Shown here one piece after another: positions 1 through 41,610 of a stretch of DNA of 41,610 nucleotides. Origin of the DNA: a virus (lineage: Duplodnaviria > Heunggongvirae > Uroviricota > Caudoviricetes); the IMG/VR virus record IMGVR_UViG_3300046355_000236; one strand, given 5' to 3'. The first letter of the stretch is position 1. Every line of letters begins with the position of its first letter. The translations under genes and the position numbers were made by a program. The notes beneath the pieces are model-generated. The model was not told where the DNA came from. It searched no databases and worked only from the letters and a program-made list of their open reading frames with translations.

Positions 1-50
1 ACAAAAACAGATAATGCATCAAAAAACAATTATTTCCCGAAAGGTTGATC

Positions 51-908
51 TTGATTAACTTCTGCCACATCAGTCCCACCGCTTATCTCAATAAGTATAC
101 TAAGAGTAACGGAGCGCACTTGCTTCTTGCTCATCTCGTTGAAGAAGATCCTGAGTACCGTGATTACTATGCCAATCTCGATGATGGCAAGTATAAGATC
201 ATGGACAATAGTGCCTTTGAAATGTTTAAGCTGGGACGACCCATGTATGAGTCTTCCAAGCTAATTGAGATGGGTAAGGCATGTAATGCAAATTGCATTG
301 TGCTATCTGATTACCCCAAGCAACCTTCACGTGTGACTGTTGAAGCCGCTAAGCGGTTGATCCCCGAGTTCAAGACGGAGGGATTTGATACATTCTTCGT
401 GCCTCAGAGTGAGCTTGGTGATATCGTCGATCTCGTCAATGCTATTGAGTGGGCTCTTAATAATGATGACATTGACTTGATCGGGATGTCTATTCTCGGC
501 TGCCCTATCGCTATGGGTGTCGACGAGTCTACGTTCGAAGGCGGTAAGCGAAGCGATGCATACAAGATGCAACGCTACTTGTCGCGCCATGCTGTATTCC
601 GTGAATTAGAACGCCGTAAACTGTTGACCGACAAAGCTAAGAAGCGTTTCCACTGCCTCGGAATGGTCGACGGTCCTAAAGAGATCAACTTACTTCGTGA
701 GTACTTTGATTTCATCTTCTCGTGGGATTCGAGCGCTGCTGTGTGGGCAGGTATCAATGGTGTTGCATTTGATGCATCTCCAACTGGCCTACAAAATGGC
801 AAGTTTGAAAAAGAAGTTGACTTTCATTACCAAGGCGAGCATAATCCCGGCTTAGTGTATGAAAACATTCATTACATCGATTGTATGGCCACAGGGAGCT
901 GGCGTTGA
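51..908 (+). CDS. TGT-fold (queuine tRNA-ribosyltransferase-like) protein, DpdA-like DNA transglycosylase candidate
   Basis: Motifs IMDNSAFE, VLSDYP, FVPQ, FHCLG and SWDSSAA occur in the order expected for TGT/DpdA TIM barrels. Start is TTG at 51 or 45, downstream of AAGG. Confidence 0.6.
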   Translation: MINFCHISPTAYLNKYTKSNGAHLLLAHLVEEDPEYRDYYANLDDGKYKIMDNSAFEMFKLGRPMYESSKLIEMGKACNANCIVLSDYPKQPSRVTVEAAKRLIPEFKTEGFDTFFVPQSELGDIVDLVNAIEWALNNDDIDLIGMSILGCPIAMGVDESTFEGGKRSDAYKMQRYLSRHAVFRELERRKLLTDKAKKRFHCLGMVDGPKEINLLREYFDFIFSWDSSAAVWAGINGVAFDASPTGLQNGKFEKEVDFHYQGEHNPGLVYENIHYIDCMATGSWR

Positions 909-1474
909 TTTATCTTGCAGTAACCGGTCCTAAGGGATCGGGTAAGGATACAGTTGCTCAACTTATTAAGGAGCTGTATCCCGATCACATTGTTAATTGC
1001 ATTGCTTTTGCAGACCCTATTAAGAAAGTAATCAACCACATCTTTGATCTTGATCCTGATAGTCTGGATCAGTACGACAAGTTTAAGAGGGATAACGTTG
1101 AGTACAGCCTTCCTGGTTATGTGCGTCACTCTGTCCCAGGTCGTCATGTGGTTCGTGAAATCGGTATGTTGATGCGTCACTACGACCAACACCAGTTTAC
1201 CAAGTATGTACGCGACATTATGACAGGTGGTGAGTTTGTAAAGAACCGTATTGACATCGTCACCGATCTGCGTTTCGACAATGAGTATATTATGTTGAAA
1301 GAGATCGGGGCAAAGATCATCAAGATCACTCGTCCTAATCACACATATGACGGACACATTACTGAGCGTGGTTTTGATGATCATCTTGTGGACAAGATCG
1401 TAATGAATGACGGAGATCTTAACTACCTCCGTATTAGAGTTAAAACAGTTATTGATAGTATTTTGAAGGAGTAA
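905..1474 (+). CDS. Deoxynucleoside monophosphate kinase (T4 gp1-like)
   Basis: N-terminal P-loop GPKGSGKDT, plus FADPIK and TDLRFDNE motifs. The TTG start at 905 overlaps the upstream TGA. Confidence 0.85.
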   Translation: MIYLAVTGPKGSGKDTVAQLIKELYPDHIVNCIAFADPIKKVINHIFDLDPDSLDQYDKFKRDNVEYSLPGYVRHSVPGRHVVREIGMLMRHYDQHQFTKYVRDIMTGGEFVKNRIDIVTDLRFDNEYIMLKEIGAKIIKITRPNHTYDGHITERGFDDHLVDKIVMNDGDLNYLRIRVKTVIDSILKE

Positions 1475-1476
1475 GA

Positions 1477-2094
1477 ATGAAGCATATCATGGGTCCAAAA
1501 AGTAAGTCAAAACTTACTAATGTACAGCAAGATGATATCCAACCCAATGCGGTAGATCTACGCCTCGGTAAAGTATTCAAGATGTCACAATCTACATTTA
1601 AGATTGATGAGACACAAAAGGTGCACCGTGGTTCGTTTGAGATTAAGCCTGATGTACAAGGATATTACAATCTACCAGAAGGTCACTATGAAGTGATTAT
1701 GGAGAACAAGATTGTCGTTGGTGATGGTGAAGCTGGTTGGGTTATCACACGTTCGACATTGAACCGCAATGGTGTCTTCCTGACATCTGGTTTATACGAT
1801 ACAGGCTACGATGGTGTTATGGCAGGCGTAATGCACGTTACTTGTGGTCCTATGAGGATCGCACAAGGTACACGCATTGGTCAATACCTATCGTTTAATG
1901 CAGAAGCCCTGCACAAGTACGATGGTGATTATGGCACCGGTAAAGCTCATGATGAGAAGTATGAAGCTAGTACAACAGATGATGCTGTGCAAGCGGTGGC
2001 TGATCTTCTTGCTGGTAAAGAGCCAGCAGAGCCACAACCAGAAGTAAAACGTAAACCCGGTCGTCCATTCGGCACCAAGAAAGCAAAGGAATAA
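1477..2094 (+). CDS. dCTP deaminase / dUTPase superfamily protein with extended C-terminal tail
   Basis: QPNAVDLRLG, RSTLNRNG, YDTGYDG and RIGQ motifs, and a YxGxY ending typical of Dcd-like enzymes. Confidence 0.8.
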   Translation: MKHIMGPKSKSKLTNVQQDDIQPNAVDLRLGKVFKMSQSTFKIDETQKVHRGSFEIKPDVQGYYNLPEGHYEVIMENKIVVGDGEAGWVITRSTLNRNGVFLTSGLYDTGYDGVMAGVMHVTCGPMRIAQGTRIGQYLSFNAEALHKYDGDYGTGKAHDEKYEASTTDDAVQAVADLLAGKEPAEPQPEVKRKPGRPFGTKKAKE

Positions 2095-2095
2095 T

Positions 2096-2950
2096 ATGGC
2101 ATTTGAAATTAAAGTCCCGATCGCAGATCTTCAAAAGAAGAAGCTGTTTGTTGCAACCCCGATGTACGGTGGCCAGTGTGCCGGCATGTATGCACGAAGC
2201 ATTGCTGATCTTGCAGCAGTGTGTGCAAAGTACAACATTCCTTTGCAGTTGTACTACCTGTTTAACGAGTCTTTGATTACTCGTGCTCGTAACTACTGCG
2301 TTGATGAGTTCTTGCGTAGCGATGCTACTCACTTGATGTTCATCGATAGTGATATTGGCTTCAACCCTCAAGACGTTATTGCTCTGATGGCCCTGCAGTC
2401 TGATGAAAGCGACTACGATGTTATCGGTGGCCCGTATCCTAAAAAGTGTATCAGCTGGGAAAAGATCAAAATCGCAGTTGATAAAGGCGTTGCTGATGAA
2501 GATCCAAACGTCTTGGAAAAGTTTGTTGGTGACTATGTGTTTAACCCTAAGTCCAACCAACGTGAGATCCCAATTGGTGAGCCTGTCGAGGTAATGGAAA
2601 TGGGTACAGGTTTTATGATGATTCGTCGTAAGACCTTTGAGAAGTACAAAGAAGCGTTCCCAACACTATCGTACAAGCCAGACCATATCCGTACTGATGC
2701 GTTCGACGGCTCACGTGAGATTCATGCATACTTCGATTGTATCATCGATCCAGTAAGCAAGCGTTACCTGTCAGAAGATTATATGTTCTGCTACAACGTT
2801 GAAAAGATGGGATCTAAAGTATGGCTGTGTCCATGGATGAGTATGAACCACGTTGGTAGTTATGTTTTTGGTGGTAGCTTGGCAGACCTCGCATCGATTG
2901 GTGCTTCTGCGACTGCTGACGCCTCTCAATTGAAAAAAGGTAAGAAGTAA
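2096..2950 (+). CDS. GT-A fold glycosyltransferase-like protein, conserved in T4-like phages
   Basis: ATPMYGG, ESLITRARN, LMFIDSDI (DxD), GTGFMMI and LSEDY motifs. Confidence 0.7.
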   Translation: MAFEIKVPIADLQKKKLFVATPMYGGQCAGMYARSIADLAAVCAKYNIPLQLYYLFNESLITRARNYCVDEFLRSDATHLMFIDSDIGFNPQDVIALMALQSDESDYDVIGGPYPKKCISWEKIKIAVDKGVADEDPNVLEKFVGDYVFNPKSNQREIPIGEPVEVMEMGTGFMMIRRKTFEKYKEAFPTLSYKPDHIRTDAFDGSREIHAYFDCIIDPVSKRYLSEDYMFCYNVEKMGSKVWLCPWMSMNHVGSYVFGGSLADLASIGASATADASQLKKGKK

Positions 2951-2953
2951 ATT

Positions 2954-3616
2954 ATGAAACTCGAAACACGCACGATGCAAATTTTGAAAAACTTTGCTAT
3001 GATTAACCCATCGATGCTGTTTCGCGAGGGGGAGATCCAATCAACGATTGCCCCTCAAAAAACAATCCTAGCTCGGACAACATTGAAAGAGACTCTGCCT
3101 AAAGAGTTTGCTATCTTTGATCTGTCCCGCTTTATCGGTGTGCTTTCGCTGTTCAACGAACCTGAATTGGAGTTTGATGATGCTCGTGTTCTTATTCAGC
3201 AAGGGCGCCAAAAGGTCGAGTATACGTTCGCTGATCCTGAGCTTGTCGTTGCGCCACCTTCTAAGACTCCTGCTATCAATGATCCCGAAGTCAAATTCAC
3301 ATTGACAGGCGAGTCCTTACAGTCTACGATGCGTGCACTTGGTGCCTTGCAATCGACACACATCATCGTTGAAGGTGATGGATCTAACATCTTGTTGGGT
3401 GTTGGCAAACCTACCGATCCAACGAGTGATACATTCCGTATTGATGTAGGCACAACAGAGCATACTTTTAAGTTCGCATTCAAGGCAGAAAACATTAAAA
3501 TTCTTCCAGGTGACTACGAAGTCGAAATTTCCTCAAAAAACATTTCACATTTTAAGTGTAGTGATGTAGAATACTGGATTATGGCAGACTCCAATCACTC
3601 TGAATTTAACGGTTAA
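2954..3616 (+). CDS. 45: Sliding clamp (gp45)
   Basis: MKL..T..ILKNFA.IN N-terminus and FAIFDLSRF motif, 220 aa, immediately upstream of gp44. Confidence 0.95.
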   Translation: MKLETRTMQILKNFAMINPSMLFREGEIQSTIAPQKTILARTTLKETLPKEFAIFDLSRFIGVLSLFNEPELEFDDARVLIQQGRQKVEYTFADPELVVAPPSKTPAINDPEVKFTLTGESLQSTMRALGALQSTHIIVEGDGSNILLGVGKPTDPTSDTFRIDVGTTEHTFKFAFKAENIKILPGDYEVEISSKNISHFKCSDVEYWIMADSNHSEFNG

Positions 3617-3620
3617 CTAA

Positions 3621-4559
3621 ATGCGTGAAGAATTTCTCTGGGTTGAAAAACATCGCCCACGTAAGATCAAGGACACTGTCCTTCCTCAATCCCTGCAAGC
3701 TGTATTCCAACAGTTTGTGGATCAGGACAACATCCCGAACTTGCTGCTGACTGGCCGCGCTGGTGTAGGTAAAACTACAGTGGCGCGAGCCATGCTCGAT
3801 GAGATCGGTGCAGACTACATGATTATCAACGGTAGTATGCATGGTAACATTGATACTCTGCGTACTGACATCCTCAACTTCGCTAGCACAGTGTCGTTTA
3901 GTGGTGGACGTAAGTATGTGATTCTGGATGAGGCTGACTACCTTAACCCGAACAGTACGCAACCGGCTTTGCGTAACTTTATGGAGCAGTACAGTAAGAA
4001 CTGTGGCTTCATTCTTACATGCAACTTTCGTAACAAACTGATCGATCCATTGGTGTCTCGTTGCAGTGTTATCGACTTTGCTATTCCAAAGACAGAGAAG
4101 CCAAAGTTAGCTGCTAAGTTCTACCGCCGTGTCGTTGACATTCTCGCTGCTGAGCAGGTAGAGTTTGAACCTAAGGTCGTGGCTTCTTTGATCGAGCGCC
4201 ATTTCCCTGACTGGCGCCGTGTGTTGAACGAGCTGCAGCGATACGGCGCATCTGGTAAGGTTGATTCTGGTATCCTATCTAACCTTGACGAGACATCATA
4301 TAAGAGTTTGATTGAGTACTTGAAGAACAAAGAGTTTTCTAATGTACGTAAGTGGGTCGGTGAGAATGCTGATACCGACACTGCTGTGTTGTTCCGTAAG
4401 TTTTACGACACCGCGCATGATCATATGGATTCACCATCCATTGCTCAAATGGTGTTGATTATTGCAAAGTACCAGTATCAAGCAGCATTTGTTGCTGATC
4501 CTGAGATTAACCTTGCAGCGTGTATGACTGAATTAATGGTGGAGTGTAACTTTAAATGA
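3621..4559 (+). CDS. 44: Clamp loader large subunit (gp44)
   Basis: LWVEKHRP, Walker A GRAGVGKT, Walker B ILDEAD, SRC and FPDWRR motifs. Confidence 0.97.
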   Translation: MREEFLWVEKHRPRKIKDTVLPQSLQAVFQQFVDQDNIPNLLLTGRAGVGKTTVARAMLDEIGADYMIINGSMHGNIDTLRTDILNFASTVSFSGGRKYVILDEADYLNPNSTQPALRNFMEQYSKNCGFILTCNFRNKLIDPLVSRCSVIDFAIPKTEKPKLAAKFYRRVVDILAAEQVEFEPKVVASLIERHFPDWRRVLNELQRYGASGKVDSGILSNLDETSYKSLIEYLKNKEFSNVRKWVGENADTDTAVLFRKFYDTAHDHMDSPSIAQMVLIIAKYQYQAAFVADPEINLAACMTELMVECNFK

Positions 4560-4723
4560 TTGATGAAAATATTCCCGATCCTATTTGGCACCGCAACATT
4601 AGCTTTGCTAAAAGCGGTCTACGTATCATTGCTTGTGGATTCATAGTAACAGGTGGTCTGGTCGGTGCCGGTCTTTTCCTGTTCCTTGCTGAATTACTCG
4701 GTATCTTTGAGGAAATAGTGTAA
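4556..4723 (+). CDS. Small membrane protein (55 aa)
   Basis: Read directly as MIDENIPDPIWHRNISFAKSGLRIIAC...AELLGIFEEIV. Hydrophobic, with ATGA overlap with gp44. Below the ORF-track cutoff. Confidence 0.7.
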   Translation: MIDENIPDPIWHRNISFAKSGLRIIACGFIVTGGLVGAGLFLFLAELLGIFEEIV

Positions 4724-4878
4724 TGCAATTTTGGCGGTTGTGGGCAAAAGCAATCGGCGAAAAAGCAAGTGAGGATGATAGGGAAGCTGATAGGGTTGCT
4801 ATCATCCGCACCGCTATCGTTCTCTGTTACGTAATTACAAACGTGTTTATTATCGCTGGTGTAATTCGACACTGGTAA
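4723..4878 (+). CDS. Small membrane protein (51 aa)
   Basis: Read directly as MQFWRLWAKAIGEKASEDDREADRVAIIRT...IIAGVIRHW. TAATG coupling to the upstream gene. Resembles a small protein common in aquatic T4-like phages. Confidence 0.75.
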   Translation: MQFWRLWAKAIGEKASEDDREADRVAIIRTAIVLCYVITNVFIIAGVIRHW

Positions 4879-4914
4879 AGGATATAAAATGATTAAAGTG
4901 TTTAAGAGGTCGAT

Positions 4915-5283
4915 GTGAGTGGCCGCCGTAGTTTTATTAAAGGCTTTGGTATCCTCAGTGCTGTTTTCTCTGGCGGCGCTATTGCTAGTGCTACAACCCC
5001 AACACCAGCGCCTAGCCCTATCGCTGTCAATCCTGGCAATAACGATCTGCCTGTAAAGGAAGACATCAGTCACCTTGCTCCACCAAAGATGGACGTACCT
5101 GTGTTTTCCATTACTGGTGCGTATGGCGAAGACAACAAACCTCAACCAACATATCCTGGATCACCATATATGTTTGCCCCGCTCAATCCTAAAGTTACTA
5201 ACAAAGTCAATATAGCTGTAGGACGAGACAATCGTTTGTGGTTGGAGATTGATGGAGAATGGCGGAGAGTTGCAGTTGAATGA
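4915..5283 (+). CDS. Hypothetical protein with twin-arginine (Tat)-like signal peptide
   Basis: N-terminus SGRRSFIK, then a hydrophobic stretch and an ASA cleavage site, followed by a Pro-rich linker. GAGG RBS before the GTG start. Confidence 0.7.
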   Translation: MSGRRSFIKGFGILSAVFSGGAIASATTPTPAPSPIAVNPGNNDLPVKEDISHLAPPKMDVPVFSITGAYGEDNKPQPTYPGSPYMFAPLNPKVTNKVNIAVGRDNRLWLEIDGEWRRVAVE

Positions 5284-5563
5284 TATTTTTGTAAACTTAT
5301 TAGGATGGATCAAAGATGATTGGCGTAGTAATCGTTTTCGGTTTTGCATTGAGCTGCTTGCTTGGGGCATTAGCATTGGGTGTTCGATCACCATGGCTCT
5401 TACTGTCCCCAATCCGCCCCTACTTACTATGTACCCTATATGGATCATCGGTTGTAGCCTCTATGCTTGGGCTGCTTTTACTCGGAAATCTTTTGGCATG
5501 CTGGCTAACTACATGCTTCTTGTGACAATCGACACGATTGGTCTGATTAGGATGCTTGCATGA
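5276..5563 (+). CDS. Hypothetical membrane protein (about 3 TM helices)
   Basis: Hydrophobic ORF tightly packed between its neighbours. Start uncertain (TTG 5276 or ATG 5252). Confidence 0.7.
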   Translation: MNDIFVNLLGWIKDDWRSNRFRFCIELLAWGISIGCSITMALTVPNPPLLTMYPIWIIGCSLYAWAAFTRKSFGMLANYMLLVTIDTIGLIRMLA

Positions 5564-6093
5564 AGATTGGTATTACTGGACACTCAAAAGGTCTGGGCGC
5601 CGAGCTGGCTGAATATTATTCGAGCCAAGGTCACGATGTGTTGGGATGGTCAAGGTCTAATGGCTTTGATCTGAACAACACATTACCTATTGTTGCCAAG
5701 CAATGTGAGGAATGTGATATAATCTTTAACAACGCACCAGGATATTTCCAATATGAACTATTTCAGTTGTTAGCTGGGTCAGCAAAGTTGCAGAATAACC
5801 ACTCTGTGATTGTTAACATTAGCTCACTTGCTTCGAGGTTTGGTGTATCACAGTCGATGGCGTATGCTGCTCATAAAGCAGCTCTGGATACTGCCACGCT
5901 TTCCTATCAGCTATGGGGTAGCCGTTGGCCAGCGGCACTTTTAATTCGTCCAGGATACTTTACTGGCGAGCGCTCTGCCCATAAGAAAGTTCAGCATGTC
6001 GATGTGCATGCTGTGATGCACACAATTATAAACGCGGTAGAGGCTGCGTATAACGACCGATACCGCATTAACGAGATCACTATAGTACGATGA
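5560..6093 (+). CDS. Short-chain dehydrogenase/reductase (SDR)
   Basis: TGHSKGLG Rossmann motif, NNA, VNISS and catalytic YAAHK. Confidence 0.85.
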   Translation: MKIGITGHSKGLGAELAEYYSSQGHDVLGWSRSNGFDLNNTLPIVAKQCEECDIIFNNAPGYFQYELFQLLAGSAKLQNNHSVIVNISSLASRFGVSQSMAYAAHKAALDTATLSYQLWGSRWPAALLIRPGYFTGERSAHKKVQHVDVHAVMHTIINAVEAAYNDRYRINEITIVR

Positions 6094-6518
6094 CGCCATT
6101 TGACTTTGTTAACAGCATTAACAGCCCTTCTAAGAAGGATTTGATGACTGATTCTGAAAACGACGAGCTAGCTGAAAGCTCGTATGTTCCTTTTATTGTC
6201 AATAAGACACTTTCCTACTTTCCAGAAACGATTCTCCACGCTAATGAGATGAACCGTGCTGGGGTAGATAATAAACTTCAATATCACTATCTTCTAAATA
6301 GCATCCGACCGGCAAAAAGATTTGCCAAGTGGGCGAAGAGTGAGATGACAGAGGATGTTGAAGCAGTGATGCAATACTATGGCTATAGTGCTGACAAGGC
6401 ACGACAAGCGCTCAAAATCCTCACCACAGACGACCTACACTACATAAAACAAAAATTAGAACGTGGTGGTAATCATGATAAAACTAGAGTCTCTAGTAGA
6501 GGTAAAACTAAAGATTGA
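6090..6518 (+). CDS. 62: Clamp loader small subunit (gp62)
   Basis: PFDFVNSIN, Y.PFIVNK.LS, ANEMN, LQY.YLLNSIR and YYGYS motifs, immediately upstream of regA. Confidence 0.92.
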   Translation: MTPFDFVNSINSPSKKDLMTDSENDELAESSYVPFIVNKTLSYFPETILHANEMNRAGVDNKLQYHYLLNSIRPAKRFAKWAKSEMTEDVEAVMQYYGYSADKARQALKILTTDDLHYIKQKLERGGNHDKTRVSSRGKTKD

Positions 6519-6870
6519 TGAAGATTTTCTGAAAGTCAAGGAAACATTGACTCGTATTGGTGTGGCTTCAAAGAAAGAAAAGAAGCTGTATCAGTCCTGT
6601 CATATTCTTCACAAGCAAGGACAGTACTACATTGTCCATTTCAAAGAGCTGTTTGCGCTCGATGGCAAACCAACAAACATTTCCGAAGATGATATTGCGC
6701 GTAGAAATACAATCGCAAACCTAATCACCGAGTGGGGCCTTGTTACGTTGGTTGATGCTGCAAAATCAAAAGCTCCAACTACCCCTATGTCTCAGATTAA
6801 AGTGATCCCACACAAAGAAAAGTCTGAGTGGGATCTTGTGACCAAATATTCAATTGGTCGTAAACTTTAA
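6475..6870 (+). CDS. regA: Translational repressor RegA
   Basis: DFLKVKETLTRIGVAS, LYQSCHILHKQG.YYIVHFKELFALDG and RRNTIA motifs. Confidence 0.97.
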   Translation: MIKLESLVEVKLKIDEDFLKVKETLTRIGVASKKEKKLYQSCHILHKQGQYYIVHFKELFALDGKPTNISEDDIARRNTIANLITEWGLVTLVDAAKSKAPTTPMSQIKVIPHKEKSEWDLVTKYSIGRKL

Positions 6871-7409
6871 ATTGTAAACGGCAACCATAACCACACTGCT
6901 TGTGAAAGCATCAGTGTAGCCGTTCCACCAACAGCTAAGCTAGCCCAGTACAGGCGCATATTAACTGCTAGAATCGATGCGGTCAAAAGAACGACAGCAA
7001 TCTGAAATAGTGAACCTGAATATGTATACCATGGGCTACGCGTCTTTGCAACAGCACGTTCCTTTTCAAGCCCACGTGCCTTTTCCATCAGAGCTTTCTT
7101 TCCCTCTTTAGGTTCATTGTCGTAGCGATCAATCTTTGCTTCCAATACAGCAGCCTTTTTCATATCCTTACGGGACATTGCATCATCATAAGCCATTTCA
7201 GCAAGAGTCTGTTTAATACTCTTTGCTTGATAGAATGACCATGTGTTGTTTGCTTCTATGGTGTTGTTTAGAATCTTAGAACTATTGCTACCACCGAAAT
7301 AGGTATTAAGGGCCAAAAGAGCAGCAAATACCACGATAACCCATCCAGCTTTATCTTTAATTTGGGCTTCTCTTTCGCTTCTACTAAGAGGCTTCTTTTC
7401 TTCTGTCAT
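6867..7409 (-). CDS. Membrane protein, DUF4337-like (TM - periplasmic coiled coil - 2 TM)
   Basis: WSFYQAKSIKQ and FQIAVVL.ASIL motifs recalled from DUF4337. GGAG RBS. Last gene of the minus-strand operon. Confidence 0.7.
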   Translation of the reverse strand: MTEEKKPLSRSEREAQIKDKAGWVIVVFAALLALNTYFGGSNSSKILNNTIEANNTWSFYQAKSIKQTLAEMAYDDAMSRKDMKKAAVLEAKIDRYDNEPKEGKKALMEKARGLEKERAVAKTRSPWYTYSGSLFQIAVVLLTASILAVNMRLYWASLAVGGTATLMLSQAVWLWLPFTI

Positions 7410-7417
7410 AATCGCTC

Positions 7418-7780
7418 CTAAAATTTTATTTTTAATCCAATTGATAAATTATTTACTATTGCAGACCCGTGGTCTGCAATAGTAAAATAGTAGTATATAC
7501 TTTTGTTACTATCGGACAAATCACTTTTGTAAACAGCGTAGTGTAATGCAAGTCTGGTAATGAAGTATAGATCTACTTCCCGTGTACTGGGTCTACTTCC
7601 AATAATTTTACTAGCAATGGGGCCTTTTTCAACAAACCCCTCATCATATCGTTGCGTCATATTACGTGTCGTGGACCAATCGCCTAAGATTAGTGCAGTG
7701 CCAGTCCACATCTCACCAATATGTTGAGCACTGCAGTTAAACGATAGCGCTAACAAAAATGATAGCACTAATAGTTTCAT
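7418..7780 (-). CDS. Exported hypothetical protein
   Basis: Sec signal MKLLVLSFLLALSFNCSA. C-terminus GLKIKF alternates and ends in Phe. Confidence 0.65.
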   Translation of the reverse strand: MKLLVLSFLLALSFNCSAQHIGEMWTGTALILGDWSTTRNMTQRYDEGFVEKGPIASKIIGSRPSTREVDLYFITRLALHYAVYKSDLSDSNKSIYYYFTIADHGSAIVNNLSIGLKIKF

Positions 7781-8331
7781 TTTGCTAATGGGTTATCAAT
7801 CGCTTTTTGGATCTTATTATCCACGTCGCGGTTAATTCGTTCTAACTTATTGTCGGTATCGCGCTTGAGTTTATCCATATCATCACGAGTACGGTCTAGG
7901 TTGGAACGTAGGTCTTTCTGCATGGCTTTTAGATCCATGTCTGTTTCACGCTGTGCTTGCTTAACACTGCGCTCGATCTGTTCTGTGACTGATTCGTTAC
8001 GACGAATGTCATTCTTTAGATCTGTCTTGATATCACGAGTATAGTCGGCACCCTTCTGGCTGTTTTCTTCGATCACCGCTAAGCGCTTATCGAATCCAGA
8101 AAGGTCAGGGGCTGAATACTCGGAGATTTTCTTTTTCATCCCTTGATAATCTTTGTACACTTCGAAGGCACCGTACAAACTACCAAGAGTTGATGATACA
8201 ATTGTGAACGCCACCATTAGTTTGGCGGGGGTGAATTCATATCCACCAATGCTAATAACTGTATCCTTACTAGCATATTTTTTAGCTGCTTCTTCTAACT
8301 TTTCTACTTCTTTGTTTAAGTCTTTTTCTGA
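7777..8331 (-). CDS. Single-TM anchored coiled-coil protein
   Basis: One TM segment (LMVAFTIVSSTLGSLYGAF) followed by about 110 aa of heptad-rich charged sequence. GGAG RBS before ATG 8331. Confidence 0.7.
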   Translation of the reverse strand, partial: SEKDLNKEVEKLEEAAKKYASKDTVISIGGYEFTPAKLMVAFTIVSSTLGSLYGAFEVYKDYQGMKKKISEYSAPDLSGFDKRLAVIEENSQKGADYTRDIKTDLKNDIRRNESVTEQIERSVKQAQRETDMDLKAMQKDLRSNLDRTRDDMDKLKRDTDNKLERINRDVDNKIQKAIDNPLAK

Positions 8332-8377
8332 CATTTTAACTTCTCCATTTATTTCCACAAAAATGGATTGAAAAATA

Positions 8378-8785
8378 TCATTTTTCGAATTTCATGTTCT
8401 TTAAATTACGTAGTTCACCTTCTAATTTTTCAAGTTCCATTCTCTTCTTTTCTAACTCAAGTTGATATAATACACTACAATCAACTCTACCTTTTGGCGC
8501 GCCAATCGGTATAATAATCCTTCCATATACACCTACATCTTTTGTGTTCGGTGTAACTGGGTTTGTTGTTATAATCTGATTATTGTTGTTACCAATGATA
8601 CCAACAACGCCAAACTCAACATTCGTGCCTGAACCAATAGCCATCGAGCAATCAAGTTCGCCAGCTCTAAATCTATCAGAGAGGTAACTACCAGGTGCGC
8701 TTGGTATAGCGAGGTTAAGTGACCCACCTTGAGAATAACTCAGGTTATACCACATTAGCAACAGTAATCCAAATAGATACTTCAT
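8378..8785 (-). CDS. Exported hypothetical protein (2 Cys, beta-hairpin plus C-terminal coiled coil)
   Basis: Signal peptide, LDCS...VEFGV...VGVYGRIIIPIG...VDCS core and an LELEKKRMELEKLE helix. Confidence 0.7.
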   Translation of the reverse strand: MKYLFGLLLLMWYNLSYSQGGSLNLAIPSAPGSYLSDRFRAGELDCSMAIGSGTNVEFGVVGIIGNNNNQIITTNPVTPNTKDVGVYGRIIIPIGAPKGRVDCSVLYQLELEKKRMELEKLEGELRNLKNMKFEK

Positions 8786-9165
8786 CTTACCTTCGAGCAG
8801 ATCTTTGAAGATATTACAGTGTTTTGTACGTCCTGTTTTTTAATTTTGGATTCGGTACAAATGTATGTAACACGTCTTATATCTTCTTTTCTAACATAAA
8901 CGTTTACTTGTTTTGTTTCAAGATACTTTATGTTAATCAGCTTGCTCTCAGATGCAAATGTTACTGGCCCCCAGTCGCTATCGAAAACACCCAGCTCATA
9001 ATATTCAACATCTTTACGTTTATTAAACAACTCCATCTTCGTGGTCATGACCCCATCGATGAATGAGTATTGAAACTTAGGATAAGTCGGCAAAAATTGG
9101 TGGGCGCTTGCTGTTGCACTCCCACCAATTATGATCATAATTATCACAAAAACATAATGAAACAT
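8782..9165 (-). CDS. Exported protein resembling the PapD/FimC pilus chaperone N-terminal domain
   Basis: Signal peptide ending ASA. The pattern PTYPKF / MELFN / YYELGVFD / INIKYLETKQVNVYV parallels the PapD-N strands. C-terminal Cys pair. Confidence 0.5.
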   Translation of the reverse strand: MFHYVFVIIMIIIGGSATASAHQFLPTYPKFQYSFIDGVMTTKMELFNKRKDVEYYELGVFDSDWGPVTFASESKLINIKYLETKQVNVYVRKEDIRRVTYICTESKIKKQDVQNTVISSKICSKVR

Positions 9166-9174
9166 AATATACTC

Positions 9175-9672
9175 TTAAACAGCGATACAGGATGCAGTCA
9201 CGATCGCTCTGTAGGTGCCGGCAGGGAATGCCTTGTTGTATCCGTACTCAGCTTTTGATTCTGCCTTGAACCACACAGAACCTGGAACAGTAAGACTGAT
9301 TTCTGTTGTGTTGTTATATTGCACTTTGTTAGTAGAATATGCAGACATTGCTGCATCTGTAACTCTGCTAACATCGACGTTACCTGTCCACTTTACAACA
9401 TCGGAAAGTGTTGGGCTCGTCGAGAAAGAGTTTGGGGTTGTAATAACAGCCTTGTAGAATCCGGACTGCACAACATCGTAACGAACGACTGGTTGTACAC
9501 CACCATCTACTGGAAGGGTGCTTAGTACACTTGGCGATGGGTTACCATATACGCCGGGTGTTTCTGTGTAGATTACACATCTGGATGTGACAATTCCTGT
9601 AATAGGAATATCCTCTGACGATGCAAACAGTGGTGTTGCAAGCAGAGCGGTTAATAGAATTTTTTTGAACAT
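9175..9672 (-). CDS. Exported chaperone-usher/SCPU-type pilin-like subunit
   Basis: Signal peptide, N-terminal IPITGIVTSRC (donor-strand-like), S/T/V-rich beta composition and C-terminal PAGTYRAIVTASC. AAGGA RBS. Confidence 0.55.
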   Translation of the reverse strand: MFKKILLTALLATPLFASSEDIPITGIVTSRCVIYTETPGVYGNPSPSVLSTLPVDGGVQPVVRYDVVQSGFYKAVITTPNSFSTSPTLSDVVKWTGNVDVSRVTDAAMSAYSTNKVQYNNTTEISLTVPGSVWFKAESKAEYGYNKAFPAGTYRAIVTASCIAV

Positions 9673-9699
9673 TTCTGTATCCTTGGTTTTGTTAGGGTG

Positions 9700-10563
9700 T
9701 TACTTATTGTATTGCGAATCTACCATTGCCCGGTGCAAACTTTCTTGTGCGAGGCCAAGACTTCTTGCTCTTCGTGAGTCTGGTAGCTTCTTGTCAGGAT
9801 AACTAAGAACTTCTTTGTATACACCACCTGGTATATTTATACTATACAAGTCTAAACCGGGTATATTATTCAACATTTCGAGTTGAGATGCCTTTTGTGC
9901 ATCCTCAGGCCGTACCATATTATTGGTTACAACCTTCTTTTCTGCGGGTTCTTTGTCGTTTTTTTTCGACTTAGATTCCACAGCAACCTTCTTTTCTTCT
10001 TCGAGGGTTGTTTTATTTTCTATTGCACTTTTTAGATACTCATTGGACAACGGATCTATTGGCTCAGCCGCTTTTAGTGTTAGGTTTTTGAGCATTGCTT
10101 CTGCATATCCTGGGCAACTTGGGCTGCTTAATGGATCAGAGCAGGTGTCGTATCTGTACTTGTATACAACGGATGGATTCTTGACAACACCTTTTCCGTC
10201 CACGGCAATCTCACCATCACCCCAATACTTACCGGCTATGTTATCAACAGGGATCACTTTAGTGATGGAGTTACCTGGAAGGCCAGACCAGTCGTCTTGT
10301 TTTCTGAATATAAACCCACTACCTAATGCGTTTTTGTTCTGAATAGAAACAACCATAGGATCTGCAGCGTTTTTTACAGTAGAATATTGGTATATCACAC
10401 CGTCAACTGTTAATCCTGTTATTGCAGGAAGAATACCGGGCATACTCCACGTCATCCCACCAGTTGCAGCGTTGGTGGTAGTTCCGTTCAATATCTCAGA
10501 GTAAGAGTAGGAGCAGCAAAGTAACGATGCCAAGGCCACCAAATAACGTCTTAGTACCATCAC
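9700..10563 (-). CDS. Exported hypothetical protein (beta-rich N-domain, CxDPLxxPxCPGY motif, charged helical C-domain)
   Basis: Signal peptide, beta-sandwich-like N-terminal half and a DTCSDPLSSPSCPGY Cys motif. Confidence 0.7.
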   Translation of the reverse strand: MMVLRRYLVALASLLCCSYSYSEILNGTTTNAATGGMTWSMPGILPAITGLTVDGVIYQYSTVKNAADPMVVSIQNKNALGSGFIFRKQDDWSGLPGNSITKVIPVDNIAGKYWGDGEIAVDGKGVVKNPSVVYKYRYDTCSDPLSSPSCPGYAEAMLKNLTLKAAEPIDPLSNEYLKSAIENKTTLEEEKKVAVESKSKKNDKEPAEKKVVTNNMVRPEDAQKASQLEMLNNIPGLDLYSINIPGGVYKEVLSYPDKKLPDSRRARSLGLAQESLHRAMVDSQYNK

Positions 10564-11041
10564 TCATTCCTTCTGTATTTTCTTCAATCTTACCTGGTTG
10601 AAGTTTCTTATTCGTTTTCCATTGTTCTTTAGCCTCTGCACCGATTGTTCCATCGAAAGGACATGGCGTACCAGCCATCATCATAGCGTCGAAGACTCGT
10701 TTATCCTGACAGAGTGTAGAAACTGCTGCTACCTTCATACCCATATCGTATAGGGTTTTGGATAGTTTCAATCGCTCACAATTCATGTCACGAACGGTTG
10801 TTCCAGCGGACAGACCTAAAATCTGTGTTTGAACAGCACCAGCGACGCCGACTGTACACAAATCCGAGTTGGATATGTTCATAGTAGGGGTAATAGCAGA
10901 TGCTGGAGGTGATTTGAGTGTTGTGACAGAATCAGAGTACGAATTCACCGTGCTTCTGGTGGTCGAATCTGTGACGATTGGCTCTGCGTTGGCCAATCCC
11001 ATGCTCATAATCAATAAAACGAAAAGGATGAATTTACTCAC
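10496..11041 (-). CDS. Exported Cys-rich protein with C-terminal membrane anchor
   Basis: Signal peptide ending ANA. SPPASAI..P, DLC, NCERLKLSK.L...GMKVAAVS.LCQD.RV..AM..AGTPCP motifs, and a terminal hydrophobic tail. AGGA RBS before the GTG start. Confidence 0.75.
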   Translation of the reverse strand: MSKFILFVLLIMSMGLANAEPIVTDSTTRSTVNSYSDSVTTLKSPPASAITPTMNISNSDLCTVGVAGAVQTQILGLSAGTTVRDMNCERLKLSKTLYDMGMKVAAVSTLCQDKRVFDAMMMAGTPCPFDGTIGAEAKEQWKTNKKLQPGKIEENTEGMSDGTKTLFGGLGIVTLLLLLLL

Positions 11042-11073
11042 GTGGTATTCCTAGGTTGCACTTGATCAGCCCA

Positions 11074-11081
11074 TATTTATA
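11074..11081 (-). promoter_or_regulatory. T4-type late promoter (gp55-dependent) TATAAATA
   Basis: Plus strand TATTTATA equals TATAAATA on the minus strand, 32 nt upstream of the first gene of the minus-strand operon. Confidence 0.75.
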
Positions 11082-11088
11082 AAACTCG

Positions 11089-11117
11089 TTGACAGTTTTG
11101 ACAGTTTGGATTACAAT
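11089..11117 (+). promoter_or_regulatory. Sigma70-type early promoter
   Basis: TTGACA (11089-11094), 17 nt spacer, TACAAT (11112-11117). Confidence 0.8.
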
Positions 11118-11123
11118 CACCAC

Positions 11124-11387
11124 ATGATTACATTTCAAGAAACCAAAGACGGATACTCGTTCTTTAAAGACCGCACAGTAGTTGCGGATGGTTGTTATGA
11201 GGACGGGAGCTTTCTCCTTATCCACAACGATCAAATGAGTTCTTTCGCCAACGCCCAACAAGCATTCGTTCATCTCAAAGGTACATATAATGAGCATTCT
11301 GTCCCTCTTAAACAGTCTACAATCGACCTCTTCACGCCTGGAAAAAGAGTCGATTCTTCGGTCCGAGCAAGACCATGCGCTGTTTAA
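11124..11387 (+). CDS. Hypothetical protein, possibly leaderless
   Basis: ATG lies 7 nt after the -10 box and has no SD. Its 3' end overlaps the ligase gene by 98 nt. Confidence 0.5.
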   Translation: MITFQETKDGYSFFKDRTVVADGCYEDGSFLLIHNDQMSSFANAQQAFVHLKGTYNEHSVPLKQSTIDLFTPGKRVDSSVRARPCAV

Positions 11388-12582
11388 ACAGGTCATTAAC
11401 CTTGCACTGAATCCCTTTATTCAGTTTTACATTCGCAAGATCCCGTCCTATACTCCTAATAATACGGAGCACGCTGCTTCGCTGGCGTCTATGTTGCCAG
11501 CGTTGGGTGATCTAAGCAAGCGAGTTGTTACAGGTCATGACGCTCGTGACCGCTTGCAGAGTATTCTATCTGTTGTGAGTGCTGATGACGCCCAAGTTAT
11601 CGAGCGAATCATTCAAAAGGATTTGAAGTGTGGAGTGTCGGATGGCACAGTCAATCGCGTGTGGAAAGACTTTATCCCTTCATATCCTGTGATGTTGTGC
11701 TCTCCGTATGATGACAAAGTCATTAAAAACATTACATTCCCTGCAATCGCTCAGCTCAAGCTGGATGGTATGCGGTTCAATGCAATCGTTGATGAGCACG
11801 GTGGTGTTACATTCCGTTCACGTAACGGCAAGACGTTGGATCTTTGTGGTGAGCTTGAGCAGGAGTTCTCAAGCCTGGGTCGCTCAGTCGTATTTGATGG
11901 GGAGTTGCTTGTTGTTGATGAGGAAGGCAAAATCATGCCTCGACAACAGGGCAATGGCATTATGTCTAAGTCCATCAAAGGAACGATGACAAAAGAGTTG
12001 TCTGCACGTGTTCGAGCAAACTTGTGGGATGTGATTCCCTTGGAAGACTTCCAAAAAGGAAAGTGCAATCGTTCTTACTCGCTTCGCTTCGCTGCTTTGA
12101 ATGATTATGATCTTCCTGAGAAGATCTCAATTGTCGAAACCACATATGTTGATTCGTTGGATGCTGCTCGTGATATCTTCCAGATCTATCTGGAGCAAGG
12201 TCAAGAAGGCATTATTCTCAAAGATGCAAAAGGTATCTGGGAAGACAAGCGCGTCAAGAATCAGATCAAGTTTAAAGCTGAGCTGGAATGTGATTTGAAG
12301 ATTGTCAAATGGGAAATCGGTACAGGTAAAAACGCTGGTCGTTTGGGTGCATTGATTGCAGAAACCAGTGATGGCTTGTTGACAACTGGTGTCGGTACAG
12401 GTTATAGTGACGATGATCGCGATAACATTAAAGAAGATGTTGTCGGTAAGATCGTCACTGTAAAATACAATGGGTTGATTGTTGATACAAAGACAGGACA
12501 ATACAGTTTGTTCTTGCCCGTCTTTGTTGAGATCCGAGAAGACAAAACACAAGCAGATTCGCTTGAACAATTGAAAGGTTGA
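11290..12582 (+). CDS. 30: ATP-dependent DNA ligase (gp30)
   Basis: KLDGMR adenylation motif, FDGEL, EGIILK, KFK, and SLFLPVF.EIREDK. Confidence 0.96.
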   Translation: MSILSLLNSLQSTSSRLEKESILRSEQDHALFKQVINLALNPFIQFYIRKIPSYTPNNTEHAASLASMLPALGDLSKRVVTGHDARDRLQSILSVVSADDAQVIERIIQKDLKCGVSDGTVNRVWKDFIPSYPVMLCSPYDDKVIKNITFPAIAQLKLDGMRFNAIVDEHGGVTFRSRNGKTLDLCGELEQEFSSLGRSVVFDGELLVVDEEGKIMPRQQGNGIMSKSIKGTMTKELSARVRANLWDVIPLEDFQKGKCNRSYSLRFAALNDYDLPEKISIVETTYVDSLDAARDIFQIYLEQGQEGIILKDAKGIWEDKRVKNQIKFKAELECDLKIVKWEIGTGKNAGRLGALIAETSDGLLTTGVGTGYSDDDRDNIKEDVVGKIVTVKYNGLIVDTKTGQYSLFLPVFVEIREDKTQADSLEQLKG

Positions 12583-12584
12583 AT

Positions 12585-12872
12585 ATGCCTATCTACATAG
12601 TGGATACTTTAGTATCATACCGCATGAAATATGCAATTGAAGCCAACGAGCTCGAGCATGCGTTCGATGAAGTCGTGTGCAACGAAGGTATGATTATGGA
12701 AATGACACAGAACTGTCTTAGTGAGCAGATCATTGAAGGACGCGAAGTAACACTTGAAGAGTTTGACAACACTTTGAACCGGTTGCATCAAGACAAACGT
12801 GAGCTTACGTCCATATGGATGGGCCGAGAGCTAATTAATAAGGTGAATTATGAAATTCCAACTAGTGAGTGA
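12585..12872 (+). CDS. Hypothetical protein
   Basis: Packed ORF between the ligase and phosphoesterase genes. AAGG RBS. Confidence 0.7.
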   Translation: MPIYIVDTLVSYRMKYAIEANELEHAFDEVVCNEGMIMEMTQNCLSEQIIEGREVTLEEFDNTLNRLHQDKRELTSIWMGRELINKVNYEIPTSE

Positions 12873-13773
12873 CCTACATCTTGAATTCGGTCCTATTACA
12901 ATTAAAAACGCAGGCGCTGATGTTCTCATCCTCAGTGGTGACATTTGCGTTGCCAACGAACTTAATGATAACGATACTAACAATTTGTTAGGCGAAGCTT
13001 CGCGCTCTGTTAAGTATCATAAGTTCTTCCAATCGTGCTGTGAAAACTTTAAGCATGTTGTTTACGTGGCAGGTAACCACGAGCATTATCATGGTGACTA
13101 TGCAACATCTCTTCCTCGTTTGAAGGAAAAGCTTGCCTACTTGTCCAACCTCCATGTTATGGACAAAGAGGTACTAACACTCGGTGATGTCACGATTGTT
13201 GCTGGCACATTGTGGACGGATATGAATAAAGAAGATCCGAATACATTGTATTCCATCAAGGGATATATGAACGACTACAGAATTATTGAAAATACTTCAC
13301 ACGTGGTCAATTATAAAGCGGCTATTCCAAAAGACAAACCCGTAGGTATGTCGGATGAGGATTGGATTCTTGTTCCGTACGCAGAACGTACTGAATGGGT
13401 GTTTAAAACGCGTCCCGCAAAATTCTGTCCAGAAGATTCTGTTGAGGATCACAAACAGATGTTGTTTGCAATTGCAGCAGCTCTTGAGACAGCACCAGCT
13501 GATCAGAAGTTTGTTATTGTTGGTCATCACTCACCAAGCAAACTATCGACCAAACCTCGTTATGAAAAGGATGTGATTGTTAATGGAGCATACAGCTCTG
13601 ATCTGAGTGAGTTTATTCTCAGCAACCCACGGATCAAGTTGTGGACTCATGGTCACACCCATCACAATTTTGACTATATGATTGGTTCAACGCGGATTGT
13701 CTGTAATCCACGTGGTTACTATGGCTACGATGAGAACCATGAATTTAACCCTGGCATGGTGCTTGAGGTATGA
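12850..13773 (+). CDS. Calcineurin-like metallophosphoesterase
   Basis: SDLH, GD, GNHE, GHH and HGHTH motifs, plus NPRGY. Confidence 0.9.
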   Translation: MKFQLVSDLHLEFGPITIKNAGADVLILSGDICVANELNDNDTNNLLGEASRSVKYHKFFQSCCENFKHVVYVAGNHEHYHGDYATSLPRLKEKLAYLSNLHVMDKEVLTLGDVTIVAGTLWTDMNKEDPNTLYSIKGYMNDYRIIENTSHVVNYKAAIPKDKPVGMSDEDWILVPYAERTEWVFKTRPAKFCPEDSVEDHKQMLFAIAAALETAPADQKFVIVGHHSPSKLSTKPRYEKDVIVNGAYSSDLSEFILSNPRIKLWTHGHTHHNFDYMIGSTRIVCNPRGYYGYDENHEFNPGMVLEV

Positions 13774-14195
13774 CAGACTGGGATCAGCGGTTTATGGATT
13801 TAGCCACTCACGTTGCTGGGTGGTCTAAAGATCCTTCCACACAAGTTGGTGCCGTTATTGTCAACAACAAGAAGCAAGTGCTCAGTTTGGGGTACAATGG
13901 TTTTCCACGCGGTATTCAAGATTTTGAGCATCGATACCTAGATAAACCACTCAAATATAAGTTTGTTGCACATGCAGAACGGAACGCACTTGATAATGCT
14001 TTTGTTGATGTAGAAGGTGCAACGTTGTACAGTACATTGTACCCATGCACAGAATGTGCCAAAGGGATCATTCAACGTGGAATTAAAACAGTCGTAACTT
14101 CAAAACAATGGTACTCAGAGCAAGCAAAAGTTTTTGACTTCGGAGTGTCAGAAATTATGTTCCAAGAGGCTGGCATCGATGTTGTGATGTTATAA
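13770..14195 (+). CDS. cd: dCMP deaminase
   Basis: SKDPSTQVGA, GYNGFPRG, HAERNA and PCTECAK zinc motifs. Confidence 0.93.
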   Translation: MTDWDQRFMDLATHVAGWSKDPSTQVGAVIVNNKKQVLSLGYNGFPRGIQDFEHRYLDKPLKYKFVAHAERNALDNAFVDVEGATLYSTLYPCTECAKGIIQRGIKTVVTSKQWYSEQAKVFDFGVSEIMFQEAGIDVVML

Positions 14196-14198
14196 ATA
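14191..14198 (+). promoter_or_regulatory. T4-type late promoter TATAAATA
   Basis: Perfect consensus overlapping the cd stop codon, at the start of a 210 nt intergenic region. Confidence 0.75.
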
Positions 14199-14199
14199 A

Positions 14200-14385
14200 C
14201 CCATCTCAGGGATGGGAACATGGCGGCAGTAACCATGTAAACAACTGTCACTAATTTTAAGAACCTACCTTAGGTCCGTTCGTAGCTACGGTAACAGGCG
14301 TCCGTGTAATTACACCCTCGACACGAAAGTTCGAGCCAGTATAAGGTAAGCTGGGCGATATGCCTTCGGGGTATCAGTTTTATTA
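14200..14385 (+). ncRNA. Candidate structured RNA (hsp20 5' leader)
   Basis: Several hairpins, GAAA and UUCG tetraloops and two potential pseudoknots, read by eye. No family assigned. Confidence 0.55.
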
Positions 14386-14409
14386 ACTCGCTTATTTAAG
14401 GAGAACAAT

Positions 14410-14913
14410 ATGTTCAATACTAGCTTTTTCAAAGACAATACAGCTTTCAAAGACTTTGAAAAGAATTTCATTGGTTTCGAAGACCAATTCAATCGCATCT
14501 CAAAGATGCACGATGACTTGACCAAGTCCATCCCAAACTACCCTCCATACAACATTAAGAAGACTGGTGAAAATACCTATGTCATCGAAATGGCTGTTGC
14601 TGGCTTTGCTCGTCAAGACATTGAAATCGAGCTGGATGGTGGCAAGATGATCGTCAAAGGTAATGTTGCCAGCGATGACAAGCAAGAAGACTTCTTGTGG
14701 AAAGGTATTGCTGCACGTAACTTCACACGTATCTTCGCTCTGGAAGACCAAGTTGAAGTTAAGGACGCAGAGATGTTCAACGGTATGTTGAAGGTGTTCC
14801 TGGAACGCATTATCCCTGAGTCTAAAAAGCCAAAGAAGGTTGAAGTTAAAGAGAAGGCTTCCAAGTCTTCCAAACAACTTCTTACAGAAGACCCACAAGG
14901 TCGCGATCTGTAA
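14410..14913 (+). CDS. hsp20: Small heat shock protein Hsp20 (IbpA-like)
   Basis: NYPPYNI, IEMAVAGF, GIAARNFTR.F.L and NGML motifs. AAGGAG RBS. Confidence 0.95.
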   Translation: MFNTSFFKDNTAFKDFEKNFIGFEDQFNRISKMHDDLTKSIPNYPPYNIKKTGENTYVIEMAVAGFARQDIEIELDGGKMIVKGNVASDDKQEDFLWKGIAARNFTRIFALEDQVEVKDAEMFNGMLKVFLERIIPESKKPKKVEVKEKASKSSKQLLTEDPQGRDL

Positions 14914-14920
14914 TTAAGCA

Positions 14921-14950
14921 AGCCCGCCACCGTGCGGGCTATAATTTTGT
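14921..14950 (+). terminator. Putative intrinsic terminator or stabilising hairpin
   Basis: AGCCCGC-caccgt-GCGGGCT stem followed by ATAATTTTGT, just after the hsp20 stop. Confidence 0.5.
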
Positions 14951-15009
14951 TCAAAAGACATATGGGTATAAACATGCATAACGACACACAAGCTCTGGGC
15001 GGAGTAACA

Positions 15010-15159
15010 ATGCCTAGCTTCCGAGACTTCTGGAAATGGGTACTCGAAGCTTTCACACCATCATACCAGGATGAGATTGACGCATACCTTGCACAATCGA
15101 CAAGCATTTATGATTTGGAGCAGCGTATGCGCCAATTAGAGAAACGAGGAATGTTATGA
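15010..15159 (+). CDS. Small protein, DUF3563-like
   Basis: EIDAYLAQSTSIYDLEQRMRQLE resembles DUF3563 as recalled. GGAG RBS before ATG 15010. Confidence 0.6.
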   Translation: MPSFRDFWKWVLEAFTPSYQDEIDAYLAQSTSIYDLEQRMRQLEKRGML

Positions 15160-15248
15160 TTAGACGAATTGTTGACTTCTTCATGCGGATGTGTGAAGCT
15201 AGAGCAGAGCATCTAAAGAAACATCCGTACCTATCACGTCTATATTGA
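15156..15248 (+). CDS. Small hypothetical protein (30 aa)
   Basis: MIRRIVDFFMRMCEARAEHLKKHPYLSRLY, with GAGGA RBS and ATGA overlap with the upstream gene. Confidence 0.5.
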   Translation: MIRRIVDFFMRMCEARAEHLKKHPYLSRLY

Positions 15249-15250
15249 CG

Positions 15251-15279
15251 TTGACTAAACAGCAGTAAAGAGTGATACT
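15251..15279 (+). promoter_or_regulatory. Sigma70-like promoter for gene 43
   Basis: TTGACT, 17 nt spacer, GATACT. Confidence 0.55.
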
Positions 15280-15298
15280 TACTGCTGTTTTCTTTTTT
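15257..15298 (+). terminator. Intrinsic terminator
   Basis: 12 bp stem AAACAGCAGTAA / TTACTGCTGTTT followed by TCTTTTTT. Confidence 0.75.
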
Positions 15299-15308
15299 AT
15301 GGATTCCT

Positions 15309-18029
15309 GTGAAATTTTATACACACGTACACCGCAATTTTGATAAGATCTTCGTCAGAGGATATGAGGACGGCCAACGTTTTCAGGAGCAAGTTGATTA
15401 TCAACCTTATCTGTTTGTAACATCGAATGCAGAGTCAAATTACCGAACGCTAGACGGTCGGCCTGTGTCGAAGGTGCAACACGGCTCTATGACAGAAGCT
15501 CGTGAATATCTCAAGATGTATAACAACGTAAGTGGTCATGAAGTCTTTGGACTTGAGGCGTATGACTACTTGTACATCTACGACAACTATCCTGGTGAAA
15601 TTATGTACGACCCGACAATGATATCGGTCGTCACACTGGATATTGAGACCGACTCCGAGGGCGGTTTCCCCAACATTAAAGAAGCTGATAAAGCGCTGAC
15701 TGCTATTACGATTCGTAAGAACGATAAAGCCGTCACGTTTGGTATGCAAGAATACACACCAGAACTCGACTACGTCACATACATTCTGTGTCGGGATGAG
15801 AAGGATATGATTGCGCGCTTTCTTGATGTATGGCGTAGTTCAGAATGGCTTCCTGATGTCATCACTGGATGGAACGTTGAGTTCTTCGATATTCCATATC
15901 TGATCAACCGCATCACGCGTTTGTATGATGAGAAGATGGCCAAGCGCTTGTCTCCTTGGGACCGCTGGGAGCGCCGTCGTGATCCCACTCAGATCGAGTC
16001 TGTTGAGTATTTGAACGTGCCACTTGGCGTGACCATTCTTGATTACATGCAGTTGTATAAGAAGTTCACGTTCTCCCAACAAGAAAGCTTCAAGCTCGAT
16101 CACATCGCGTTTATGGAGCTCGGCGAGCGTAAGTTGGATTACACAGAGCTGGGGTTTGAAACTCTGGATGAGTTCTACAAAGGCGACTACCGCAACTACA
16201 TTAACTACAACATCCGAGACGTGGACTTGGTGTATCGCCTAGATCAGAAGATGAAGCTGCTTGAGCAAGTATACGCTATTGCATATGATGGCAAGGTGAA
16301 CTACATCGACAGCCTGACTACTGTAGGGATGTGGGACGTCATCATCCACAACTACTTACTGGATCGCGGTATCGTCATTCCTCTGAAAAAGAGAACCAAC
16401 AAAGCTCGTCAGATTGAAGGGGCGTTTGTTAAGGATCCTCAATGCGGTCTACATAAGTGGGTTGTGTCGTTTGACTTGAACAGTCTGTACCCACACTTGA
16501 TCATGCAGTATAACATCTCACCAGAGACGTTGGAAGGACAGATGTTGCAGTACGATCTTGCAGTCACACCTCGCAGTGTGGATATGTTCTTGGATGGTGA
16601 AATCACACTTGTTCGTTCAGAAGAGGAGCGTGAAAATACATTCCAAAATATCGAGCAAGCAATGTACGGCCTTGTTGAGGAAGCAGTGTATACGCATAGC
16701 GAAGTTAAGCGCGCTATCAACCTATCGAAGATCTTCCTGCAATACGAAACCGTGTCTGAAGTGTTGGATAAATATAACAGCACGATCACTCCAACAGGAT
16801 GTGTGTTTACAAAGGACACCAAAGGGTTCCTACCAACGCTGATGGAAACGATGTACAATGATCGTTCAGCGTGGAAGAAACGCATGCTGCAAGCAAAGAA
16901 GGATTATGAAAAGAACCCTTCACAAGCATTGGAGAATGAGATTGCTCGTTGCCACAACATGCAATTGGCCAAGAAGATTCAGCTGAACTCAGCTTATGGT
17001 GCTTTGTCCAATCAATACTTCCGCTGGTTCGATAACCGACTAGCAGAATCTATTACGAAATCTGGCCAGCTATCGATTCGCTGGATGGAACGTAAAATCA
17101 ACCAATATCTCAACAAAGTTCTCAAAACAACTGACAAAGACTATGTGCTTGCCATCGATACTGATTCGATGTATATCACGCTTGATGGTTTAGTTGCTAA
17201 CGTGTTTAAAGACAAGCAAGCGACAAATGAAGAGATTGTTAGCTATCTGGATAAAGCCTGTCAGAATATCTTTGAACCATTCATCGATAAGAGCTACCAA
17301 GAGTTGGCTACGTATACTCGTGCATATGCACAGAAGATGCAGATGAAACGCGAAGCGATTGCTAACAAGGGTATCTGGACAGGTAAGAAGCACTACATTT
17401 TGAACTTGTATGATTTAGAGGGTGTGCGCTATGCTGAACCTAAGCTGAAAATGCAAGGGATTGAAGCTGTCCGATCCTCCACCCCAGCAGCCTGTCGTGA
17501 GAACATCAAGAAAGCTCTTGTTGTTATTATGAACCAGGAAGAGAAGGACTTGCAGGAGTTTATCAGAAACTTCCGTAAGCAATTCAAGCAACTACCGTTC
17601 GAAGACGTGGCATTCCCACGTAGTGTTCGCGGCCTGTTGAAGAAGGATGTTGTTGGTAAAGATGGTAAGATGATTCAGAAGTCTTACAACACCGGTACAT
17701 TAAACTTCCTTCCAAGTACCCCTATCCACGTTAAAGGTGCTTTAATGTACAACTTCCTGTTGAAACTGAAAAAGCTCAACAATAAGTATGTCCCCATTGG
17801 CGAAGGTGAGAAGATTAAGTTCTGTTATGTACTGGGTTCAGCTCCTGTTCCTACAAACGTGATTGCGGCGCCTGGTAAGATGCCAAAAGAGCTTGGAATG
17901 GACAAGTACCTCGATTACGACACTCAGTTTCAAAAGTCATTTGTTGAACCTTTGAAGACAATTATGGATGCAATTGGGTGGGAAGAGGGCAACGACCAGC
18001 AAACCTTAGAATCGTTTTTTGGAGACTGA
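15309..18029 (+). CDS. 43: Family B DNA polymerase (gp43)
   Basis: Exonuclease DIETD and GWNVEFFD motifs; polymerase SFDLNSLYP, KIQLNSAYG, DTDS and KKHY motifs. Confidence 0.98.
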   Translation: MKFYTHVHRNFDKIFVRGYEDGQRFQEQVDYQPYLFVTSNAESNYRTLDGRPVSKVQHGSMTEAREYLKMYNNVSGHEVFGLEAYDYLYIYDNYPGEIMYDPTMISVVTLDIETDSEGGFPNIKEADKALTAITIRKNDKAVTFGMQEYTPELDYVTYILCRDEKDMIARFLDVWRSSEWLPDVITGWNVEFFDIPYLINRITRLYDEKMAKRLSPWDRWERRRDPTQIESVEYLNVPLGVTILDYMQLYKKFTFSQQESFKLDHIAFMELGERKLDYTELGFETLDEFYKGDYRNYINYNIRDVDLVYRLDQKMKLLEQVYAIAYDGKVNYIDSLTTVGMWDVIIHNYLLDRGIVIPLKKRTNKARQIEGAFVKDPQCGLHKWVVSFDLNSLYPHLIMQYNISPETLEGQMLQYDLAVTPRSVDMFLDGEITLVRSEEERENTFQNIEQAMYGLVEEAVYTHSEVKRAINLSKIFLQYETVSEVLDKYNSTITPTGCVFTKDTKGFLPTLMETMYNDRSAWKKRMLQAKKDYEKNPSQALENEIARCHNMQLAKKIQLNSAYGALSNQYFRWFDNRLAESITKSGQLSIRWMERKINQYLNKVLKTTDKDYVLAIDTDSMYITLDGLVANVFKDKQATNEEIVSYLDKACQNIFEPFIDKSYQELATYTRAYAQKMQMKREAIANKGIWTGKKHYILNLYDLEGVRYAEPKLKMQGIEAVRSSTPAACRENIKKALVVIMNQEEKDLQEFIRNFRKQFKQLPFEDVAFPRSVRGLLKKDVVGKDGKMIQKSYNTGTLNFLPSTPIHVKGALMYNFLLKLKKLNNKYVPIGEGEKIKFCYVLGSAPVPTNVIAAPGKMPKELGMDKYLDYDTQFQKSFVEPLKTIMDAIGWEEGNDQQTLESFFGD

Positions 18030-18030
18030 T

Positions 18031-18276
18031 ATGGATGAATTTGATTTTGGTTTTACAACCTTGGATGAAAAGGATGTAATTACACCAGAGACGCATGATG
18101 AGTTGACAGAACAGCTCCAACAATTGTATAATGCCATCATACCCTTATTGAAGAATCTCAACGCTAATCCTGAAAAGGAATACATCGTTTGGCCCAACCG
18201 GTCAGAAAAGATCAAGGCATTCAAAGAGAAGATCGATAAGATTGTTGGCAACACTATTGTAACAAAGAAATTATAA
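18031..18276 (+). CDS. Conserved hypothetical protein of T4-like phages
   Basis: FDFGF N-terminus and IIPLLKNL..NPEKEYI.WPNR motif. GGAG RBS. Confidence 0.75.
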   Translation: MDEFDFGFTTLDEKDVITPETHDELTEQLQQLYNAIIPLLKNLNANPEKEYIVWPNRSEKIKAFKEKIDKIVGNTIVTKKL

Positions 18277-18467
18277 TGGACTTTGAAACACATCCCCGCG
18301 GCACTGCCGCAGAGCTCAAGGCATCTCGTGAGCTCGCACAAGAAATCAAGCTAACCATTGAGCAGTATAGCCCTGGAATTTTTCCACAGAATGTTCTGCA
18401 GGCCTATAACCGTTTGTATGGTCAATATATTAAACAAATACAACAAGAGGATATGACGTATGAGTGA
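18276..18467 (+). CDS. Hypothetical protein
   Basis: TAATG coupling; fills the gap before uvsX. Confidence 0.65.
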   Translation: MDFETHPRGTAAELKASRELAQEIKLTIEQYSPGIFPQNVLQAYNRLYGQYIKQIQQEDMTYE

Positions 18468-19476
18468 TTTTTTTCGTAGTTTAGTGAAGGATTTGAAAGA
18501 TGAAGATACTACTATGGCCATTGACGGCACTGGCAGTGCTGAGTTTGGGGGCTTTATTGATACTGGCAGCTATGCTCTCAATGCTGTTCTCAGTGGTAGC
18601 ATCTTCGGTGGCGTCCCTGATAATAAAGTTACTGCTTTTGCAGGGGAGTCCACTACTGGTAAAACTTACTTCGTTCTTGGGATCGTCCAATCTTTCCTCG
18701 ACGCAAACCCAGATGGAGGAGTAGTATACTACGACACCGAGGCAGCGATTACCAAGGGAATGATGGAAGATCGTGGGATTGATACATCTCGCGTCATTAT
18801 TGCTGAACCCGATACGATCCAGAAGTTTAAAACACATGCACTTAAATTGATCGATGCGTATGAAAAGCAGCCTGCTGACAAACGTCCACCTATGATGTTT
18901 GTGTTGGACAGTTTGGGCCAGTTGTCTACCTCCAAGGAGATGGAGGATAGTCTGGAAGGTAAAGATACACGTGATATGACAAAATCACAAATTATCAAAG
19001 CAGCATTCCGTGTGCTGACTTTGAAGCTGGCAAAGGTAAAGATTCCGTTGCTGGTTACCAATCACGTTTACGAGCTTGTCGGCTCGTACGTGCCTACCAA
19101 GGAGATTAGTGGTGGTTCAGGTCTCAAGTACGCAGCTAGCACGATTGCTATGCTCTCCAAACGAAAAGAAAAGGATGGAACAGACATCGTTGGCAACATT
19201 GTCAAAATTAAGATGCACAAGTCCAGGCTCTCAAAAGAAAACAGCCAAGTCGAAGTGCTTCTTAGTTACGCCACAGGTCTCGACCGATACTATGGTTTGC
19301 TAGATATTGCTGAGAAGCATGGGATTTTTAAAAAGGTCTCGACGCGATATGAATTGCCAAATGGCAAGACTGCTTTTGGGAAAAACATTAACGAAAATCC
19401 CGAAGAGTATTACACCGAAGAAGTGCTGAAACGAATTGATGAGGCAGCACAAAAAGAATTTAAATATGGAGTTTAA
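18460..19476 (+). CDS. uvsX: RecA-like recombinase UvsX
   Basis: IDTGSY.LN, AGESTTGKT, YYDTE, LDSLG, TNH and GGSGLKYAAS motifs. Confidence 0.96.
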   Translation: MSDFFRSLVKDLKDEDTTMAIDGTGSAEFGGFIDTGSYALNAVLSGSIFGGVPDNKVTAFAGESTTGKTYFVLGIVQSFLDANPDGGVVYYDTEAAITKGMMEDRGIDTSRVIIAEPDTIQKFKTHALKLIDAYEKQPADKRPPMMFVLDSLGQLSTSKEMEDSLEGKDTRDMTKSQIIKAAFRVLTLKLAKVKIPLLVTNHVYELVGSYVPTKEISGGSGLKYAASTIAMLSKRKEKDGTDIVGNIVKIKMHKSRLSKENSQVEVLLSYATGLDRYYGLLDIAEKHGIFKKVSTRYELPNGKTAFGKNINENPEEYYTEEVLKRIDEAAQKEFKYGV

Positions 19477-19478
19477 TT

Positions 19479-20111
19479 ATGAGTACAGAACTGACACCTA
19501 CCACTAACGAAAAGAACGTTATCAATTACAATCCTGTCTTCCCTGTCATGTTTGCAGATGTTAAACTGGATCTGCCTATCGAAGACATGGCTCAGGACAT
19601 CTTGTCTCTGGCAGTTGATACGGAAAACTATGACGGTGGTTATACCACATTCTTCAACCGTCAGAATATTGAGCACATCCGCGGGTATAAACAGTTGATG
19701 GAAGCGATCTACGGTGTTGTGCTAGCATACACTCGTGAGATGAAGTATGAGGTCAATGCAGATAAATGCAGTATCCATGCATGGGCTAGTGTGATGCGTA
19801 AGGGCGGTTTCCACGGCGTCCATAACCACCCACGTTCGCAATTCTCAGGAACGTTCTATATCAAGTGCGATGAGACGACGAGCCCGATTGTGTTCCACAA
19901 TCCAACAGAACCATTCCGTATGCACGATCCGCTTGTCGGCCGTCCGGAAGATTTTACACCGTTCACGTCACCTACAATGAGTGTCCAGCCAAAAGAAAAC
20001 ACAATGATGATTTGGCCTTCATGGGTAAACCATCACGTTGAAAAGATGCATGTCGGTGGCCCACGTATCGCAATTTCGTTCAACGTCGATTTCCTGCCAC
20101 CAGGAGTCTAA
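19479..20111 (+). CDS. 2OG-Fe(II) oxygenase, TIGR02466-like
   Basis: HNHP..FSG.FY, WPSW..H.V and RI.ISFN motifs. Confidence 0.85.
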   Translation: MSTELTPTTNEKNVINYNPVFPVMFADVKLDLPIEDMAQDILSLAVDTENYDGGYTTFFNRQNIEHIRGYKQLMEAIYGVVLAYTREMKYEVNADKCSIHAWASVMRKGGFHGVHNHPRSQFSGTFYIKCDETTSPIVFHNPTEPFRMHDPLVGRPEDFTPFTSPTMSVQPKENTMMIWPSWVNHHVEKMHVGGPRIAISFNVDFLPPGV

Positions 20112-20114
20112 TAT

Positions 20115-21485
20115 ATGGTTGAAGATTTGATTCTATCAAGTCTCATTCATAACGAGGGATATGGCCGTAAGGTCATTCCCTTTTTGCGGGCTGAGTATTT
20201 TGGTAACAAAATCGACAAGACGATCTATCAAACGGTTGATTCGTTTGTTCAGAAGTATAACAAGTTTCCTACACATGAAGCTGTATGGATCGAGTTGCAA
20301 GATGTTAAGACTTTTAACGAAGAGGAATTCCAGCTTGCAAAGGAAAAACTCGACGCACTAACACCTAGTGATTCAGAAACTGATTGGCTCGTTGATAAAA
20401 CAGAAAAGTTCTGTAAAGACAAAGCCATCTACAATGCAATCGCACAGTCCATTCAGATTTTGGATGACAAGACTGGTAACTTATCTCCTGGGTCCATTCC
20501 TGCCATGCTGGAAGAGGCGCTCGCTGTATCGTTCGATACACAGATTGGTCATGATTTCTTTGACGACTCTGAAAGCCGCTATGACTTCTACCACAAAAAG
20601 GAATCACGCGTTCCTTTTGACATCGATTACCTGAATAAAATTACAAAAGGTGGCTTGCCTAAAAAGACACTCAATGTCATTTTGGCAGGTACGGGTGTTG
20701 GTAAGTCGTTGTTTATGTGCCATATGGCTGCGTCCAACCTAGCAGCAGGTCGCAACGTTCTGTACATTACGATGGAAATGGCAGAAGAGCGGATTGCTGA
20801 ACGTATCGATGCAAACTTGCTCAATACTTCACTTGATCAGTTGTCGTTTATGCCACGCGACGCTTTTCAGAAGAAAATCGAACGTGTCAAGGAAAAAACA
20901 CCCGGTAAACTGATCATTAAGGAATATCCAACTGCGTCTGCTGGTTCTGCAAACTTCCGCCACTTGCTTAACGAGTTGAAACTTAAAAAGAAGTTTAAAC
21001 CTGATATCATCTTTATCGACTATCTGAATATTTGCTGCTCAAGCAGAATGAAGCAAGGTGCCAATGTCAACTCATATACATACATTAAAGCAATCGCCGA
21101 AGAGTTGAGGGGATTGGCTGTAGAGTTTGACGTTCCTATGGTATCCGCCACTCAAACAACCCGAACAGGGTTTACGAGCTCGGATATTGGTCTGGAAGAT
21201 ACATCAGAATCGTTTGGTTTGCCTGCAACGGTCGACCTTATGTTGGCGATGATTTCAACAGAAGAATTGCAAGCGCTCAACCAAGTGATGTTCAAGCAGT
21301 TAAAAAACCGCTACGCAGACCCAACATTCCTTCGACGCTTTGTTGTCGGTGTGGACAGATCAAAGATGAAGTTGTACGACGTCGAGCAATCAGCTCAAGA
21401 TGATGTTGTTAAAGACGATGTACCTCTGTTCGATAAAAGCACTGATAAGAAGTTTTCTAAGGATGCGTTTAAAGGATTCAGCTAA
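20115..21485 (+). CDS. 41: Replicative DNA helicase (gp41)
   Basis: AGTGVGKS, YITMEMAEE.I.ERIDAN, IKEYPT, IDYLN, SATQ, SESFGLPAT and QLKNRY motifs. Confidence 0.97.
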   Translation: MVEDLILSSLIHNEGYGRKVIPFLRAEYFGNKIDKTIYQTVDSFVQKYNKFPTHEAVWIELQDVKTFNEEEFQLAKEKLDALTPSDSETDWLVDKTEKFCKDKAIYNAIAQSIQILDDKTGNLSPGSIPAMLEEALAVSFDTQIGHDFFDDSESRYDFYHKKESRVPFDIDYLNKITKGGLPKKTLNVILAGTGVGKSLFMCHMAASNLAAGRNVLYITMEMAEERIAERIDANLLNTSLDQLSFMPRDAFQKKIERVKEKTPGKLIIKEYPTASAGSANFRHLLNELKLKKKFKPDIIFIDYLNICCSSRMKQGANVNSYTYIKAIAEELRGLAVEFDVPMVSATQTTRTGFTSSDIGLEDTSESFGLPATVDLMLAMISTEELQALNQVMFKQLKNRYADPTFLRRFVVGVDRSKMKLYDVEQSAQDDVVKDDVPLFDKSTDKKFSKDAFKGFS

Positions 21486-21643
21486 TGCTGCTTAAAATGA
21501 TATTGTGGGTGTTGTTATATCCACTTGTGGTTGGTGGATATGCCCTAATGTCCATCTTCGAGGTGGCTGTGTTTATATTCAATTCGCCTGTTGATGTTTG
21601 GACAATTATTAGCGATTCAATCGACAACCCACAGGAAGAGTAA
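21485..21643 (+). CDS. Small membrane protein (52 aa)
   Basis: Read directly as MLLKMILWVLLYPLVVGGYALMSIFEVAVFIF..., with TAATG coupling at both ends. Confidence 0.6.
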   Translation: MLLKMILWVLLYPLVVGGYALMSIFEVAVFIFNSPVDVWTIISDSIDNPQEE

Positions 21644-22089
21644 TGAATGTAAAGGTGACTGGATGTAAGAATGAGAAACTGAAACAGGAAATCATTAAAG
21701 CATCGCGCTTCTTTGCGAAGGAGTTGTTGTCACATCAGATGCTTCCCCATATTGACGTCAAAATTATATTCAAGACTCGATTGGTTGATCTAGGAAATTG
21801 CATGGCTACTCACGTCAATGAGTGGAACAAACCTCGTACGTTTGAAATACAACTACGAAAAGGACGTTCATTGACGAGCACTTTATGCACATTAGCACAT
21901 GAATTTGTTCATTTGAAACAATTTGCTAGGAACGAGTTAGCTGATGATCATTCTTGTTGGAAAGGGTTTTACATAGATCCTGAAACAATTGATTACGAAG
22001 ATCAACCATGGGAAATAGAGGCGTTTTTCAAAGAGCGGATACTGTTTCACCTATACAAAGATGCCACCAATACGTCCCCGTCTAAATAA
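21643..22089 (+). CDS. HExxH zinc metallopeptidase-like protein
   Basis: TLAHEFVHLKQF and downstream YEDQPWEIEA motifs. Confidence 0.75.
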   Translation: MNVKVTGCKNEKLKQEIIKASRFFAKELLSHQMLPHIDVKIIFKTRLVDLGNCMATHVNEWNKPRTFEIQLRKGRSLTSTLCTLAHEFVHLKQFARNELADDHSCWKGFYIDPETIDYEDQPWEIEAFFKERILFHLYKDATNTSPSK

Positions 22090-22288
22090 CGAAAATGCGT
22101 CGAATTTACTTTCGTTTGAGCCTGTGCTGATACAAGACTGGGTGACAAACGTCAGTAAATATGGACCGACTGGTAAGTACTGTATTACAATGTTCCATCG
22201 ATACAGACATACTGCGCGTGTTGGTTTTTATAGCGACGAAGATGATATTCTCGATTTTATAACCAACACAATTCAACCGAAAGATTAA
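22061..22288 (+). CDS. Hypothetical protein
   Basis: Packed ORF in the operon. Confidence 0.55.
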   Translation: MPPIRPRLNNENASNLLSFEPVLIQDWVTNVSKYGPTGKYCITMFHRYRHTARVGFYSDEDDILDFITNTIQPKD

Positions 22289-22290
22289 TA

Positions 22291-22860
22291 ATGGATATTA
22301 CACGTAGACAGTTATTGGATGCATTCAATGCAGCTGGTACCGACAAAGGAGTCATGCATGGGTATGATCAAATGTATCATGAGGTGCTCAGCAAAGTACC
22401 GGTAATCAATAAAATGCTCGAAGTTGGTGTGTTTAAGGGAGCTTCTCTTAACGCATGGCGTGCAATTTTACCAGGTGTAGAGCTTGTAGGTATTGATCGA
22501 ACAATCCGTACAGACATTCCTCCTGAAACATTTACAAATGCTCGGATCATCGAGGCAAATTCTGCTCGTTCTTCTGTCAAGGAGATTGTAGGTACAGGGT
22601 ATGATATCATTATCGATGATGGTGATCACCGCCCAGACTGGCAGTGGCAGACGTTCCTTAACTTGGAAGGCTGCTGGGATCAGGTTTATATTATTGAAGA
22701 TGTAATGAGCGCGGATAATGAAAAGCTGCTGCGCCGCCGCCTCGTTAGCAAGGGATACACCAAGATCCAAACATATTCATCCTTACTTAAGCAAGCACCG
22801 GTACAGAACCGCGGTGTAATGGAGAAGATGGACTTTTTTGGTATGGTCATTTACAAATAA
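22291..22860 (+). CDS. Class I SAM-dependent methyltransferase (sugar O-methyltransferase-like)
   Basis: GTDK..HGY, LEVGV..GASL..W, GID, DIIIDDGDH and YIIEDV motifs. Confidence 0.8.
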   Translation: MDITRRQLLDAFNAAGTDKGVMHGYDQMYHEVLSKVPVINKMLEVGVFKGASLNAWRAILPGVELVGIDRTIRTDIPPETFTNARIIEANSARSSVKEIVGTGYDIIIDDGDHRPDWQWQTFLNLEGCWDQVYIIEDVMSADNEKLLRRRLVSKGYTKIQTYSSLLKQAPVQNRGVMEKMDFFGMVIYK

Positions 22861-23664
22861 ATGATCGACATACAGTGGAAGGGGAAAGTCGGATATGGTG
22901 ATATCGTTTCCCCCATTTGTTATGCACACAACCTGTCCTACAAGCTAGGAGAACAGGTTGACCTCACGTTTAGGTGGGATGGGGATTGTATGCAGAAGAT
23001 ACACCCATCTGATCCTGAGACGTTGTGGGAACGCGCAAGCTATTTGTTTAGCAAGTGTACAAAAGACAGAACCAATGTCAACTTAATCCACAAATTCAAT
23101 GCTCCACTCAAGATCAACCATTCAAACTATGATTGGGATGTGGTAGGCAGCGATCGCTTCCACAACTATTGGGTGCCTGTCAAAGAAAACAGAAACGAAA
23201 CAAATATTATTGTTGTCAATAGCACAGACAATAATGTAATGTCTCTTTCCCAGTATGGTAAGTCGTGGAAAGATCCGATTGCTAATGATTGGCTTTATCT
23301 AGTAGTATCCCTTAAAGAACAAGGCTTTGAAGTAGTAACCGTCGATTACCGCACTCCTATTGATTATCTGTACAACACTTTGCTGTCAGCAAAAGGGTTC
23401 ATTGGTTATCATGGAACCGCAGCATGGGTTGCTCGCATGACACATACACCTTCCATTCTCTTTTCACAGGGTGGAAGCTTGACTAAAAACGCCTTCTTTA
23501 GTGCCACGATACACAAAGGTGCAGATGAGATCGAACGCGTGTTGAATGGAGTTGAGGGTAAGTTTTTGCTGGCTCGTAATGACATTGCTACCCATCGCGA
23601 CGATTACTTCCGCAAGTATGCACCTGGTGTTAAGTTTTTGAGGAGTTTAACGCATGGCGTTTAA
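22861..23664 (+). CDS. Putative GT-B glycosyltransferase (GT9-like)
   Basis: N-terminal GYGD and C-terminal K.....W ... FIGYHGTAAWVA....PS pattern, reminiscent of heptosyltransferase folds. Supported by the neighbouring genes. Confidence 0.45.
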   Translation: MIDIQWKGKVGYGDIVSPICYAHNLSYKLGEQVDLTFRWDGDCMQKIHPSDPETLWERASYLFSKCTKDRTNVNLIHKFNAPLKINHSNYDWDVVGSDRFHNYWVPVKENRNETNIIVVNSTDNNVMSLSQYGKSWKDPIANDWLYLVVSLKEQGFEVVTVDYRTPIDYLYNTLLSAKGFIGYHGTAAWVARMTHTPSILFSQGGSLTKNAFFSATIHKGADEIERVLNGVEGKFLLARNDIATHRDDYFRKYAPGVKFLRSLTHGV

Positions 23665-24358
23665 CGTATACATTGGTTATGATGCACGAGAAGACATTGC
23701 TGCTGAGGTGTGCAAGTTCTCCATCCAGAAAAGACTTACATCATATGCAAATGTTCGTTACCTCAGAAGTAACAACATTCTCGGTTATGCTCGTGTCAAC
23801 GGCGGCCCACAATCAACTGATTTTACATACACTCGCTTCTTTATTCCTTCACTGGAGGGGTACAAGGGGTTTTCTGTCTTTTGTGATTGCGACTTTTTGT
23901 TCATCGATGATATTAATGAGCTGATGGCATCGATCGATCCAACAAAAGCAGTCAGTGTTGTTAAGCACCCTCGATACATTCCCAACACAGACATTAAGAT
24001 GGATGGTATATCCCAACATCCCATGGCACGCAAAAACTGGGCAAGCTTGATGGTGTTTAATAACGCACATCCATCGAACGCTATACTAACACCCGACTAT
24101 GTCAACACAGTAGAGCCTGGAAGATCTCTCCACCAATTTGCATGGTTGAAAGATGAAGAGATTGGTTCCATATCGCTTGATTGGAATACACTCGATGGAT
24201 ACTACGAACTAGATAATCCACGCGCGATTCACTATACTGATGGTGGGCCGTGGTTTGCTGAATATAAACAAACACAATATTCCAATTACTGGTGGAACGA
24301 ATACGATGACTACATTAACACTTGCGGAAAGCAACGAACTTTATCGCCTAACACATGA
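23654..24358 (+). CDS. GT-A glycosyltransferase (GT8/CDI-like)
   Basis: YIGYD.RE, STDFTYTRF, FCDCDFLF, KNWAS.M.FN and HYTDGGPW motifs. Confidence 0.85.
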   Translation: MAFNVYIGYDAREDIAAEVCKFSIQKRLTSYANVRYLRSNNILGYARVNGGPQSTDFTYTRFFIPSLEGYKGFSVFCDCDFLFIDDINELMASIDPTKAVSVVKHPRYIPNTDIKMDGISQHPMARKNWASLMVFNNAHPSNAILTPDYVNTVEPGRSLHQFAWLKDEEIGSISLDWNTLDGYYELDNPRAIHYTDGGPWFAEYKQTQYSNYWWNEYDDYINTCGKQRTLSPNT

Positions 24359-24815
24359 ACAGCATTCTGATTACTTTGCTGGATACTCTATCATGGAGTA
24401 TGTGTATGAAATTGGTCACCTAATCAAACATTCAAATGTAACATCTGTTATTGATTATGGATGTGGAAAAGCACGTGCATGGAAGATGTACAACCTCAAA
24501 CAACTTTGGAAGTTGCACGATGTCCAGCTCTATGACCCGGGCGTTGATGAGTATGCTCTGAAACCATACACACCCCGCGACATGGTTATATGTACGGATG
24601 TGCTTGAACACGTACCGGAACATCTCGTGGATGAGGTGCTGGCGGATATTGAATCACTTGCTACAAAGGTTGTGTTTCTAAACATCTCAACACGCCCAGC
24701 AAGCAAGAAGCTAGTGGACGGATCAAATGCTCATGCAACTGTCAAGCCTGCTCACTGGTGGCAAGCGAAGATCGACAAGATGAACAAGTTGGTGATTACG
24801 CACTACACCTCATGA
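24306..24815 (+). CDS. Class I SAM-dependent methyltransferase
   Basis: IDYGCGK, YDPG, CTDVLEHVPE and NAH.TV...WW motifs. Confidence 0.85.
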   Translation: MTTLTLAESNELYRLTHEQHSDYFAGYSIMEYVYEIGHLIKHSNVTSVIDYGCGKARAWKMYNLKQLWKLHDVQLYDPGVDEYALKPYTPRDMVICTDVLEHVPEHLVDEVLADIESLATKVVFLNISTRPASKKLVDGSNAHATVKPAHWWQAKIDKMNKLVITHYTS

Positions 24816-25567
24816 TTTCCTGCAACGTAACATATTATAATGAGCCGACATGGCTCAAGTGGTGGTATAAGACTGTCAAAAATCTCAACGAGCAGGGATA
24901 CGACATTATGCTCAACGTATGTGATGACGGATCACAGCGATTACCTGCTTCTGAATTCTTTAACAAACACACACCTACCGATAAGATGCGACTGTTTCGT
25001 GTGAAAGAGGATATTGGGTTTAATTCGCATGGTGCACGTAATTTGCTAATGAAGCAAACGCTGACTGAGTGGAACCTTATGTCTGATATCGATAGAAGAT
25101 ACCCAGAAGAAACGCTGAAACAGTTTGCTGAGTTTGCTGACGTAAAGTTACAACGTGGTAACTATTACTCGTTACTAGAGATGATCAAGACATCGCCTGA
25201 TGGATATTCTGTCAATGATTTCATTGTCAATTCATATGACTTTTGGAGAACAGGTGGGTACGATGAAGAGTTTGTCAACATTCATTGGGGTGATAGGTGG
25301 TTCTTAGACACTCTGCGACATGTTGCACGACGTATTCTTCTTCCCGAATGGAAAGTTAAATATGTACGCGGTGCTCGTGAAGTAACATGGGCTGATGTAC
25401 CAACTACCCAGTACCCAGATGATCAAACGTTGATTCATCCAAATAACAGGTGGCCTGATGAGGATTTCCGCTTTGGTTTGAAAGATAGAATCAAAGAGCG
25501 AAACAAAACAGAAGAAGGCCGCAAGTCCAAACAAGTAATCAATTTTGAATGGGAACAGGTGTTCTAA
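24812..25567 (+). CDS. GT2/GT7-like glycosyltransferase
   Basis: TYYN, VCDDGS, ARN, SDID (DxD) and GGYDEEF..WGD motifs. Confidence 0.8.
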   Translation: MISCNVTYYNEPTWLKWWYKTVKNLNEQGYDIMLNVCDDGSQRLPASEFFNKHTPTDKMRLFRVKEDIGFNSHGARNLLMKQTLTEWNLMSDIDRRYPEETLKQFAEFADVKLQRGNYYSLLEMIKTSPDGYSVNDFIVNSYDFWRTGGYDEEFVNIHWGDRWFLDTLRHVARRILLPEWKVKYVRGAREVTWADVPTTQYPDDQTLIHPNNRWPDEDFRFGLKDRIKERNKTEEGRKSKQVINFEWEQVF

Positions 25568-26358
25568 TGGAATCAGCAGCGATAACAGCGGAACGTACTG
25601 CGTACCGAAAAATTAAACAACTGCTTGGCAACCCCCGTGCAATTGCTGAACCACGTGGCAATGACATGGGGTTTCCTGACTTTGGGTTTACATTTAAAGT
25701 AGAGGGAAAGGTAGTCGATTTGCATTTTGAGTTTAAGATGAACCGAAATGCCCCAATGGGAAGCAGTAGACGCTGGCGTTTCGATGGTGAAAAGTTCACA
25801 GTGCCTGATGCGGAGCGTGAAGAAGAAGTTCTGTTAATGCTCGCTATGAATAGTTCCCCAGAATGTATTAATAACGGAGTGCGTTTGCTTGGTGAGCTGC
25901 GAAAGCACTTTGATGAACGTGTCAAGGAAATATCTACATCAACGTTCGGTGTTGAGCGTGATACAAAGGTCCGCCGCCAAAAGATAGAAGAATTTAAGAA
26001 AAAAGCAGGTATTCTTACGATTGCAAAGGGTATTGAGAATTCTGCTTTTGGAGCAGGTATCATTCAGCGTTACCGTAGAAAGTGGCGTGAAGTAATTCGC
26101 CCGAGTGCAGCATACAGCATGTTGTTCTTCGTGATTGGTGATAGTATTTGGTTCGTTGATGAGATAGGAACACTCGATTACATACAGAAGCAAGGGATAG
26201 CTCGTTTGTTCGGCGCAGAGCAGATTCCAGAGCTAAAGGGATTAAGAGCTCGGGTTGAAGCTCGAATAAGCCCAAAAATAACAGAAGGAAAGATGGATGT
26301 TATCGCGATTACGCGGCTAACAGGTGATCCTCAAACACAAGGACTACAGATTTTCTGA
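25567..26358 (+). CDS. Hypothetical protein, possible PD-(D/E)xK nuclease
   Basis: GFPDF...HFEFK arrangement in a basic protein. TAATG coupling. Confidence 0.45.
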   Translation: MESAAITAERTAYRKIKQLLGNPRAIAEPRGNDMGFPDFGFTFKVEGKVVDLHFEFKMNRNAPMGSSRRWRFDGEKFTVPDAEREEEVLLMLAMNSSPECINNGVRLLGELRKHFDERVKEISTSTFGVERDTKVRRQKIEEFKKKAGILTIAKGIENSAFGAGIIQRYRRKWREVIRPSAAYSMLFFVIGDSIWFVDEIGTLDYIQKQGIARLFGAEQIPELKGLRARVEARISPKITEGKMDVIAITRLTGDPQTQGLQIF

Positions 26359-26359
26359 T

Positions 26360-26367
26360 TATAAATA
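26360..26367 (+). promoter_or_regulatory. T4-type late promoter TATAAATA
   Basis: Perfect consensus heading the block of structural and internal proteins. Confidence 0.8.
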
Positions 26368-26404
26368 CCCCAGAGTTAGGCTAAGTGTAAACCTCTGAGG
26401 TATT

Positions 26405-27436
26405 ATGAAACAAAAAGAAACAAAAAAGCCTGTCGTATCGACCGACAGCAACAAGATCGTTATCAATCCACCTGAAAAAACCGAACGCGAGCGTCACGCT
26501 GTCGTGAACGAACGTTTCGAACAGGCAACGCAGATTGGTAAAAAGGTAGGGATGGTCCTTCAAGCAAAGGCCTCCCGCGCAGACATCCCTGAACAGGTGA
26601 TTCGTCAAGTATACGTACGTGGTTTGAATGAGTTCGTCAATCTGAGCGAACTCAATCGTGATACATTGAATTCTTATCACTACAAAGCTGATAAGGACAT
26701 TACAAAGGCTCACCGTGTACTTGGTCCTCAGATCAAAGCTGGTGATGCAAAAGCTGCAAACAAGACATCTGATAGAATCAGCAGACGTATGCGTGGCATG
26801 GACCGCTCCGTAGACCGCTTAAACAAAGAACAATATGCGATGAACCGAGTCAATTCGTTCATCGCTGGCGGCGCTGCTCTTTCAGAAGACTTTGATCTGA
26901 TTCCTGTGATGGAAAAGGTTGGCATGAAGGGTTCAGGCGGTGCAATGCGTCCGCACATCCGCCGCGAAAAGAGCCCGTACAATGGCAAGACTATTTTCTA
27001 CGTCGTTGATGCTAAGGGCAATACCAAGTTTTCTACATCTGATGAGCTGGCTGCTAAAAAGCACTTGGCTGCAAAATACAACTCATATATGGCAGAAGAG
27101 GTCAATCTTACCGAAGAGCCAGACCATGCAAAGCAGATTACCAAGCTAAAAGATGCTGTTAAGAAAATGAAGAAGGACATGATGACCGCTCTTCAAGATC
27201 ATAAGAACGAATTGAAGGAAAAAGAAACCGAACAGGCTCCTGTTGACGTAGATCACCAAGCGGCGATGACACACTTTGCTACACAGCACCGTAATGCTAC
27301 TATCAACGGAGACGAGAAATCTGCTAAAGAGTACGCTGGTCACTATCACAACTACAGCGCTGCGTTGTCAAAAATGTACAACAAGAACTTGAGAACAATC
27401 ATGAAGGGACAGCCAGCGAAAGCAAAGGCGAAGTAA
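26405..27436 (+). CDS. Hypothetical modular protein, probable internal head protein
   Basis: Follows a late promoter, K/E-rich, with L-x-E sites and a module shared with ORFs 29083 and 30804. Confidence 0.65.
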   Translation: MKQKETKKPVVSTDSNKIVINPPEKTERERHAVVNERFEQATQIGKKVGMVLQAKASRADIPEQVIRQVYVRGLNEFVNLSELNRDTLNSYHYKADKDITKAHRVLGPQIKAGDAKAANKTSDRISRRMRGMDRSVDRLNKEQYAMNRVNSFIAGGAALSEDFDLIPVMEKVGMKGSGGAMRPHIRREKSPYNGKTIFYVVDAKGNTKFSTSDELAAKKHLAAKYNSYMAEEVNLTEEPDHAKQITKLKDAVKKMKKDMMTALQDHKNELKEKETEQAPVDVDHQAAMTHFATQHRNATINGDEKSAKEYAGHYHNYSAALSKMYNKNLRTIMKGQPAKAKAK

Positions 27437-27437
27437 T

Positions 27438-28013
27438 ATGTCAACAACTAACAAATTTTTCACCGATAACATGGGTGGCACACGGGCTGAGAATTATATC
27501 GGAAACTTTGGTGAAGTTTTCTACGATACCACTGGTGTAACACCTATGCGTTTGTCTGATGGACAAACACCTGGTGGTATTCCGTTTGGTATTGCCACTG
27601 CCTCAAAAACCTTTGATCCTCAATTCACAACTGTTACTGGTGAAACTCTTACAGGTGTTGTTGTAACAGGCAGCTATGTAAAACAAGGGCTAATTGTGCA
27701 CTGCCGTGTTAACGTTGATTTTACAAACTGCACTAATTTTGGTGCAAATAATCAATATAAGTTTACCTTGCCGTTCCCAAGCATTGCTACTATGACTATG
27801 CGTGGTGGTACACTTCATCAAACTAATGGTGACTCATTGTATCATATTGCAGGAATTGTTGAACAAGCAACGAGTAACACGGTAGTTAAATTGTATTATT
27901 CTGGTAGCACTACAGATCTCGCATGGAAAGCAAATACGCCAGTAGGTGCAACGTCAAATACATCACACTTTGATATTAGCGGTGCATACGAGACTAGTAG
28001 TTTGGCTGTTTGA
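27438..28013 (+). CDS. Putative virion fibre/structural protein
   Basis: N-terminal GEVFYDT...RLSDGQTPGG (Mtd-N/fibre-like) and a T/G-rich beta C-domain with FTLPF. Confidence 0.6.
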   Translation: MSTTNKFFTDNMGGTRAENYIGNFGEVFYDTTGVTPMRLSDGQTPGGIPFGIATASKTFDPQFTTVTGETLTGVVVTGSYVKQGLIVHCRVNVDFTNCTNFGANNQYKFTLPFPSIATMTMRGGTLHQTNGDSLYHIAGIVEQATSNTVVKLYYSGSTTDLAWKANTPVGATSNTSHFDISGAYETSSLAV

Positions 28014-28031
28014 AACTGAATAGGAATACAT

Positions 28032-28475
28032 ATGGACGAACTAATCGAACAAATGAAGGTTGTGCTTGCTGATACAGTAGCCTTCGGAATGAAAGCACAT
28101 CAGTACCACTGGAACGTAGAGGGCATTGACTTCTATGCTAATCACAAATTCTTTCAACTAATTTACGAAGAAGTAGATGGTTCTGTTGACGGTATCGGAG
28201 AGCAGATCCGTCAAATTGATGCATATGCACCGCTGAGCCCACAACGTATTGCTGAGTTGACGAATCTTGCAGACACACCACCATCACCTGAATTCAAAGT
28301 GATGGTTCGTAATCTGTACAACGACAACAATACTGTTCTTCGCACTCTGATGGAAGCATACCGCCTAGCTGAAAGATACAGTGAAATTGGCCTGTCCAAC
28401 TTCCTCCAAGACCGTGTAACAGCTCACAAGCAACATCTGTATATGCTTCGCTCGACTCTGAAAGGTGATGAGTAA
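28032..28475 (+). CDS. dps: Dps/ferritin-like DNA starvation protection protein
   Basis: KAHQYHWNVEG..F...H.FF..IYEE....D.IGEQIR ferroxidase motifs and H.QHLYMLRS. Confidence 0.9.
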   Translation: MDELIEQMKVVLADTVAFGMKAHQYHWNVEGIDFYANHKFFQLIYEEVDGSVDGIGEQIRQIDAYAPLSPQRIAELTNLADTPPSPEFKVMVRNLYNDNNTVLRTLMEAYRLAERYSEIGLSNFLQDRVTAHKQHLYMLRSTLKGDE

Positions 28476-29071
28476 TGTATAAATCACTAGAAAGCATTAT
28501 TCGTGGCCGCACACAGAGCGAGTCAACGTATAAAAGCTTCCGCTCAGCTCTGAGCTCTATCTACGAGAAGAAGATAGAAACACACTACCGCGATCAGATC
28601 GTTGTTGGAGCATACAAAACATCCAACTTTGAAATGTGCCCAAAGGCACAGTTGTTGTTTAGTAAGTTGCCAGAAGACATTGATCGCGATGCTGCAGAAA
28701 AGGCTGCTGTATTTTTAGATCAATTGTTTGCTTTAGAAAAAAGCGTGATCGCTAGCGATAAAGCAACAGGTGAAGACATTAAGCAAGCAGAAGCATACGC
28801 TGAAAAAGCAATGTTAATGGGTGCTGATGCTGATCTGACAAAGCAGCTTGGTTTCGTAAAGGACCACGTTGCTACTATTAAGAAACTCCACAAAGTGGAA
28901 GATCTTAATCCAAAGACATCGGTGTCCGATGAAGATATTAAAAAGAAGTTTACACGACCATCCCTTGCACAGACACCAGAACCAAAAGATATGGACATTG
29001 ATAATCAAAAGTTCCGTATTTCGCGCAATCTGAAGATGCAACGCAAATTAAAAATCATAGATAACGACTAA
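28475..29071 (+). CDS. Hypothetical protein (late block)
   Basis: Translationally coupled ORF ending K.QRKLKIIDND. Confidence 0.7.
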   Translation: MYKSLESIIRGRTQSESTYKSFRSALSSIYEKKIETHYRDQIVVGAYKTSNFEMCPKAQLLFSKLPEDIDRDAAEKAAVFLDQLFALEKSVIASDKATGEDIKQAEAYAEKAMLMGADADLTKQLGFVKDHVATIKKLHKVEDLNPKTSVSDEDIKKKFTRPSLAQTPEPKDMDIDNQKFRISRNLKMQRKLKIIDND

Positions 29072-29082
29072 GGAGAAACTAA

Positions 29083-30804
29083 ATGATCAAAGATCTACCA
29101 AAGGGCCTATTGAACGCTGTTGCAGCTATCAATCAGAAATCCCGCGAAGCTTACGTAGCTGAACAAGCTGAGAAGCAAAAAGTATACGAGTCCAAACTGG
29201 CACAGAAGATGAAAGCACCTCAAAAAGTAGGTCTTTCTGAAGCTGAACACGTTTTACCAATGAGGGGTGGTGATGCACGCTATAGTGAAATGATGAAGCA
29301 TGCAAACAGAATGGGTTATAATGTGCACCACAATGAACATCGAGGCGACGAAAGAAGTGGCAATAAAGGTAAAGCTGATATTACTGTTCACTATGAACGT
29401 GGCGATCAGCGCGATACAGCTACACCAGCGTCAATTGAAATTCACAAAGGTAGCAAAGCTCATGGTGATAAAGCTCTTACTGCTATGGTTAAAGGTAAAG
29501 CCTCAGCTATGAGAGAAGCTGCTGAGGGCACCGCACCAAAGACAGACAAAGAAAAGCAACTAGCTGCTATGTCTGGCGACAAGACAAAGATCACCAAAGG
29601 TGATGTTTTGAAGGCGCGTGGCGTCAAAGAAGGCTGGGATGATATGCTCAAAGCTACTCGTGAAAAGTCTAAACCACAACCTAACGGCGGTAGCGGTAAA
29701 AAGCAAGGCTCTTCATACGGCGGTAGCAAGCAAAAAGACGAAAAAGAAGTTAAAGAAGATGTTGAGCAAATCGACGAACTGAGCAAGTCTACACTTGGCT
29801 CTTACGTTAAGAAGGCATCGACAGCAATGGCATCACAAAACGCTGTGGCTAGTCAATTCCGTAGTGCAGGCTCTGATGCACGCTTAAAAGCCATGAATGC
29901 AAAGAGCGACGCAACGCAGGATAAACATGCCAGAGATGCAAGAGTGAATATGAGTATTGCTGACAGACACTATGCTGGTGTTGGTAAGAGACAAGCAAAC
30001 ATCGGCAAAGCTGTAGATCGTTTGACAAAAGAAGATATCGATGCGTCCGCAGCAGTTCTGCGCGCTTCTATTCAAGAAGGCGTACTGGGCACAATGAAGA
30101 AGTTGGCTAAGAAAGCTGTTAAGAAGGTCGGTGATACACTTGGTCACGGTAGCGATGAGGACTTGTTGAAAGATCTTCAAAAGAAGATGGGTAAGTCTAA
30201 CCCACACGGCAAACGTAGCATGGCTTCGGAAGAAGTTGATCAAATCGATGAGAAATACACCGACAAGCAAAAAGCTTTAAAAGTTGGATATCAAGTAGGG
30301 CAAAACAGCCCATACGGAGACAAAAAACCAACTGCAAACAGAATATCTCATGACTTCAAAACAAGAACTGATAGCAACACTACTGTCCGTGGAAGCGGTC
30401 GCGCACATTCTGCAGCACACCTCCTTAGAACTGTAAAAGGACTAAAGTCCACTTATGATAAAGGAGTTACGGGTGGTGAATCTGCGCATAGAAAGGCCGT
30501 AGATGCTCATGTGAGCGGGATGATGAAGAAGCCAAGATTGGCTGGAAAACTGCCTGAGCATGTCGAGCAAGCAGCGGCTGATCAAATTGACGAGGCCTTG
30601 CGTACAATTTCTACACATGGCAAGGGCGAAGGTGCTCACCACGCTGTTGTAAAGCGTGATGCTGAGTGGAATGAATATCAAGTTCACTTCTACAAAGATG
30701 GCAAGCACATGGGTGAAGGTCCAGTTAGCCACCACGATGACAAGAAGGACGCTCAGGACACTGCCGAGAGCGAAGTCAAACGCATGAATAAGAAAGCAGA
30801 CTAA
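29083..30804 (+). CDS. Large basic modular protein, probable prohead-protease-processed internal head protein
   Basis: Repeated (E/D)QIDE linkers separating K/H-rich modules. AAGGAG RBS. Confidence 0.65.
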   Translation: MIKDLPKGLLNAVAAINQKSREAYVAEQAEKQKVYESKLAQKMKAPQKVGLSEAEHVLPMRGGDARYSEMMKHANRMGYNVHHNEHRGDERSGNKGKADITVHYERGDQRDTATPASIEIHKGSKAHGDKALTAMVKGKASAMREAAEGTAPKTDKEKQLAAMSGDKTKITKGDVLKARGVKEGWDDMLKATREKSKPQPNGGSGKKQGSSYGGSKQKDEKEVKEDVEQIDELSKSTLGSYVKKASTAMASQNAVASQFRSAGSDARLKAMNAKSDATQDKHARDARVNMSIADRHYAGVGKRQANIGKAVDRLTKEDIDASAAVLRASIQEGVLGTMKKLAKKAVKKVGDTLGHGSDEDLLKDLQKKMGKSNPHGKRSMASEEVDQIDEKYTDKQKALKVGYQVGQNSPYGDKKPTANRISHDFKTRTDSNTTVRGSGRAHSAAHLLRTVKGLKSTYDKGVTGGESAHRKAVDAHVSGMMKKPRLAGKLPEHVEQAAADQIDEALRTISTHGKGEGAHHAVVKRDAEWNEYQVHFYKDGKHMGEGPVSHHDDKKDAQDTAESEVKRMNKKAD

Positions 30805-31238
30805 TGAAAAAGTTTTCCACATTTATCAACGAAAACGTCGAGCAGATCGATGAGTTGACATCGGAATTGCTTGGTCGCTATAAGCAAAAGGCCAGCGCAC
30901 AATCCTCTGCTTTGGACAAAGAAGGTTTTGCAACACGTGACCAGAAGAAGGCACGTGAATTGCTAGACAAGGCCCACAAACGCTACAAAGGTATCATTAA
31001 AGCTACTGGTAAGCAGTTTGACAATGATATGAAGAAGGAAGAAGTTGTACTAGGCGAAGAGGCCAAACACAACGAAGTCCACGTGTCTGATGCGGGTGGT
31101 GGCAAGTACAAGGTACATGCGGTCGGTAAGAAGTTCTCTGGTGGTATTAAAGTCGGCGAACACCTAAACGATACACATCTTGATGATGTTTCTGAAATGG
31201 GTGGCAAAATTAAAATGGTCAAATCCAAAAAGGACTAA
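30804..31238 (+). CDS. Probable internal head protein with capsid-targeting-like N-terminus
   Basis: MKKFSTFINE resembles the T4 CTS MKTYQEFIAE and is followed by NVEQIDEL. Confidence 0.65.
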   Translation: MKKFSTFINENVEQIDELTSELLGRYKQKASAQSSALDKEGFATRDQKKARELLDKAHKRYKGIIKATGKQFDNDMKKEEVVLGEEAKHNEVHVSDAGGGKYKVHAVGKKFSGGIKVGEHLNDTHLDDVSEMGGKIKMVKSKKD

Positions 31239-31240
31239 TC

Positions 31241-31456
31241 ATGCCCATCTTGAACATTGGTCAAATGGTCGTTAAAGGCGAGGAAAAGAAAGAAATTACT
31301 CGCCAAATTAACAACGCGGCACGCGCAAAGACGGAGGTTATTGAAGGCCGTCTAGTGCCCCGCGAAGGTACAGCTTTATTTGTCAATGGTCAACGTCGTA
31401 CTATTGGTAAGAAATCACAGTACCTTTTGGATATGCTGACTTTAGACGACAAATAA
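31241..31456 (+). CDS. Hypothetical protein
   Basis: AAGGA RBS; packed ORF. Confidence 0.65.
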   Translation: MPILNIGQMVVKGEEKKEITRQINNAARAKTEVIEGRLVPREGTALFVNGQRRTIGKKSQYLLDMLTLDDK

Positions 31457-31484
31457 ATAAATAACAAATCTTAGGAGAACTTAA

Positions 31485-32051
31485 ATGCCTTTATTCAAAT
31501 CCGATGACCTTGCAAACAACGCGCCAAAGGGCAAAAGCGTTATTGCTGGCACTTCCGCACGTGGTAACGTTGTTTTTGCAAACACGACCAATGGTGCATT
31601 CGTAAACAACACTGTTAAGGGTCTGTACGGTATTAGCGTTACAGAAGCTGGTGTTGCGCCTGGTAAAGTTACCCACGCTGGCTGGAACCTTGTAACCCAA
31701 GGTACAGGTCCAGTCGCTGGTCTGACAATTGTTGCTGGTGGTACTGACTACAAAAACACAGATGTTATCACTGTTTCAGGTGGCGCTGTTAACGCTTCTG
31801 CAACAATGGGTACTAACTCCACTGGTGGTATTACTTCTGTTGTTTTGGTATCTGGTGGCCGTGGCTTTATTAACACGACCGCAACTACTCTAGCAATTGC
31901 CAACTCCACTGGCGGCGCAACGAGCGGTTCTACTGCTAACGTTACGTTCACTTTGGGTGGCCGTGCAAACCGTGTTCAATATGAAACACTGGTTGCAATG
32001 GGCAGCGCGATGACTTCTAACGGTTCCGGTGCTATTCCTGGGATTAACTGA
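31485..32051 (+). CDS. Putative virion structural protein (G/T/N-rich)
   Basis: THAGW, GG..Y...D and R.QYETLVAM motifs. Preceded by AATAAATA (late-promoter variant) and AGGAG. Confidence 0.65.
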   Translation: MPLFKSDDLANNAPKGKSVIAGTSARGNVVFANTTNGAFVNNTVKGLYGISVTEAGVAPGKVTHAGWNLVTQGTGPVAGLTIVAGGTDYKNTDVITVSGGAVNASATMGTNSTGGITSVVLVSGGRGFINTTATTLAIANSTGGATSGSTANVTFTLGGRANRVQYETLVAMGSAMTSNGSGAIPGIN

Positions 32052-32344
32052 TGGTTGACCGCGCACGGAAAATTTCTGAGCTAACGGCGACCACGAGTGT
32101 CGCTGGAAACGGTTTACTCGTTATTGTAGACAACTCCAGCAGCACTCCGGTCACAAAAAAGATAACAGTATCAAACCTGTTATCTAACAGCGCAAACGTT
32201 AAAGCAACAGGAATAGTTACAGCATCAGCACCATCTACATCGTCGAGTAACGGTGCTGCTGGTGACGTGCGATACGATTCGAGCTTTGTTTACGTTTGTA
32301 TTGCTACTAACACATGGAAGAGATCGCCTCTCGACACTTGGTAA
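32051..32344 (+). CDS. Putative fibre/structural protein
   Basis: KISEL N-terminus, TKKITV, and G.AGD.RYDSSF.YVC.ATNTWKR ending typical of phage fibre modules. Confidence 0.65.
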   Translation: MVDRARKISELTATTSVAGNGLLVIVDNSSSTPVTKKITVSNLLSNSANVKATGIVTASAPSTSSSNGAAGDVRYDSSFVYVCIATNTWKRSPLDTW

Positions 32345-32345
32345 T

Positions 32346-32738
32346 ATGACAGATAAACTTGACGAGAGCAACTTTTTGTTGTACGCAGCTAGACATTATG
32401 ATAATCCACACTGTTACGACACCGAAGAATTTTATGATGATCTGAACCGCTTTAAATATTTGAAGCGGTTATTCAACAGGTATGAAGAAACAGGCGAACT
32501 AAAAGAACGCTTGATTATCAACCATTTGACGGTAGTCTACAACATATATGGTGTTGAGCCTGCAACAAGAATGTTGTTCCTCAAGCTAAGAGGTCAATAT
32601 CAGTTGTTAAAGCCGTTCCTTGTTCTGATGGGATATATGCCTGAAACGATTACAGGTATTGGGCCAGAAGCCCAAACAATAATCAGCTCTGACATCCACA
32701 TGGATGAAAAGATAGTAGAAGTATTGAGACAAATATGA
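32346..32738 (+). CDS. Conserved hypothetical protein of T4-like phages
   Basis: NFLLYAA.HY.NP.C...EF.DDL.RFKY.KRL..RY...GEL.ERLI.NH motif. Confidence 0.8.
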   Translation: MTDKLDESNFLLYAARHYDNPHCYDTEEFYDDLNRFKYLKRLFNRYEETGELKERLIINHLTVVYNIYGVEPATRMLFLKLRGQYQLLKPFLVLMGYMPETITGIGPEAQTIISSDIHMDEKIVEVLRQI

Positions 32739-32965
32739 AAACATTCAAGCAATTTTTAGAATGTGCCGATATGTGCAGAGTGTGTGGTCAGACGCCATGC
32801 AACTGTACACATATTGAGGAAGAGATTGCAGTTAATAATGCCGGAAGTGGGAACGTGCCAGGTATAGGGGTTGGACCCCAAGGTGAGCCTGGTGGTCGTA
32901 AAGCTATTATGAACAAGATGTTCAAGCGAAAGGCAGCTAATGTGGGTATTAAAGTTTCTACCTGA
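32735..32965 (+). CDS. Small protein with CTS-like N-terminus and Cys cluster
   Basis: MKTFKQFLE followed by CRVCGQTPCNC and NNAGSG..G.G..GEPG. Confidence 0.65.
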   Translation: MKTFKQFLECADMCRVCGQTPCNCTHIEEEIAVNNAGSGNVPGIGVGPQGEPGGRKAIMNKMFKRKAANVGIKVST

Positions 32966-33347
32966 TTGGATATTCTACGCAATATTAATTCTAGGATTCG
33001 CTGGATTAGTTTTAAGTAAGTTCGTCCCTGTATATTACAGAACAGCAGTACAAGCCGCATCAGCGGCTTTCTTTGTTTTTGGAATTTATATGGCAGGTGC
33101 TATCTACGACAACAATGCATGGAAAGCCCGTGTAAACGAGTTAGAAAAGAAGGTTGCAGAGGCGCAAGCAGAATCCGCAAAAGAGAATACAAAGATCGTA
33201 GAGAAGGTAATCACTAAGCGTGAGTATTATCGCGAACGTGGAAACGATATTATCAACTACATTGATCGAGAAATTGTTAAGTATGACGCGTCATGCGAAA
33301 TACCTAAGGAGTTCATTGAAGTACATAATAAGGCAGCAACGAAATGA
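32940..33347 (+). CDS. Inner-membrane spanin (Rz-like)
   Basis: N-terminal TM segments, a coiled coil and a C-terminal C.IP..F..HN, overlapping the lipoprotein gene. Confidence 0.7.
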   Translation: MWVLKFLPDWIFYAILILGFAGLVLSKFVPVYYRTAVQAASAAFFVFGIYMAGAIYDNNAWKARVNELEKKVAEAQAESAKENTKIVEKVITKREYYRERGNDIINYIDREIVKYDASCEIPKEFIEVHNKAATK

Positions 33348-33601
33348 AATACATTCTTCTTACATTGTTGTTGACAGGATGTACAACTGTTCCTGTCGTT
33401 GCTAAGTTTCCAGAAGCTCCTTCACAGCTCTTGGAAGCATGCCCTGAACTACAAAAACTAAACGACCAAGCAAAGCTGAGTGATATTTCCAAAACAGCTG
33501 TGCTTAATTATACCACATATTATCAATGCACTTCAAAGACAGAAGCATGGATTGATTGGTATCGAACACAAAAGAAAATATTTGAAGGTATAACCAAATG
33601 A
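33344..33601 (+). CDS. Outer-membrane spanin lipoprotein (Rz1-like)
   Basis: Lipobox LLLTGC, Pro-rich P..P..LL..CP.L and NY..Y..C motifs. Confidence 0.8.
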   Translation: MKYILLTLLLTGCTTVPVVAKFPEAPSQLLEACPELQKLNDQAKLSDISKTAVLNYTTYYQCTSKTEAWIDWYRTQKKIFEGITK

Positions 33602-34011
33602 AAACATTCAATCAATTTATCAACGAAGGTCTTTGGGACAATATTCATGCAAAACGTAAGCGTATTGCTAAAGGATCCGGTGAAAAGATGCGTGCCCCAG
33701 GATCAAAAGGAGCCCCGACAAAACAGAATTTTGTCGATGCACAGGAATCCGCTGCATGGACCCGAAAGGCTGGTAAGAATCCTGATGGAGGCTTGAACAA
33801 AAAAGGGATCGCCTCTTACCGCAGAGAAAACCCAGGATCAAAACTGTCAATGGCTGTAACAACAAAGCCATCGAAACTTGATCCTGATTCAAAGGCAGCA
33901 AAACGTCGTGATAGTTTCTGCGCTCGAATGAGCGGAGTAGATGGTCCGATGAAAAAGCCAAACGGTGAGCCAACACGAAAGGCTCTTGCTCTAAGAAAAT
34001 GGAATTGCTAA
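33598..34011 (+). CDS. Conserved basic phage protein with CTS-like N-terminus
   Basis: MKTFNQFINE, GLWDNIHAKRKR, and AW.RK.GKN..GGLN.KG..SYRRENPGSKL...RR.SFCARM...LRKWNC. Confidence 0.75.
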   Translation: MKTFNQFINEGLWDNIHAKRKRIAKGSGEKMRAPGSKGAPTKQNFVDAQESAAWTRKAGKNPDGGLNKKGIASYRRENPGSKLSMAVTTKPSKLDPDSKAAKRRDSFCARMSGVDGPMKKPNGEPTRKALALRKWNC

Positions 34012-34013
34012 AA

Positions 34014-34646
34014 ATGGAACTAACAAAAGAACAACTAAAACAATTACTTCCAAAAAATCCATACATCGATTACTGGCACAATGCTCTTTCGCAGCTACTG
34101 CCAGAGTATGAGATCAACACTCCTCAACGTATTGCAGCATTCATCGCTCAGTGCTCTCACGAGTCTGGCGGGTTTACTGCACTAAAAGAGAATCTGAATT
34201 ACCGTGCTGTAACTTTGAGAAAAATCTTCCCAAAGTATTTTCCTACAGATGAGATTGCAAATCAATATGCTTCAATGCCTAATAAGCAAGCAGCAATTGC
34301 AAACCGTGTGTACGCAAACCGTATGGGTAATGGGGATGAGGCTTCGGGCGATGGTTACAGATATTGTGGCCGTGGCTTGATCCAATTGACTGGTAAGGAA
34401 AACTATACATGGTTTGCTGCAAGTCTTGAAATCTCTGTTGAGGAAGCTGCTGAGTATCTTCAAACGTTTGAAGGTGCTGCTCAGTCAGCATGCTGGTTCT
34501 GGGAAACTAATAACCTGAACCAATGGGCCGATAAGGGTGATATTCTTACATTAACAAAGCGAATTAACGGTGGTACTATCGGGTTAGAGGATCGTATTAA
34601 ACATTATAAACACGCTTTGCATGTATTAGGAGTAGACCATGGCTGA
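34014..34646 (+). CDS. Endolysin, glycoside hydrolase family 19
   Basis: R.AAFIAQC.HESGGF..L.ENLNY, Y.NRMGNG, GRGLIQLTGK.NY and INGG.IGL.DR motifs. Confidence 0.92.
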   Translation: MELTKEQLKQLLPKNPYIDYWHNALSQLLPEYEINTPQRIAAFIAQCSHESGGFTALKENLNYRAVTLRKIFPKYFPTDEIANQYASMPNKQAAIANRVYANRMGNGDEASGDGYRYCGRGLIQLTGKENYTWFAASLEISVEEAAEYLQTFEGAAQSACWFWETNNLNQWADKGDILTLTKRINGGTIGLEDRIKHYKHALHVLGVDHG

Positions 34647-35121
34647 TGAAGTAAAACAAGAAGAAAAAGCACCGGAAGATTGGATGACCAAGAAGTGGCG
34701 TCCAATGATGGCAATGATGTATATGATCTGCTGTCTATTTGACTTTGCGCTATTCCCGATCATGTTCACTGTTGTTCAGTTCTGGGAAGTGCAAGCAGCA
34801 AATGATGCATTCCGTCAATGGGTACCAATCACACTGCAAGGTGGTGGTCTGTTCCACGTTGCAATGGGTGCTGTCCTTGGTGTATCTGCATATGGCCGTA
34901 CACAGGAAAAGGTTGCTGGCGCTGCTGGTGGTCCTTCTTTGCCTGCTGGTCTACCGACACAAACAATTGCACCAACACCGGCTCCTGCGCCAGTGCAATA
35001 CAGTGCTCCAGCACCGCAAATTGAACCAACATATATACCTCAAACTATTAATCAACCACAGGTTGTAGTAGGATTTGGCGGTAAACCAGCGCCTGCCCCA
35101 GCACCGCAACCACTCCTATAA
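34639..35121 (+). CDS. Holin (GTA 3TM-holin-like) with Pro-rich tail
   Basis: WRPMM...Y and GLFHVAMGAVLG..AYGRTQEK motifs, adjacent to the endolysin. Confidence 0.75.
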   Translation: MADEVKQEEKAPEDWMTKKWRPMMAMMYMICCLFDFALFPIMFTVVQFWEVQAANDAFRQWVPITLQGGGLFHVAMGAVLGVSAYGRTQEKVAGAAGGPSLPAGLPTQTIAPTPAPAPVQYSAPAPQIEPTYIPQTINQPQVVVGFGGKPAPAPAPQPLL

Positions 35122-35130
35122 GAGGATCCC

Positions 35131-35340
35131 ATGAAAACCTTCCTATACGCGCTATGCGTCTCCGCAGGTCTTCTTTTCTCTGCCGGCATTCATGCTGCAG
35201 AAACAAAAGAAGTATGCGTTGACAAGACCACGAAAGATGGTAAACCTGTCAAAGGTAAAGACGGCAAGACAGCCCAAACATGCAAGACAATTAAAGTGCA
35301 TAAGAAGCTAGAAGGCACGGCGGTACCGGAGAAGAAGTAA
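35131..35340 (+). CDS. Small exported basic protein with a Cys pair
   Basis: Signal peptide ending IHA; KEVC...KDGK..KDGK...CKTIKVHKK. Confidence 0.7.
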   Translation: MKTFLYALCVSAGLLFSAGIHAAETKEVCVDKTTKDGKPVKGKDGKTAQTCKTIKVHKKLEGTAVPEKK

Positions 35341-35341
35341 A

Positions 35342-35572
35342 ATGGAATCGTTCGATACAGGAGCTCGAATAGCAGTGCTAGAGAATGAAATGAAGAACGT
35401 AGCTGCAGAAGTCAAGGAACACCGCCTTGACTCCAAAGAGCAACACAAGCAGATGATGGAGAAAATCGTCGAAATCGATAAACGCCTAGGTGTCATCGAA
35501 AGATGGCGCTGGATGATTGTTGGTGGCGCGCTTGCTTTAGGCTACGTAGCATCTCACTTCTTTAAAATGTAA
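35342..35572 (+). CDS. Small coiled-coil protein with C-terminal TM
   Basis: RIAVLE...RL..IERWRWMIVGGA pattern. Confidence 0.7.
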   Translation: MESFDTGARIAVLENEMKNVAAEVKEHRLDSKEQHKQMMEKIVEIDKRLGVIERWRWMIVGGALALGYVASHFFKM

Positions 35573-35575
35573 CCG

Positions 35576-35604
35576 TTGACTTTTCAACGCCAAAGCCCTA
35601 TAGT
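35576..35604 (+). promoter_or_regulatory. Sigma70-type promoter for gene 61
   Basis: TTGACT, 17 nt spacer, TATAGT. Confidence 0.7.
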
Positions 35605-35642
35605 CCACCTGTCTTGGTGGAATAGCTATAGGGCTTTTTATT
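35592..35642 (+). terminator. Intrinsic terminator ending the late/lysis block
   Basis: AAAGCCCTATAG / CTATAGGGCTTT stem with an inner TCCACC / GGTGGA stem, ending in a T-run. Confidence 0.7.
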
Positions 35643-36674
35643 ATGCAGTGGATTGATGACAAATATATTGGGAGCATCTCAAATCGTTTGAGTATGTTTA
35701 AGCGCGCCGATGATGGTGTGTATAATTTCAGGTGTATGGTTTGCGGAGACTCCCGTAAGAGCAAAACCAAAGCTCGTGGTTACCTGATTCGTAAAAATGG
35801 CAATTACTTTTTCACATGCCATAACTGTAGTGCAACAATGTCGTTCAGCCGTTTACTGGAGATTGTAGACCCTGAACTGCACAAAGACTACATCAGAGAG
35901 CGTTTCTTGGAAAATCGCCGTGCTAATACGGCTAATATTGTGGAACCAGCACCCGATATCGGGCGGTTCATCACACCCAAATTCATTAAGTATACGCAGC
36001 TAGCAGATCTCAAAAAGATTAGCCAGTTGGATCCGTCACATCCGGCAAAGCGGTACATTATGAGTAGGAAGATCCCGTCTCCACTCCATTCTCGCTTGTT
36101 CTATGCGCCTAAGTTTAAGGCGTGGACAAATACCCTTATTCCTAATAAATTTGACTTGGAAAAGAAGGATGAGCCGCGTCTAATCATCCCGTTCATTGAT
36201 AAGTATGGTAACCTGTTTGGATATCAAGGTAGGTCGTTTGGTAATGTTGAGCCACGGTATATTACGATCATTCTTGATGAGGCGATGCCGCGTGTGTTTG
36301 GTATGGATAAGATTGATTTGGTAGAGCGTGTATACGTTACAGAAGGCCCAATTGACTCAATGTTCATCCCTAATTGCTTGGCAATGGGTGGTTCCCACCT
36401 TGATAAGACAACAGTAAAGCTTGGCCTCAAGCCGTATAACATGGTTATAGTGTATGATAATGAACCAAGAAATAAAGAAATCGTGTTAGCTATTGAAAAA
36501 GCAATTGATTTAGGTTATAATGTATGCCTATGGCCGGAAGGTACTGCTCAGAAGGATGTTAATGAAATGATCCAAGATGGGCTGACCCCTAAACAGGTAC
36601 TTGCTATTATAGATGCTCATACATACACTGGGCTGACAGCAAAAATGAAACTTACACAATGGAAGAAAGTATGA
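35643..36674 (+). CDS. 61: DNA primase (gp61)
   Basis: Zinc finger NFRC.VCGDS...CHNC, RLIIPF, QGR, EGPIDS and YDNEPRN TOPRIM motifs, KDVNEM. Confidence 0.96.
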   Translation: MQWIDDKYIGSISNRLSMFKRADDGVYNFRCMVCGDSRKSKTKARGYLIRKNGNYFFTCHNCSATMSFSRLLEIVDPELHKDYIRERFLENRRANTANIVEPAPDIGRFITPKFIKYTQLADLKKISQLDPSHPAKRYIMSRKIPSPLHSRLFYAPKFKAWTNTLIPNKFDLEKKDEPRLIIPFIDKYGNLFGYQGRSFGNVEPRYITIILDEAMPRVFGMDKIDLVERVYVTEGPIDSMFIPNCLAMGGSHLDKTTVKLGLKPYNMVIVYDNEPRNKEIVLAIEKAIDLGYNVCLWPEGTAQKDVNEMIQDGLTPKQVLAIIDAHTYTGLTAKMKLTQWKKV

Positions 36675-36868
36675 TGATGCACTTTTTGAGTGAATATTAT
36701 GGACGAGACAACGGACGCACTGCCCAGATCCATGCTGATGGATTTGGATATTATGTTCAAATGTATCAAGATGGTAATATGGTGAAACGTGTGCCTCTCT
36801 ACGAGCAATCACGTGATTATGCAGAAGACTGCGCAGAAAACTGGACTTTAGGAATTATTAATGAGTGA
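36671..36868 (+). CDS. Conserved hypothetical protein
   Basis: S..YAEDCAENW.LG motif. ATGA overlap with gene 61. Confidence 0.7.
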   Translation: MMMHFLSEYYGRDNGRTAQIHADGFGYYVQMYQDGNMVKRVPLYEQSRDYAEDCAENWTLGIINE

Positions 36869-37577
36869 ATACCTCTCCCCACACAACTTTGAAGCAAGAC
36901 TAATTAGCTATTCAAAACCATCTCGTGAACTTGTTCAGGAGGGGTTGTACGATATTCAGGAGCTTATTGGTTTCTGTGCACGTGTATCCAATCCAGCGAA
37001 CCAGATGAATTTACAAACATCTGAGAAGCTGATTAAATATCTAATCAAACACCAACATTGGTCTCCTTTGGAGATGGTGTCGGCATGTGTGGAAATTACA
37101 ACAACACGTGATATTGCTCGTCAGATCCTTCGTCATCGTAGTTTTTCCTTTCAGGAATTTAGTCAACGATATGCAGATCCTACAGCGGAGATGTCAGAAG
37201 CCTTTGTAACTCGTGAAGCACGCTTTCAAGATACCACCAATCGTCAAAATAGCGTTGAGTTTGACATGACCAACGATGAGCAGAGACGTCTCGCTTTCGA
37301 GTGGGAAAGGTCCCAGAAACGAGTTCTGTACGCAGTAGAAAAAGAATACAAATGGGCTATTGCTAACGGTATTGCGAAGGAACAAGCACGTGCTTTACTA
37401 CCAGAAGGACTGACAAAAAGCCGCATGTATATGAACGGAACATTGCGTTCTTGGATCCACTATATACAACTCCGGTCTGCCAACGGGACGCAGAAGGAAC
37501 ACATTGAAATTGCTAAAGCATGTGCACAAGTGATTGCAGAAATCTTCCCGCTCACCACGCAGCTGGTATCAGAATAA
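36861..37577 (+). CDS. thyX: Flavin-dependent thymidylate synthase
   Basis: ARVS, HWSPLE, RQILRHRSFSFQEFSQRY and R.ANGTQKEH motifs. Confidence 0.97.
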   Translation: MSEYLSPHNFEARLISYSKPSRELVQEGLYDIQELIGFCARVSNPANQMNLQTSEKLIKYLIKHQHWSPLEMVSACVEITTTRDIARQILRHRSFSFQEFSQRYADPTAEMSEAFVTREARFQDTTNRQNSVEFDMTNDEQRRLAFEWERSQKRVLYAVEKEYKWAIANGIAKEQARALLPEGLTKSRMYMNGTLRSWIHYIQLRSANGTQKEHIEIAKACAQVIAEIFPLTTQLVSE

Positions 37578-37596
37578 TAAAAATTGGAGTTTATTA

Positions 37597-39396
37597 ATGT
37601 CAAATGACACATATATGGGAGTAGAGATTGACTACTCCCGGGATAATCTATTCGATGTCCTAGGAATCAAGCGTCTCCAAGAGTCCTACATGAAAGAGGA
37701 TGAAACTAGCCCACAACAACGTTTCGCCTTTGTATCAAAACAGTTCGCTACAGATGAAAAACACGCGCAAAGACTTTACGACTACTCTAGTCGACATTGG
37801 TTGTCTTATTCTACCCCCATTCTGTCTTTCGGTCGTTCTGCCCGTGGTCTTCCTATTAGCTGTTTTCTTCCATATCTACATGATAGTTCAGCAGGGTTGG
37901 TCGATACTTTATCGGAAGTTAACTGGCTGAGTATGCTTGGTGGTGGTGTTGGTATCGGTGTCGGTATCCGCTCTGCTGATGATAAGTCTGTTGGTGTTCT
38001 ACCACACCTTCGTACGTACGATGCAAGCTCTTTGGCATATCGTCAAGGTCGCACTCGTCGTGGTAGCTATGCTGCTTACCTAGACATCAGCCACCCAGAC
38101 ATCCAGATCTTCCTTGATATGCGTAAGCCTACTGGTGATCCCAATATGCGCGCACCTAATTTGCACCACGGAATCAATATTCCTGATGCGTTCATGCAGA
38201 TTATTGAAAATTGCATGAAGGATCCTAACGCTAGCGATGACTGGGAGTTGAAAGATCCACACAATGGTGAAGTCCGTGAAGTAGTATCTGCTAAGGAGCT
38301 GTGGCAAAAGATTATGGACCTGCGTATGCACACAGGTGAACCATATTTGCACTTCATCGATACAAGTAACCGCATGATGCCCCAGTTCCAGAAGGATCTG
38401 GGTTTGTCTATCAAGCAAAGCAACCTGTGTTCTGAAATTATTCTGCCAACAGATAAGAATCGCACCGCTGTGTGCTGCTTGTCTTCTGTTAACTTGGAAT
38501 ACTTCGATGAGTGGAAGAACGATGAGTTGTTCCTGCGCGACATAGCAGAGATGCTTGATAACGTACTGCAATACTTCATTGATAATTCCAATGACACAAT
38601 TGCACGTGCTCGCTATAGTGCTGAGCGTGAGCGTAGTATTGGTGTTGGTGCTTTGGGCTTCCATGCCATGCTACAAAAAGCAAACATTCCGTTTGAAAGT
38701 GCACTCGCAAAGTCGATCAATAACCAGATCTTTGGACATATCAAGGAAAAATTACATGAAGCTAATCTCGCTTTGGGCAAGATTCGTGGAGAAGCTCCAG
38801 ACGCACGTGGATCCGGCCAACGTTTCAGCCACGTTATGGCTATTGCTCCTAATGCAAGTTCTTCGATCATTATGGGCAACACTAGTCCTAGTATTGAGCC
38901 TTACCGTGCTAATGCATACCGTCAAGACACTCTTTCCGGCGCTCACCTGAACAAGAACAAGTATCTTGATCAGATCATCCGCACTGCTGCAGACGGCAAG
39001 CCAGATGGTTGGTACGAAGAAGTGTGGTCGTCTATCATTGCGAATGATGGTTCTGTCCAGCACCTTGAGTGGATGGATGATTGGACGAAGGATGTATACA
39101 AGACATCGATGGAAATCGATCAACGCTGGATCATCGAGCATGCTGCTGATCGCCAGCAATACATCGATCAAGCCCAGTCACTGAATGTGTTCTTCCGTCC
39201 AGATGCCGATGTTAAATACATCCACGCTGTTCACTTCCTTGCCTGGAAGCTGGGATTGAAAACACTATATTACTGCCGTAGCGAGAAGCTGGCAAAGGCT
39301 GATAAGGTATCGAAGAGGGTTGAACGCGTTGTGATGCCTGAAATCGATCTGTTGGCTGTTGCTGATGGCGATGTATGTCTGGCATGTGAGGGATAA
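37597..39396 (+). CDS. nrdA: Class I ribonucleotide reductase alpha subunit (short, no ATP cone)
   Basis: STP, PISCF, GGGVG, SNLCSEI, AIAPNASSS, DQAQS, LKTLYYCR and C-terminal CLACEG. GGAG RBS before ATG 37597. Confidence 0.96.
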   Translation: MSNDTYMGVEIDYSRDNLFDVLGIKRLQESYMKEDETSPQQRFAFVSKQFATDEKHAQRLYDYSSRHWLSYSTPILSFGRSARGLPISCFLPYLHDSSAGLVDTLSEVNWLSMLGGGVGIGVGIRSADDKSVGVLPHLRTYDASSLAYRQGRTRRGSYAAYLDISHPDIQIFLDMRKPTGDPNMRAPNLHHGINIPDAFMQIIENCMKDPNASDDWELKDPHNGEVREVVSAKELWQKIMDLRMHTGEPYLHFIDTSNRMMPQFQKDLGLSIKQSNLCSEIILPTDKNRTAVCCLSSVNLEYFDEWKNDELFLRDIAEMLDNVLQYFIDNSNDTIARARYSAERERSIGVGALGFHAMLQKANIPFESALAKSINNQIFGHIKEKLHEANLALGKIRGEAPDARGSGQRFSHVMAIAPNASSSIIMGNTSPSIEPYRANAYRQDTLSGAHLNKNKYLDQIIRTAADGKPDGWYEEVWSSIIANDGSVQHLEWMDDWTKDVYKTSMEIDQRWIIEHAADRQQYIDQAQSLNVFFRPDADVKYIHAVHFLAWKLGLKTLYYCRSEKLAKADKVSKRVERVVMPEIDLLAVADGDVCLACEG

Positions 39397-39397
39397 T

Positions 39398-39910
39398 ATG
39401 AACCGTCGACCTCTTAAATTTATTACGAGGGAGAAGGAATGGGAGCTGATTCAGCGATTGCTTACAATTGTTGACAGCTCCTCATTTGATCCTACAGACA
39501 CAGCGGTGATCATGGCATCACCAGACTACTCAGCAACAGTAGCCATGCATCTAGCTCATGCATGGTCGCTAAAAGGTGAGATGCTTTCAATCATTCCTGT
39601 TGATGTTACATACCCCGATGAGGATTCAGCACCATACCGTGAAAAGATGGTAGAGCAAGCAAGATATATTCGACAGTTTAAAAAGCTGGTACTTGTAGAA
39701 GCTGGTATCATTAGAGGCGGCAACTGGAAGTGGATGCTCGATCTCCTCGATTGCTGGGGATTTGAAAGAAAAGACATCACGTTAGTAGCGATGTGTGAAA
39801 ACGTATTTTCTGCAATCAAATCTGATTATGTCGGGGAATATTACAACGACGACAAAGAGGAGCTAATGTTCTACTTTGAAAAATATAACAAACATTGGCC
39901 AGTGAGGTAA
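39398..39910 (+). CDS. Phosphoribosyltransferase-fold hypothetical protein
   Basis: LVLVEAGIIRGGNW resembles a degenerate PRPP-binding loop (canonical VLVVDD...TG.T). Confidence 0.5.
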   Translation: MNRRPLKFITREKEWELIQRLLTIVDSSSFDPTDTAVIMASPDYSATVAMHLAHAWSLKGEMLSIIPVDVTYPDEDSAPYREKMVEQARYIRQFKKLVLVEAGIIRGGNWKWMLDLLDCWGFERKDITLVAMCENVFSAIKSDYVGEYYNDDKEELMFYFEKYNKHWPVR

Positions 39911-39911
39911 A

Positions 39912-40160
39912 ATGAAACTACTTAAATTCGAAGCACCATGGTGCACAAAGTGCAAAACAGTATCAAAGGTATTGGAAGGTATGGCTCTTCCATTTCCTGT
40001 AGAGATTGTCAACATTGACGCTGATCGGGACACTGCACTACTGTATGGTATTCGTGGCATTCCACATATGATCCTGATGGATGAGAATGATACCATCATT
40101 ACCCGTATTGGTGGTGTAGCAACAAAAGAACAACTAACAGAGGCGTTTGGACTACAATGA
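39912..40160 (+). CDS. Thioredoxin-like protein
   Basis: F.APWCTKCK and YGIRGIP motifs. Confidence 0.9.
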   Translation: MKLLKFEAPWCTKCKTVSKVLEGMALPFPVEIVNIDADRDTALLYGIRGIPHMILMDENDTIITRIGGVATKEQLTEAFGLQ

Positions 40161-40591
40161 AAAAACTTCTAGTATTGCTGGCATTCTTGCCACTATTTGC
40201 ATTTGCACAAAAAGAAAAAGCCGGCGTCACATACGATGTTGTGCTAACACGTGTTATCGATGGTGACACAGTTGCGTTCCAGGCTAACTGGCTACCCGAT
40301 CCATTGAAGAAGGAACTATCTATTCGTGTATTCGGTGTAGACACACCTGAAAAAGGATTCCGTGCTAAATGTCCTTCTGAGGATGCTCGTGGACAAGCTG
40401 CCACTGCATTTACCAAGAACATGATCAACACATCCACAAAGCGCCAGATCGTTATGATGGACTGGGACAAGTATGGTGGTCGTGTGTTGGGAGATGTATT
40501 GCTCGATGGTAAGAGTCTTCGTGCAGGTCTGATCCAGAATGGATTTGCACGCGAATACTACGGTGAAGCCAAGACTTCATGGTGTCAGTAA
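40157..40591 (+). CDS. Thermonuclease (SNase-like) with Sec signal peptide
   Basis: RVIDGDT, IRV.GVDTPE, DKYGGRVLG and G.AR.Y motifs. Signal MKKLLVLLAFLPLFAFA. Confidence 0.9.
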   Translation: MKKLLVLLAFLPLFAFAQKEKAGVTYDVVLTRVIDGDTVAFQANWLPDPLKKELSIRVFGVDTPEKGFRAKCPSEDARGQAATAFTKNMINTSTKRQIVMMDWDKYGGRVLGDVLLDGKSLRAGLIQNGFAREYYGEAKTSWCQ

Positions 40592-41226
40592 GTGATATTC
40601 AAATGCTCGATATTTTCTCACCAGAGATTGTCGAGCAAACCATCAGATACTATAATTCCATTGGAACATATAGATCAGAAACGATGAAGAAAGCCGATCC
40701 AGGGGATGCTCTCAACTGGATCGACCCTATTTTGAGGAAACATTTTCCAGAGATAGGGGAGTTTATCGGCGGTAACTTCTACAAACACAAATATCCCTAT
40801 TTGCCACATACAGATCACCAAGCTCAGTGGGGTGATTCGAGTATCAACATTGTTGTTCCATTGTGGTTTATTGGGTCACAACCTTCTCTAATTGTGTTCG
40901 ATCAGACATGGTCAGGTCCTCCTACTACATGGACAATGACATACCCAAAAAGAGATGGTGAAATTAGTTCATCTGTTAATGGACAGCTTTTAGGGTGTCC
41001 TGGGGATTATGACATTGGCAACCACACAGATGACCATGTTGATTATGATCTTGCAATGGAGCATTTACAATTCCCAGAAGATTGTTATTATGGAATGAGT
41101 GGCGTGGCGTTTACTTTTACGCCCGGATCTGCTATTATGTTCGACAACTCAAAAATACATTGCACGAGCAAATTCATAGGTGAAAAGCTCGGCCTCTCAC
41201 TTAGGTACAAACCAAAACAATTATGA
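40579..41226 (+). CDS. Hypothetical protein, possible 2OG-Fe(II) oxygenase-like fold
   Basis: HTD (HxD), NIVVPL, and a distal G..I.FD...IHC motif. Confidence 0.5.
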   Translation: MVSVSDIQMLDIFSPEIVEQTIRYYNSIGTYRSETMKKADPGDALNWIDPILRKHFPEIGEFIGGNFYKHKYPYLPHTDHQAQWGDSSINIVVPLWFIGSQPSLIVFDQTWSGPPTTWTMTYPKRDGEISSSVNGQLLGCPGDYDIGNHTDDHVDYDLAMEHLQFPEDCYYGMSGVAFTFTPGSAIMFDNSKIHCTSKFIGEKLGLSLRYKPKQL

Positions 41227-41610
41227 CCACAAAACAAAAACTTAAACTAACCGACGAGCGCAGCTCATTTAAGCCATTTAACTATCCATGGGCATATGAT
41301 GCATGGTTGAAGCACGAACAAAGCCATTGGTTACATACCGAAGTACCAATGCTAGAAGACGTCAAGGACTGGAAGAATAAACTTTCAGCAGAAGAAAAGC
41401 AATTCCTCACACATATCTTCCGTTTCTTTACTCAAGGTGATGTGGACGTTGCTGGTGGTTATGTAAAGAACTATCTGCCATACTTCCCGCAACCAGAAGT
41501 TCGTATGATGCTGACTGGATTTGCTGCACGTGAGGCATTGCACGTTGCTGCATATAGCCATTTGATCGAGACACTGGGTATGCCAGAGTCTACATATAAT
41601 GAATTCCTCG
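41223..41610 (+). CDS. nrdB: Ribonucleotide reductase beta subunit (partial, runs off the window)
   Basis: Read directly as MTTKQKLKLTDERSSFKPFNYPWAY...HWLHTEVPM..DVKDW...FRFFTQGD.DV...EALHVAAYS. Confidence 0.95.
   Translation, partial: MTTKQKLKLTDERSSFKPFNYPWAYDAWLKHEQSHWLHTEVPMLEDVKDWKNKLSAEEKQFLTHIFRFFTQGDVDVAGGYVKNYLPYFPQPEVRMMLTGFAAREALHVAAYSHLIETLGMPESTYNEFL

Follow-up and report, generated by a model that had tools for sequence, protein, structure and literature searches.

A three-layered gene block in a freshwater T4-like phage as a candidate usher-less pilus system

The minus-strand block and its predicted export

The stretch of DNA analysed here (the window, 41,610 nucleotides) comes from a freshwater T4-like phage and contains a block of eight tightly packed ORFs, g1 to g8, on the minus strand. 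The block is flanked by regA (PF01818, 6463-6870) and a DNA ligase gene (11290-12582), and every gene annotated in the window outside of it is located on the plus strand. An original prediction made for this DNA had described eight packed minus-strand genes between regA and ligase, and all of the ORFs were recovered at their predicted positions. The same is true of the T4-type late promoter motif TATAAATA, which lies on the minus strand at 11074..11081, 33 nt upstream of g1, and whose location is kept across loci. An exact TATAAATA occurs within −150 to +60 of the g1 start at 32 of 123 non-redundant loci, compared with a background of 565 of 26,400 random 210-nt windows (2.1 %). The number of copies in the window is not above chance (4 vs 1.47 expected; at least four in 8 of 100 shuffles). 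Of the 28 loci that have T4 replication neighbours, 10 carry CATAAATA at −51 to −87 in place of TATAAATA. A second TATAAATA inside of g2 (9834-9841) was rejected as a promoter because just two of 65 loci, one of them in the window, have it at that position.

Searches of Pfam and NCBIfam gave no significant name for g1 to g7, and PDB sequence searches with the profiles of g1, g2, g3, g4 and g5 yielded no significant match. Signal peptides were judged by hydropathy alone. An h-region precedes the presumed mature start in 84/84 g1, 74/77 g2, 68/69 g3, 67/67 g4 and 63/63 g5 homologs, compared with 3 of 20 cytoplasmic proteins of the window, and g7 has a hydrophobic h-region at residues 1-14, in agreement with the six signal peptides originally proposed. 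Membrane anchors had been assigned to the other two proteins; this is right for g8, a DUF4337 membrane protein, but g6 stays below the hydropathy thresholds. Cys pairs are invariant in g1, g3, g4 and g5 and nearly invariant in g2, whereas there is a single Cys in g7 and no Cys in g6 or g8, so that the Cys pairs claimed for most exported proteins are found in g1 to g5 but not in g7. Prediction places the products of the block in the envelope of the host cell.

Phage core, companions and the g3-g4-g5 trio

The block consists of three layers: a phage core (g1, g2 and g6), a trio (g3, g4 and g5) and two loose companions (g7 and g8). The core gene g1 is very common among aquatic viruses, with an estimated 2,800 or so stretches in IMG/VR, and is present in cultured pelagiphages. 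A tblastn search with g3 matched no cultured phage. The scan of GTDB for g1 gave 32 loci, all in metagenome bins and several of them on phage-like contigs. Two cassette architectures are known: in all 76 six-gene cassettes g3, g4 and g5 are present together and g2 has 278-334 aa, while all 35 cassettes that lack the trio possess a long g2 of 415-853 aa, in which a lectin-like tip sits on a stalk of repeats. Both g7 and g8 are missing from 25 of 25 loci found via g3. The supposed co-conservation therefore applies to g1 to g6 and not to g7 and g8, and the idea of eight genes as one fixed unit had to be abandoned, since these two are sporadic or recurrent companions, mostly of the three-gene form.

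The universal core gene g1 (10496..11041, minus strand) encodes 181 aa with a signal peptide, a Ser/Thr-rich stretch and a C-terminal hydrophobic anchor; four invariant Cys flank a Gly/Ala-rich hairpin-like segment. It corresponds to phrog_20531 (function category unknown), which has no family name. Its description as a C-terminally anchored Cys-rich protein is backed by its homologs, 81 of 84 of which carry such an anchor. A paralogy of g1 and g5 was considered and dismissed, as only the signal peptides align. The product of g2 (9700..10563, minus strand; 287 aa) comprises a signal peptide, a reduced FBA-lectin-like domain and one Cys-pair repeat, followed by a charged linker and a conserved C-terminal domain. 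The profile of the long-g2 N-terminal domain matches FBXO6 (E 2e-5), FBXO44 and FBXO2, and the g2 of six-gene cassettes is homologous to this domain (95.9 %). Homology of the family to a glycan-binding fold agrees with the proposed tip or adhesin, and judged by its sequence g2 is likely the tip adhesin. The third core gene, g6 (7777..8334, minus strand; 185 aa from the ATG at 8334), has a weakly hydrophobic N-terminal segment (predicted anchor), a coiled-coil-like region of ~125 residues and an invariant C-terminal NPL.

The sporadic companion g7 (7418..7780, minus strand; 120 aa) is predicted from hydropathy to be exported and ends in Phe, as had been noted before. It has one homolog (E 2.5e-17), located behind g6 at another locus, and a pattern scan for relatives found none. 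The companion g8 (6867..7409, minus strand; 180 aa) is recurrent beside the g1-g2-g6 core, with core genes within 6 kb at 32 of 80 loci (25 of 60 non-redundant). Its assignment as a DUF4337-like protein is confirmed by PF14235 (E 6.8e-30; 104.8 bits, curated cut-off 27).

Within the trio, g3 (9175..9672, minus strand; 165 aa) encodes a pilin-like protein with an Ig-type beta-sandwich, an unpaired N-terminal extension and the invariant C32/C162. In the model (pLDDT 90.6) residues 12-31 are unpaired. Most of the Foldseek top ranks are donor-strand pilins (CfaB, FimG, FimD-tip subunit, PapG pilin domain, Caf1, CupE, CsuA/B), with E-values from 1e-3 to 3e-2, none better than 1e-3, and TM-scores of 0.3-0.5. 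The predicted fold thus tends to support the pilin originally suggested. In a wide VIA search, however, staphylococcal MSCRAMM (generic Ig) domains lead and no Z reaches 8. An atlas match to SCPU (0.95) is a lead only; 15 % of that cluster carry the family. Classical pilins end in an aromatic residue, whereas in g3 a Cys lies close to the C-terminus, and this difference is counted against a pilus.

The neighbouring g4 (8782..9165, minus strand; 127 aa) encodes a single PapD-like domain with the invariant C103/C123. The model (pLDDT 89.3) aligns to FimC residues 1-114 (Z 10.8, rmsd 2.4, 98 aligned) and to the N-terminal domains of SafB (Z 10.6, rmsd 3.1, 103 aligned) and PapD (Z 9.8); those of YadV and CfaA also align. 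MSP/VAP domains and a glycosidase domain score just as high, which means that the fold does not single out chaperones. A second domain of the PapD type is absent from g4; the 67 aligned homologs have 120-140 aa, the cellular forms about 115-170 aa, and a longer (fused) form was not found, which is weak evidence. The atlas match to PapD_N (0.81) is again a lead only. The mini-chaperone of the earlier proposal is thus supported by the predicted fold, which corresponds to just the first of the two FimC/PapD chaperone domains. Among 69 g3 and 67 g4 members no Pfam pilin or PapD family was detected, apart from one weak FimH match (E 0.036).

The last member of the trio, g5 (8378..8785, minus strand; 135 aa), combines a signal peptide, a Cys-closed amphipathic strand pair and a C-terminal heptad-like helix. 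Hydrophobic and polar residues alternate along the strands, whose polar side bears the conserved E57 and R89. The protein is a putative oligomeric outer-membrane outlet; a complex prediction of four copies reached 0.35 (mark 0.42), which speaks neither for nor against this role. Peptidoglycan-binding domains occur on some g5 relatives, and among 79 distant ones there are two fusions to an OmpA-type domain and one weak SPOR match. One OmpA-fused g5 stands without pilin or chaperone, which speaks against a pilus.

Without the phage core the trio is found on bacterial chromosomes, on plasmids and in an Erwinia phage. Among the 50 non-redundant g5 loci that include 1.5 kb upstream, the chaperone is present in 47, a pilin in 41 and both in 39; g5 follows immediately after g4 at nearly all g5 loci, and g1, g2 or g6 are present at only 6 of 72. 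Genes beside g5 match the phage profiles of g3 (E 1e-5) and g4 (3e-5) on a Mesorhizobium plasmid and that of g4 (E 1e-4) on a Vibrio plasmid. The chromosomal trios are surrounded by housekeeping genes, and EAL or GGDEF genes lie near three cellular trio loci among those scanned. The cellular trio is patchy, since in one sample of 401 genomes the g5 profile had matches in 2, one of them the bin at the centre of the sample, whose matches probably lie on phage contigs, and in another sample in 0 of 400. Usher families are missing among 88 scanned neighbours of cellular and phage trios as well as in the trio-bearing genome G134 (one genome, completeness not given; E. coli control positive), and the phage cassette contains no large ORF of usher type (about 800 aa, PF00577). 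No description of these genes was found in the literature, where supplementary material may list them; passages of PMC6811365 and PMC13712998 do not treat g1-g8-type genes.

A possible usher-less pilus and its rivals

We give roughly even odds (about 0.5) to an usher-less pilus by which the phage adhesin is extended from the surface of the infected cell and for which g5 is the putative outlet. Of the originally proposed surface appendage, pilin, mini-chaperone and adhesin have found support, as has the co-conservation of g1 to g6; the eight-gene unit has not. Late in infection the proteins of the block would be exported to the periplasm. There g3, the pilin-like subunit, would be held by g4, a chaperone of half the usual size, and would polymerise by donor-strand exchange, and a g5 oligomer would form the outer-membrane outlet in the usher's stead. 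The older core g1-g2-g6 may display g2 with its glycan-binding-type N-terminal domain; in this display g1 could be the anchor and g6 an inner-membrane rod, whose 125 residues would measure about 18 nm if they form one helix. Phages without the trio would obtain length from the repeat stalk within g2, those with the trio would combine a short g2 with a g3 polymer. Probably the doomed cell would stick to neighbouring hosts or particles, so that progeny are freed near new hosts; receptor masking or grazer deterrence are other conceivable uses of the fibre. Counted against a pilus is that a lytic phage would have little time for using it, as well as the presence of an endolysin within 3.5 kb at some loci (six-gene form 23 of 84, three-gene form 5 of 25).

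The proximity of lysis genes would fit an alternative which we regard as unlikely. Here the products would form a scaffold in the periplasm or across the envelope and take effect at lysis, for instance by shaping outer-membrane disruption, and no surface fibre would be made. The late promoter and the i-spanin-like outline of g6 would agree with such a role, and in cultured pelagiphages and roseophages lysozyme, M15 peptidase or holin-like genes are found in the vicinity of g1- and g6-like ones. Of 84 six-gene loci, 27 have a lysis gene at a distance of at most 3.5 kb, but the other 57 have none nearby. The window has its own complete lysis cassette of spanins (32940-33601), endolysin and holin at 32940-35121, 22 kb from the block, which is therefore not a spanin substitute; likewise, canonical spanin pairs directly adjoin the cassette at ten six-gene loci and one three-gene locus and hence are not replaced by it. 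Moreover, lysis does not require a variable-length stalk with a lectin-like tip, and bacterial chromosomes hold the trio amid housekeeping genes.

The late expression motif is also compatible with parts that are made in the envelope but come into play only once the cell has lysed, be it as released fibres, as vesicle-bound decoys or as a coat that virions acquire and that helps them to bind glycans. The g2 tips are of glycan-binding type and exchangeable, and the cassette of several non-T4 phages is located next to genes for tail-fibre assembly and terminase. However, the membrane anchors on g1 (81/84) and probably on g6 bind the core to the cell, and the parts of the cellular trio are kept by intact cells, which makes this quite improbable. 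Very unlikely, finally, is that g3 and g4 feed a host usher or another host outer-membrane channel with g5 only as a periplasmic adaptor. The modelled chaperone-usher-type folds of g3 and g4 and the still putative pore role of g5 would allow it, but an usher is found neither in G134 nor beside the trio, g4 has no second chaperone domain and g5 comes right after g4 in nearly all loci.

Beyond the putative usher-less pilus of this phage, we tentatively suggest that pilin, one-domain chaperone and g5-type hairpin pore may constitute an undescribed minimal Gram-negative pilus pathway, which aquatic lytic phages of several lineages might have plugged into a lectin-display module for adhesive fibres on infected cells. 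If true, a 135-residue protein stands in for the 800-residue usher and a pilus assembly route is added; lytic phages would then reshape their host's surface during infection so that it becomes adhesive. The trio is readily testable, as it consists of three short genes that also exist in cultured bacteria, e.g. a Mesorhizobium strain.

Relation to known systems

Two-component spanins (Rz/Rz1) resemble the block in the predicted N-terminal anchor and long periplasmic coiled-coil-like region of g6 and in late expression, as judged by the motif. They differ in their lipoprotein partner, which the block lacks (a lipobox-like motif occurs in 1-3 of 63-84 members per g1-g5 family), and true spanins coexist with the cassette in the same genomes. 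The FBA domain of FBXO2, FBXO6 and FBXO44 shares the G-x-D-x-x-W-A-G-x-Y-G motif with the long-g2 N-terminal domain; in contrast, g2 is an exported phage protein, and the glycan-binding loop is shortened in six-gene g2, that of the window included.

Usher-free donor-strand filaments include the Pyrodictium cannulae, archaeal bundling pili and the Enterococcus Elr pilus (cf. 10.1101/2024.12.30.630787; 10.64898/2026.10.17.759780). The alignment of g3 with the cannula subunit covers 137 of 149 residues and takes in the N-terminal stretch (Z 6.0, rmsd 3.7; Foldseek E 0.013), and g4 aligns to WxLIP (Z 9.1, rmsd 3.0, 101 aligned), scores that are middling. However, the organisms concerned have no outer membrane to cross and none of the filaments is phage-encoded.

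Chaperone-usher pili (type 1 FimC/FimG, P pili with PapD, CFA/I with CfaA/CfaB, Caf1M/Caf1, the archaic Csu and CupE) share with the trio the free N-terminal extension predicted for g3, the PapD-like domain of g4, Sec-type signal peptides, disulfides and the EAL/GGDEF genes near three cellular loci. In contrast to these systems, the trio has no usher, one chaperone domain instead of two and no family match at the sequence level. The 135-aa hairpin protein g5 occupies the usher's place in the operon, and the phage trio is nested within the separate g1-g2-g6 module.

Gene order and the two architectures of the cassette

The T4-like nature of the phage follows from its replication genes, namely sliding clamp, clamp loader, regA, ligase, DNA polymerase, UvsX, helicase and primase. 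Freshwater metagenomes are the best holders of the window DNA, with at least half of the sampled words found in 7 of 24 listed runs (two of the seven may be the source). Since the window carries a spanin pair, its host probably has an outer membrane. ORF calling bore out the eight genes of the original prediction, g1 (10496..11041) to g8 (6867..7409) on the minus strand, and the late-promoter motif claimed ahead of them is present 33 nt upstream of g1, which encodes a putatively anchored Cys-rich protein. The exact motif occurs near the g1 start in 32 of 123 non-redundant loci versus 2.1 % of random windows; thus, its position is conserved. In the closest relatives (L001-L025 and related loci) CATAAATA replaces TATAAATA at 51-87 nt upstream of g1 and is possibly a variant late promoter. 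A 16-pair hairpin within g7 (7452-7486, minus strand) was flagged as terminator-like. Elsewhere in the window (4915-5283, plus strand) a small protein begins with RRSFIKG, a twin-arginine-like motif, followed by a hydrophobic stretch, and may be a Tat-exported phage protein.

Co-conservation of the eight genes holds for g1-g6, whose order is identical in 25 of 25 viral loci found through g3 as far as the contigs extend, but not for g7 and g8, which occur in none of them. A second form, without g3-g5, emerged from searches that started with g1 and g8; the cassette is modular. Among non-redundant loci with the core genes g1, g2 and g6, a sample biased by the queries used, 76 possess g3, g4 and g5, always all three, together with a g2 of 278-334 aa, and 35 lack all three and encode a g2 of 415-853 aa; these length ranges do not overlap. 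Thirteen annotated phage records, six of them pelagiphages, contain g1; most of them encode two proteins behind it, one long and exported, the other a coiled coil with an NPL-like ending. In Ralstonia phage RSP15 g1 stands alone (L031 5374-6321), and the N-terminal region of its product is long and rich in Gly, Asn and Gln. Of 80 loci with g8, 32 (25 of 60 non-redundant) have core genes no more than 6 kb away, and g8 may be on either side of them and on either strand; among the g8 loci surveyed, it accompanies g3-g5 solely in the window. One homolog of g7 was found, behind g6 in L214. Of 132 loci, 21 have a member of one small unnamed gene family (L158 9805-10287) next to the cassette and 28 a member of another (L095 7333-7662); sometimes these genes sit between g2 or g5 and g6.

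Predicted export signals and folds

Just one of the eight products, g8, has a Pfam name (DUF4337), and all PHROG matches of g1, g4 and g5 are PHROGs of unknown function. Export of g1-g5, as originally proposed, gained support from a hydropathy test (not SignalP): N-terminal hydrophobic regions are present in 84/84 g1, 74/77 g2, 68/69 g3, 67/67 g4 and 63/63 g5 homologs versus 3/20 cytoplasmic controls. The anchor of g6 is weak in hydropathy.

Structure models agree with the pilin and mini-chaperone claims. The g3 model (pLDDT 90.6) comprises a beta-sandwich (residues 32-164) preceded by an unpaired stretch. Chaperone-usher pilins rank first in Foldseek, none passing E 1e-3, and a wide VIA search returned generic Ig-like matches (best Z 7.9). 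A half-chaperone fold is predicted for g4 (pLDDT 89.3); the model scores Z 9.8-10.8 against the first domains of FimC, SafB, YadV, CfaA and PapD, a tie with MSP domains. In the sequence of the small Cys-hairpin protein g5, hydrophobic and polar positions alternate along two conserved strands, and E57 and R89 belong to the polar face.

In long g2 proteins a signal peptide and an N-terminal domain are followed by tandem Cys-pair repeats, each about 22 residues long, and then by a linker and a conserved C-terminal domain; in the window g2 the repeat occurs once. A profile built from the long N-domains matches the FBA domains, which bind glycans, of FBXO6 (E 2e-5), FBXO44 and FBXO2. Homology to the long N-domain extends to the short g2 family, in which the corresponding loop is shortened. 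The g2 tip is exchangeable, since an unrelated N-domain, which we take to be NIDO-like, is found in two long g2 proteins.

The stand-alone trio in bacteria

The g5 profile found 415 relatives among 1.8 billion proteins, 141 at E 1e-10 or better. A domain scan of 79 revealed two fused to OmpA-type domains and one with a weak SPOR match; one of these relatives comes from Vibrio pectenicida, where it is encoded on a 1.16-Mb contig. Such peptidoglycan-type fusions suggest an orientation of g5 in which the C-terminus is at the peptidoglycan and the hairpin faces the outer membrane. Vibrio aquimaris encodes a g5-OmpA-like fusion (L258 8938-9651) with an apparently frame-disrupted start and no pilin or chaperone nearby.

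On a Mesorhizobium plasmid the genes flanking g5 are matched by the phage g3 and g4 profiles. The same arrangement exists in Vibrio replicons and Erwinia phage pEp_SNUABM_01, with a weaker or absent pilin score; in this cultured lytic phage, chaperone, g5 and pilin-like gene lie among tRNA genes (L259 5613-6875) without g1, g2 or g6. Altogether 86 g5 loci (72 distinct g5) from plasmids, the Erwinia phage, the bacterial genome G134 and metagenomes were examined. Fifty extend 1.5 kb upstream, and there a g4-like gene is present in 47, a g3-like gene in 41 and both in 39, counts in which unrefined phage profiles directly matched 31 pilin and 26 chaperone ORFs, iteration found the remainder and wrongly extended ORFs masked some pilins. 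Members of g1, g2 or g6 occur at 6 of the 72 distinct loci.

Stand-alone bacterial operons of pilin, one-domain chaperone and g5 are located at L255 8113-9940, L256 7294-9396, L257 8663-10892, L265 7380-8700, L273 4077-5978 and L299 4022-5800, the last between a PLP-enzyme gene and trpA; extra pilins are often present. From 249 listed neighbours, 88 were scanned, chosen as the larger ORFs together with the trio genes of longer loci (one or two added by hand). Their functions are housekeeping or signalling, EAL or GGDEF genes occur at three loci, and no usher is among them; a whole-genome search of G134 gave no usher match either. The trio is patchy in bacteria, g5 being found in 2 of 401 genomes of one sample and 0 of 400 of another.

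Lysis genes and relation to chaperone-usher pili

With a probability of about one half, the parts act jointly as an adhesive surface structure: the products would be exported to the envelope, the g3 pilin would polymerise by donor-strand exchange, g5 would act as outlet, g2 would form the tip, g1 and g6 would anchor the structure, and its purpose would be adhesion. A role as lysis scaffold is unlikely. Of the six-gene loci, 27 of 84 do have a lysis gene no farther than 3.5 kb away, as do 5 of 25 three-gene loci (labels from one representative per cluster), but 11 loci have a canonical spanin pair next to the cassette and the window has a separate complete lysis cassette (32940-35121, plus strand) with an i-spanin-like gene, an Rz1-like lipoprotein, a GH19 endolysin and a holin-like gene, families which other phage loci have next to the cassette. 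For these two reasons the linkage is best read as shared late timing. Action of the products after lysis is somewhat less probable still, and use of a host channel is the most doubtful alternative.

The module is real and widespread and lacks a published description in the literature searched, mostly open-access papers; the available passages of PMC6811365 and PMC13712998 do not treat genes of the g1-g8 type. The adhesive structure proposed here likely works like a chaperone-usher pilus, yet it is not a member of that class: chaperone-usher pili have an usher and a two-domain chaperone, whereas the phage and cellular trios have one chaperone domain and, among the neighbours scanned, no usher. 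It would represent a donor-strand pilus-type system in a new form and in an unusual phage setting.
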